Made by a program: the position numbers and the translations under genes
Source of the DNA: Podarcis vaucheri
Lineage: Eukaryota
Direction: 5' to 3' (one strand)
Length of the DNA stretch: 64,000 bases
Assembly: GCA_965113315.1 (NCBI GenBank)
Contig: OZ220382.1
In this document: one piece after another, positions 1 to 64,000 of the stretch
Numbering within the stretch: position 1 is the stretch's first letter
How the letters are laid out: every line of letters begins with the position of its first letter
The notes under the pieces: model-generated
What the model was told of the DNA's origin: nothing
Seen by the model: only the letters and a program-made list of their open reading frames with translations
Databases searched by the model: none

Positions 1-139
1 GGGGATGAAAGATCCATGTTGCCACATGGCAAACCATCAAACAAGCACTTTGTCACGCTCCTCACTCATTGGGCTTCTTACCTGGTCATGTGTAATGGTG
101 CAGAATCAAGAGAAGTGATCATGCCTCAAGTGTTAGATT

Positions 140-395
140 AGGAACATCAAAAGATCCTGCTGAATCAGGACCCATCTAGTCCAGCATCCTGTTCTCAGAG
201 TGGCTAACCAGATGCCTATGGGGAAACGTGTAAGCAGGACCAAAACACAAGAGCACTCTCCCTTCCTGGGTCTTCCAGCAACTGGTATTCAGAAAGCACT
301 ACTGTTCCAAACATAGAAGCAGAGCAGAGCCATTATGGCTAGTTGCCATAGATAGCCTTGTCCCCCAATAATTTTTCCAATCCTCTTACAATGCT
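140..395 (-). mobile_element. Old CR1-like 3' end; related copies near 3765-3990 (+), 20270-20570 (-), 48545-48845 (-), 55020-55230 (+)
   Basis: Shared sequence ctgctggatcagg..cccatctagtccagcatcctgttctcacagtggc..accagatgcc. Confidence 0.6.
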
Positions 396-3068
396 TTGCA
401 ATGTATGCATTGCAGGAAAAAGGTCCCATGTTCAATCTCTGGCATTTCCAACTTAAAAAATAAGTAAACCAGGTAGTTGGTAACATGAAAGAGCCTTGTC
501 CTAGATCTCTGACTGCTGTCAATCATCACAGGGCTCGTCCATACCTCCACTTGTCCAGTGCCTAGAAAGCACATTTCCAATAAGCTTTCTGCTTGGCCCA
601 CTCTTTTTGGACATAGGTCCAAGCAGTTTTGCCTTTGCCCCACTGCTTGCCCCAGGAAAACCTGCTCCTGTGTGCTAAATCAGAACAAATGGCAATCTGC
701 AGAAAACCTGATTGTTGTTGGCTCCAATTCAGTACTAATGATTGGGTTTCCCTGGGGAGAAGCAGCAGGGCAAACAGAGCTATGAATAAGCCCATAGACA
801 GTTCTGATCTGTATGGAAGAATTGTCTGCCCTGGTATAAGGCAGCTTCCTATGAAATGGCTAATAGGGTAGAAATCATGGGATCTCATAGTGGATGTGAA
901 ACCATAATCAGTGAGCCTAACCAGAACCTCAAAGAACTCCACTGGTACAAGATCCATGGGGAAGGAGAGGGGGAGAAGACTGCACTAGCAGGATGATTTT
1001 AAGATCTCTTAACATTGTCCTGTAGTAGAGCCACAGTATATAATTTAAATCCCTGAGTGGCATCCCTGATCCCTGCTCAACAGCACAGGAGTGTAGAAAT
1101 CAATATGAGCCTAACATGAAGATACCTAATGTCAGAGTAATGTCTAGCTTTGCGGTGCTCTGTAATAATACGCATTGTGCTAGCTTTTAGGACTAAGAGT
1201 GCTATTGTATTTATGACCCTCTGTGCGATGCTAAGAATTCCATTAAGTGCAAAGATAAAACAGCATAAACTTGGCCTACTAGTAAGCAATGTCACCTGTG
1301 GAGGGTGGGGTGGGAATAGGTCCACTGGGGGGGGTGGATCCCTTGAAAATGAGGCTTAAGAAGGTGTGTGGGAGAAGGGAAGTGGGGTAGACTTGTCGCT
1401 AAGAAAGCAATCCTAAACACAAGAAGCTGGCGTAAAGCAAGCTGGTGTAAGGTGAGCTGGTGTAAAAACTATACCAGATCCAAACCTTGTTCAGCTGCGG
1501 GGCTACAGCTCTACTAAAGCCTGGCAGAGGGAAACCAAGTCTTTAATGTAGTACTTTGCATTGGATTTCCAGGTCACATGACCAAGCTAAATGGGTTTAG
1601 GCTCCAGCTTAAATGCCTCCTCTCTAATCCTGCCACCAAAACGGAATGCTCCACTTTGGGGACTTCCACTGGCCTTGGCTGAGCCAATTTTGGCTCAGCT
1701 CATTGAGCCCTGGCTGAGCCAGGATGAGGAAGTTATGCCACTGTGTATCCAGATGAGCTGGGGTTGAGGATTGAACTGAATGTCTACTGCATCCTAAACT
1801 GCTTATCCTGGCACATCTTGCCATAGGATTCCCCCCAAAGTGATGGAGCTACAAATTGGGAAAATTCCCTTGTGCTGGATCCAGAAGCTGCATTTAGTGG
1901 CAAATGCTAATCGTACAGTTGCTGACAAGAGCCAAACCTTGTCAGCATGCAACACCTCTGCCCAGAGATGTGTCAGCCCCTTGGGGGTGGGGGTAACATG
2001 GTTGCCCAACCTTCCTGGGAGGGACCCCAATGCAGTATGACGTTGCTGACCTTGCAAGATGGGCCCTTCCAATCTGGAACCTGCTAGCTTCTTGTTTTTC
2101 CTGCCACAACAGGTAGGCTGATGAGGCCTCAGCTGATAGCATCTCTCCCCCTGCCTTAGATGCTCCTCTTCATAGGGCAGGTGGAACTGGTGGTCTCTGT
2201 GAGGGGGAAGGATGGGCCATGCCCAGTTGGTGAGAATGGAGACAATGGACTATGAATGGACAATGTTCTGAAACCTGCAAACTCCATGACATTTAGACTT
2301 TCCACAATGAAATCTTGGCATTCAGATCTTTCTCCTCTCCACTTACTGTATTTCAGTGCACAAACCAATAGAGTCGCTCTTTCTCCCACTGCAGTCAGGC
2401 TGAAGGAGATACTGAATTCTAAAGTGGCTCCATATTCTGAATATACTGTACTTAGTTTGTATAATGCAGACAGATGCATAAAGTTTTTTTTCTTTCTTTT
2501 ATTAGACCCCCACTGTAATTGTTAATAGCAAATTGCAAACCCATTCTTGAGATGGCAGGGGGTGGAGAAGAGAATGGCTGCCTCTGGTGGCACTAAAATT
2601 CAGGCAATGCAGCTTCTTTCCGTAGAAAATTACTCAGTCTGAAAACCACAAACCCATTTGATAATATTTATGTACAGGTTCCCTCATTTCTCCAGGAATG
2701 ACACTATGAAATTAATGCTCACTATACCTTGGAGAATCCTGGGACAATTTTTGTTATAACTTTCCAATATTCCAGTTTTAACTAAGGCGTATCTCAAGTA
2801 GGGCAGAATGATTTAAAATCAAGGCAATTTAATTCCATGAATGAGGCTGCAATCATATACCCACTTGAGCCATACTTCTGAGTAGACGTGCACAGGGCTG
2901 TTTTGTGAAATCATTGCTTTAAATCATGTGCCACTGAAACATCTTCATGTATTTCTTAAGCAATAATGCAATTCTTATCACTAACTCATGCTAATTTACA
3001 AATAAACAGAGTATTGTTTACACTGTGTATGAGGGGATACTGGATACTTCATGATTTTTTTAGATGTA

Positions 3069-3286
3069 CAGTGGTACCTCGGGTGAAGAACTTAATTCGT
3101 TCCAGAGGTCCGTTCTTAACCTGAAACTGTTCTTAACCTGAGGTACCACTTTAGCTAATGGGGCCTCCAATTGCTGCCGCCACGCAATTTCTGTTCTCAT
3201 CCTGAAGCAAAGTTCTTAACCCGAGGTACTATTTCTGGGTTAATGGAGTCTGTAACCTGAAGCGTCTGTAACCCGAGGTACCACTG
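3069..3286. mobile_element. Tc1/mariner (pogo/Tigger-like) MITE, 218 bp
   Basis: 16-bp perfect TIR CAGTGGTACCTCGGGT; TA on both sides. Confidence 0.92.
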
Positions 3287-6200
3287 TACTGATTTATACT
3301 AAGCTTACAATGTCCTTGGAACATAGAAAGCTTAGACCAATGGTTCATCTAGCTGCGTAGACTGCCAGTGGCTCTCCAGGGGATTATCCGGAGGTTGTAG
3401 AGATTCCACCTGGGACCTTCTGCATGCAAAACAGGTGTTCTACCCTTGAGCTACATCCTGCACAATACACTGCTGAATGGGTTGTTGTCTTGGTTACCTA
3501 CATTCAGAATTTTTAATATCAACCAAGTTCTTCTTTCAGAATAACAACATTTATATATTTTTTAACAAAAATAAAATTCATTTTGAATAGAAAAACCTAA
3601 TTTTAGTAGGAAAATTTGTATTTATTATTGCTTTTTTAAAAATTTATAAACAAATCTAACTTGTAGGTCTGTTCCTTCTCTACCCACATAGTCTGGATCT
3701 GAACCATGGCAACTTTGGGGTTACCAAATGCCTCCTTGATACTTAGTAATTGTATTTACTGTTTAAGCTAGGAGTAGACAAATTCATGGAGGACAAGGCT
3801 ATCAGTGGATCCTAGCCACAATGGCTGTTTTGTACCTCCACTTTCAGAGGCTATGTGCCTCTGAATTCCAGTTGCTGAGAATCCTAGTGCAGAGAGGCCC
3901 TCTTTGTGGACTTCTCATTAGGGCATCTGGTTGGCCATTGTGATAAAGAGGATGCTGAACTGGGTTAGCCATTGGCCTGTTCCAGCAGAGGTTATATATC
4001 TAGGGAGCAGGATTAGAGATAATGTTCATAATGCTCACAGTGGTTATGTTTCTAGTTTCTTTTCCACATAAACTGTGGGAGAATATCTAAAATCTACAAA
4101 TGTTCCATTCACCTTTAATTTCCCGATTGACCCATAATGGGCCAATAGCAGAAATAAAAGCTATAATGCGTGTGATGATGATTGTTGGCAAGAGAACTCA
4201 TATTGTGGAGTATGGTGTCCCCTCCTAGTTGTTAGGGTTGGAGCGATTATTGCCTGTTGCTTCAGCTAGGACAGGACAGTCTAACAACAGCCCTTGAACC
4301 CTGTTTTGGTGGCCCTCAGCAACATTTAACACACACCACAATCCTTGCACTGCCTTCCCAAAGCCAGGTAAGCGAGGCACTGGGCTTTGGGAAGGAAGTG
4401 TGAGCGCTCTGACAGGATCATCCTACCTCCTTCCCAAAGCCTAGTTAGTGCTTTCCCAGCTTTGGGAAGAAGGTGGGAGGGCTCTACAACCCTGTCAGAA
4501 CTTTAGCGAGCTTTGAGAAGACAGCATGAGGGCTGAGGGAGCATCCGAGTTAGGCCTCGCTCCCCCACAACCCCTCATCCAACAAGGTTCCATGCTGAAG
4601 TACTCTTGTGGCCCACTTGGTATGAAAAATTAGAGTGCCCTGAGCTAGGACCAAGTGCAAGATAGTCCCTCCCTTCTCAGAACTGCCTTCATTTGCACCA
4701 TTCCACCTGGATGAAAAAGGAGAGCTGAGGCAGCAAGGCCTCTTCCTTCAGTTTATTTGACTCCTCCCCCTTCCCAGAACTGTCTTCCAAATGGGCATGA
4801 TGCCCGAGAGTGTCTCTTTCTCAGTTTTATAGTAAATTGCAAGGCATTATTTTTACAATTAAATTGCAATACGTTATTTTCAACTGGAGACTGCCTCAAA
4901 CATTGGTAAATAGGTAGTATGCAAATGTAGTTAGGAAGTGAGCTAAATAGAGAGATGTGGCTGCTTCAGAGGCTGACATGAGACCCCCTCCATTGGGCTG
5001 GCCAAGTCCAGCTGCCCCTTCCCTTTTCAAGCTGCCTCACGTATGGGCTTGAATCTGCTTAGTTTCTCCTTCCCCCCTCATTTTCTTCCCCACTCCTCCC
5101 CAATGCCTATTAAATTGTAAACCATTACTTGAAACAGTGAACTGCCTTGAGTGCATTGTTCAGATACTAAATAAATACAGAAATATCCTGCAGCTAATGA
5201 AGGATTCATCAGGAATGGCCAAACAGCCAACCACCCGAGCCTTCCATCAATTCTCCCTTTCCTTTCACACTGGATGGGAAATGGCTACCAGGAGTTCTTT
5301 ATGCTCCCTGTAACCAGTTGATTAATTGACTTTTCTATGAACCTTGGTGACCTGAGGTTGAAATATCACCCAGAAAATAATGACAGAGGCCTTTTCCAAT
5401 GGAATAGCGCTATAAAAATGCCAGTAAACCATCAATGAGGCATCCATGTTCAAGTTCAGCTCCCCCTTAGAAGTCAGGGCAGGTAAGGAAAGCTTTCAGG
5501 CTTATTGCCTATCATCAGAGGTAATGTGTATAGATATTTCTTACAGCAGGCCAAGCCCGCAACTGCTGTCAGTGTGGCTTTTATGTTTCCTCTGTGGGCA
5601 AAAAACCTAAACTCTCAAGGGATTGGGGGTGGGGGTGGCAAAATGTAGTGTCATCCACAAGCACTGGAGGCCATCACAGGAACTAAACCTTAGCTTAGTG
5701 CAAACACTGTAAACATTGGTTATAGTTTGTGGTTGATCTGGAGAGAGCTTAACTATGAGCCTGGGTTCAGACACTACCTGACATTTCTTGTAGGAGACTT
5801 TACCCTTTCCATACTTTACATGAGTTCGGTTTAGGAACAAATACAGAGCCAACGCATGCTTCTCATACAATTCTGCTCTCACTATGCTGTCACATAAAGA
5901 AATGCTAGTGGGAACCGAGTTGTACATTTTGTCACAGGGCTGGCACCAATAATTGGCATGGTCAGCAATCTGCCAAGGGCTGACTCACTAGCAAGGGGGG
6001 GGCATTGACAAGAGCACCCTGCGTTGGGGGAGCCAATCAGGCACTGCTGTTGACATATTTGAGGGGACCAGGGCCCACCCAAGTTGATGGGCATTGTCAT
6101 TCAAATGATGTGTCCATGCGTGCCTTCTCCCAATATTTTATTCAAGTTGGCACTCCTGCCTGCTGATGTGTTTGCACTTCATGGACCACCCCATCACTTT

Positions 6201-6424
6201 GTCCTTCTCTCTTCTGATATGTAACAGTGCCCCACCTGCTGGGAAGCTAGCATAGCAGCCCCTCCCCTCCTGACAAACTGATTCTGCCACAGCGCCACAT
6301 TCAGGAATAGATTTCCAAAACCATTGATTGTTTTTACAAGCTTATGGTCACTCAGCTGTTGTCAAGAGCCTACCTCTTAATTATCCAATTAAAAAAGCAA
6401 ACATTTATATCTCACCTTCCTCCC

Positions 6425-6520
6425 AGACACACAGTTCCCAAGTGGTCTCCCATCCAGGTACTAACTGGACCCAGAATTGCTTACCTTCTGCAATATGACT
6501 GCATCATCTGCCTCCAGAGA
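6425..6520 (-). mobile_element. 5S rRNA-derived fragment (5S-type SINE head or pseudogene)
   Basis: ttcccaagtggtctcccatccaggtactaac...tgcttaccttc is the reverse complement of the 5S internal control region. Confidence 0.65.
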
Positions 6521-6912
6521 CTCTTCTCAAAGTTGAATGGGGAGCCATCTGAGTGGGAACAGTACACTTCTTGAACTGAACCATTCATGTAGTTCTTTGG
6601 ATCCCAGCCCTGTTCTTTTCCAAACTAAATGGAAACGGATTGTGCAGGCACTCTAAATACTATCAAAGTCAGGAACTATATTTCCTGGAAGGCCAGTTTG
6701 ATAATGAAGTCAAGTATGGAAAATGAAGGCCCAGACCTCTCTCACTAAGTAGCACACTGGCAAGTTCTGATACCATCAATGTGTCTGAGAAAATAGAAAC
6801 TAGTGGCTATCATTGTGTCCTTACGCTGTTGTCTTAGGTTTTATAGGTCAAAAGCAGCCTTTTTATTGTAAACCTGAGTCCACAGGCTTCCTTCCCCCCC
6901 CCCTTTCTGATA

Positions 6913-7137
6913 CGGTGGTACCTCGGGTTACATACGCTTCAGGTTACATACGCTTCAGGTTACAGACTCCACTAACCCAGAAATAGTGCTTCAGGTTAAG
7001 AACTTTGCTTCAGGATGAGAACAGAAATTGTGCTCCGGCGGTGCGATGGCAGCAGGAGGCCCCATTAGCTAAAGTGGTGCTTCAGGTTAAGAACAGACCT
7101 CCGGAACGAATTAAGTACTTAACCCAAGGTACCACTG
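6913..7137. mobile_element. Same MITE family as 3069-3286, opposite orientation
   Basis: TIR c(g)gtggtacctcgggtta / taacccaaggtaccactg; TA TSD; interior is the reverse complement of the first copy. Confidence 0.9.
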
Positions 7138-9689
7138 TATTGCATAAGCTTCTCTGGGAGCCTTTTTGGCTAAATGATGAGGCTAAAAACAGCTTTAAAT
7201 AAATACATGAAATTTAAGTATTACATATATTTGCATAGTTTATTCCCTCAGTAAAAATAAGAATACCTGGTTCCAGATTCCGAACAAATTTTGGGCACTG
7301 ATCTCTAAATGACCTGGGAACAATCAACCATGAAAAGAAGAAGAAAAGGATTAAAATTCTTTAAAACAAACATTCAACACTGACAGCTGGCCTCTGTCAG
7401 TGTTTCAAAGTAGAATTAATCTCCTACCCACATTTTATTTTATTCTTTAGGCTAATATGAGTGACTTAAGCTTTTGTAAGGGGCACAGTTGTATATTCTG
7501 TTCCAAAATGATTTCCCGTTCCAAGTCCCTAACTTGAAATCAATCATACAGAGGAAATACTAGTCATAATATGCAATTTCTTGTTCTGAAATTGAAAACA
7601 TAAAACCTTGTTAATGATGATGCAGTTAATTTAAACACAAGATTTTTTAAAGCTCAGAACATTTGTATTCCTGCCAGTAGCTAAGGGAAAACGTTGATTT
7701 TTCCTAGAAAACCCACAAGTGGAATTACTGTAATCTCTCTCTCTCTTTCTCTCCCCCCCCACCTTTTCTGAGCTGTGAGGTTAGCCTGAAACAGGCCCTG
7801 CAAACAGGTATAGATTTATGTAGATTAATGTGATGTAGTCGGCTGAATTGCTGATATGATGTATATTTTAGTATTACTTCCTAGCACAGGCTAATGGCTG
7901 GAATCAAATAAAACATAAAAGCAGATTTATATAGATTGCTGAATAAATCAGATAAAGCTTTGTGTTAGCTACCCTTTGAGAGGGGAAGCTTTTTTCTCCC
8001 CATAAACAATATAGAAGCTTTTCATGTAATATCATTTCTAATGTAAACCATTCTAAGAAAAAGATGGAATGGAGGCAAGGAGCTCTAAAGAGGAGAGAAG
8101 TCTATTGTGTTTAGCCATCATTAACTATAATATGGCCTGACAAGTTTCTTACTCATTTAATGGTGGGTAGGATGGCACTGTATTTAGGAACTGATCAGTT
8201 TGGATGGTACATTTGAATCCTGAATTACAGGTAGACTGTTTCAGAGGCAGCAGTGAGCTAATGGGGCACTGTCCCACAACCTCCAGTCTTCCATTGGCCT
8301 GCCTCCGCCTGCCTTCCTTCTTACACCCAGTCCAAGGGGTGGAATAACTGTCAGCTTCCTCCTCTTCAGTGATGCCCTTATAGAGCTCTGTTGTGAGGAC
8401 AATGGGAAGAATTAGAATTAGTTGGCTCTGCCCATCATTGACTCCATTTGCTGTTGGACTCTTTGCTTTCTGCTCTGCCAGTCCCAATAAGCACCAGCCA
8501 CCACTGGGTGTCCACCTGCTTTCCAACTTTTGGATGGCTGAATTGCATTTCGCAAATGTGTGTCCAGAGCTCCCTGAAGAGCTATGAATACCAAGTGCTA
8601 CAGGTTATGGTTAGTGAAGAGGAGGGTGTAAGTATGAACGCCCATTAGACAACACATGGAGTCTTGGTAAGCCGAGATTAGGCTTAGCGTAACATGAGAA
8701 CCAGACCAGTGTCTCCATTTCCCCTTCATAGCAAGACTGCAGATTCTATGAAACCAATCTGCAATATGAGAGACTGCACTCCATCTTCAACAGTAGATTG
8801 CAGATTTTCCTGCTGCTTTTCATGTACTATCAGTGTGATATCTACCTTTTCCATTAACCCATTCAGATAATTTGTTTCACATTGCAATAGGGTTGTATTT
8901 AAAAATATACCAACAAGCACCCCACCATTTGTCAACTGAGTTGATTGAGCATCTTCATTTTTTAAAAAATTGAAAATAAAAATGTTTTAAAAGTTGAACA
9001 AATAGTTATATCCTCCTGGGTTTGACTGTTTTCCCTCCTGAGGAGGAGATTGCAAAATTTAGAAGAACTAAATTAATGAATTACAAATTTATATATTTTA
9101 AGGGAAGTATCCTTGCATATGAACCACAACTGCTTTACTCAAAGCACACAGTGAAATTTGTAGTGAGATTTTTTGACCTAGTGTAGTGTAATTTGGAAGT
9201 TTTTTAATTGTCCACAAGAGAGAACATATAGGTTCTTTATTTATCAATATCTTTTCATGCCAACACATGTGGAAAATGAGAAACGAGTAACACAATGAAA
9301 GGTTTAAAGGTTTTACTCATGACATACAGTTCCCACTTTAGAGCTGTTATAGATCAATTGTGGAACAATTACAGGGTGAATAACTAAGGATGAACAAAAA
9401 CTAAATCTTTGCTTTGGAAGAATATGGTGTGTTTTTTTTTAAAAAAAAGGCATGGATGTGTGTGTTTTTTAAAAAATCAATCAATTCAGGGGGTTTTTAT
9501 TGCCATGTCAAAAAGTATTTACTGACAAGAAAGGCCTGTCTTTTTTTTGTACATATCTTTCTTCAACTGAGGGTTGCATTGAAAATTGATAGACATGACT
9601 AGCTTTGATAAAATAATTTCTATGGGTCTACTTTGAGAATATCATACTTGTATACAACCCTGACATCCTTAGATTCTCCTGGAACATGT

Positions 9690-9693
<4 letters not shown>

Positions 9694-9736
<43 letters not shown>
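9694..9736. repeat. (TG)n microsatellite
   Basis: Seen directly. Confidence 0.95.
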
Positions 9737-11603
9737 GATAGCCATCTTTAATTCCCATAGTATTTCATCCCTGTAGCATTGTGGAAGAACTTTATGCCAA
9801 GAAAACTCACAGGAGACTGAGTGACAGATCAGACTATTGTCCCACATCCCCTATTCTACTAAATCACAATTTTCTATGGATGGAAGGTGGCTATTGTGAA
9901 GCTGTCAAATGCAGGGAAGTTAAATGGGCTGAAGTGAAGGCTCATGTTAACAGTAGTAGCTATCTCTGTCAAAGGAACATGTGGGTGACAGTTACAAGGC
10001 AATTCAGCCCTGATGGGTGGTCGATTAAAAACAACAACAACAAGTGGACTCAAAGCAGAGGGGAAGCCCCTGTTTGCTTTGCAGTAGCCCCAAGCGGGAG
10101 AGGGAACCAGAGTCCCCCTTTGAAACCAATGTGATCTGCATGAGCTTGTTGGAAGAGCAACGAGTTAGGGCCCAATCACAATGACATGACTTATTTACTT
10201 CTGGAGATGGGACTGAGGTTTGTTTGTTTGTTTGTTTGTTTGTTTTTACTTGGTGTGGAAATGATGCAGTGTCATAAAGTGCACATGGTCTTCTAAGACG
10301 CATAGATATTTCCTTACTGTGGTTACAGAGGAAATTGAAATGCTACCAAGGAAATTGCTCAGAGTTCTGAATCTTTGCAGTTGCTTTTAATTTAACACCT
10401 TTGATCACTTGCAGACTACACCCTGCCTAAGGATGTGAAGGTTATCCCTGAATATTAAGGAGGGCTATAGGTAATGAAGAAGCAAAGCTTAAAGAAGGAA
10501 GATTGTGCCCATAGGGCAGAGGTGCACATTACCTGAGTGACTTGTTTCCCTGTCCAGATTATCCTCAGCTGAGTGAAGTGGGCCAAAAGAAGCAGCATGT
10601 GTTGGCTTAATGGTCTGAAGCAGGATTTTGGCCATTTTCTATCTCATTCTAGACATGGTTACTGATGGCGCAGATATCAAGATGTGGATTTGGATCCACC
10701 CAAAGGACTGAGGGAGTTCATTATTTATGGTGCCTTTTTGGAGTCTTTTTGAAGAGATTATGGGTTCTGAATGGGAGTGAGGGGAACCCCAAAGACCCCA
10801 GGGTTCTGAGGTGTTCCCAAGGCATGCAACAGGGATAAAACAGGGAGCCTATCTATGCTGACTGAGATCACTGGTCCAACCAGCTCAATATTGTTGTGCT
10901 GTGGCTTTTTCCCACCCTACCTAGAGACAAGAGAGGTTGAATGTGCTGGTTAATGATGATACAGTATATCTGGGAGGGTTTCCACCTGTCACTAGACTCA
11001 CTACCTCCATAAACTTAGGAAACTGGCATAGCTTCCCCCTGTCACATATGGTGTCAGTTGCCACTCTTCCACAGTGGGGAGACGATCCCCAAATCATTGT
11101 TAAAGAAGAGCAGGGTGATCCAACCTGGTTAAAATAATATTTTACAATGCGTTGCTATAGCTGTTACTTTTCATGGTTGGAGAAGAGAACCAGTACTGAC
11201 AACTAGCAAAGGCAGCTGACACCCACATAAAAATGGTTGGGCCCATGGTCAAAAGTGGATCAATCAATGGATGTGGCCTGCACGACTTCTACATCCAGGG
11301 CGAGCAAGTGGGATCATCATAGATCAAGACAGGCAAAAACTATAAATAGAGGTTCAGATTTGGGTTGTGGAGGGGGAGGAGCCTGGGAAGGGCATGCCCT
11401 ATGGAGAATCCAGAGGACCAGACAGAGAGACATGGCATTAGATTTGCATAAGCATTGCATGTTCTCATTGTACGCGTGTGAAGGAGACTGTGTGCTCCAT
11501 GGTGTGGTCCACAGAGGAGAAGCTGTGCTCAGACTACTGTCCAGGTGTTAATGCTTGAGACGCACTCCAGCTCTGCAGTTTGGTCCTTTATCTTTACAGT
11601 GAA

Positions 11604-11790
11604 GGGCCATAGCTCAAGATACAGCATCTGCTTTGCATGCAGAAAATTCAAGGTTCAATCCCTAGCATCTTCAGAGAGGGCTGGGAAAGGCTCCCTAAAA
11701 CCATGAGAGCATCTGCCAGTCAGTGTAGACAGTACTGAGTTAGAGGGACCAATGGTCAACTGGGTATAAGCGAGCTTCCTACATTCCTAT
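11604..11790 (+). mobile_element. tRNA(Ala)-like SINE (Squam2-like); further copies near 15595-15791, 23227-23424, 28415-28572, 45186-45363 (+) and 3318-3455, 62700-62830 (-)
   Basis: Shared consensus tagctcagtggcagagcatctgctttgcatgcagaaggtcccaggttcaatccc...ctgccagtcagtgtagacaatactgagctagatggaccaatgg...gcagcttcctatgttcct. Confidence 0.75.
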
Positions 11791-13443
11791 CTTTAACATG
11801 GATTTTGACCTCAGGTTCCCCACTGTTGATTACTAAGTATTTTTCAGCTGGTTGGTTGGGCTTTTTTTCTAATGCCTGTTTTGATTGGCGTTAGATTTCT
11901 TCCTTGGCGATTATATGTTACTATTTGAAGATATGGTACAGATTGCATTAAGGTTTTTACTTTCTTTTCACACACACACACGTTTCCTTTCATTAGAATT
12001 CCTCTCTAATTAGCTATCGCTGTGTCTTCATCGTTGGTGTTCTCCAGGCAGGTAACCAAGTATTTAGCTAGACAACAAAACAAACGTCAGAAGTCGGTGA
12101 AAACAGTCTTTGAAAAGACATAGGAAATAATAATTTGCCATTCTGAACCCCAAGCCCAATGTGGCATTGTTGTTTTTTAACAAACAACAACATAAACCTC
12201 ATATGCTATAATACTGCAGGGTAAACAAACTTTCTGCAAGAGCTAACTATATCGTGAAACATGGATAACTAGCACAGAAGGGGCTGTGAATTCCTTTCAC
12301 AGCCACAATTCACCACGCTGAAGGGAAATTCTCCTGGATTCCAGGCAGCTCAAGATTGGGGCTCCAGCCAAATACATCAACAACAACAAAAGTTTTGAAC
12401 TGCCTAGGGAAATACAAGCCTTGTACTGTTACTCAGGGGTAAAATGTGCTCAGACAGGCTGGAGCCCCTTATAAAACAATAGGATCAAATTTTTCAATCA
12501 GGTTATCAAGCAATATTACATTTACAGAGCTTGCCAAGGGAAAAAAATAGTATCTCAATCAAACACAAAATGTGGAAGTTGAAACAAATATGTTTTCATT
12601 TATCTTTTGTGTTTTCTTTTTAAGAGGGATACTCTTGTGATTTATGTGCAGTTGCCCCTTATTCTCTCTAGTTAACTGCACCATGAACAGCACGCATACC
12701 TTTATAGGAGTGCCAGGTGTCCTGTTTCACTGAGGACACCCCTCTGCTTGAAAGGCTATTCAGAGATCAGTCCTCTATTTAAAGGCATCCTCTTACTGTT
12801 GCACTGTCTAGTCCAGGTACAGTTTAAAGACAATAATTCTTAGGAAGGGACAGCAGGGGGACTTGAAATGACCCATTAGCAGTTATCACCTGGACAGCAG
12901 ATGGACAAGGTATACAAGCCAGCTAGTCAGTCTTCTCCACCCCATTAAGGTTGGTTGCATTTCTATTTAAATGATGGCAGATACTGCTGAATTTGTATAT
13001 AAATTAGCAAATGCAAATTGCATGCAGATGCCTGTCCTCCCGTTGTTGTGACTTGTAAGTAACCAGCCTACATACTTTGCTTCATTTGCCTCAGTCGCAC
13101 AGTAACATTCTAGGTTGGTGTTCCAGGTTACGTATTATAAATCTACCTTAAACTAAGGTCATCCCACTGGTCCATCTATCCAAATACTTTCTGCTGCGAG
13201 TGGCAGTGGCTTTCCAAAGCATACTCTTGAGAGCTATTGGCAGTCAATGCAGAGTCTTATACTGTGGGCACTACTGACCTAGATAGTCCAATGATCTGAT
13301 TTGTTATAAGGCAGCTTCCAATGTTCTCAATAACTCTTTATCCCGATCTGCAGAAAGGCAGTCACACATTACCTTAGATGCTCCTTTTCTTAGCAACCTG
13401 GACCAGGAACACAACAGTAGGCAACGTGTCAAAGCCCCCGTAG

Positions 13444-14144
13444 TGTCAACAGACTGTCAAGAATGCAGATTCATCAACAGGTCAGGAAGAGGACGAAATG
13501 CAGATTGCAGACAGCTTTAATTCACAAAAGTGAAAACACAACATCCAACCTGCCCTAGTTGAAGACATTGCTGGGAATGGTGTCTGGCCCCTCCTTCCTT
13601 CTCTAGCCCTCTCCCTCTGGACTCCTCCCAAGCAGCCGTAAACTCTGGCCCATTGCTCAGAAATGTGCAAGGCTCGTCATGATCTGGGTATCAGTGGAGG
13701 AGAAGAGCTAGCTGAAGAAGGGCTGTCTGAGGCAGCATCTGGCTCCTCTCTGGCTGAGGCTGGATCCACACTGATAAAAGTAATATAGCCCTCAATGCAA
13801 TTTCCCATTGCCGATGGATCGCTGCTTTACAGCATCCTCTGATGTCACATTTTTAAAAAGCATCTTTAATGTTATATCCAACCAGTGTAGATGCCCAGAG
13901 TCTGCGCTCACACTGAGACCTCGGTGCCCAGCCCTGTCCTGAAACGGCTTTCTCCTTCTGTACCGCCCCCATGTTCACTCAAACCTCCTGCTTCTATCAC
14001 CTCCCAGGTTGTCCCTTCCGCAGACTGGTCCTCAGTGTCCCACCACCACTGTCCTACGTCTAAGTCTTCTTCCTCTGCATCATCCCTGGGGGTTCTCGGG
14101 CTGGCGTATCCTACCACTCTTCATCAGCCAGACAGTCCCTGACA
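13444..14144. mobile_element. Probable solo LTR, 701 bp
   Basis: TGTCA...TGACA termini; 5-bp flanks cgtag / cctag (one mismatch); GC-richer than surroundings. Confidence 0.55.
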
Positions 14145-14912
14145 CCTAGATCCCCCCCCATGCTAGAATCCCAATCTGGATCAGTCCCCCTATACATACA
14201 TATCATTGCAACAATGCCCCCCTCATGTTTAACAAGAGCTCTTTTTAAATACAGATTTCAGGTATAGATTGTGCATGTCCATCACCAGTTTTCCTTGTGA
14301 AGGGCTGTGTGGAGCAATGGGTGTTTGGTCTGTGCGTATGGTTGCAGTCTGAGATGTGTGGCCTGTTTAGGTGATTTCAGTGTATATATGTGTGTGACCA
14401 CAGTGTGGGGGGGGCAGTTGGTATGTGTGTGGTGTGTGTTCGTGTGGTTGCAGTGTGAGTGGGTGGCTTATCTGCTGTGTAGCAGTCTAGGATGAGTAGC
14501 AGGTTTGTGTGGTTGTGGTACAGGGTGAGTGCTTCTGTGTGCATGTTGGTTTTCCTCATTTCAAAATAAATAAATATCAGAAACCTGTCAGAAAAGGCAG
14601 GTTTCAGCCGCCTAGTGAAGCAGTTAGAAAGTGTGCAGATAGCATCATTGCAACCCTCTAATCAAAACTATATTGCAGTGATCTGCAGTACTATATTTGC
14701 TTTCTGAGAAATCTAATTAAAATCAGTGGGATTTGCATTTGGATAAGCATAGGCTAGGATCCAAAAAACTGCACAGCTCAGTGAGCATAACCAGCGGGCC
14801 ACTAGTGTTTTTCAGGCAACCCTATTTGATTTCTTGTGACATCCCTGCTCAGAGGATCATCTTCCAGCCCACCTCATCAAAGACAACGTGTTAGCTTACC
14901 CCACCAAATGAG

Positions 14913-14963
<51 letters not shown>

Positions 14964-14964
14964 A
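14913..14964. repeat. Compound (CT)n(CA)n microsatellite
   Basis: Seen directly. Confidence 0.95.
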
Positions 14965-15594
14965 TCAGAGTTTATTTTCAATGTCTGAAGTATATTCAAG
15001 TAGTCCTAATATAACTCCAGATATGTCTCAGCAGTTATGTACATACATGTTCCTAAACATCTGAATCAGGTACATGCATAACACTCAGCTTCACAGATTG
15101 TTGGTTAGGGGGAAGTTCTCATTTTTGCTTAATTGTTCCATGCTATCATTTGGCCCCAGACAGACCCGCTGGAAGGTCACAGGTGGCTGGAAAAGGGCAA
15201 GGTTCTAAATGGACAAGTGAGCCTTTAAAGGGATGCTTCTGATCCTACAAAGTCAGGGCCTTGCTGGACTTTGGTGGCCTCCACAGACATCTGAGGGCTC
15301 TGGGTGGCTGTATACGTCCTGCAGACATTGCCCAACCTAACTTGTCAGGGTTCTGTGGACATACCACCTGCTGCTGTCCCTGCCTTTCCATAGTGTTTAG
15401 TCTGTCTCGAAGATCTCCATCTTACCCTGCATACCCCTGACTTAAAGCCATGACATGGTACAGCATTAGAGCAGTTCAGTATATGAAATACATTATCAGT
15501 GTAATTTTGAAAAGGCAGTTGTGGTATATTGTCAGGAAATTTTGCAGCATGAGGAGCTGAATCTTTTTGTTGTTGTTGTTTGGATCTGAGATTT

Positions 15595-15791
15595 GGAATG
15601 GCTGTAGCTCAGTGGCAGAACACATGCATTGCATGCAGAATGCCCCAGGTTCAGTCCCCAGCATATTTAAGTTAGAGCTGGGAAAGACACTGATCTGTAA
15701 CTCTGGAGAGTCACTGGCCACCAGTGTAATGAAAATAGAGTGTTAGATGACCAGTGGTTTGACTCAGTATAAAGCTGCTTCCCGTGTTCCC
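15595..15791 (+). mobile_element. tRNA(Ala)-like SINE (Squam2-like)
   Basis: A box tagctcagtgg, B box ggttcagtccc, same body and tail as 11604-11790. Confidence 0.75.
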
Positions 15792-18754
15792 ATGAAAGCA
15801 CTATTATGAAGCCTGATCATAATGACATGTAGCAATGACATGTGGCAATATGGCTAGTTATGGACAGATCAGCCTAAGTCCATTTTATGTCAGTTTCAAA
15901 TGTCTATTCTGTGCCAAATTTTGCAGACTTCCTGAAAGAATGTGCAAAATAATTGTTTACATTTGAATCTAAAATACCTGTTATGTATGCATTTGTTCCT
16001 TAAGAGACGTATTTTTGTGCATGTTTTTGGGGACTGCAACTATCTTACAAACCTGGAGAGTGGTGCAGTCTGACTGATAGTTGCATTCCAATCCACAAGC
16101 AAGTTTATCAACATCAGATTAGTCCACTGTGAATAGCAGGACTGTACCAATTCCTCTGTGAACATGTATTTTGGATTACATGGTAGAGTTAAGCCATATG
16201 GAAAAATTACTCCCCTGTTATCCTTTGGTACTGATTTCTGGCAACATCCATTTCTCGCATTATCCGAAGTGTGTCTTCCACACAGCTGAAAGACAGTCTC
16301 ATGAAGTATGCCATTGTTTTCTGTTTCAACAACTATTATACGTTAATGAATGTTCAAAAGTTAGTGAAAATTTACATTCCCATATATAGTTTGTAAATTT
16401 CTAAAATTAGTTGTATATCCTCCCCCCCCCTTTTTGGACATACACCATTGAGTGACTGAGTGCTAGCTATCACTTTTAGGTACAATTCAACATTCACTAA
16501 CATATTTTTCAGTTTTCGGCCATTCCCCGAATTCCTCTGAAATGATCAACATTCAACATACCTACCAACATCTACACAAGTAGATTAAGTTCCTGGCTTC
16601 AAAAGGTCACCCTCCAATTCCAGATAAACATAGTGGGGTGGGGGACAGGGACAGGGCTAGCATGCTTGTCCCTACATCACCTATATGTGTTTACACAACA
16701 CAGATTACAGATGCCTGAAAAAAGATACCATGGCATGTCATAATTCCAAAGGTCATTTTGTTGTTGGAACACAGATCACTGCAGTTGATTGACTTCTCTT
16801 TTTATCTTTACTTCTGTGAAAGGAAGGGATACACCTATCAGAAGAGCTGAGGTTTCCGTTCACTTAGTAACAACTTGGTATTTGAATTGCCTGGAAGAGC
16901 TTTTTACATGGGGAGATTAATGGCCATCGAGATAAAGACATTCTCCTGCTAAAAGAATTCATTTCGTTTAATCCTTTTGAAATTAGGAGATGATATGGAG
17001 AGATGAGTAATGAAGTGCACTCTCTGATTGTGAGTTACCTAATAGATAACCACAGGGGTTACTTTCTTCTCAGTAGCTGTAATTACACTAATTACTGATA
17101 TGGTGCTAAGGCAGATTGAGTGTGACAACACAAAATGGAGTGTTTCTTAGCAACATAAGATCTCCCTCTACCTCATCAGTTTGCTGAGAGGAGAGAACTT
17201 TAAAAGAGAGTGGATGAGTCCCATGGGGTTGGGAGGCATCAAGCAGGGCCTCCCAGATATAGGATCTTCGCCTTTTCCTATTTCCTGAAATTTCATTGGA
17301 ATCGCTTTGCTCGGATTCCATCTTTCAAATGAAAAAGCCTCACTCTGCAATGAGCAAGTCAGTTAAACAGTTTTCTGCCCATGAGTGGACCCACTTATTT
17401 CTGAAGGTTTACTCACAAGAGCAAAGCTTTGACTTAGCTGCAGAGAAACTTGTTGGCAAAACACACAACTTTTCAAGCAGAAGATCCCAATGCCTGGTGT
17501 CTCCAGATAGGGCTGTAAAGACCCTTGTCTGAAACCTTGGATGGCTGCTGCCATTCCCAGCCACCACTGAAAAGTATTGGGTAGCAAGAACCCAGAGAGT
17601 TGCTACCCATAAGAGTAAGTAGTGTTGGCTTAGGTGAAGCAATGTTTCAGTCTGATATAGGACAGCTTCCCATGACCAACTAGTTCAGCATGACACATGG
17701 GAGGATGTACTGTGTTTGGGATATTGGCTCAAAAAAATACAGCAACATCAACACTATTCAGTAATATTCAACGAACAAAGCCATAACCAAACACAACAAC
17801 AACCAATCATATGCATAAGCAACGCCTAAATAAATACACTAATTATGCTGTATTTTACTCACCTGGGAGTAAACTTATTGAACTCAATGGAACTTACTTC
17901 TGAATAGACATGTTTAGGGTTGCACAGTTAATACCATTCAATCACACTGTTGGTTATCATTAAAAAGTAGCTCAGCCTGCCTCATACAATCAGTTTTCAC
18001 TCCTGGAGTGCAAGCTGAAATTTTGCCAAGACTTGACCAGATTACCTCTGCACCTCTTCTCTGCTGCCAAAGATGTCCCTTGCATGATTCAGTTCTGCCA
18101 ATCTGTTTGTCATGGTGGTAGGGCAGTCAACCCAAAATGTTCTCCTTGCTCTGGGGGGCCTGCACTTATCTGTCACTGTACAGAATGTGGTTAACAACTT
18201 CAGGTATTTTATCTGTAAGAGGTTTAAATAAATAAAAAATTAAAAACCCAATGACCAAATTCACATTTCCTTCAGATGAATTTTCATATGAAAGGTGCTG
18301 TATCAATATTACATTTTAAAATCAATCCTGTGATTCATTTAATTTTTATCCAACCTTGCTACAAAATGATGCTCAAGGCAGCTTACCACAATAAGATACA
18401 TGGTATTTTTAATTAGTTTTAGTACTGTTTTCATTCTTTCCTATTTTATGTCATGACTTTATGCATCTACATTTTGTAAGTCACTCTGTGGGTGGCAGAC
18501 CCACTGAAATTCATGGACCTGACTAACAGCTGAGTCAATCAACTAATACATTAAGAGAAGTTGTCTCTAATATGTCCTACTCAGAGTTGATCCACTTAAA
18601 TCCATGGACCTAAGTCATTTCTTCAGTGAATCTACTGCAGGACTAAATTTGGATACTACTCGATGATGATGATATCAGCAAACAATATTATTAATATGAA
18701 AACTTTTCCGGGGGGGGGTGATTTGTTATTCTCTTCTAGCAAAAATACAACAAC

Positions 18755-18845
18755 CATCTTGTGGCATCATAAAAACTAACACATTTCATATGGCATAAGG
18801 ATAGTTTATGTCATAATATATTTGTTAGTATTTAAGGTTCTTTGT
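18755..18845. mobile_element. Old head-to-head PLE-terminus remnant (degenerate palindrome)
   Basis: aaaactaacacatttcatatggcataag is roughly the reverse complement of tttatgtcataatatatttgttagtattt; similar layout to 39880-39920. Confidence 0.45.
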
Positions 18846-19254
18846 TCTTAATTTGTAAACTGTTCTATAACCCTAACTACCCTCATAGAGACCCTGTGAA
18901 GCAGAGCACTGTTTATTTCCATTTTGCAGACAGAAAAACTGATCACTGGAGGTAGAAACCTGCCCCAGCCCACATGATGAAGCCACATTCTTCAAATTAG
19001 TGATCACAGCTGACTTTTCCAGTCACCTCCAGGGGCTGCTTGTACAGCACCTGATACAGCAAGAGGAGCTGCCTGGGTAGTCTAGCATAAATGAGACCAT
19101 ACACACAAAACACATTTCTATGTAAGGGACCCAATCCAGGAATGGGATTGGTGCATGGGATACTGTCTCCATGCACAGATTTTCCTTGCTGGACTGGGGT
19201 GATCTGAGCTGTCCTCAGAACAGTAAGGTAGCTCAAACTGAACAAAGTACAGTA

Positions 19255-19589
19255 CAGTGGTGCCTCGCAAGACGAAATTAATCCGTTCTGCGAGTCTCTT
19301 CGTCTAGCGGTTTTTTCGTCTTGCGAAGCAACCCTATTAGCGGCTTAGCGCTATTAGCGGTTTAGCGGCTATTAAAGGCTTAGCGGCTTAGCGGCTAAAA
19401 GGCTATTAGCGGCTTAGTGGCTTAGAAAAGGGGGGAAGGGGAAAAAATTGCAAGACTCGCAAGACTTTTTCATTTTGCGAAGCAAGCCCATAGGGAAATT
19501 CGTCTTGCGAAGTGCATCGAAAAACGGAAAACCCTTTCGTCTAGCGGGTTTTTCGTCTTGCAAGGCATTAGTCTTGCGGGGCACCACTG
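19255..19589. mobile_element. Tc1/pogo-like MITE, 335 bp, with internal (TTAGCGGC)n array
   Basis: TIR CAGTGGTGCCTCGCAAGAC / GTCTTGCGGGGCACCACTG; TA TSD; repeated ttcgtcttgcgaag motifs. Confidence 0.92.
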
Positions 19590-20840
19590 TATTAACAAAA
19601 GGGGGAAATTAAATAAAACACAAGTTTAATCAAATGCAGTTGCATATGTCTATAATTGTTGAATAGCAAGCTAAATGATGCTTGTAAATTCTTTTTATTC
19701 TCCCGAGTTTTTTAAAAAGTTTTTTTAAAAAAGAAAAAGAAAAACTATAACTCTTGCAAATTCTCAGAGGAAATGTTTAAAAAATGACTTGCACATTTTG
19801 CCCAACAAGTGAATATCAAATTTCAAGATTTATAGAGGGAATGTTTTAAAACAAAGGCTCCTCTTTCTCCTTCAAGATTACTCTGCCATTTGTTTTGAGT
19901 TCCCAACAACGGCCTAAAAAAAAACACCTCCAATGCATTACAAAATTACTTAAGAAATCAGTTGTTTGAGGGTTTCTTCCACAAAATATGAACACACATA
20001 CAAACACATCTGATAAATACTTTTTATAATCAAGCCTTACATTTGTGCAATCCATCAGTTACTACTTTATCATTTTTAGGAAACCTTAAATTCCCACTGA
20101 ACAATGCTTTATTATGCCAAAAAAAAAGGTGGAAACCGCCGTCATCTACCAGAGCTGTTACCCAATTAAAAAAATCAAAGTTCATGAACTGTATTAATTT
20201 TGGTTGAGATATATTATGTTTTAGTTGATAAATTTATCTGCATTCGTTGTTAAGTGTTTAGTAAGCACTTGAGAAGGACATAGGAAGAGCCTGCAGGATG
20301 AGGCCTGTGGCACATCTGCTCCAGCATCTTGGTCCCACAGTGACCAGCCAGGTGTCTGTAGGAAGTCTGCAACCTGGACACGAGCACAAGCACACTCTGC
20401 TCACCCACTTGTTCACAGCAGCTGGTATTCTGGTATTCTGAAACATACTGCCTCCAACCGTACAAGTTGGAAGTTAGCTATCAGGGTTAGTAACCATTGA
20501 CAGCCGTATCCTCCATGAATTTGTCTAACTCTCTTTATAAAGCTTCGCCACAAAGTGGATATTTTAAATGGTTTCCTATTGTATTTGGGCTTGGCTTTGC
20601 ATTTTGTATATGTTGCGAGCTGCTTTGTGAAGCACTGTTCGCAAAAGGAAGGTTGCAAATCCCTAAAACAGAATGAACCTGCATGAAAGCAATAGTTCTG
20701 AAAACAAGAAGCATACTTCCCTTGTTTTTAAATGATGCAACATGTGTCATTGTAGCACTTAGAAGTTGCATTTCCTCCTATGTAAGATAACTTTGGGTAC
20801 TGATATCCCAAACTCCTTTCATCATTGAGCACCACCAAGG

Positions 20841-20932
20841 CAGCATCCATGTGGTTCACAGCTGGTCTCCCTTCCAAGCATCAACCATCCCCAGACCTGC
20901 TTAGCTTCACCACCTTATGTGCCTTCAGACCA
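20841..20932 (-). mobile_element. 5S rRNA-derived fragment, second copy
   Basis: ctggtctcccttccaagcatcaacc...ctgcttagcttc. Confidence 0.55.
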
Positions 20933-22334
20933 ATACCCTCTTTTAAGATGGTGTTTGCTGTGTGCAACTTTTACTGGTGTTAAAAACAATGGGGGTTTTT
21001 CTAAAGGAGGGGGGACTGCAACCCAGTTAATCAGGAGAATGTTGTTAGTTGGTTGGAAATGGGTTTTTGTTTTCTGAAATTGCAGTCTGAGAATAAGCCC
21101 AACTGGACTCGATGGGATTTCTGAGTAGACATTAAGGCTGTGTCTCAACTAATCTAACTGATTAAGTGTTGCAGCCATGAGAGTTGCAGTTGTACACCAC
21201 CTTCCCTCAAACAGCCCAGGAATCGATCCACAGTGGTGGTTAATTTTTTAAAAAAATCCTGACAGCAACCTTCAGAGATAGGTCAGACTGATGTGAATCC
21301 CAAACATTATCAGCTACATCACACTGGTTCTCCTCTTGATAAAATCCTAAATACTGTGGAGAAAGCACAGTGGGATTTGATTCCAAGTATACATGTATAG
21401 GTCTCCTTTGTCAAGGACATTCTGTGAACCGGTGTAGAATCTATAGGATGGCCAAGACTGCATTGCTTAGTGAATGCAGAGTTGAACTCACAACTTCATT
21501 TCCCGTCTCTGTTAGGAACTTGTTCTCTGGCCTTCAATAAGTCACTCAGATTTTCATCTGTAAAATGGGAACAATAGCCACATGCTTTACAATGGAAAAA
21601 TACCTGTGAAAATCACATAAATAGCAAGAGTAGTTTGCCACTTGTAGATGTCCACACACACACACACAAAACACATATGTATATGTTAACAACACATGCA
21701 CCTATCATTCTCAGTAAATGCCTATGACAAATGCAAGTGGTTTCTATGTCTATGGGGAAATGGCAAACTCTTCATTATTACTCACAGGTTAAAAGCCTGT
21801 GAGACTTCACATGTGGGTTGGGAAAATATTTTGAGATGGAGAGGTATTCAGCCATAACCTTCTTTCTCCTGTCCTGTTTCAGTGAAGTACCACTTCCTGT
21901 ACTTCACTCCCTCATTACATTCCTAGCCCTCTTTCCCCAGTAATTTCCCGTGCATGTTCTAAGCATGTAAATTCAGAGTGTTATGAAGAGAATTTTAGAA
22001 ACTGTGCTTTATGTTGATAGACCGCCCTAATGCCTGCCAGTCTGAAAGGCAGAAAGGAACAGGCTAGGAATATGCTAACTATCAGATGTAAATGGCATTG
22101 CTCCAATAATGAGATCAAAATATCCTCTGTAAGCTCCCTCCCTCTCCCCCCCCCCAAGTGATATGGGGTATTAGCTATGGATGAGAAGACAAACAAGTAT
22201 ATGTATTTTCAATAATAATGCCAGTCAGGTCAGAGAAGAATAGAAAATGAAGTGAATTCCTAATATCCTTTGAGATCGCGTTCTTAGGCAATCTGTTTTC
22301 CCTTTTTATTTAGCTTCACTGCCTCCATTTGTTG

Positions 22335-22338
<4 letters not shown>

Positions 22339-22368
<30 letters not shown>
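22339..22368. repeat. (TG)n microsatellite
   Basis: Seen directly. Confidence 0.95.
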
Positions 22369-22370
<2 letters not shown>

Positions 22371-22747
22371 TACCCACAGAGAGGGACACACACTAGCGTT
22401 GTCTTTTACTATCTTGTGAAGGTGTATTATATGTATATGTCTATGCACACATGCAAGCCCCCCTCCAAACATACGAACACATAATGAAGTTCTCAGTATT
22501 TTACCTAGCTGCCACCTTTTTTCAGAGCACACTATTCCATTCCCCATCCCACTCAGTGTTCCTTTCCTATCCTTCCAAGAGTCAATATTCTGAACCCACC
22601 AGTTGAGCATTCCCAGTCCTTTGGTGTTGAGCTCCATCCTCCACTTAGGGTCTCCCCATTGTTGTGTACCTTCAAACCTCAAGATTCTCCTGAAGCTGTT
22701 AATGCTACTATTTTGGCTGCATAACTAAATTTGCTGCTAGTATATAG

Positions 22748-23157
22748 CAGACATGTTCAACCAGTCGACCGCAATCGATGGATAGATCCCCGGGTGATCC
22801 TGGTAGATCGTGGTTGATTGTGAGATCCTTATTGATCGCTAGAGGGGGGACACCAGGGAAGGAATGTTTCCACTCCTTTCCCCCTCTCTATGTTCCTCTG
22901 TCGCATTACATGGGTAGTTGTTTGGCGTTTGCTGCAGTCGATTGTGGATACGATGATTGTCTATTTCGGGGTGTGGGTGTGTGTTTGATGTTGATTTTTC
23001 AGTTAGCAATGTATGGCATATCCCCTTAAAAAAAACTCAACAACTCTGGTCAGTCCTTGCCTTCCACCAACCCAGCCCATGTACACTCCTCCTCCCTTCA
23101 ATGTCAACAGATAGTTCACTGCCAGTTTTTTTATCTCTTAAGAGTTGGATGTGCCTG
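22748..23157. mobile_element. hAT (Charlie-like) non-autonomous element, 410 bp
   Basis: 8-bp TSD GTATATAG (22740-22747, 23158-23165); imperfect TIR CAGACATGTTCAAC / GTTGGATGTGCCTG. Confidence 0.85.
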
Positions 23158-23226
23158 GTATATAGTATATTGACACGTGAGAGTTGTTAACATCATGTTC
23201 AGAACTAGTTTTCACAGGGATTGCTA

Positions 23227-23424
23227 AGGCAATCCCCAGTGACAGAGCATCTAATTTGCATGCAGAAGGTCCCAGGTTAAAACCCCAGCATCTTCAAGTA
23301 GATCTGGGAGAGTCTCCTTGTCTGAAATTCTTGAGGGTTTCTGCCAGTCAGTGTAGGCAATACTGAGTTAGATGGATCAATGCTCTGAACCAGTATAAGG
23401 CAGCTGACTGTGTTCTATGTTCCT
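23227..23424 (+). mobile_element. tRNA(Ala)-like SINE (Squam2-like)
   Basis: Same consensus as 11604-11790. Confidence 0.72.
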
Positions 23425-25429
23425 GAAGTAATTTGGCTTCAAATTTTGTGGCTGAGATTCATTGTCTAATTGTTTGTATCCAATGGCCATTAGAATGGAA
23501 ACACCAAAGTTACAGGCAGTAGAAGATAACGTTGTTATCCAATGAAATCACTAATTGCTTGCACATGAGTGCTAAAGGCCACATTCACACCATGCATTTA
23601 AAGCAAAATGGTGTCACTTGAAACAGTCATGGCTTCCACCAAAAAATTCTGGGAGCTGTCTTATATTAAGGGTGCTGAGAGTTGTTAAGAGACCCTGTAT
23701 TCCCCTTCCAGAATTACAATTCCCAGAGTTCCCTGGGGGAAGGGATTGACTGTTAAGCCACTCTGGCATTTTAAAAAAGCGACAACCCTCAAGCCGATGT
23801 GGGAATGTGGAAAACTAAAGCCTGGAAAACCGAAAAACTGAGAGAAACAAAAACTGACATATTTGCTCATCCCTTGGTAGGATGGTGGTGTTTAAGAACA
23901 GTTCTTCATCAGACCCTTTAGATGGCTCTGTCTCATTTAGTCATTGTGTTCAGTTTTATCATCTCTTCCTCTTTTTTCCTTTGTTCTTTCCATTTGTCTA
24001 ATCTCCACTTTCCTTTATCCACTCTGTTTGTTTCTACCACAGTGTGTCAAGTAAGGATGTTTAACATGTAAGAGAATAAAGAAAATGTGCTCAATAAAGA
24101 AAGAGATCCTTCAGAAAATGATTAAAAGAAGATCATTTTCATGCTTCTCTCCTTATAATTTTTTTTAATAACACAGAACAGATTATTATTATTCTTTTAA
24201 AAAAATCTTCTAAAAGACAGAGTTTTTACATATTGAAAAGAGATGTAAGTTTTAAAGGAAGGATTTAGGCTGGAGCTAATGGTGGTCATCATTGTGATGT
24301 AGCCTTATCAGTAGGCTGCTATTTTTGTAACTGAATCTTAAAGGCATTTTTGCCCTTTGAAGAGAGTGTAATGTACTATGCTGATAAAAATCAAGGGTAA
24401 ATAGAGGTTCTGTGGTCTGTTGTCATGAACATCACGGGCGACTAATGCCACTGTAGAAACAAAGATGGCAGCTAGATAAACAAGTAACGAGCACCCATTT
24501 GTCACCCCAAATCCAAACTGCTAAAGATTAATATTTGCTGAGGGTCTCTTGTTTTAGGTAGAAAGAAAGATCTGTGATCTTGGTCACACGTTTACGGGTT
24601 TGCACTTGACAGAGGCATCTGTCATTGATTAAGAGGTTAATGATCAGTAGTTTCAGGTCTAGATATTTCGTAACAGCTGAGCCACCCGACAACAGAGGTC
24701 AGGGAAAGACGAATGACTTACAAACCAGTTAACATGCATTCTTGCACTTTTAAAAAGTAAACAGATAGATTTAAAATTTGGGGTGCTAATAGTATCCATG
24801 GAACTTTACATACCAAGAGTTCAGAGGGACACCATAATGGAAAGTTGCTGAGTTAAAACGAGTTCATTAAGAAATATGGTAGCATTTTTTCTTGAATTGA
24901 ACTTTAATGGTTCTCTCAAAACAGAAAGCAATTGCCTATTATGTGGCTGTCAGACCATTTTGCTCAGTTGTACCCTCAAATATTTGCAGCCACCTTCCAG
25001 GTTGCTTTATGGAAAAGAAATAGTATGCTGTAGCCCAAGAGAGATCATGCCACAGAATTCTTTGTTGACATTGAAAATGGCAGTCATGGATTGCTATATG
25101 TTAAAAGTATGTTTTGATCTTCACAGCCTTTTATTAACCCTTTTATAAGCAGCACATCAAAAAGTGGTGCTTCTGTGCTTAATTCTTTGCTGCACATCTA
25201 ACATTTTTGTCATCAGCATCTTTTTTGTCCAGTTTTGTTTATTGAGTTACTTACTAAATGTAAATATCCCTGTGGAATTCTTTGCATTGTTCTGTGTGAT
25301 TGTTACGTAAACAAACATTTCTTGAAATAAAGAACAGAAATGTATTTTCACAGAGCATAAAAGAGAACAAACTATTTTACAGTTTTAATGTAAAATGAAA
25401 ATAAGTTCCCTCTGTTGTTAGTGAAGTTA

Positions 25430-25783
25430 GGTAAAGGTAAAGGGATCCCTGACCATTAAGTCCAGTCGCGGACGACTCTGGGGTTGCGGCGCTCATCTCG
25501 CTTTATTGGCTGAGGCAGCCGGCGTACAGTTTCCGGGTCATGTGGCCAGCATGACTAAGCCGCTTCTGGTGAACCAGAGCAGCACATGGAAATGCCATTT
25601 ACCTTCCCACCAGAGTGGTGCCTATTTATCTACTTGCACTTTGACGTGCTTTCGAACTGCTAGGTGGGCAGGAGCAGGGACCGAGCAACGGGAACTCACC
25701 CCGTCGTGGGGATTCGAACCTCCAACCTTCTGATCGGCAAGCCCCAGGCTCTGTGGTTTAGACCACAGCGCCACCCGCGTCCC
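25430..25783 (-). mobile_element. Sauria SINE (Squam1), full length
   Basis: Minus strand: GGGACGCGGGTGGCGCTGTGG tRNA-like head, B box GGTTCGAATCC, (CCTTTA)n tail; degenerate 14-bp TSD tgttagtgaagtta (25416-25429) / tgttagtaatgtta (25784-25797). Confidence 0.92.
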
Positions 25784-26884
25784 TGTTAGTAATGTTACTT
25801 TTATTTAAAATAAAATTAATATGAAAATATGTAGCACATTTTGATGCAGCAATCAACAAGGTTACTGGCTGTATTATTTAAAACCAGTGGAAAAAATTCA
25901 AAGATTATCAGATCGGCAACATTTTCATGATAAAGTTTTATTAACACTTTTCGCATTACAATAAAATGCAAAGTAATGACACAAAAATAATAAAAAGAAA
26001 AAGAATAAAAGAACAGAGAAAAGATAGAAGAGATAAATAAGTACAGAATCCTCTCTCACAGATAAATCTTAACTTTTCCCCTGTTCACAAAAGGGTGTGT
26101 CCTTGAACCTAGGAGCATCCCTCTCTTCTCCCAGCTTCTCTCCTAAGAGATTTCTTTCCCTGCCTCTCACACAGGGTCCTCCAGGCAGATTGGCAATCCA
26201 ACCCATTAAGTTGAAAATGTAGTCAAAAACACAGGGGCTCAAACAATCTCTAGAACTGCACTATTTTGGTGTGCATGTACAGCCCTAGGGAGGATGTTTC
26301 AAAATTTTGGTTCCACCACTGAGAAGACCCTGTCCTTCTAACAGCCAGGACACTTGGAGCAGGGTCTTTAAGGAAAACCTGGATGTCTTAGCAGGTTCAC
26401 ATGGGAGAGGGAACTCCCTCAAATGTCACTGAGCCAGATCATTACCCTGAATTAACTAATCTAGTGGTGGTTTAAGATGTTGTTATCACGTGATCAGAAC
26501 CTGTGTTCAAGTGGCAAGAAAGCTTGGTCTCTGATGTGACAGCTGTTTCAAAATCTATCATTGCATAGACTGAGCTCCTGCATAAGACTGCTAACTACTT
26601 ACTGTTTTTAATATTATGCATTTAACTTGGACATACAGAGTAAGAACCTCCAAAGGTTATCCCTCCAAAACAACAGACAAATGCAATGGGTATAGCATGG
26701 AATACTATAAATAGATTCGTGTAGAATGTGCTCCACAGATTTATTATTTTAGTAGCTCTAATCTAGATGTGCTTTGGTTTTTAGCACAGAGATTGCTTAG
26801 TTATTTTCAAGAGAGGCTCAAACATTGTTCATTTTAAATAACCTTGCATTTTTTTCTTTCTTTGTCTTTTTTCCCTCCTGAAAG

Positions 26885-26936
26885 AATGCTTGAAGATGAT
26901 CTGAAACTCAGCAGTGATGAAGACGATAATGAGCAG
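26885..26936 (+). CDS. AFF2: Internal coding exon (52 nt, phase 2 to 0) of an AF4/FMR2-family gene, probably AFF2; encodes (x)MLEDDLKLSSDEDDNEQ
   Basis: Long polypyrimidine tract (tttttctttctttgtcttttttccctcctg) + aaag acceptor; CAG|GTAACA donor. MLEDDLKLSSDE is the hallmark AFF2/AFF3 motif. Paralog chosen from the next exon. Confidence 0.85.
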
Positions 26937-28585
26937 GTAACATTTTTGACATCCAGTCTGCTTTCTCAAATGCCTAATGTAGCTGCATGAATTTTTATGA
27001 TATTTGCAACACTTTATCCCTGCCTGCCCAGAACCTAAATGTCATTTCCATTTAGGTAGCTAATGAGTAGCACCTCAAAAGACTTTGCAATTGCTTGTCA
27101 GTTGTCCTTCATTCCAGATACACCAGCATTTATTTTATCCTGATGAAAGTACTCAAGAGAGTACCTTTTTACTTCTTGCAGTTTCTTAATCAAACACATC
27201 TCCATTCAGGTATGATCTTCCTTCAGTCTATCTTACCAAAGGTATCAAGGTTGGTTGCCACTGTGGACACCATTTCATTGTGACTTCTATGAAAGGAGAC
27301 CCATTACAACAGGGCTCAAACCCGTTTCCAGCCTAAGGGCCTCTTTCCCTTCTTGGCCACATTCCACAGTAGGCAGATCAGAAGAAAAAAATGTGTGGAG
27401 TAATGGATGTTAACATGACCTTTGCAAAGGAGGCATTTTTTCTATGCACATTCACACATCCCTCTCAGTCCTCTATCTAGGCAAGCAAGAGGTCAAGGTG
27501 CATTATAGTCAGGCAAAAATACTGAAGGAGGGTCAAAACATGACCAGTAAGGGTCATGTGGCAAAGAAGTGTGGCCTGGAGAGAGGCTCAAGGGCAGCTG
27601 GAAAGGCCTGGGGCATCTCACTCAGCCCCTGTGGCCTGAGGTTACCCCTCCCAGCATTAAAGCTTCCATTCAGAAGCTTATCCACATTCTGCAAAGCTGA
27701 TTGTTTTCAGAATACTTTGGCAAAGGTGTAGAAGTCACACCGAGACACCTTCACATATATCAAATGCCCCCTTTTATTCTCTGTGAGTATTTTGAGTTTC
27801 TTTGGGGTGCCAAGGGAGGCAGAAAATAAGGGGTTAGATCTGGAGTCAATTTTCATTTACAGCTGTGCAGCAGCTATTAATGCTGTGTGCTCTCAGTTCA
27901 CCGAAAGATCTAAAGATGCAAGCCTTTGTGTTTCTCTTTCAGAATGGGCTGCATAATCAGTATCAAATGCTTTTTTCAAAAAAAAAAAAGGAAAGAAAAT
28001 TCTATTGATGGCTTTATAAAAGTATTGTCAAATTGTTTGAAGTTATCCACCAATATGGTCTCATTTCTATGACCCCCCCTCCCCCTTAAATATGCATGCT
28101 GGCCAGGCTACAAGGCACAAATTCTTAACAGCAGGTAAACATCTGCTTAATGTTTTATTAAGCAGTATCATTAAACTGAACTTAAGCGTTTTCTGCATTT
28201 TAAAATATTAGAGTTCCCCCAACTGCGTGGAAAGTAATGCAAGAGCCACCAGCATTCCCATGGCCAAATCACAGATGCAAAGTTGAATTTCCTGTGTACT
28301 GGGAAACTGTAGCTCTGCACCACGCTTCATCTACCCAAACTTTTATTTGTTATAAATATTTCTACACCACCCTTCAACCATATTCCCATGCGGCTTACTA
28401 AAAGAATTAAATAGTTGTGGCTCGTGGCAGAGAAACTGCTTTGCAGGCAGAAGCTCCCTGGTTCAGTCCCCCATGTCATCTCCAGGTAGGACTGGGAGAG
28501 CCACTGCCAGTGTACGCAATACGGAGCTGGTTAGACCACTAGCTCAGAGTCAGTTTCAAGGAGTTTCATATGTGAATTTGTGCAT

Positions 28586-28994
28586 AGCTCCCAGTACGTT
28601 TCCGAGCACAATTCAAAGTGTTGGTGCTGACCTTTAAAGCCCTAAATGGCCTCAGTCCAGTATACCTGAAGGAGCGTCTCCACCCCCATCATTCAGCCCG
28701 GACACTGAGGTCCAGCGCTGAGGGCCTTCTGGCGGTTCCCTCACTGTGAGAAGCCAAGTTACAGGGAACCAGGCAGAGGGCCTTCTCGGTAGTGGCACCC
28801 GCCCTGTGGGACACCCTCCCACCAGATGTCAAAGAGAACAACAACTACCAGACTTTTAGAAGACATCTGAAGGCAGCCCTGTTTAGGGAAGCTTTTAATG
28901 TTTGATGTAGTACTGTATTTTAATATTCTGTTGAAAACCGCCCAGAGTGGCTGCGGAAACCCAGCCAGATGAGCGGGGTATAAATACTGTAATT

Positions 28995-29045
<51 letters not shown>
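28586..29045 (+). mobile_element. L2-clade LINE 3' fragment followed by a (TTG)n tract
   Basis: LPVRFRAQFKVLVLTFKALNGLSPVYLKERL...RAFSVVAPALW...FRRHLKAALFREAF with one stop; 3' UTR ccgcccagagtggctg...ggggtataaata; (TTG)n about 28995-29045. Confidence 0.88.
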
Positions 29046-29545
29046 ATAAAAGAAAAAGTCCCAAAGTGATTTGCAGATAAGTAAAAAATATAATAATTAA
29101 ATCACATAAATGTATTAAAAACAAATGTAACAGAACAATATTATATCATTGGTGCTCCCAAATACCTGGTAAAACAAAGCTGCCTTTGCCTGGTCCTGGT
29201 TCTAAAACAATGATAAGGTAGATGCCAAGCAAACCTCCTTGGGGTGAATGTTCTGTAAATGAGGGATACTGCAGAGAAGACAATTAAAATGGCATGTTTA
29301 ATTTTTTTTGGTATCTAAAATTAAAATGTAAATACAAAATGTCACAAAGCTGCATCCAATACCCTGCATGACTTTCCCTTCCTCTCCTTTCTTCACATGC
29401 CCCCCAGATCTGCTCCAGAGGATCTGTCAACGTTCTGGTGCAGACTTGGTGGGTGAGCAAGGGGGATGCAGAGAAGAGGAGAGGAGGGGGAAGTTCCGTT
29501 GCACAAGCAGGTCTGCTGCATGAGCAGAATGGCAGTGTTGGATGC

Positions 29546-29546
<1 letters not shown>

Positions 29547-29576
<30 letters not shown>
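29547..29576. repeat. (AC)n microsatellite
   Basis: Seen directly. Confidence 0.95.
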
Positions 29577-29577
<1 letters not shown>

Positions 29578-32500
29578 GTATATTATATGTACTAAGCAGA
29601 AAAGAATGAATATATGGGATAAATGTCAGGTCTTTAGTCATTAGCTCTATATTTTGCACAATCAAATAACTTCTGCAATAATTGTTTCTCTTATTATGTG
29701 GCTTTAATGAAAGTAAATTTTAGAAACCACCTGGGGTGGGGCGGGAGGGGGGAGAATCGGCAGGATTAAAGCTGCATCTTTAACGCCCACGAAAATAAAA
29801 AATTGGCTGGTGCCAAAAGAACAGTACAGGAAGGACTGGGCAAACCACTCTGGAAAGAGTGTTCCACAACGAAGGCACCCACCACAGAAAAGACCCTCTG
29901 GCAGCAACCCACCTCCCTTCAATATTAGGATTTTTGTATTGATAACACTGGACACAACTAGGGATGTTAAAAAGCATTGATTTTATTTTCCACCCTGTGG
30001 CCATCATATGCTGCACCATTTCTGTTCCGCTGCAGTTCACCTTCTGCAGAAAACCACATTATTCAGCTCACTGTTTACTGTGGTAAAATCTAATAACTTA
30101 ATTAATTATGTGATTGTTGCATGATTGTCGCATGGTGTGTTACATGATTCCACACCATTTCAGGGGTGGGGGAGACAGCATCAATAAGAACAGACTGGGA
30201 GTGGACTGGTCATAGTTGCCTGCCTGGCTTCCATTCCTGAACAGACACAATTCCTTGTACCATTCCCCACTTCGATGGAATTTCCCGGCATCCTTTGCCA
30301 CAACCTAACTCTTGCCATGTGCAACCACTTTCAGGCAGGAACTAATTGCTTTGCATGGATATGCGTATTGCCATCTCCACCCAGATGGTTCACTGAACCC
30401 CGAGGAGCATAGTTTCTCCTGCAATTGTACATGCAAGAATCTGATCCTTGATCAGGCAATGTGTATTTAGCAGGATCAGCTCTTGTTGACTTCTCTTTAC
30501 AATTTTTTTAAAAAATAGAAAAGAAAAACAATTTAAACCTGTTCCAAAGTCACAATAAATAAGAGCAGCTCAGTGTCTGGGTTCTTGTCTAGTCCCAATT
30601 AGCTTTGAGTTATCCAAGTGAATTGCAGCAGAAACTAGTATTTTAAAGAGCCACAGTTTACTAATCTTCTCCAGCCCATTCTTTGTTCTGCATTCTGCCC
30701 AAGAAATAGTCCTCTTAACCTTTGAAACGTGTGTCCTTAATCTAAAACACATTGCCAGAGTGTTGTGTGTTTTGGACCCAAGTAACTTTGATACCATTCA
30801 CTTACCATTTTCTGCATTTAAGTATTTTCTTGGCAGAACAAATTGCTGAAGTGGATTTTTATCTTTTCAGCCTCACACTCCCCCCTCCCTTCTCCCTTAA
30901 ACAATTAAATTTTACACATGTGGATCTCAGATAACCCTAAACTCCATTGCCACCTCCTACTTAATCCTTGTTCCTGATTTGGCTGTCATATTTCAGTTAT
31001 TGTTTCTCTCTTGGCTGTGTTTGTATTAGATAATTGCATGCAAAATGAATTACTTGATCACTCCAACGCTTGTCGGGCCTTAGGTTGAGCCTCCCCTTCC
31101 TTCAATAGATAATGGAAGCATGGAACATTTCTTTCCAACTGTCTGTCTCGCTGGTGTTGTTTTAAAACCCTGATTAAAAACTGGCAAATTTGGAAGATAT
31201 AGTTGTGCTGTTTTAAAGAGATATGGCATCTGAATCTTAATAGCAGGATCGGTTGTTGTTTTCCAGCGACCTCCACCTCCCTGCACCCATTATTACCCAG
31301 ATCCTGAAAAGTTTGCTTACCTCCCACAATACCTCCTCCCCACGTTTCTATTTAGTTATCAGCAGAAAAGCTGAGGAATCATTCTTCAGTAATGGCATCA
31401 ATACTGAACACACATACCGGGGGCAAGGTCATCCTGTCAAAGGCATGGGCTAGGGGAATCAGAAGGATTAGGATGAAACCAGCTACAAATAACTTTGATG
31501 GAGTATTTTAATGTAAACAGTTTGCCTTCCTTTGAGTTTCACTGACATCTTAGGCAGCACAATGTTTCCAGAAGCAATTAAGAACTGATTTTTACAGTGT
31601 ATTAAAAGGCCAATATGGATGGTTTTCACCACCTCTTTAATAAGGGTGTGTTGAATCTTCAATAGTGTTACTTGGAGGAAAGACCCACTGAAACCATAAG
31701 CAAGTGTACTTAGGACCATAATCTCAACTGAGTGCGTGGGGGGGTGGGAGTTTCTTATCACTTTATACTGAGGTGATAGAGGCAAGAGGCATTTCCAAAC
31801 TGTCTCTGTTTTTTGATCGGAATTAATCACATACCAGCAAATTCAGGTTGTTCAGTTCTTAAAGTTGCTTTGGAGCTGTGCACAACAAATCAACTCCACC
31901 CCCACTCCCCAATACTGGACTCCTCCCCCCCCCCAATAAGGAAAGTAACAGGGAAATATGCTGGAAAGAGCAGGATGGCATGTGCTTGACGCAATGTCAT
32001 CTCACCTCCCCACCAACAAAGCAGGATGAATGCTCAATAGACAAGCCACCTGGAAACCAGCCAAGAAACCTGAAGTTTAGCAGATCAGAAAGAAACGTAG
32101 ACCTTCAGCATATCTACATTTCGTCTCCTAGTGATTCCTTATAATGGCTCGTAAACATGTAATTGGTTTTTACACTCCCACAACCCAGCAGATGAACTCT
32201 GCAATGGAGCATTGCATTGACAATGGCAGCAGCAAGGCCTCACGTCTCTACTCCACCCCTCCTCTTTCTCTTTCTTTCTCCATGATGTCGCTGCTGTTAT
32301 CCTTTGCTTTTGCCCTTTCCTCACTGGAGAGTTATTCATTGATTGAGAGAGGGATAGAGATTAGGGTCTGCTGCAGATTCCCCAAGGACCACAATAAAGA
32401 AGACCTTCATCATAAAGGAGAATCTAAGGGCAACAGCTGCAAGGAAAGGGAGGCCAGGAACAGCCTTTGCTGAAATGTCTTTCAGCGTGGCAAAAGGAAT

Positions 32501-34207
32501 TTTAACCCATAGGGGGGCTCTCTTCAATGCAATAATAATGGGAACACAAACCAGACCTAGTTAGAGCAAGCAAGAGATAGAGATTCTCCCCCTGGGATGT
32601 CACCCTTGTATTTGTAGAGACTTGTTGAAGCCTGTGCAGCTTATCTGCTACTTATCTGGAAGGGTTTGGCGTTAAGCCGACAGACGATTTCCAACATGGA
32701 CGCCACCCTCACATTGGGATTCTGAAAGGGAGGGGGTGAGTCATTGCAAAGAAAAGATCTCTAAATGTCAATCTTTGAAAGCTGAACCAGAGATACAAAT
32801 GGGGACTTGGGACAGCTTAAAGCAGTGCTGCTAATTACCACACACGCCTTGGGAACCTTACCTGGAAATGAAACAGCATGTGCAAAGGCAAAACATCCCA
32901 ATTAATCTTCAGGCGGCATTGCCTTAACTTCTTAAACTAGACACCAACATATTTTCTCAGAGGAGCAATACTGTGGGCAGATGAGAGATGCAATAGTTAA
33001 GGGGCATGTGTGCTCCATTGCATGCAGAAATCCCCAGGGTCAGTATCTTGTTAGTGGATCTCATGTAGTAGAAGTGAGAAAGACATTTGCTTGAGGCCGC
33101 AGGGTATAGCTGAAAGCCCAGGGTAGACAAGTCTTAAACTAGATAGCTCACTATTGGCCCACCAAGCCCAGAACTAGTCTACTTAGACCCATACTATGTA
33201 TTATGGGCTAACAGTCCTGGACTAAATGGACCAAGAATCCATATTCTGGGCATCTATATTCATGTATTATTAGGATAGGCTATGTAGCACCCTCCAGATG
33301 ATGTTGGGCTCCAAATCCCATAAGATTTCCAGTGGGAGGGCTGGGTTAAATGTTTAGCCCAGCTGAATATTGGTGGTTTTGGAGTGGCCCTGTCTTGTAT
33401 TTTCATATAATGTCCCTGGCTAGGACACTATGTCATTCATCCTATAGCATCCATGGCTACTTCAAAGTATGCATTAGCTGGCTGGATGTGCAGCTTGGAC
33501 TTCTAGACTTAAAAAAGAAAATGACATGGGGCACCTAACAAAGAGCAGTAAATGCTATTTACACACACGCCACTCCTGAAAGTCAAATAACTTTCTCTGT
33601 CACCAGCACTAAATGACACCCAGTTTCCCCCATACACACTTGCATTCAGAAGAAGGGACTGAGGGAGATGGAGGCAAACCTTTGCCCAGCCTTGGTTTCA
33701 GCCAGCCATGCCCTTTCCATTCCATTCCTCTCCATCACTGTTCTCCATTCCTGCCCATTCCACAGTCAGTCAGGATCCTGCAGCCACTAAGCATATTCCA
33801 TCTTCATTTGGTTGTTATGGTTCCTTCTCTTTTAGTTCTTTTCTCAAAAGTATTTTTGTACTTCCAACTGCCTTAAGGTTCCCTCAAGTCAGCTGATACT
33901 TCCCACTTGCATGTAGATGTTTTCATTTTGGCTACTTAAGGAACCCCTCTTGGAGAATGAGTTTCCAGTTAGCAAATAGCTAAAAAGTCCAGGGTGCCAG
34001 AGCTCTACATCTGAAGCTAAGACTTCCGAGCCACACTCCCTATTTAGCCTATTGGACAAGGTAAAATTCACATTTGTTGCTACACCCACCTCTACTTCTG
34101 ACCCCACCTACCACAAAGAATAGAAGGATGTGTCAATTTTGGTTCTCTCTCTCATTTTTCCAATCTTAAATTGAGTTATCCACATTTTGCAGCAATTTGC
34201 AATATAT

Positions 34208-34457
34208 AGAAGAAGAAGAGTTTGGATTTGATATCCCGCCTTTCACTCCCTTTAAGGAGTCTCAAAGCGGCTAACATTCTCCTTTCCCTTCCTCCCCCAC
34301 AACAAACACTCTGTGAGGTGAGTGGGGCTGAGAGACTTCAGTGTGACTGGCCCAAGGTCACCCAGCAGCTGCATGTGGAGGAGTGGGGAAGCGGAGACGC
34401 GAACCCGGTTCCCCAGATTACGAGTCTACTGCTCTTAACCACTATACCACACTGGCT
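34208..34457 (-). mobile_element. tRNA/CORE-type SINE, probably Squam3, abutting the first N gap
   Basis: Minus strand head agccagtgtggtatagtggttaagagc...gggttcgcg (A and B boxes), CORE-like gggtgaccttgggccagtcac, (CTT)n tail. Confidence 0.8.
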
Positions 34458-34623
34458 NNNNNNNNNNNNNNNNNNNNNNNNNNNNNNNNNNNNNNNNNNN
34501 NNNNNNNNNNNNNNNNNNNNNNNNNNNNNNNNNNNNNNNNNNNNNNNNNNNNNNNNNNNNNNNNNNNNNNNNNNNNNNNNNNNNNNNNNNNNNNNNNNNN
34601 NNNNNNNNNNNNNNNNNNNNNNN
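34458..34623. other. Assembly gap (166 N)
   Basis: N run at the left edge of the PLE locus. Confidence 0.99.
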
Positions 34624-35357
34624 TGTCTTCCCGTGTAAGAGTTGGGGTGTCTGGGCGACGTTTCGACGAGGTCTCACTCGTCATCTTCAGGCTGGTGCTT
34701 TCGGCTTCTTGTTACTGGAACAGAGCAGGGTCTTAGTGTTTGAGTTCCTATAAATACTGTTGAGGGGGTGTGGTGTATAGCCTCCAACGTTCTGGGCAGA
34801 GAGGAAGTTCCTAGATTAGTGTGCCTTTTCTTCTTTTGTTCCTTAATTACTTGAGGGATATCTTGAGTGATTTCATGAGTGATATTCTGAATACCACTTA
34901 GGTGGGTCATTAAGTGTGGATTAGTTGCTAAAGCTTTCGTGTCTTGACCTCTTGAGCTTGTGAAGAGTTTTTCGAAGATGGCTGTGCTGCATTTAGTTGT
35001 GCTCTGGCTTGGCTTCGTGTATAGGGGCGAGCTGTGGTTTTGTGCCCTGTGCCAGCCAGATCTGTGTAGGGATTGCAGGGGGGTGCAGCATCCGGAGGTG
35101 CCACTATAGTTTGGCTACTGGATGGAGTTTGTAATTTATCTGTGGAGAGGGTCTGGGTTTGGGTCTGGTGTGGTTGATTGGTGACGGCGTTCTGTGTGCC
35201 TCTGGTTCTGGTGTCGGTTTTTGTGGGGAGGGCTAATTTCCAGATGTCTGGCAGGCGGGACGTGTCGTCACGCTTGTTCATGTTGTGAGGGTGTTTCTCT
35301 ATCTCGATGGCTTCCATGATTATTCTCTTGTGGTGATGTTCCATGTTAAAGAGCAAT
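34624..35357 (-). repeat. 734-bp inverted repeat arm matching 36958-37691
   Basis: Paired positions sum to 72315 at both ends checked; ORF-track peptides from both arms are identical; no mismatch noticed by eye. Confidence 0.95.
34655..34694 (-). ncRNA. Minimal hammerhead ribozyme, inverted copy
   Basis: Reverse complement of 37621-37660. Confidence 0.78.
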
Positions 35358-37387
35358 CGACCAAAATCGACCCAGATGAAGCCAATAAAATCAGACTTGA
35401 AGTCACCAACATCCTCTGCTCCAGCAAACCACCCAGAAGCAATTTACACAAAGAAGAACAGAAAGCACTCACCAACCTGAGGAAAGACAACAACATAATC
35501 ATTCTCCCAGCAGACAAAGGCAATGCCACTGTTGTGATGAACACATCGGACTACCAAGCAAAACTATCAAATCTACTCCAAGACCCTACCTACCAACCTA
35601 TAAAAACAGATCCCACCACCTATCTGGAAAAAACCACCAAATCCAAAATAAAAGCCTCTCCTATCAGTGAAGAAATCCAGCTAAGAATCATCCCCAGAGA
35701 AAAATCATCCAGATGCCCCAAACTCTACGGTCTCCCCAAGATACACAAAGAAGGAACACCACTCAGACCAATAGTCAGCTCCATAGGCTCACCTCTACAA
35801 AATCTCGCTAAATTTCTCGCTAAGCAACTTCAGCCCTATGCAGAATCCATCGCTTCACACGTTACTAACTCCTTCCAGTTCATAGAAACAATAAAGAAGC
35901 AAAACCTACATCCCGATGACCTACTTGTAAGCTTCGATGTTGTATCTCTCTTCACTCAAGTGCCCATTAATGAAGCCTTGACAGCCATTCAAAACAAATA
36001 CAATCCCCCCGAATACATCCTGGACCTGACCAACCACTGCCTAACCAACACGTACTTCATCCATAATGGACAAAGATACAAACAGATAGAAGGAGCACCT
36101 ATGGGATCGCCCCTCTCACCGGTCATCGCAAATTTGTACATGGAACACTTTGAAACCAATGCTTTAGATAAGTCAGAACACAAACCCAAACTTTGGCTCA
36201 GATATGTTGACGACACCTTTGTAATTTGGCCACACGGGAAAGAAAAACTAGATAGCTTCCTCACACATCTCAACAGCCTACACCCCAAAATACAATTCAC
36301 TATGGAAATAGAAGACAACAACCAACTCCCCTTCCTTGACGTCCTAATCTACAAAAAACCTGATGGCTCCCTAGGACACACTATCTACCGGAAAAAAACA
36401 CACACCAACCGCTACTTACATGCACAATCACACCACCACCCTGCACAAATAAACTCCGTAGCCAAGACTCTCATCTCCAGAACCAAACGCCTGGCTGACA
36501 AAGACCACTTGACAACTGAGTTACAAAATCTCTCTAATGTGTTAATCGCCAATGGATACCAGCAAAACAGGGTTACCAAGCTAATCCAAAAAGAAACACC
36601 CCCCAAAAACCAAGACACAGAAGAAAACAATGGCATGGCCCTCCTTCCTTATATCAAGGGCACTACAGATAAAATTAGCAAAATCCTCCATAAACACAAT
36701 ATCAAAACAGCCTTCTGCACCAACCAAAAAATAGCCAATATCCTCAGAAACCCCAAAGACAAAATCCAGTTGGAAAACCAAGGGGTCTATGAAATACCCT
36801 GCAAAGTCTGCCCAGCCACGTACATTGGACAAACAAACAGACGAATAAATGCACGTATCGCAGAACACAAGAATGCCGTCAAAAAAGAAGAAAAAACTTC
36901 CTCTCTTTTCCAACACATGAAAGAAACAGGACACGAAATTAATTTTGCAGATTCCAAATTGCTCTTTAACATGGAACATCACCACAAGAGAATAATCATG
37001 GAAGCCATCGAGATAGAGAAACACCCTCACAACATGAACAAGCGTGACGACACGTCCCGCCTGCCAGACATCTGGAAATTAGCCCTCCCCACAAAAACCG
37101 ACACCAGAACCAGAGGCACACAGAACGCCGTCACCAATCAACCACACCAGACCCAAACCCAGACCCTCTCCACAGATAAATTACAAACTCCATCCAGTAG
37201 CCAAACTATAGTGGCACCTCCGGATGCTGCACCCCCCTGCAATCCCTACACAGATCTGGCTGGCACAGGGCACAAAACCACAGCTCGCCCCTATACACGA
37301 AGCCAAGCCAGAGCACAACTAAATGCAGCACAGCCATCTTCGAAAAACTCTTCACAAGCTCAAGAGGTCAAGACACGAAAGCTTTAG
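35358..37387 (+). CDS. PLE polyprotein, 5'-truncated but uninterrupted: reverse transcriptase + GIY-YIG endonuclease
   Basis: PADKGNATVV, LYGLPKIHK..PLRPIVS, LVSFDVVSLFT, GAPMGSPLSP, WLRYVDD (YVDD 36203-36214), LPFLDV; endonuclease GVYEIPCKVCPATYIGQT (36782-36829) with later FQHMKETGH completing the PLE CCHH motif. The first 24 aa of the ORF-track call (35285) come from the inverted segment. Confidence 0.96.
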
Positions 37388-37620
37388 CAACTAATCCACA
37401 CTTAATGACCCACCTAAGTGGTATTCAGAATATCACTCATGAAATCACTCAAGATATCCCTCAAGTAATTAAGGAACAAAAGAAGAAAAGGCACACTAAT
37501 CTAGGAACTTCCTCTCTGCCCAGAACGTTGGAGGCTATACACCACACCCCCTCAACAGTATTTATAGGAACTCAAACACTAAGACCCTGCTCTGTTCCAG
37601 TAACAAGAAGCCGAAAGCAC

Positions 37621-37660
37621 CAGCCTGAAGATGACGAGTGAGACCTCGTCGAAACGTCGC
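37621..37660 (+). ncRNA. Minimal type I hammerhead ribozyme in the PLE pseudo-LTR (copy A); predicted cleavage after C37658
   Basis: CTGAAGA-T-GACGAG-tgagac-CTCGTC-GAAAC-GTC: CUGANGA box, 6-bp stem II, GAAA box, palindromic ACGT in place of stem III, GUC triplet. Obvious stem I only 2 bp. Confidence 0.8.
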
Positions 37661-37832
37661 CCAGACACCCCAACTCTTACACGGGAAGACACCCGAAGAC
37701 ACCAAAACCTGCATTCCTGTACCCGTGAAAATCTACGAAAGCATATATGCTTTCGTAGATTTTCACGGGTACAGGAATGCAGGTTTTGGTGTCTTCGGGT
37801 GTCTTCCCGTGTAAGAGTCGGGGTGTCTGTGC
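37659..37832. repeat. 174-bp spacerless palindrome centred on GCATA|TATGC (37745/37746)
   Basis: Perfect over 37673-37818; two mismatched pairs outside that (37672/37819 and 37661/37830). Confidence 0.95.
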
Positions 37833-38310
37833 CACACCAGACCCAAACCCAGACCCTCTCCACAGACATATTACAGACTCCATCCAGTAGCCAAACTATA
37901 GTGGCACCTCCGGATGCTGCACCCCCCTGCAATCCCTACACAGATCTGGCTGGCACAAGGCACAAAACCATAGCTCGCCCCTATACACGAAGCCAAGCCA
38001 GAGCACAACTAAATGCAGCACAGCCATCTTCTCAGAAAAACTCTTCACAAGCTCAAGAGGTCAAGACACGAAAGCTTTAGCAACTAATCTACACTTAATG
38101 ACCCACCCAGTGATATTCTGAATATCACTCATGAAATCACCCAAGATATCCCTCAAGTAATTAAGGAACAAAAGAAGAAAAGGCACACTAATCTAGGAAC
38201 TTCCTCTTTGCCCAGAACGTTGGAGGCTATACACCACACCCCTCAACAGTATTTATAGGAACTCAAACACCAGACTCTGCTCTGTTCCAGTAACAAGAAG
38301 CCGAAAGCAC

Positions 38311-38350
38311 CAGCCTGAAGATGACGAGTGAGACCTCGTCGAAACGTCGC
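38311..38350 (+). ncRNA. Minimal hammerhead ribozyme (copy B); predicted cleavage after C38348
   Basis: Core identical to 37625-37658, 690 nt downstream. Confidence 0.8.
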
Positions 38351-38399
38351 ACAGACACCCCGACTCTTACACGGGAAGACACCCGAAGACACCAAAACC

Positions 38400-38815
38400 N
38401 NNNNNNNNNNNNNNNNNNNNNNNNNNNNNNNNNNNNNNNNNNNNNNNNNNNNNNNNNNNNNNNNNNNNNNNNNNNNNNNNNNNNNNNNNNNNNNNNNNNN
38501 NNNNNNNNNNNNNNNNNNNNNNNNNNNNNNNNNNNNNNNNNNNNNNNNNNNNNNNNNNNNNNNNNNNNNNNNNNNNNNNNNNNNNNNNNNNNNNNNNNNN
38601 NNNNNNNNNNNNNNNNNNNNNNNNNNNNNNNNNNNNNNNNNNNNNNNNNNNNNNNNNNNNNNNNNNNNNNNNNNNNNNNNNNNNNNNNNNNNNNNNNNNN
38701 NNNNNNNNNNNNNNNNNNNNNNNNNNNNNNNNNNNNNNNNNNNNNNNNNNNNNNNNNNNNNNNNNNNNNNNNNNNNNNNNNNNNNNNNNNNNNNNNNNNN
38801 NNNNNNNNNNNNNNN
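38400..38815. other. Assembly gap (416 N)
   Basis: N run at the right edge of the PLE locus. Confidence 0.99.
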
Positions 38816-39854
38816 ACCAGCATTTTAGTGTGACTTTTTCCTAAGTATATGCAGCTTTGTCTAATATGCATATTTTTGCAAACAATTTCCCCTAATACAA
38901 TGTATTTTTGTGCATTGTTTTCACTAACATATTTATTTTTATGCACATCCCTAAGCATTTTTGTAGCTATTATTTGGTTGGAGAACTGCATCGAAAAATT
39001 CGGATGAGTGTGGATTTTGAAGGATAATTTTGTTTCAGTTCACATGCTGTCTTGAAGAGAGCAGATTGGATAGATTTGTCTTTAAAAGCAAACTGAATCA
39101 ATTTCTTCCTCTGTTCCTACTTACCACTGACATGTAAATCCCAGAAGTAAATTTGGCTCCTGGACTGAAAAAAGTTCCAAATCCCTATTATATAGAATAT
39201 GAACCTTCATAGGCAGTCTGACTACAGAATGCTTCAGACAAATAAAGAGAGTAGACCTTTTCTAGAGCAACTGAGAGGCATCTTATTTGACAGAATGCTG
39301 GTATACATGGGCCCTGGTCGGATCCAATCCGGCAGTCCTTAACAACCTTATAATTAACAGCAAGATGAGTGTTAAATTAATCAGGTACCAGCTTCTCAGC
39401 TAGAGAAGTGTATATTTTCTCTGGAAAACACATGTCCTAAATAACGATTTTTCTGTATGGAAAATGGAGGCATGGGGAGAATGTTGAATATATGAGACAC
39501 AGGAGACGAGAGCCATTGTTACAAATGCAGTCTTTTGATAAACAGCCTTTGCATCACCCTGAAGGAAAGGCTGACCTAAACCGTGACACTCAGACTCCCA
39601 GATGCAAAGTTGCCAGCTTCTTGTCACAGGAGATTAGGGTAAGGGCTGATATTTTCCTCCGGAGACAATGCACTGAGCTGGGGGCACCATCTTGCAGGAA
39701 CAACTCTCAGTCACTCCACTGTACCAGTTTCCCTGAATGCCAAAGGGCATGAGGGTCATTTTCTCATTGTTTTGACTGCAAAGGGCCTTCCAGAATTCCC
39801 ATAAAGTCAGCTCAGCTGGGTCACTGAAACTATCCTCAAGATCCATTTTTTTAA

Positions 39855-39980
39855 TTTTTTTAAAAAAACATTGTCCAGTAGCACCTTAGAGACCAACTAA
39901 GTTTGTTCTGGGCATAAGCTTTTGTGTGCATGCACACTTCTTCAGTTACTGTGTCAGACCAACACGGATACCTACCTGAC
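39855..39980 (-). mobile_element. Short remnant of a second PLE family (Neptune-like pseudo-LTR) with a mutated hammerhead at 39915-39945
   Basis: Minus strand reads CTGAAGA-A-GTGTG-catg-CACAC-AAAAGCTTA then gttggtctctaaggtgctactgga, resembling reptile PLE termini; GAAA box reads AAAA, consistent with CpG decay. Confidence 0.7.
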
Positions 39981-41345
39981 TCAAGAACCAATGTAACAGT
40001 GGAAAAGCTGTTGGGACTTGGCACACAGAGACCTGGGTTCAGATTCTACTCATCTGTGATTCTGTTCATCCATCTGTTGGCCTAACATAGATCACAAGAT
40101 TTATTGTGAGGATCAAGTGAAATAATGCCCCTGTATATGCCACCTTGACCTTCATTGTGGAAGGGCAGGATACAATCATGATGGCAATCATCAGTCTTGA
40201 ACTGCCCTTTACAAATAGTTTTATGGGAAAGAAGGATTGGTTGGTTGGAATGGTATAGGTAGGACACCTAGACTGCATTCGGACAGCACATTCTTCCATT
40301 TTCTAGATCTTCCCTTGCCTGTTATTTATTTGCATTTAATGATATCTCTCACTCAGAATAAAACCATTTCTGGAATCCTAGGAAAACCTAGTGGAAGTTT
40401 AGTGCTCATTTCTGTGTGAATTGCTTTCGGGGGCAGGGGGGAAATCAACCTGGTCAGACTTGAAAACCATGGGATGAAATTCAGGGCTGCATTGTGGCAT
40501 ACAGTTCTCTCCCGCCATTTTCATGGGTAAATCATGTGGGAACAGAAGGACGCAGTTGCCACCCCATGCCCACTAGTTTGAATGTAATTTAGTATGACAT
40601 GGTGTGTGTGTTGTTTTTTAAAGAGTTCCATGATGCAGGAAGTATTGCAGTGTAAGAAGAATGCTAGAAACTGGGACACAAATACTGTCATTTTATATAG
40701 ATATAGAAAGCTTTTCTTCTTAATGTTTAAACAACAACACATACACAACAACAAAAACTCCTACTGCTTTAATAACTATGATGCTACCCAGAATATAGCC
40801 ATATTATATAACCAATCAAAGAAAAGGAAGAATCCAATGCAATAAAGGAAAAACAGAACAGTATCAGAAATCAAACCAGTCAAAAGATTTAATATGATGT
40901 AGGATAGTGTCAATTATCCATGTTGTTCATATTCATAACAAAACAGTGTCAATCTGCTGTTTTAAGCTTTTCATTTAAAGCAATCGGCCACACCATTTTA
41001 TACTATGTCTTAAGAGTTGCCCCTTCCAATCCCTTCCAGAATGTGGCAGTCACCAACCTTGGCCACCACCTGTAAATATTCAATTAATGATTTAAAGCGA
41101 ACATTCAAGTTTTCACCATGAAATAAATTCAACCTGGCTAGCTCACTTGTCTTTTGTAGGTGTTGGCCAGTAAGTTCACAGATCTCCGTAAAGACAGGAT
41201 AAAAGATGGAGAGAGATTATCGTATTTCCAGCACTTGTCATAGTCAGTCTCTCAGCCTAAGCTACCTCATAGAATAACAGGGGAGCAGAAGAACTGCATA
41301 TGCTGCTTTGAACTACTTGCTGACAAACTGGACAAAATTATAGTT

Positions 41346-41383
<38 letters not shown>

Positions 41384-41386
<3 letters not shown>

Positions 41387-41728
41387 GGTAAAGGTACCCC
41401 TGCCCGTACGGGCCAGTCGTGTCCGACTCTAGGGTTGTGCGCTCATCTCACTCTATAGGCCGGGAGCCAGCGCTGTCCGCAGACACTTCTGGCCATCGTG
41501 ACAAGCTGCATCTGGCGAGCCAGCGCAGCACATGGAACGCCGTTTACCTTCCCGCTGGTAAGCGGTCCCTATTTATCTACTTGCACCTGGGGGTGCTTTC
41601 GAACTGCTAGGTTGGCAGGCGCTGGAACCAAACGACGGGAGCGCACCCCGCCGCGGGGATTCGAACCACTGACCATGCGATCGGCAAGTCCTAGGCACTG
41701 AGGTTTTACCCACAGCACCAGCCGCGTC

Positions 41729-41730
<2 letters not shown>
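41384..41730 (-). mobile_element. Sauria SINE, different subfamily, between (TG)n 41348-41383 and (AT)n 41731-41774
   Basis: Same head, B box and tail; distinct 3' end (aaaggtacccctgcccgtacgggccagtcg); many CpGs retained. Confidence 0.9.
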
Positions 41731-41776
<46 letters not shown>

Positions 41777-43039
41777 CCAGGAAGCACATGCTATGTTACA
41801 AAATGACTGCAGCATTGCAGCAAATCCTACCCTGACACACTGATGATACATGTGACATTTCAGTCACATGGCACATTCTAGGGGATATAGCCGTGAGTAT
41901 AAAAATCATAAGGAAATTACAAAGTGAAGTGGTGAAATTGTCCGCCTCAATCTGCCGTCAATTTTCCAATTACCTTTAATTATCTTAATGTACATTTTCA
42001 GACTCAAAATTAGCGGCAGCCACATGATGTAACCCTATTAATGTCCTAAGGGTCCACTTTAGGCTCTTTCAATTCCATTTCTGTCCTTCACAGTATGATC
42101 TCCCCTCTCAGACCTTTTTCTTCCTGAGGCTGTGAAGCCATGACTGAGCTGTGCCACTTCAGGCTGCAGGAAGTCTCTGCCATCACGGAATAAGCCTCTG
42201 TCCCAAAACAATTAACAGCACATGGGAAATTAGATGCCCCATGGTGAAGGGATTTGGCGTAAGTCTTCTCCCTGTCATACCAGGGCTGCAGATATTTATT
42301 TAGATATTTATAGGCTGTGTTTTCATAATATTACAGCAAGGCTGTGTACAACATTCAAAATTGCAGTAAGATCAATAAGAACATCAATAAATACTGGTCA
42401 GGAAAAAGGAAATTGTGCTTCAAAAGCCTGTCTGAATAACACCGTTTTCAGGATTCTGTCTGATTTCTTCCCAGCTGTACTGGCAAGGAGTTCCTCAGGG
42501 CAGGGCCCACCACATAGGCAGGGCTCAGTCCCCAGCAAAGGCCATCCAAAACTCAGAGATGTGGGGAAACATCAGAGGTTCCCCATCAGAGGAGATCTCA
42601 ATGAGCAAAGTAAAGCAGAAGGTATCAGTTGTTTAGTGCTCCCGAGGTGTTTAAGGCTTTGTGCATTAACACAAGAACCTTGAATGTGGCCCAGTATCAA
42701 ACTGGGAGGCAGGCAGACATGAAGGAAGCAAGGAATCAGCATGAATGGGCAGCACTATTTTTCTAGAAAAAAGAGGTGTTGGGACTCACCATGAACGCCT
42801 CCCTTGTTTGCTTATAATGGCAATGGTGCCCACCAGAGAGGTGCCAGAACTGAATTCCAGTTACTAGGTTGGTACCATGATGGCACAGGGGCAGGGTGGG
42901 GTGATAACAAACTTGGGGCTGGCTTCATGTTGGTTCTGCCTGTTCCTGCTTTCCACCATCTTGGTACCATCATAGTAAATGGCAGTAACTCTACTGTTGG
43001 AAGGACAATGGCATGGCACTGCCCAAACTCACCAGATGC

Positions 43040-43040
<1 letters not shown>

Positions 43041-43077
<37 letters not shown>
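43041..43077. repeat. (AG)n microsatellite
   Basis: Seen directly. Confidence 0.95.
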
Positions 43078-43080
<3 letters not shown>

Positions 43081-46000
43081 TTACCCCTGGATTGTAATGA
43101 AACTTCAAAGGGATTACAAAAAGAATGAAATAATAAAATTACCAGTAAAAAAGAACAGTTCAAAACAGCTATCTAAAACATTTAAAAATAAATAAATCTT
43201 CAATAAGTTTAAAAAATAGATTAGAATGCATGTCATCGTTGTACATACCTGGAATGGCTTGCTTAAACAAAAATGTTTTTAGCAGGTACCAAAAAGAGTA
43301 CAGTGAAACAGCTTGTGTGATAAGAGACTAGTAGTGGTAGATAAATATAACCCCCACCTGCTTCTTAAGGTGGTGCTGCCCAGATAGAGCTATATGGCTT
43401 CGGTGACAACTGGGCCTTTGAGTACTTGGGAGTGTTTAGAAACCCCCTTCCTGCTTCATTTAAATAAAAACAGAAGCACAGAAATCATTATTACTTGTCT
43501 GGGGGGTGGAACCCTTGCTAAGCCTACATTTATGTAGGTTGAACAAATATCCCAACTGAGAGAAAGAGCGAGCAAGGTATCTGAAATCCTTTAAATTAAT
43601 AATCAAAAGTTCACATCACGTCTCAGACAAATCAAACTTAGCCAGGAAGACGAGAAGCAGAAATTATTAACTCTGTAGTCAAGCTGATGGAGGTTCAGTG
43701 AGATCATTTTGTTCAAAGATTAAAGGTGATGAGTGCTAAAGTAATTGAGGAGGATGACTATGACAATATTAGACTAGAACCATTAAAGTCAGTAATGATC
43801 AAAAGTTAATTATCAAAGCAGAGAGAACTACTCAATGCAGACAATTTGTGTCAATAGCTAGCTATCCCAAGAAAGAGAACTGGGTGAGAGAAGGGACTAA
43901 TTTGGAGACAGTATTTTCTTATAATGACGTTACAGCAAAGATGCATATTTCAAAGGATGTTGGCTACAAAAGGAGAGATTAAGAAAATAATGCATTTTTC
44001 CCCTGATCAAAGAATAATAATTATCTCTAATTGGCAAACCTGCTGCATACAACATGTTTTCATACAATGTATTTTTGGATTCAAATGCAACGTGTACTCA
44101 ATGAAGCATCAATGAATGGTGCTTTGATTACAGTATTCCTCATAGTGGCCAGATTTTCTATTTGTTTCTTTATTAGTGGGGAGTCCCAGCACTGCCTAAG
44201 TCCTTTCAGAAACCAAAAAAACATTGTAATTTTAAAGTGGACAGTGTAGTTTTGGAGCTTGGAATAGGTTTAACAATGTCTTGATATGTGTCACCAAACT
44301 TGACACAAGGGTTCCCGTAGTGTCGGTGAGGGTCAATATTGATGTTTTCATGCTGGACTCCATTTTAAATCAAGCTGGTAGATTAAACTGTTACTTTGGC
44401 ATGACTTCTCCCAGTTTTTGGCGTGAAAGATCTAAACTCACAAATTACACTATCCATTTAAAAATCACAAAATTTGAGTGTTTCTTTAATTAATTAAAAA
44501 AAAGCATGGCCAGCTCCAGGCACTCCTCTAGTATATATTTTAGGAAATTGCTTGTCTATTTCTTCTCTATGCATTTAGACAACTCTTGAAATAAAATCAC
44601 CAAACAATTTTTCTTGTTGTTATTTGAATTTCTGGGCAGTGCTGGGCACTTCCCACTAGCTGTTACTATTTTAAACTTGTGTGCTGCCTTGTCACAAAAA
44701 AATGGCATCTTTGCAACGCGCAGAAAATAAAAATGCAGCAAAACAATAGTGACAATTTTATTCCAAAATGTAATATCAGCATTTCCAGAAAGCTTTCAAT
44801 AAGCCCCAAATCAGCAACAAAGTCCTGTGCAACCTTAAAGACTTTAAAAATCTATTATGATATAATAAGCATTTGTGTGCTAGAGTCCATGATATCCATA
44901 TCTGCATTTTAATAGCAGTGTTTTAATAAACAACCCTGTAACATTTCATTTCAATGAACATGACATCAGCATTTCAGTAAACCATAAAATGCCAGACCCT
45001 ATAAAGGAGCAGCAGAAATAATGAAATCTATCCTAGTAACAATAAGAAACTGCTTAGCAAAACTGAAGAGAGTAGACACAGAAAGGGAAAGGGAAAGGGA
45101 AATATTTTGTAGCCTAACAGAGACTCCAAAAACCCTTATTAAGGCAATATATTTATTAAGCTAACCAATAGATTAAACCAGAGTTGGGCAAGTTGTAGCT
45201 CAGTGACAGAATATCTGCTTTTCACAATTCCCAGCATCTCCAGGGCTGGGAAGGATACCTTGTACGTGAAATGCTGGAGAGTTTCTACCAGTAAGTGTAG
45301 GCAGCATGATCCAGATGGACCCTAACAGTGTGACTCAGTTGGAGGCAACTTCCTATGTTCCTATCACAAAATATGGGGTACACTTTTGAGTTCCACAGAA
45401 CTTTAATCAGGCTGGGCGATAATCCAAACTGGGGTGTATGTGTATGCATGGCCTTAAACATCAGCACATTTTTTCCCCCTTCCCATCTCAAAATGGCTCC
45501 CATTTGCCAACTAGCCTGTCTTAGCTTCCCTCTGGTAGTGCTCACTCCCTTCATTCTGCCTATCTGTGGCCACATTGCCTACACCTGCTGCCTCTTTTAT
45601 ATCATCCCTTTGGTTTTTGTTTGGGATAAGCAATCATGTCAGAGCCAGCCCTACCATTAGGCAGAGATGGCCACCTCAGGTAGTAGATGCTGTGCAGGCA
45701 GGAAGCAACAATAGTAGCCCCTCTCCATGTGCCTAAGGCTTCCAGTCTGCTGGAGAACAGAGCTGTGCCACCCTCAGATGCAGCGGAGGATACCATCCCC
45801 TTGCCAATGTTGATTCAGCCAACTTTTTCACGTACGGTAGGGAAGGTCCTTCACTTCAGACTGCAAAATGTCTTGGGCCGACCCTATATGCAGACATTTT
45901 GGCAGAGGGAAAGGGACTTGTCAACTGGCTGCTGGCATTGGGATCAGAGGTGCTTACCCTTGGTGGACACACCTTGAGGCCACAAGATTCCACAAACTCA

Positions 46001-46460
46001 AATGATTGCTTTCTCATTCTTGAACCTTTTCTGGCTCCTCAGAAAAGTCTATGACACTATTTTTAGTGTCAGCTTTGCTGTGTTCATCAAAATAAACTGC
46101 ATGGTGCACACTCGTCTTACCAGTTTGTAAGTCCAAAATTCTTTATCCCTTGCCTCCAGAGGTGTACCCGACAAGGATACCTGCTTGTGCCCTGGAGTCA
46201 AGTTTGTGTCTATGTTCTTTGGGGACATGGTAGTAACATAGACTTCCAAACACACATATGTGTGACAGGTTGGGAATTCTCCCATGCCAAAGTTTGAAAG
46301 GTGTGTGTTTAGCTCCCTTGGTTCTGGATTTACACTACTGTGTTTGCTGCATCTGCCCACAGCTTCTGTGGCAGGGATGCATTCTTTAACATGCATCTTG
46401 CCATCTCCATGATGGAACTAAACTTTCTCTCAGCTATGGAGTTCTGTTGTGGTGTGTAGG

Positions 46461-46890
46461 GAATGGTCAAAGGCCTGGAAACAATGCCTTATGAGGAACG
46501 GCTAAGGGAGCTGGGCATGTTTAGCCTGGAGAAGAGGAGGTTAAGGGGTGATATGATAGCCATGTTCAAATATATAAAAGGATGTCACATAGAGGAGGGA
46601 GAAAGGTTGTTTTCTGCTGCTCCAGAGAAGCGGACACGGAGCAATGGATCCAAACTACAAGAAAGAAGATTCCACCTAAACATTAGGAAGAACTTCCTGA
46701 CAGTAAGGGCTGTTCGACAGTGGAATTTGCTGCCAAGGAGTGTGGTGGAGTCTCCTACTTTGGAGGTCTTTAAGCAGAGGCTTGACAACCATATGTCAGG
46801 AGTGCTCTGATGGTGTTTCCTGCTTGGCAGGGGGTTGGACTCGATGGCCCTTGTGGTCTCTTCCAACTCTATGATTCTATGATTCTATGA
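46461..46890 (+). mobile_element. Young CR1 LINE 3' fragment (ORF2 C-terminus + 3' UTR)
   Basis: Intact peptide [23 protein letters not shown]...[17 protein letters not shown]; tail (ATTCTATG)n. Confidence 0.95.
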
Positions 46891-47210
46891 CTTGTTGCAT
46901 GGGGTAGTTATAAACAGAACTGTGTAGCATTATCTTCCACAGAAGCAGAGTATGTTGCAGCTAGAGAAGCATGCTGAGAGGTTGCCTGGCTGGATCAACC
47001 CATTAAGGACTTTGGGTTGGTGAGCAAGGTACCTGCTAAGCTGCTAGAGGACAATCAGAGTTGCATGAAGCAATCTCTGAGTGATAAGTTCCACACAAGA
47101 ATGAAATACATTGGCGTAAAGTACCACTACATTTGCGAAATGATTCCAAGTGGACTTGTGGAATTCTCTTATTGCAACACCAGAGAGATGAGGCGGATTG
47201 TTTAACACCA
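46891..47210 (+). pseudogene. Ty1/copia RNase H domain relic
   Basis: Translates LVAWGSYKQNCVALSSTEAEYVAAREAC*EVAWL...LLEDNQSCMK...KFHTRMKYIGVKYHYICE; matches copia motifs VALSSTEAEY, EDNQ and TKHIDVKYH; one stop, then a frameshift before ADCLT. Confidence 0.9.
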
Positions 47211-47468
47211 GAGAGATGAGGGGGATTGTTTAACAACTTTGCTAAGTTATAGAACTTGCTGGTGCAAGTTAGGAAGGATATAATAAAATAATATATCCCC
47301 TCCTGCCTCCCTAAACATCCCCACACCCATCACTACTGTCAACTTCCTGATAGCTTTTTCACATCTCCACTGAGAAAGCAGTTGACGAGAAGAGGGACAT
47401 TGAGAAGCCCACAGACATATGGCACATTATATAGGTAGAAAATTCAGAAGCAGCAGATTATGCCATCG

Positions 47469-47470
<2 letters not shown>

Positions 47471-47512
<42 letters not shown>
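47471..47512. repeat. (AT)n microsatellite
   Basis: Seen directly. Confidence 0.95.
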
Positions 47513-47515
<3 letters not shown>

Positions 47516-48950
47516 ACACACATATGAACGACATTACCGCTAAAATCTCCAACAGCTTAAACAGCTTGATAGACTCTAGCCATTCTGCCATCCGTGCCCC
47601 CAGCTGTGTTGCTTAGCAACATTTTAATTCAAGAAGAATGGATGGAGATGAAATCCCTGCGGAGAGGGAAACAGAAATAAGAGGGCCGTTGACAGATGAT
47701 CTGAGTTGTTTCTTCTAATATACTGTGAAGATCACCAGCTCTTTTCATGAATGATAAATGGACTGTATACAGATCAATGGATTCAGCAATAAACTGGAAC
47801 CAGCCTCTGAATCTGAGGCGGTGCAGGCCAAGAGGCCTGGATAGTTACTCATTTAGAAGATTTGGAGTGTGTTTTCTTAAAGGTTTCACAGGAGGAAATT
47901 GATCTGAACATTTGGTCATCCCATCTTGCCTTTTTCTGTTGATGGCTAATAAAAAATAGCTTTGGAGAAAGAATCTATTCTGCCATGATAGATATAATTC
48001 TTCTGATCTCATTGTTTAAGACTGACAGTAGCTAAGATGAAGTTAATTTCTCAGTTGCTGCAATAATTCTAAACAAATTTACTTCCTGGTTTGTTAGATC
48101 TGTGCCAATTTGTGATGACCATAAAATCTAAATTTTAAAAAGCATAAAAAACTTAGAGTGCAATTCTATGTATTTCTATTTGAAAGTGAGTCCCACTGGC
48201 TTTCAGTTAGTTCCCCCCCCCACACACACACATAGTGTTGTTGGCTAATCTTATGTAACTTCAGACTATTAAACTGTGTGTCTGTTTATCTGAATTTCTA
48301 GAGTATTGATGACTGGAATTCAAAAACATTTAATCAGGAGAAAGTCAAACTCATACAAGCACAAGTCCACAATCCGGTTCTCTCATGCAGGCATGAAGTC
48401 CATCACAGCAATGTCTTGCGTATCCACACATTCACAAGCCATTGGCCAAAGGTGAATGGAGATGTGGACACCATTTTGACCCAGATTAAAAAAGTTTTAT
48501 TCATTTTATGCCCTTGCCCATTACGTTTAGATTCTTGATACAAAATAAGAACATAAGAATGGCCAATGACCCGTCCACTACCCTGCTTTCACAGGGGCCA
48601 CCCAAATGCCCAGGGGAAACTCTCACACAGGACCTTAGCACAAGAACATTTCCCCCTCCTGTGGTTTCCAGCAACTAGCATTCAGAAGCACTACTGCTTC
48701 CACAGCTGCAGGCAGAGCATACCTATTATGGCTATTACCCACCGATAGTCTTATCCTCCATTAACTTGTTCAATCATCTTTTAAAGCCATCCAGGTTGGT
48801 GGCCTCCAGTGGGAACGAGCTCCCCTAGGCTGACTATTTGTTGTGCAAATTTTAGCCATGTAAAGGAACTCAAGGAGAAGCTGTGGATTTGGGGTGATTT
48901 AAAAACAAGCAAACCCCTAATTGCCATGGTATCAATCAAGCCCCTTGAAG

Positions 48951-49040
48951 CATAGCTGTCAACTTTTCCCTTTTCTTGTGAGGAATCCTATTTGGAGTAA
49001 GGGAATTTCCCTTTAAAAAAGGGAAACATTGATAGCTATG
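48951..49040. mobile_element. 90-bp hAT-type MITE
   Basis: 8-bp TSD CCTTGAAG (48943-48950, 49041-49048); about 24-bp imperfect TIR catagctgtcaacttttccctttt. Confidence 0.85.
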
Positions 49041-50034
49041 CCTTGAAGTGTCTTGGTTTTGACTTTTTCCCTCACTCTACAGAATTTAACACCCCTTTGT
49101 CCAAGTCCTTTGCATTCAAGTCTGCCCCTGCTCAGCAGGACAGCAAAGTCACATTCCTGGGGGTTTTGAGCCCACCTCACCTCATTATATTTGACATAAT
49201 GCCTAAACATATTCTCAGGCCTAGGCACAAATGAATCTACATGTCTGCACATGGTTTAGCCATTTCAACAAATGTGTTAAGGTGCTGGCAGCTGCTGCAC
49301 ATGCATGCAACCTTCTGAACCATATGTCAGTTTGACCCATTTTCAGATAACAGAGCTCCAGAAGTTCAGCACTATGTGCACTTTGCCCCAGCTTCTGGTT
49401 AAAATATGTGCATTGCTTGACTGGCAGACACAGATTAGCCAGGATCTTGAGAGAGACTCAATTCACAAGTAATCCAAGCTTGTGTGGGAGATGCTTCTGG
49501 TGAGCACCGCACTCTATGGTCCTGCATTCATTACCATGGCCACAGGAGCAAAGGTGATTACAGACGTCTCTGTTACCCAGCTAGCGCCATTCCTCCCAGT
49601 GGGGTGCAATAGCATTGGAAAGGGCTCCACAATCCACTCTGTCTTTGTGGCCACATTAAGGTTACACTACAGAAGCTGCTCCTCAGTGGTGACTGCACAT
49701 GTAATGGATGCCACTGTGAGATCCCCAGCATTCACGCCATCGCTTTACCATCTGCCTCTCTGAGGTTCTGTGGTGTTGCAATTTTTCTACCAGTCTTCAG
49801 CACCACTAACCCATTAAAAGTGATAAACAGTTGTTTCTCTTGCTGTGCTTCCTGCTTAATTATGGAGGCTTCCAGTACAATATTGTGCATATTCATTTGC
49901 AGTTCTCAGAAATATGCTGGTGTCTGTGTGTGCGTGTGTGTCTTAAGAAAATATCTTGGGTTTACCTCTGTCTTTCTAAAAGGCTGCTCTTGCTAAGATT
50001 AACTAACGGCTCATTCACTTTCCTATTTTTATAG

Positions 50035-50072
50035 ACTGCAGAGAAGACAAAGCCTCGAAACATTCCTGTAAA
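50035..50072 (+). CDS. AFF2: Internal coding micro-exon (38 nt, phase 0 to 2), probably AFF2; encodes TAEKTKPRNIPV(N/K)
   Basis: Branch point ACTAAC (50002-50007), pyrimidine tract, TAG acceptor, consensus AA|GTAAGT donor; phase fits the 26885-26936 exon; peptide resembles human AFF2 AVEKAKPRNNPVN (as recalled) more than the equivalent AFF3 exon. Confidence 0.8.
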
Positions 50073-53000
50073 GTAAGTTATTTTTAATATCCCTTTGAGA
50101 GAAAAAAATCAGGTTTAATGAACTTCAAGCAAAAAAAAAAAGGAAACCCCACACCTGGGCAATAAAAACATAGTGACTCAGGTTACTCTGTAGTCATAGC
50201 CTTTTCTATTTTTTTTTTAAGTCCCTGATCAACAAGGACAGGTTTTACATTTTCCATGGCTCGCTAATGGCTACAGGCTCCAAGTTGTCCCTGGTTTACA
50301 TAAATTAATATGTGTCATCTATGAATAGCTGCTAAATGATATTATAATCACATTCAGTGCAGAGATCTCCTAGCCTTGAGGGGGAGTGTGCCCACGCTAA
50401 AAAGATTATGATTTTTAATTGCAATCTCTGGGAAGGTCTGACAGAGGGGAAATAACACAGAGTATGTAGGACACATGGGAATAACATTTTGCACCTATGT
50501 TCCTGGGCCCTTCCTAGCCTGTTGCTTATACATATGGAAAACGCTCCCATGTGCATGAAAAGAGCTACAAGATGAGATAAGCAGTCTGCCAGACATTGGC
50601 TCCAAAGGCATCTCAGATTGTATTTACTCCATTGCTTTGGAGGCCCCATAGTTTAATGTTGCTGATAATGATGTAGGGCCCACAAAGTCTGTGGTGCCTC
50701 TCAGGGTAAGTTTATGCAAGCCCAACAGCAAGATCCTTTTCCCAGAGGATTTGCAGGAGCCAAACTACACCTTACTTCAGTTCATAGCAGTGTTTCTGCT
50801 ATGGTTTTTAAATAGCACCTGCAGAGAGGTTTGACAAGAGCCATGGTGTGCAGGGAAAGGCAATGAGCAATTTCTCCACATATCACTGTCCTGATAAAAA
50901 ATTACCACTACCACCCCACACCTTCAACATACTGTCAGCCACAGAAGGGAAGGTGCTTTGAGCATCATCTACTCCCAAACTGTACCTAGAAGTGTCTTAA
51001 GGAGTGGCTGGTGCACAATAGTCATGGTTTCTGTGGGGTTTGGATCATGTGAATGGACCCAGCAGAAGTGTGAGACTTAAGGTGGTGCGGTAGGGAGTAA
51101 GATTCAGGTGTACGGCCAACCAGCCAGACTAGATCTCCCCAACTCCATGTATTATTTATGCTCTGTTGCCTTTCTATTTGAAATATTTTCTGAATGCATC
51201 CTTGGGTTTTGCTTCAATTAGTTCCCATGGGAGCAAATTAGGCATATTAATTACATTCTGCTTGGTATTTTTGATATGTTTTATTAGTTTACCCACCTGT
51301 GCAAAGTTACTATTTTCCCATTAAAGCTGCAGTTCTCACAGTGCAATGTAAGCCTCTTTAATGAGGCTCTTTCTACCAGGGGGTCTAAATGCCTCTCTCT
51401 CCTAGCCTGGCTTACACACAGCTCTTCATTGTGGCTGCCTACACACCATACATTTAAAGCACATGGTTTCCCCCAAAGAATTCTAAGAACTGCAGTTTAA
51501 TCCCTCACAGAGCTACCTTTCCCAGCATCCTTAACAAACTACAGCTCCCATGATTCTTTGGAGGAAAGTTTGCTGCCTGAGTCTCCCTGCTTTTTGTCAC
51601 AATTGAGTTGGCGCTGGGGAAACCCCCCAGTTTTCAGTGGGCATGCACCACTGAAATTATGTGTGTCAGCTTCTCAGTAGGTTGTGTATGTGTGTTGTTT
51701 GATTCCCCAGTTATCCCAAACTTCAATTTAAATCAGATTTGTGGGACTGTAAAGTGTTTTCTGTATCCAAAACTAAGAGTTGTCACTTGTTGAGTTGTGC
51801 ATCCTTACTTTGGGTTCATAGAATCTTAGAATTGTAGAGTGGAACCCCCTACAATGCAAAAATATGCAGCCACCCCATATGGAGATTGAACCTGCAATCT
51901 TGGCATTATCAGCATCATGCTGTAACCAGCCTAGCTACCTAGGCTGTGCCGAACCAAACTATACTTAGAGTAGACTAAATGAATTGATGCACCAACAATA
52001 ATTATGCATTGATTTCAGTGGATCTGCTCTATGGCTAATATTGAATACAACCTTCATCCCTTATTATACTTTGGAGACATTTTCATGATATACCGTAGTG
52101 AAGCACATTAAATTCATAGGACTATAGTGTTTGGGGGTCATCTGTTCCAGGGGTTTTGAATTCAGAGGCACATTTAGAAATCTAAGAAACTGTTGTAGTT
52201 GCCACAAAATATTCTGAGGGGGGAAAGGTGATGCTCAGGACCCCTTCCCATTTAAAAAAAATAAATTAAAATTGAGAGAGCCAGGGACCTTGAGGGACAC
52301 AGGGGGTGTCTGAGGTGCCCATGGATGTAACATTAAGGACACCAGATTTAGTCCAGCTCCTTCCCAGTTCAGGGTATACAACAAGGATGGAAGCCAGCAA
52401 TTCCTGAAGGACCATACCTGATTTATGATGCAGATTGCAACTACAGCATCTCTGATATATGGACCCTCACTCTCTGCTTAAATACCTCCAATGAAAGAGA
52501 GCCCATCCCCTTTGCTGTTGAAAATCTTTCCAGCACTTGGAAGTTTCCCTTAATGATTACCTGAAATCTTGCTCCTTGCCATTTCCACTCCTTGACTGTA
52601 CTGCTGCATTCTGAGGCAACAAAAGGATTGGTCTGCTCTGTTTCCTTTACTGACCTCCCTCCGCACTGTCTGTTAGCATAGACAGACTGGCCAAAAACAT
52701 TGGCAGGTGTGGCCAATGGGCATAACTGGCTTACGTTCATTGATTTCAGCAGGTCTACTCTAACTGGGTTGAATACAACCCATTAAAACATGGGGAGATG
52801 CTTCACAGAACATTGGTCCATCTAATTCAGTGTTCTTAGTTCAGTGTTGTTCACACTGACTGGCAGCGACTCTCCAGAGTTTTTCAGAAGAGGGCATTCC
52901 AAGCCCTAGCCCAGGATGTCCCAAGCATCCCATGACAACTAATTGTGCACTCCAGAATGTGCCACAGAATACCTGGCCAGTTTATTGAGTTTCATTCTGG

Positions 53001-53990
53001 AAAGCACATGCAAAGGTTTCCCTAAGATGATGATGATTGTTGTTGTTAGTAATAACTACTACTTCAGTGTAGCAGTAGGAAAATGCTATGCTAGAAGACA
53101 CGCCTTTTGTAGAAAAACAAATATATGTGTGTGTGTGTGTGTGTGACAAAGAAATGAAGGCTCAGCTTGTGTGGGGGAAGTAGGCTCCCCCCCCCCAATG
53201 CTGTCACTTCTGTTGTATTTTCAAACATCATCAAAAATTCCCCTTGAATGTTAATCTTCTTCAGCTGCGCTCAGCACTGTTTAGTCGCTTCCATTGTCAC
53301 CACAAGTGAAAGATGCCCATATTCCTTCTAGCATATGTGACTTATCACATACATTTTTAAAAACAGGGTTCACTTATTAAGACATATGTGATAGTATACT
53401 TCTGGAAATGTGAATGGCTGTTGGCTTAAAGCCACGCACTAATAAGTTGAATTGAATCTAACTACAGTTGACATCTGCTACAATATGGAAGGGAGGGGGG
53501 TGGATGAAAGAAAGGTTCTCAGTTGTCATTAGTGTAAAAAATATTCTCTGCACTTACATGTTGCTGACATCATGGCTGTCTGCTAGAATCAGATTTCATT
53601 CAATGTTAAGGAATCGTTTAACACTGGGTTTGGTTTTTGAAGCTTTGCAGGAGTACAAAGGAAGTTCTTTGAAGGGATTCATCATCAGGATTGATGTGAA
53701 AATTAAGCACTTCTCCGACTTCCTTAGAGTAGTGTTTGAACCTGGCCACATACTTTGATCAGGATGTTCAGGCATTGGGGGCTGCTGTGTCTACCACTAC
53801 AAAGAACAGGGACTTTTTGGTAGTGGCACCCAAACAGGGCAATACTTCATTGCAAACGAGTCAGTTAACCCCTTCATTCTGTGGCCACTTTCACATGCCA
53901 TGCAAAGCTGTAAACCAGCCCTTGCCAACCCAGTGCCCTCCAAAGGCCCTCCAAAGGCCTTGGACTACAATTCCCTTCAGCCTCAACTAG

Positions 53991-54305
53991 AGACCCTCCA
54001 AGTGTCCCTATTTTCCCTATTTAGAGAAGCCATCCCGGTTTCTGATTTGATCCTGGAATGTCCCACTTTTCATTGGAGAAATGTTGAAGGGTATGGAGTT
54101 ATCTGACCCCAGAGCTGTCTGAAGACAATCCTATATATGGAAGTTTTTTTAAAAAATGTTTAATGTTTTATTATGTTTTTATATATGTTGGAAGCTGCCC
54201 AGAGTTGCTGGGGCAACCCAGTCAGATGTGTGGGGTTTAAATAGTAAAATTATCATTATGGAATGAGACGTCCCTATTTTCATCAGAGAAATGTTGGAGG
54301 GTATG
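53991..54305. mobile_element. hAT-type non-autonomous element carrying an internal L2-like 3' end
   Basis: Ends (ag)accctccaa / ttggagggtatg; flanking direct repeat CAACTAG (53984-53990, 54306-54312). Confidence 0.7.
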
Positions 54306-54578
54306 CAACTAGCATAAACTGTGCTTTTAAAAGATGTAAGATCAGTGGCTGCAGCACCGATGACTATGTTCTACCTCCCATGCTGGAGGCAGTATGCCTC
54401 TGATTGCCAACTGCTGACAGAAAGAGCAGACTGTTCTTTTTCTCTTATGTTATGGTGGAGAATTTCAGTAAGCCACTTTATCTCATCCCTCATTTTCAAG
54501 TATCTGCTGCTTTTATGGCTGGCTGACTTATTGGCTATTTCTATAATTAGTTTTTATGGTGGCTTATTGTTTGAATGA

Positions 54579-54930
54579 GGGAACGCAGGTGGTGCTGTGA
54601 GTTAAACCACAGAGCCTAGGACTTGCCAATCAGAAGGTTGGCAGTTCAAATCCCCGCAACGGGGTGAGCTCCTGTCGCTCGGTCCCTGATCCTGCCAACC
54701 TAGCAGTTCAAAAGAACGTCAAAGTGCAAGTAGATAAATAGGTACCGCTCTGGCAGGAAGCTAAACGGTGTTTCCGTGCGCTGCTCTGGTTCGCCAGAAG
54801 TGGCTTAGTCATGCTGGCTACATGACCCGGAAGCTGTACGCCGGCTCCCTCGGCCAATAAAGCGAGATGAGCGCCGCAACCCCAGAGTCGGTCATGACTG
54901 GACCTAATGGTCAGGGGTCCCTTTACCTTT
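54579..54930 (+). mobile_element. Sauria SINE, full length
   Basis: tRNA-like head, body closely matching the reverse complement of 25430-25783, tail ccctttaccttt. Confidence 0.92.
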
Positions 54931-56851
54931 AATGAAGGTTAAGGGTAAAAATAACCACCCCTTTTTGGCTGGAACTGCAGTAGCACAAGCTGGCTGCTGC
55001 TGAAAAATGTGTTTGCTGTATTTCTTTAACTTGTTTTTATGGAGGATAAATAATGGCTACTAGCCATGGCTACTAGCCATGATGAGTTTGCTCTGAATCC
55101 AAAGGAGGGGAGAGTGCTCTTGCGCTTGCAGATTTCGCACAGGTATCAGCCACCTGGGTGGCCACTATGAGAAGAGGATGGTGGACTAGATGGGCCTTTG
55201 GCTTGATCCAGCAGGGATCTTCTTTGGTTCTTGAAACAGCAGCTTTTCCTTTTCCTTTTCCGCTTGTTATTCCTGCAAAGAGATTTTAGAAAGAAAGGTG
55301 GGGGGAGAGAAAGCAGATCATCAAGTATTTTTGTGACTGTTGGCAAAACATTCTTCTATCAGAAGATTCCCAGTAGAGATATAAGAATGGTCAATCGAGT
55401 TAATCAATTGAATATTGTTTTTCCACCCCACCCAGCGCAGCTTCAGAGGCCAATATAGCCATGGTTGTCTGTGATAATTTGGTCTTAGCTTTAGTCAATT
55501 TGCCATTGATTTACACTACAGTTGGGTGGCTGTTGTTTTTTGAAGGATGTTTTGCAAAGCAAATGGCACTAAGGGTGTTTAGCTGGGTTCAGTGGACCAA
55601 AGCAATGACAAGAGAATGTTGGGGCAAGGCTGCAAGACCTCAAAGTAGCGACTTCTGTTTCTCCCTATTTCTCATTTTCCCAGTCTTAGGTTCAATTCAC
55701 TCCTAGTATACTCATTTTTGTATGCGAATTTGCCCCATATGCAGATTTTTGCAAGCACGTTTCGCAAATATAATACATTCCTGAATATAATGCGATGTTA
55801 TTTTCACTAACATATATGCTTTTTAATGCACATACTTTCATAAATGCAGAATAATCTGCAACATGTTTTGCATAATATTTAGTTTATCCATAAGTTTATG
55901 GAGTTGCAGCTCATGTTAGTTCTACTCAGAGTAGATCCACTGAAATTAATGGAGATGTTTAACTTGGGTTTATTCACTTCAGTGGGTCTACACTATGTAG
56001 AACGTAGTTGGATACAACCCATAGTAAAGGGAAGAATTTGTCTTCAGTAGTTACACAAGAAACAGATGTAAAGCAAACATGAAGTTGCACCAGATCCAAA
56101 CCCCATTCAACAGCAGGGATACTGCTTTGTCCAAGCAGGGCAAAACAATCCTTTAAAAGAGTGCTTTTTGCAGGGTTGCTAATTCATACAGAGAAGGATT
56201 TAGGGCACTGTGACCAGTTCTACCGCACGGGGAAAGGGAGCAGCTTCCCAAAATTTGTAAGCACTGAGACATGAGAGCTCTAGAACCCTGCTAGAACCTC
56301 ACATCTTCTCAAAGCCCAGTGACTCCCTTACCCAGTTTTGGGAAGGCAGCATGAGGGCTGGATATCAAATTTTGGGCTCACTCAGGACATCACATGGTCA
56401 AACTGAATGGGCTTAGGATCCAGCCTAATTTCACAGACCCAGACCCAGCCCTGCCACAGCTGTTTTGGTTGACATTCATGGGCCTCAGCTCAGGTAGCTG
56501 AGCTCCATCTAAACTGGGATGAGCAAGTTTGCAGTGGCGTAACTTTTGCTGAGCCAGGGTTGGGGACTTAACTTCAATTGATCCTGCAAGCAACCAGCTG
56601 AGCTGAATCTTGCTAGGCGATTGCCCCCTCAGTCTTTCCTTGTGGAAAGACTGAAATTGCAATACTAGTATGGCAATACATCTGAAATTGCAATACTATC
56701 CCACACACACATACACCGAGGTTGTGTACATACCATACATTTAAACACACATAAAACACAAAGACTCATGGCAACTGCACTTTGCCCTTCACGGATCTAC
56801 CGTGCTCAGCACTCTTAGCAAGCTAAAATTCTCAGGATTCTTTGGGAGAAG

Positions 56852-57030
56852 CAGTGATTTCTTTTCTGGGGGTACGCAGTGGTACACATATCCCTAAACA
56901 TTTTGTGAATCTTTGTACTTTTGTCCATTTACTGTATTTATTTTTACTGATTTGAACTACAAAATGGTGATTTTCTTGAGTCAAAATGAGAGACCCCCTA
57001 AACATTTTCTTTGGGGGGGGGGAAGCACTG
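56852..57030. mobile_element. hAT-type MITE, 179 bp, nested in an older palindromic repeat (about 56724-57079)
   Basis: 8-bp TSD GGGAGAAG (56844-56851, 57031-57038); CAGTG...CACTG ends. Host ends gtgtacataccatacattt / aaatgtatggtgtgtacac; related host copies near 23580-23770 and 51435-51570. Confidence 0.82.
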
Positions 57031-57799
57031 GGGAGAAGAGATGTGCTTTAAATGCTCTTGAAATGTATGGTGTGTACACCACCTTACTCAGTGAAATCTG
57101 CTTGCATGTGTATCTCAACAAGAAGCTTTCACCTATGCCTTAAAAGTCTAGCAATTCTATGTCAACAACTTTTATATTTGCATGAAAAAGTGAATGAACA
57201 TTATATTGTGTTTCCTTACATTATAATGAATAAGTAGGGTTAGAAATATATGTAGATATCCTTCCCCTCGCCTCATCTCCTCCCCACTTCCATTTAGGGT
57301 CAACTAATACAAAAGAAAGAGGAGAAACTAGCTAAATGTTTCAAAGGATAATAGCACAGCAAGGTTAATTTTGCTTCGTGCAGCATTTCCAACAATTGAA
57401 TTGCCTCTTATCCTCCCTCCAGGGTCGCTCCTGCGCTAGCAATAATTGAGGCTGATTTTATTGGAAAATCACCTCTGGATGAGAAACATACTCTAGAGGA
57501 AACAATGCATGGGAACAAATTGGCTTTCTGGTGCCAGGGCCATGTTGGGCTGGCCAGCAGAGCTCTAGCTCCCAATCTGTCTGTGCGTTCATGCAACAAA
57601 TTCATTAACAACTCTTCTGGTGGGGTGGAAGACTCGCCATATTTGAAATGTTTGCTTTTGAATTGTTTTTATTTATTTTTCCCCCTCCAGAAGTTGTCAG
57701 ATAAGAGTTTAGTGAACAAACTCAGCTTCTTCATAATATTGCTTCCTTTTTAAAATAATAATAATGTGTTAATTCTGGTCAGGAAGTTGCAGATAATAT

Positions 57800-58150
57800 T
57801 AATTTATTGATTTATTATTATATTTATATCCTGCCCTTCCTCTACAAGGAGCCTAGGGTGGCAAACAGATATGCGGTTAAAAAATGAAAAGCAAAAATAG
57901 ATTAAAACACTGTTCTCCAGCCAACAAATGCCTGGGTAAGCAGGAATGTTTATGAATTCCTCCTGCAAGTTGATAATGATGGTGACAGGTTCACATTCCA
58001 CAACCCAGGGACCCAACACCGAAAAGGCCCTGCCATGGATTGGTTCACCAACCAGACAGCCTTTGCTGGGGACTTCACCAACTAGGCTTCCCCTCCTGAT
58101 CTCAGTCTGAGATGGTTTGTACTGGGGAGGGCACCCTTTTAGGCAGCTTG
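57800..58150 (-). mobile_element. Older L2 3' fragment
   Basis: Minus-strand RAFSVLGP motif and tail tttattattatatttatatcctgccctt. Confidence 0.55.
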
Positions 58151-59265
58151 TACCAGAAAATATACTGGAGCAGAGAATGGCAACCCTTAGGAAGAGTGCT
58201 AGTGGACACATTTAAATAGTGTCAGTCACAAAATAGCTGCTCTGGAGGAGGAGCATGGCAGAACATAAAATAGTAGCCAAATCTTGAAGGAGCAGAAAAA
58301 GGCAGGATCAAGAAAGGTGCAGATGTGCCCACCATCACCAATCAAGTTACTCCATCAGTGGAGGAAAGGGTACATACACCAGTCACTGCCATGCTTGCTC
58401 ATAGTGAGAAACTCTTTATACATCTCTGTTAAGAAGTGACGGGAGGGAACAGGTCCAGTCCCACCACCCAGTAAAATGTTGGCATGTTTAAGGGTGTGTG
58501 GTCAAGTACAGGAGAAGCTCAGCCAAAGCAAACAGAAAGTGAGAGGAAGTGCAACCACTTTCCCTTGCAATATGGACTATTGAGGGAATATTACCTGTGA
58601 CATTTTGTGGACCTGGGAGGGAATGCCAATGGCTACAGTAGCATTCATAGAAGCCACGTTGGCAACGCCTAGCTTTGAATGTTGGAGCTGGGCCCATGAG
58701 GGCTGCATGCAAATCCCAACTCGCCATGACACTCTCTGGGGCACTTTGTGCTACCCACACACACTCCTCCTTTCCTGCTTCTCAGGGTTGTTGTGAGGGT
58801 AGAATAAGTGTTGCCCTTCTGCCCCAAAACCCTGACTCATTGTGGGAAGGGTAGATTGAGAAACGTGGGGAATGCTTCTCATAATGCTTGGTTGTGGGCA
58901 GTCCAGGGAATGGGCTGGGTTTGGGTGCAGGAGTTATGTGGCCCCAGGATCTGGGCTAAGGAGAATCTAGCAGGCAAGGGAGATAATGTGGGTCATGAGT
59001 CCCACAGGGCAGGCACATGCTGGTGGAAGGGGTGGTGGTGGATGAGGAACAGCAGAGCAGAATCTGGCAGATGGAATCCCTCCCTGCTCCAGGTGGGCTT
59101 TGACGGTGAGGCAGGAGTTCCAGCTGCTCTTTTCCCTCTGGTGAAGGAGATAGTGTTGCCAGAATCAGGATGTTGATACACAGCCTAGAGTGCCTGGACA
59201 GGATTCAGAGGGCAAGAAGGGAAGAGAAGAGAAGAGACACAGCAACTTAGACATAGCACACACCC

Positions 59266-59716
59266 CAGTGGTGTAGCGTGGGGGGTGCCAGGGGTGCCGG
59301 CCGCACCGGACGCAACATCTGGGGGGCGCGCTCGCTGCCTCCGGAGTCGCCGAAGAGCCTCGGGCGCAGGCTGTAGCGGAGCCGCATGTCTCGCGGAACT
59401 GACGAGCTGTGCGCGCGTCCGGGCTGAAGGCGCCCGGCAGGCAGCGGCTCTCAGTGCTTGCCGCGGAGGACGCGCCAGGCAGCCCCTCCTCACAGCCCCG
59501 CCTCCGCCAGTGCTGCTGCAGCTGCTGGGCCATTGCATTTTCCTCACCTCTCTGCCCCCCTCCTCCTCCGGGCAAGCGGCATCGTTTGGGCGGCAGCGCC
59601 AGCGGCAACTCGCAGGTTAGGGGTTAGGGGGGCGCAAATTACTTGCCTTGCCCCGGGTTAGGGGGCACAAATTACTTGCGTTGCCCCGGGTGCTGACAAC
59701 TCACGCTACGCCGCTG
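59266..59716. mobile_element. GC/CpG-rich hAT non-autonomous element, 451 bp
   Basis: 8-bp TSD ACACACCC (59258-59265, 59717-59724); 15-bp TIR CAGTGGTGTAGCGTG / CACGCTACGCCGCTG with two mismatches. Confidence 0.9.
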
Positions 59717-61914
59717 ACACACCCTCAAGCAAGACATAGCTGCAGAAATTGCACTCCTCACAGGTTAACGCACCTCACCTAGGTTTAAAAGCTTGACAAT
59801 CGGGCAAGACAAGCATTGCAAAACTCTGCAGCTTCCATACAACATTAACCACCTTGCCTGTGACTCTTCAACCTTGGTCCTGGCTTTTAGACTGGGCTAT
59901 TTTCTGCTCCTTGTGGCTTTAAAGAAGTTCTGGAACTTGAATATCTCAGTGCTTATGAAGTTGTATCGTTGTTCTGCTTTAACAAGGATCTCTGCCTCAC
60001 AAGTAAGAGCCCCTGTCATCATATTTTTGGGCAGGAGCAGGACACCCTGTTACAATTGACACAGCTGTCAATGGCACCTGTTGCTCTCGTAAAGTCCTAA
60101 CCTGGAGGCTTTTGTAACAGTTCCAAGTCAGAAGAAACCAATGGGATACATGGGCAAAGGGGAGTTACCCTGGAACCTGGGAGAACATCACAACCTTGGG
60201 ACGTTAGGAACTTCTCAATCTGTTGCCTGAGTAGCCCACCCCAAGAGGCAAGCAGAAAGAAACAGATTCGGACACACACACTCAGTTCAAGTGTCAACAA
60301 CTCTTGTCAATAATGTTAGATAATGATTAAAGGCCCAATGAAGAAGAACAAATAAAGACAGTATTACAGTTTAGGAGCAGAGGAATTTGTAAATTCCTCC
60401 ATTGTTGTGTTGTTCTCCTTCTTCTCTTCTCTTTCACTTTCTGTCTTTCCCTATTGGGCATCAAAGTCTTTGTAGAGTCATGTAATTCACACTTTCCTTA
60501 TTCAGGTATTGGCTCATCCATCAGGTCCTGCCAGCTGGTGAGTCTTTTTAATTATAGGAGTTGGCTGCCTGGACAGCACTGTGCATTGACTAAGGGACCT
60601 ACATTCAGGTACATACACAGATTACCCAGACCATGCCAGGAGGAAAAGTAAGCATGCTGCAAATAGAGTGCCTTATGTCCCTGAAGCCAGATAGAAAGCA
60701 GACCTGGAGCTTGTGTCTGTGCCTTTGCTGACCATGGAATGGAAGGGCTAATGATGAGGTCTAAAAGGGCTGATTCAGGCAGATGAGGCTGAAGATGGCA
60801 GAAAATCAGAGCTATTTTTTCAAGCAAGACAGATCTCTGATAATCCTTACCCTCTCAGAGTCAGCTATAATAAAAATGTCAGAAGGCTAGGAGAGCCACT
60901 TTCAACTATGCTTTTTTTCCCTACAAGGAGGGCTGAAAAGGGATTTTTAATTTTCCTGGAAAACTCAAAAAGGATAACAAATAAATCATCCCACATGTAA
61001 ATCATCAAGGATAACAACAAAATAAAAATATAATAATAACTTTCTCTATCTCATTATCTGTCGCCTTGAATTCTAAGAGTGCAATTCATTGGTGCAATTT
61101 ATTGATTTGTTCATGAATTGGAAATAAGTAGTTGTTTTATTTGAGATGAAGCTCATTTTCTACAAAGTATAGAAGCAGTTTACCCCAATCTAAATTCTGG
61201 AAGGTGAAATGTAATGAATTGTATCCAGTACTAGTCTTCCTCAGAGTAGACCCAATGAAAATAATGAACATGGCCAACTATTAACTTAAATGGGTACCAC
61301 TCCTTAAGTACAGCTCAAGTGGATACAATTTGCAATGCATATAAGCCAGAGGAAAACACACCTACCTTCTTAAACAGACACACACACCTGTCTCTTTAGA
61401 TACACAGATAACTTGGATGTTCTCAAAAATGCTTTGGGGCCCTGTAATAAGCTTGCTGTGCTTTGTACTGCAGAGCAGTCACAGCTCAGTTCCCAGGGAA
61501 TGTCAATGAGATGATTATATATATATCAAGCTCCCTGTGTCAGTCAAAGGCAGCTGAATCTCACACAAAATTAGTGTGGACCATACTCCCTTTGATTCAG
61601 TTTCCAGTAACCAGTGCCATGATGTGTAGCAGCTCCTCCACAGTAAGAGTCAGATTTGCCTTCCAAGTTAATAAAAAACGAAAAGGAAGGGAATGATCCT
61701 GTTCATCTGGTATGTCCAAGCAGGAAATATACACCTTCGGGCCACAGAGTCATGCATCCTACCTATGCCCCCAAGTTCCTTGCATGTGTCAGCCTCACCT
61801 TCTCTTTCCCATGCTGATGTTGGGATGGAGAAATATGTCAACTTTAGTTTCTCTCCATTTCTCAGCTTTCCAGTCTTAAAGCCCAGTTCATCATGTTTCT
61901 GTATGGATTTCGGC

Positions 61915-62385
61915 TGTGTCCAAAGCCTTGTTGTTAACATATAAAGTCTTGAACAACTTGGGGACAGCTTCCCTGAAAGACCTGCTGTCCCTTATAGAAA
62001 GGAGAGGTCACTTAGGTCATCTACTCTTTGCACTGCACTCAACAGAATATCATAGGGCATTGATCCAACAATTGGCATTTTCTGCTGTTGCCCCCATTCT
62101 GAGGAATGCCAAATGGAAAGCAGCAAACATCCATTGCTACAGACATCTTGTGAAGAGCTAATTTTTCTGCTCAGACCTTCCCTGACCCATATGATAGGAC
62201 CGTGTTTTATGAGTTTAAAACCTCAAGATTTCTCTTTTATCTGCTTTTATATGTTTCTATGCATTTTCATATTGCTGTTTTACTAGTTTTGGGTTGTTAA
62301 TATAATGTTTGTTTTCTAATCTGTGCACTGCTCAGAGTTTTGAAACCTTAAGTGGTATGCAAATGCTTTTAAATCAATAAATAGC
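61915..62385 (+). mobile_element. Older L2 3' fragment
   Basis: KALLLTYKVLNNLG..LKDLL...AFSAVAPIL; AT-rich UTR ending aataaata. Confidence 0.65.
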
Positions 62386-64000
62386 AGCTGTATTCCAGGG
62401 ACTTGGTTCATAGCTTAAAAAAAAAAAAAGCTGTGAAAGATGTAGTTTTAGCACCTACATTGTGATAGGAGGCGCTACATCATCCTATTTCAGTGAGGGT
62501 TTCTAGGAGGGCATTGTGTCCATAGATAAAACAGTCTTGATATTTATGTTGCCCAAGCTGCTTGAGTATCTATTGTAGACCACAGTTCGGTAATGTGGTG
62601 CCCTGCAGATGCTGTTAGACTCTTATCAGCCCCAGCCAGAATCACTTGTAGTCCTTGGAAAGCACTATGTTGTCTATACCTTCACAGACCCACACAAAGA
62701 ATTGCCTTATACTGATATTGGTCCATCTAGCTCAGTGTTGTCTCCCCAAGGTTTTAGGCAGGGGTCTCTCCCAGCACTACCCAAAGATGCCAGGGATTGA
62801 ACCTTGGACCTTCTGCATGCAAAGCAGAGCAGAGCCAGTGAGAATGTGACCAGGGGCTAGCATGTATTGTCTAGGGAGAGTCTTAGGGGCTTGATAGAGG
62901 GATCCCTACTATATACAATTAATCTTATGAGAAAGTAGACCAGAAATAAAAAACTGTCCTTCCCTCTTAAGAAAACTGTAGCAACAAGAATGTTATTTTC
63001 AACATAGTTGTGTTTTTTTTAATTAAGTTGATGAACTCTTCCCAACCACCAGCTATCTGTAGTCCTGCAATTACCAAAACTGGCGGAAAGAATAATGGCA
63101 AACATGAGATCATTCAAAGCCTCCTCTTAAGCAAGCGTAGCTGCTGCCTCCGCTTTCTGCATTGGCTGTCCATCCTGCACGTTAATGTTTCGGCAGTTGG
63201 CTACAGTTTTGTGGGGCTGCTGCTTCTTTTTCTTTTTTTTTAATGCAACAGAGTTCTTTCAATTATGCAGCCATCATAAGTTTTGCCAACATGGAATATG
63301 GATCGATTTGTGTTCATTAGAGCACAAAATTAAAATTTCATTGCAGCAACTATAAACGTGTTGGCTCAAAGAAGTCAAAATACTTTCCAGTGTGAAATCT
63401 TGGATTAAGTGTCATTGGCAAGCTCTAACTTTTTTTTGTATGCTTTTTTAAAAAAAGAAATGTTATTTCTGTGAGATTCTGCCTTCATTTCTTTCTATCT
63501 ATCTACCTAAACACATATACAGCACATACACTTGTTTTGATCTATGGCCATAGTAGGAACCTTTGGCCCTGCAAATGTTACTGAACTGGAAACTCCCACC
63601 TGCTAGGGGATGATGGGAGTTGTAGTACCACACAATCTGGAGAGCTAAAAGTTCCCCACATAGAAAGAATAAGGTACAATCCTACTCATAGCTAGCTATG
63701 AGTGAACCCCATTGAAGGCAGAGAGAGCTTACTTTTTAATTACTTAACAAAATTGTAATTGTAAAACCTACAAGCAGTTTCCATAAAATATATAAAAAAG
63801 TTCAAAACAAGTTAGCCTTAAAAAGTTCAAAATATAAACGAATCAGCAGTTAAAATGCACTATAAAACAAATTTCACGTATTAAAATGTGTGCAAACTTT
63901 ACTTTTGAATAAACATGCAAAGTACCAGGCCTAAAGACCAGTGTAAACAAAAGGGTTTTAGCCTGGCACCTGAAGACTGACAAGGATGACACCAGGCACA

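Follow-up and report, generated by a model that had tools for sequence, protein, structure and literature searches.

Hammerhead motifs in an AFF2-like intron

Two copies of a small hammerhead ribozyme motif lie 690 nt apart in a 64,000-nt stretch of Podarcis vaucheri DNA (hereafter the window; assembly GCA_965113315.1, contig OZ220382.1). A preliminary description, made from the letters alone, proposed that the two form an active dimer which cuts the intron of a host pre-mRNA. We asked whether the pair is such a device or a by-product of the transposon that carries it. Taken as a whole, the evidence set out below indicates that these are very probably the standard hammerheads of a Penelope-like element (PLE), that their spacing was likely produced by two insertions, and that they are predicted not to cut host RNA.

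The host gene lies on the + strand. A 52-nt AFF2-like exon bounded by AG and GT (26885..26936, +), recognised by its match to AFF-family exons, is found upstream of the insertion, and the contig carries AFF-family exons on the + strand to either side of the window, which bears out the proposed sense orientation of the hammerhead pair in an AFF2-like intron. Some 285 kb before the first match to an AFF-family exon, upstream and on the same strand, lies an FMR1/FXR-family gene; with the synteny of FMR1 and AFF2, the host gene is presumably AFF2. Elsewhere in the window, the AFF2-like intron contains a G+C-rich segment (59001-60000; 0.58) that is possibly a CpG island. A weak partial Rfam tRNA match (11610-11665; 30 bits) is probably the head of a tRNA-derived SINE, and an (AT)n tract such as the PLE targets (41731-41774) is free of insertion.

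Both motifs are on the + strand, the first at 37623..37660 (core 37625-37658, predicted cut after 37658; from sequence anatomy and folding) and the second, recognised by sequence match, at 38313..38350 (core 38315-38348, predicted cut after 38348). Their 34-nt cores are identical and 690 nt apart, at the positions originally given. The preliminary description did not include a third copy of the same core (34657-34690), which is on the - strand and runs antisense to the host pre-mRNA. In copy 1, the core consists of CUGAAGA (37625-31), a 6-bp stem II (37633-38 with 37645-50), GAAA, ACGU and C17 at 37658. As had been noted, stem III is the palindrome ACGU (37654-37657), and an extra U precedes stem II at 37632. 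Stem I, already named as a weak point, is limited in copy 1 to 2 bp (37623-24 with 37659-60), with a predicted pair probability of at most 0.003. Stem II of this copy, at 0.98-1.0, is the sole stem predicted to form unaided.

Searches with Rfam at gathering thresholds returned zero hammerhead matches in the window; the models do not cover the minimal form. The features of the minimal hammerhead ribozymes (min-HHRs) of metazoan PLEs are nevertheless present in both cores: a type I core without loop 3, the conserved CUGANGA, GAAA and UH, a long stem II closed by G10.1-C11.1, an additional base separating positions 9 and 10.1, and a palindromic stem III at 15.2-16.2. Also shared are thousands of copies, near-neighbours on the opposite strand, and a location in the PLE pseudo-LTR (pLTR), as seen in the family locus L037, which is built as pLTR-ORF-pLTR. 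Stem I is usually 4-5 bp in this class, longer than here, and 2 bp falls within the published range only through Penelope of Drosophila virilis; this element likewise has near-identical copies, but carries a 2-nt stem III insertion that is absent here. Judged by sequence, the cores are the published minimal hammerhead of PLE pLTRs.

Neither duplex search nor constrained folding yielded an extended stem I; in all variants listed, mismatches occupy the places where it could lengthen, and positions 37661/37662 vary without compensating pairing. Stem II is the same in about 97-98 of the first 100 relaxed-pattern matches listed, in a family too young for covariation, and no core variant was found among those listed in four other sequencing runs.

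The cores had been described as unchanged while the surrounding copies differ at roughly 20 sites. The count stands (21 of 571 alignment columns, 3.7%), as does the identity of the cores; its meaning as special conservation does not, because chance suffices to account for 34 nt without a change. At the divergence of the copies, zero differences across 34 columns have a probability of 0.28, and 33% of the 538 34-column windows that compare copy 1 with copy 2 are likewise free of any difference. Core identity was therefore rejected as a sign of selection, all the more as a non-ribozyme 34-mer nearby is even commoner genome-wide.

The Penelope-like element

The motif at the locus is a known one, carried by a PLE that is new but belongs to a known family. 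The upstream insertion, A, includes a 5'-truncated PLE ORF (35358..37387, +), open to its stop codon, in which Pfam and the translation place a reverse transcriptase (RT) followed by GIY-YIG with CCHH. RVT_1 scored 55.8-59.1 bits against a Pfam cut-off of 29.6; the GIY-YIG match, at 19.7-20.1 bits, is below its cut-off of 22.6, with GVY..YIG and CCHH visible in the translation. Read by eye in the translation, the RT-EN linker is without an extra Zn-finger, unlike in Neptune and Nematis. [quoted passage not shown] Full-length family members are located at L037:870-4249 and L036:2261-5294, the former with an open 906-aa ORF. The start codon is inside the ribozyme, the ATG at 37631-37633 being A9, the extra U and G10.1, and the predicted cut is 28 nt from the A of this ATG.

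The closest named relatives of the PLE protein are those of Podarcis muralis (96%) and Vipera latastei (82%). With the Anolis carolinensis protein P0023 (836 aa) it shares 45% identity over 773 aa. The N-terminus of P0023 matches the PAc RNA letters in the accessible portion of supplement 1 of PMC11167929, and by this sequence match P0023 is very likely PAc (Poseidon_Ac). Domain layout and pairwise identity would place the locus PLE in the Penelope/Poseidon clade.

For PAc, the available text of PMC11167929 describes an ORF with RT and C-terminal GIY-YIG that starts inside the hammerhead, at stem II, a cut 26 nt past the start codon, and a reverse transcription start 111-118 nt into the ORF. 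The lizard PLE analysed here resembles it in ORF layout and in the ORF start at stem II; its long tail reaches 113-115 nt into the ORF, and the two have in common an AT-rich target and zero read ends at the cut site. It differs, as far as hammerheads can be compared by their described layout, in the distance of the cut from the ATG (28 against 26 nt), and further in its length (906 against 836 aa), its 2-bp stem I, its nearly invariable (TA)n target and its 11,140 exact cores.

The family looks recently active, 16 of the 40 copies scored being 100% identical over 186 nt. Near-identical family members were also observed in sequence data of several organisms; together with the 82% match in Vipera, they may reflect recent spread among squamates.

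Arrangement and origin of the 690-nt spacing

The locus resolves into two putative insertions, A and B, each with arms in opposite orientation. Insertion A begins with an inverted arm (34624..35357, -) that comprises the ORF 3' end and the pLTR and runs into N at its outer end. Over 734 nt and with 0 mismatches, this arm is 100% complementary to 36958-37691, and hence includes the copy 1 core. After the ORF, insertion A closes with the 3' pLTR and a long tail (37388..37745, +; from sequence), which ends at a TA junction 115 nt after the start-codon A. Insertion B, delimited by alignment, starts with a short inverted arm of 87 bp with a long tail (37746..37832, -), a fold-back between both cores that is likewise new relative to the preliminary description. 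Its forward arm (37832..38399, +) contains the ORF 3' end from the 37142-equivalent onwards and the pLTR, and its outer end also runs into N.

Both arms of B carry variants at 37661 and 37672 that are absent from A. The two arms of A differ at 0/734 sites, against the 3.7% that separate A from B. Arm pairs at other loci show the same two levels: within an insertion, 109/14,356 sites differ (0.8%, 40 pairs), and in other same-locus pairs 955/28,143 (3.4%, 130 pairs). A and B, whose outer ends are under N, are thus likely two separate insertions at one TA site; (TA)n targets mask target-site duplications. The 30-mer junction that fixes the 690-nt spacing has 1 genomic match at <=1 mismatch. The pair here comes from two truncated arms, unlike the pLTRs flanking one ORF that carry PLE min-HHRs, as in L037, where the two cores are 2,961 nt apart.

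The available parts of two accounts of EN+ PLE insertions (PMC8557442, PMC3846280) describe 5'-truncated copies, an inverted copy adjoining the 5' end, a 30-40-bp tail at one end only (31 nt here) and a microsatellite bias. The locus shows no structural difference from these descriptions, in which the (TA)n bias is stated for Naiads.

The genome contains 11,140 exact cores (5,582 and 5,558 by strand), with 0 for a reversed control, and 12,124 exact copies of the neighbouring non-ribozyme tail 34-mer. Since the number of intact cores reaches 92% of that of the tail 34-mer, reverse transcription would mostly pass an uncut or religated site. The 3' ends of arms were examined at 46 other loci (29 taken as best matches, and 17 among the cores that come first on one contig). 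Among 135 ends, 52 fall at 37714, 78 at 37743/37745 and 5 elsewhere, with tails ending 84 nt (short) or 113-115 nt (long) after the start-codon A. (TA)4 directly follows 130 of the 135 ends, and 39 of 44 back-to-back arm pairs combine one long with one short tail. The commonest arm start is 37589 (13/203 arms, one of them with an extra G), possibly a transcription start or a microhomology hot spot; its interpretation as a capped start is weakened, as most junctions there fit palindromic microhomology. A putative TATA-like box is present in the sequence at 37560..37567 (+).

Same-strand neighbours within 1 kb were counted 13 times among the first 100 cores listed, at spacings of 183-944 nt; scaled to 11,140 cores, an extrapolation, this would give about 1,400 such close pairs in the genome. 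Same-strand pairs being common at varied spacings, the 690-nt distance is arbitrary. We propose that each insertion would arise from mostly uncut RNA on which target-primed reverse transcription begins at two internal sites, and that any sufficiently long arm would carry the hammerhead as a passenger. A and B would be two such events.

A different origin would make the 690-nt unit a nascent non-LTR retrozyme, i.e., a pLTR-derived circular-RNA element, tandem and non-autonomous. PLE pLTRs are proposed as a source of retrozymes in the available text of bioRxiv 10.64898/2026.07.22.740005, and the unit is mostly non-coding and flanked by two same-strand cores. As in the animal non-LTR retrozymes described in the accessible sections of PMC7229834 and of this preprint, for which a PLE origin is proposed, type I hammerheads are found on the same strand a few hundred nt apart. 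A circle joined at the cut sites would regenerate the core seamlessly. However, the arrangement is not head-to-tail, an inverted arm lies inside the unit, and the junction has a single genomic copy. The animal retrozymes described consist of repeats of 150-450 nt that carry canonical type I motifs, whereas the pair here has the minimal motif and is known from DNA sequence; many-copy head-to-tail short monomers with a type I hammerhead are not seen at the locus. We regard a retrozyme origin as extremely improbable. At another family locus (L006:1706-2708), four near-identical short two-arm units stand in tandem with (TA)n between them and cores 252-262 nt apart, an arrangement closer to a retrozyme-like array than the pair in the window.

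Predicted folding and cleavage

Double-hammerhead folds were compared by nearest-neighbour energies, which ignore proteins and the tertiary contacts of the catalytic core. Forcing the fold costs +14.6 kcal/mol in 37560-38399 and +14.7 kcal/mol in a transcript from the element's own promoter, which is without the 734-nt arm; with the 734-nt antisense arm included (34624-38399), the cost is +86.9 kcal/mol. The comparison was extended to 23 other close same-strand core pairs. For the 14 pairs without an antisense core between them, the penalty was 13.3-29.8 kcal/mol in 12 and 64.0 and 77.4 kcal/mol in two, and for the nine pairs with an antisense core between them, it was 78.9-258.9 kcal/mol. The 87-bp fold-back was considered as a block to the dimer and rejected, as the penalty of 14.6-14.7 kcal/mol resembles that of other tandems. 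Only the 734-nt arm is predicted to block the double hammerhead. In the host pre-mRNA, this arm is transcribed earlier and is predicted to pair with copy 1 over its whole length; for copy 2, the stem I strand is predicted to pair with the short arm of insertion B. The double-stranded RNA so formed would more likely be edited by ADAR than cut.

These predictions bear directly on the original proposal that, on the AFF2 pre-mRNA, the sense cores act together as a double hammerhead, make two cuts in the intron and release a 690-nt RNA that circularises. The architecture is of the published dimer type, both cores are intact and in the sense direction, and the dimer fold is topologically possible. 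According to the available text of PMC4209133, min-HHRs did not cleave as single units, whereas Schistosoma dimers and trimers were cleaved at a low level. However, the perfect 734-nt antisense arm upstream raises the cost of the fold to the highest of the three values above; stem I remains at 2 bp in the dimer, and stem III has 4 bp (two A-U and two C-G), with a predicted pair probability of at most 1e-5. Published relatives cut poorly: as far as the accessible text of each source goes, the PAc hammerhead cut in vitro only with its own protein (PMC11167929), and of nine Xenopus dimer elements 1/9 cut and 8/9 did not (bioRxiv 10.64898/2026.07.22.740005). Moreover, the junction is unique, among the many similar close pairs expected in the genome. 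The proposal is therefore not upheld, and we judge it very improbable that the pair cuts the intron and releases such a circle. Weak in vitro cutting of the isolated 37560-38399 transcript may still be possible, its predicted penalty being as low as those of the best other tandems.

The ribozyme would more likely serve the element's own cycle, assisted by the PLE protein. For PAc, insertion did not require hammerhead cutting, as reported in the available text of PMC11167929.

Arms that start at the cut site

The short arm of insertion B starts at the 37659-equivalent (window 37832), the first base past the cut site, with 1-nt microhomology. This is what would be expected if the ribozyme cut a minority of the element's own RNAs, probably aided by protein, and cut-site arms were run-off copies of them, a reading compatible with that of standard PLE hammerheads placed by two insertions. 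It agrees with the in vitro cutting of the PAc hammerhead upon addition of protein, noted above.

Arms truncated within 37654-37671 were sampled as the first 100 of 396 genomic matches. Two with an intact core were dropped, the remaining 98 arms represented 92 events after merging of mirror pairs, and seven events at the censored edge position were excluded. The arms start at 37659 in 11/85 events (P = 0.011 under a flat null, uncorrected for 17 positions), and this is the top position among events with microhomology <=2 nt (10/67, P = 0.006). However, equal peaks are located away from the cut site, at 37663 (12) and 37669 (11), and with microhomology <=1 nt, 37659 is tied with other peaks (7, 7, 6). 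The GC at 37659-60 is itself palindromic microhomology. Furthermore, zero read ends were found at the site in RNA runs of a related species (see below), and the accessible part of PMC11167929 reports zero reads ending at the PAc cut site in Anolis RNA-seq. The genome-wide excess of arms whose 5' end coincides with the cut site is weak and represents a lead, and we consider cutting of the element's own RNA followed by run-off a possible, though rather unlikely, source of these arms.

RNA reads and A-to-G edited copies

The RNA data comprise four raw runs of a related species, about 95% alike; 6-12% of each run was searched, with 237-422 reads placed. These reads pool all copies rather than being specific to the locus, and fragment libraries hide ends; within the four runs, coverage does not dip at the cut site, and no accumulation of ends is listed there. 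Among the changes listed, A>G and T>C predominate. A T>C change at 37646, in stem II, is strand-skewed in one run (15/38 against 0/66), as expected of editing, although an allelic difference may also explain it.

Similar changes are recorded in the genome. Hyper-mutated one-directional alignments occurred three times among 236 over 70 loci, all in L036. In one L036 arm, A-to-G changes affect 60/115 A, distributed by 5' neighbour as A 34/42, T 14/16, C 8/30 and G 4/27, which is the neighbour preference of ADAR. When doubly edited cores were sought by motif, four matches at three loci were obtained, all with the core destroyed. The A-to-G hyper-edited PLE copies are located at L036:5334-8220, at L145:1414-2174 with L146:861-1586, and at L144:1480-1621.

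Edits recur between mirrored arms. In L036, 61 edits are common to both arms, of 62 and 65, and in L145/L146 all are (13/13, 13/13 and 24/24; 50/50 together). Edits common to mirrored arms would mean that both arms came from one RNA molecule, or one arm from a copy of the other. We infer that fold-back transcripts of compound loci may form double-stranded RNA, be edited through the ribozyme core and reinsert. A literature search covering listings and the starts of abstracts, with subscription journals outside its scope, retrieved no paper on ADAR-edited genomic PLE copies.

Implications for the locus and the family

Together, our results describe the locus, as found, as an ordinary PLE leftover. 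Had the intron-cutting proposal been true, a young transposon would have supplied a vertebrate genome with roughly a thousand pairs able to cut themselves, and some of these would sever pre-mRNAs.

A broader idea, which we offer as speculative and doubtful, is that this family records the history of its own RNA in the genome: cut-site arms would be run-off products of reverse transcription on RNA cut in the cell, and ADAR-barcoded arms would share one RNA. If true, the cut-site arms would give a first in vivo indication that a minimal PLE hammerhead cleaves. The more than 11,000 near-identical recent arms allow computational tests of in vivo min-HHR cutting, through arm 5' ends, and of the formation of two-arm insertions, through shared edits.

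Follow-up and report, generated by a model that had tools for sequence, protein, structure and literature searches.

The palindrome in this lizard genome is best read as the meeting point of two independent, ordinary insertions of a Penelope-like element (PLE), lying tail-to-tail in one (TA)n site. One short inverted arm stops at the predicted hammerhead cleavage site (GUC|G; | denotes the cleavage position), and in this reading, to which we give a probability of about 0.5, that stop is a chance or early one. The region is part of the window that we analysed, a stretch of 64,000 nt from Podarcis vaucheri (contig OZ220382.1), in which all coordinates below are counted.

An island of Poseidon-type sequence between two assembly gaps

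The element occupies a 3776-nt island (34624-38399) enclosed by two runs of N, at 34458-34623 and 38400-38815. Repeat analysis divided this island into four pieces: a left arm, a forward copy, a spacer-less palindrome and a second forward piece (37832-38399). The left arm (34624-35357, minus strand) is an inverted, 5′-truncated copy, the reverse complement of 36958-37691 with 100% identity over 734 nt, and carries its own minus-strand hammerhead with GUC at 34657-34659. It adjoins a forward, 5′-truncated copy (35358-37744, plus strand; copy 1), in which an open reading frame (ORF) for reverse transcriptase (RT) and putative GIY-YIG domains is followed by the 3′ region and a hammerhead. Behind this hammerhead come ~114 nt of the next unit's ORF, and the copy terminates at a reverse-transcription start site.

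Beyond the ATATAT at the centre of the palindrome (37743-37748) lies a short inverted arm of 84 nt (37749-37832, minus strand), an antisense copy of ORF nucleotides +29 to +112. The remainder of the island is a second forward, 5′-truncated copy (37832-38399, plus strand; copy 2), which equals 37142-37709 at 96-98% identity, has its own hammerhead with GUC at 38346-38348, and extends into the right-hand gap. Because the flanks lie in the gaps, target duplications and the full outline of the insertions are out of view: the left gap conceals the 3′ end of the left arm and its flank, the right gap the 3′ end belonging to copy 2 and its flank. A blastn search of the whole window with the element found no further copies.

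The window also holds repeats of other kinds. A tRNA-like match (30 bits) at 11610-11665 lies beside dispersed 61-nt repeats (11697-11757, 17587-17647 and 23325-23385), and together they are probably a SINE of tRNA origin; a SINE tail is also suggested by the sequence to the left of the island (34380-34457). Another dispersed family, unrelated to the PLE, is present at 25432-25783, 54580-54931 and 41561-41730 with 81-88% identity in both orientations.

Copy 1, beginning at 35358, contains a 700-codon ORF that ends at 37387. Its RT domain matched Pfam RVT_1 with E=6.6e-16 (59 bits, cut-off 29.6), while the putative GIY-YIG domain at its C-terminus gave a weak match under the Pfam cut-off (E=8e-4; 20.1 bits, cut-off 22.6); homologues align across the GIY-YIG region and carry precomputed PF26215 and PF28514 assignments. 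Protein identity is highest to Podarcis muralis (97%); it is 82% for Vipera latastei and 47% for a protein of Anolis carolinensis that is near-identical to the published Poseidon_Ac translation. Judged by its sequence, the element is a Poseidon-type PLE of a lacertid lizard, present at very high copy number. Its two head-to-head pairs, each an inverted 5′-truncated copy beside a forward one, are of the partial-tandem or complex kind of insertion that is a feature of PLEs. A BLASTP comparison of the first 39 residues of the ORF with Anolis Poseidon found no significant match; it is the nucleotide layout and the distances, rather than any similarity of the peptides, that support the proposed correspondence of the two ORF starts.

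We compared 35358-37900 with contigs and reads from four runs, namely two DNA samples of one species (runs X1 and X12, the latter from another study under the same species label) and one DNA and one raw RNA sample of a sister species (runs X4 and X24). Summed word depths of 10^5 to 10^6 in these data show that the family is extremely abundant. One Podarcis muralis 'uncharacterized protein' (P0001) begins with 37 residues that are an antisense translation of the RT region, comparable to the minus-strand ORF at 35989-36321, and continues in the sense ORF; its gene model spans another head-to-head PLE junction, with a different breakpoint.

The short inverted arm belongs to a second insertion

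The four pieces resolve into two separate PLE insertions, A (left arm and copy 1) and B (short arm and copy 2), because the two arms of A are identical to each other while the short arm has the diagnostic variants of copy 2. Copy 2 is 2-4% divergent from copy 1. Over the 51 nt that can be compared, the short arm has no mismatch to copy 2; against copy 1 it has two mismatches in 84 nt, and at both positions (the equivalents of 37661 and 37672) it shows the copy-2 base, A and G, respectively. Insertion A has its own junction, at the equivalent of 36958/35358.

These variants bear on two points of interpretation. A reading of copy 2 as a pseudo-LTR of copy 1 was rejected, since its divergence, together with the variants that it has in common with the short arm, identifies it as a separate insertion instead. 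In the preliminary description, the short arm had been taken for the mirror of the neighbouring tail, from which it differs at the two positions just given. A fold-back of insertion A's own tail, considered as a source of the arm, is made very improbable by the same pattern.

Summed depth over 37823-37900, where the copy-2-type sequence starts, equals that of the neighbouring bin in run X1, and is 7-fold lower in X12 and about 60-fold lower in X4. This seems to reflect a subfamily composition that differs between samples, or an uneven assignment of contigs that match in two places.

Two 3′ ends meet at a reverse-transcription start site in a (TA)n target

The arms of the spacer-less palindrome, 37656-37745 and 37746-37835, are 97% complementary. 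A base-by-base check found the homology of the inverted arm to be unbroken up to C37832, the complement of G37659, which is the first base after GUC. Forward homology, equivalent to 37142 onward, begins at the same C37832, so that the two overlap by 1 nt: position 37833 breaks the arm homology and 37831 breaks the forward match. With the ATATAT centre set aside, the arm proper runs from 37749 to 37832 and is 84 to 86 nt long. Extending the arm to 37835 was rejected as less parsimonious, since it needs a mismatch at 37833. In the assembly, the stop at the mirror of G37659 reported in the preliminary description is thus correct to the nucleotide, with an ambiguity of 1 nt, and so is the jump to the forward equivalent of 37142 with a 1-nt C microhomology.

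On both strands, the palindrome (37670-37821) also matches Rfam MIR537, a plant microRNA family, at 80-83 bits (gathering score 100). This MIR537/mir-2208 match is a spurious hairpin artefact and not a microRNA.

Loose ends, where contigs or reads leave the element, place the centre of the palindrome at a recurrent 3′ end of the family. Those with (TA)n before 37743 number 20 records in X12, 35 in X4 and 7 in X24, and those with (AT)n behind 37748 number 28 in X4 and 25 in X24. A second set of 9 records in X24 lies behind 37714, so that the family has two 3′ ends 34 nt apart, one at ORF position +84 and the other at +112 to +118, bounding a 34-nt tail (37715-37748, plus strand). The loose-end consensus in X12, X4 and X24 is (TA)n, indicating a preference for AT-rich or (TA)n targets. 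In Anolis Poseidon, two internal reverse-transcription start sites bound a tail of ~34 nt (nucleotides 85-119 of the ORF), the main start site maps in vitro to +111 to +118, and targets are AT-rich (PMC11167929). The start sites and 34-nt tail of the lizard family match those mapped in Anolis.

Because the family's start sites and (TA)n flanks coincide there, ATATAT is the meeting point of the 3′ ends of insertion A's forward copy and insertion B's inverted arm in one (TA)n site, a remnant of target or priming overlap. GCAT precedes both 3′ ends of the family (37709-37714 and 37739-37744), with (AT)n behind them in other copies, and both start sites of Anolis Poseidon likewise end in CAT. The common GCAT/CAT hints at pairing of a (TA)n primer with AU at the start site; the Anolis study reported no homology to the cleaved DNA (PMC11167929).

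The spacer-less palindrome adjoining an AT-rich centre could also have arisen at the DNA level, through hairpin or snap-back repair or replication template switching at the tail of insertion A, unrelated to retrotransposition. We consider such a fold-back very improbable: the arm departs from the adjacent tail at 2 of 84 sites, both of them copy-2 variants, and so was not copied from it; moreover, the palindrome's centre falls on the site where the family starts reverse transcription and on its (TA)n target.

An assembly chimera, in which the junction at 37832 or the link at the centre joins different loci, deserves somewhat more weight and is still unlikely. The island is a short contig with N gaps on both sides, made of a repeat in thousands of copies with the word depths given above, and no contig bridging 37832 was found among those listed for the four runs against 35358-37900. 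A collapsed repeat would also leave arms as identical as the 734-nt arms of insertion A, and a published warning states that tandem and inverted PLE structures break short-read assemblies. Against this, the short arm has copy-2-type variants matching its neighbour rather than the commoner copy-1 type, which argues for a haplotype that is consistent locally; a single read can cover both the centre and the junction, separated by only ~90 nt; and the structure is exactly the one that biology predicts.

A model of two target-primed insertions

How the insertions are built, which variants they carry, where reverse transcription starts, what the (TA)n target is and where the hammerhead motif sits can all be read off directly; we infer the order of events and the end-to-end jump as follows. 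The element's protein would nick both DNA strands and prime reverse transcription on both, giving the head-to-head form of insertions A and B; the Anolis Poseidon protein cuts and extends both strands (PMC11167929). Each cDNA would begin at the GCAU that serves as internal start site (ORF positions +112 to +118), and because each starts at this same site, the two 3′ ends would form a palindrome around ATATAT. For insertion B, the 3′-OH of the top strand would have primed a short cDNA that ended at +29, after 84-86 nt. The bottom-strand cDNA would have extended to the equivalent of 37142, and the end of the short cDNA may then have paired with its 3′ end or jumped there, leaving the 1-nt overlap as in twin priming.

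The data support the short arm being a short target-primed cDNA, separately primed and joined by a template jump, and not a DNA-level inversion, since the arm has its outer end where the family starts reverse transcription.

A minimal hammerhead motif overlaps the ORF start

A minimal type-I hammerhead motif (37620-37660, plus strand) has the core and layout of Anolis Poseidon and of the published minimal PLE hammerheads. Its core elements occur in order and with the expected spacing: CUGAAGA at 37625-37631, GAAA at 37651-37654 and GUC at 37656-37658. In the predicted fold, the 6-bp stem II pairs 37633-37638 with 37645-37650 (GACGAG/CUCGUC), and U37632 is bulged and unpaired. The ATG of the ORF, at 37631, lies inside the core, and the canonical cut is predicted at 37658|37659, equal to +28|+29 of the ORF.

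There is no helix III loop, and the palindromic ACGU at 37654-37657 makes helix III possible only as a dimer. By eye, helix I consists of only two pairs, G37659:C37624 and C37660:G37623, and predicted folds do not contain it. Published minimal PLE hammerheads have a long stem II with a bulged base on its 5′ side, a short helix I and no helix III loop, and hence act as dimers (PMC4209133). The Rfam hammerhead models gave no match, either at the gathering threshold or at E-values up to 10, which weighs little, since motifs that lack helix III are expected to go unmatched. When the motif was folded thermodynamically as a dimer, the intermolecular helix III did not form, a result to which we give no weight either way.

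Some PLE copies are cut off right at the 5′ edge of the hammerhead, as seen from RNA loose ends before 37622 and 37624 in run X24. These truncations represent two expressed loci of the sister species with differing upstream sequence, covered by 8 and 7 reads in full agreement. Half of the RNA reads laid on the element in this run continue into unlike sequence, and most PLE expression is therefore read-through from host transcripts.

Was the template of the short arm cut by the ribozyme?

The arm had been proposed to be a cDNA of the 3′ cleavage product, made by an RT that ran off the cut end and switched template. Half of this proposal agrees with our data, in that the arm reads as a separately primed cDNA with its outer end at a start site and a 1-nt join to the next segment. 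The other half, a ribozyme-cut template, has a single junction to its credit and no peak of ends among those listed. In detail, the top-strand cDNA of insertion B would have been primed at the normal site on hammerhead-cut RNA, cut either beforehand or while engaged by the protein; after 84-86 nt, RT would have run off at the 5′-OH of G37659 and made an end-to-end jump to the other cDNA, so that the arm would be a fossil of in vivo cleavage. We hold this origin to be possible, at less than even odds.

Its appeal lies in the position of the stop. The end of the arm falls within 0-1 nt of GUC|G with an overlap of only 1 nt, and the arm spans exactly the predicted 3′ cleavage product as far as the priming site. 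We estimate the chance of such a stop at ~0.2-0.6%, counting one arm with a length free to vary between tens and about a thousand nucleotides; this junction, however, was flagged because of its coincidence. An RNA end would also be a natural donor for an end-to-end template jump.

Other copies give a divided picture. One independent contig from the same species (run X1) has a segment that starts exactly at 37659: the end of another copy and (AT)4 come first, next 24 scrambled bases that derive in part from the antisense of 37595-37609, and finally the segment. Among the ~40 start positions listed, though, one exact hit would be expected by chance in about 10% of cases; one junction and one contig make up the tally among the contigs listed. 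The peak of breakpoints at GUC|G for which the preliminary description had proposed a test is absent from the loose ends listed: there is none at 37659, even though the listing for X12 included places with only 1-4 contigs, among 157 partly matching contigs. Moreover, in another contig an inverted arm that stops at the mirror of 37667 (+37) is joined to about 37536, and breakpoints elsewhere are common, including contigs that start at 37320 and 37588, the junction of insertion A, P0001, and the RNA truncations at 37622/37624. A protein search with an ORF reading through the palindrome, aimed at breakpoints in other copies, gave no candidates, and we found no paper in the literature reporting PLE breakpoints at a hammerhead site.

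Likewise, neither the starts nor the ends of RNA reads from the sister species pile up at 37659, where depth is about 80 and the one-fifth threshold applied would miss minor cleavage. No position in this run has such a pile-up, and depth is level over 37568-37737. The Anolis Poseidon hammerhead, which has the same layout, does cleave in vitro, though only with the element's protein, and Anolis RNA starting at +20 still supports insertion; the same study, however, reports no RNA ends at the cut in vivo and insertion products in vitro that were unchanged by hammerhead mutations (PMC11167929). The two clear pairs of helix I, and a motif that Rfam models do not score, also count against cleavage here.

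Weighing these points, we find an early stop or jump that fell at GUC|G by chance slightly more likely than a proven trace of cleavage. As a tentative generalization, which we put below an even chance, cDNAs of 84-86 nt ending at GUC|G may be run-off products on a hammerhead-cut template engaged by the Penelope protein, the cut lying ~85 nt upstream of the priming site.

Implications for the PLE hammerhead

The role of the PLE hammerhead has been open since 2014, and the only biochemical study, in Anolis, found protein-assisted cleavage in vitro, insertion that was unaffected and, in vivo, no RNA ending at the site. A true pile-up of junctions at GUC|G would mean that the genome records in vivo cleavage and would place it after assembly of the ribonucleoprotein. 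If the arm is indeed a run-off product, it would be the first in vivo evidence that a minimal PLE hammerhead cuts, with cutting either aborting the cDNA or setting its length. If there is no such pile-up, the locus would be a textbook compound PLE insertion, and the start-site and tail rules of Anolis would extend to lacertid lizards.

Comparison with known systems

A parallel for the join itself is the 5′ inversion of LINE-1, which Ostertag and Kazazian reportedly explained in 2001 by twin priming, with two cDNAs from two DNA ends joined head-to-head at a microhomology. Here, too, the join is head-to-head at a short microhomology with the 3′ ends outward. In LINE-1, unlike here, the second primer finds its annealing site within the same RNA, which puts the inverted part 5′ of the forward one. 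Both cDNAs of the lizard insertion instead begin at one internal start site and share part of their content, and therefore imply two templates or a multi-unit RNA.

In R2 and other non-LTR elements, an HDV-like ribozyme is reported to set the 5′ end of the RNA (Eickbush and Eickbush 2010), as seen in genomic 5′ junctions, and the idea of a template end made by a self-cleaving ribozyme is common to both cases. In R2, the ribozyme end reportedly defines the full-length 5′ junction of most copies, whereas cleavage here would leave an abortive 84-nt copy, and the loose ends listed here show no family-wide peak at the cleavage site.

The minimal hammerheads of Cervera and de la Peña (2014; PMC4209133) resemble the present motif in stem II, the bulge, the short helix I and the palindromic ACGU. 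In contrast to theirs, the hammerhead here is a predicted one, and its helix I has only 2 obvious pairs.

The system most like ours is Poseidon_Ac (PAc; Frangieh et al. 2024, PMC11167929). The two proteins are only 47% identical, and the host here belongs to Lacertidae; for PAc, neither genomic nor RNA ends are reported at the hammerhead site, whereas we have one junction and one contig. Both elements encode a single ORF with RT and, at its C-terminus, GIY-YIG (putative here), and in both the ATG lies inside the hammerhead core, GAAACGUC being followed by the cut, which falls at 29|30 in PAc and at +28/29 here. They also share an AT-rich or (TA)n target and two internal start sites (about +85 and +111 to +119), each ending in CAT, with a 34-nt tail between them. 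Finally, both strands are extended in either system, which would account for the inverted-plus-forward copies.
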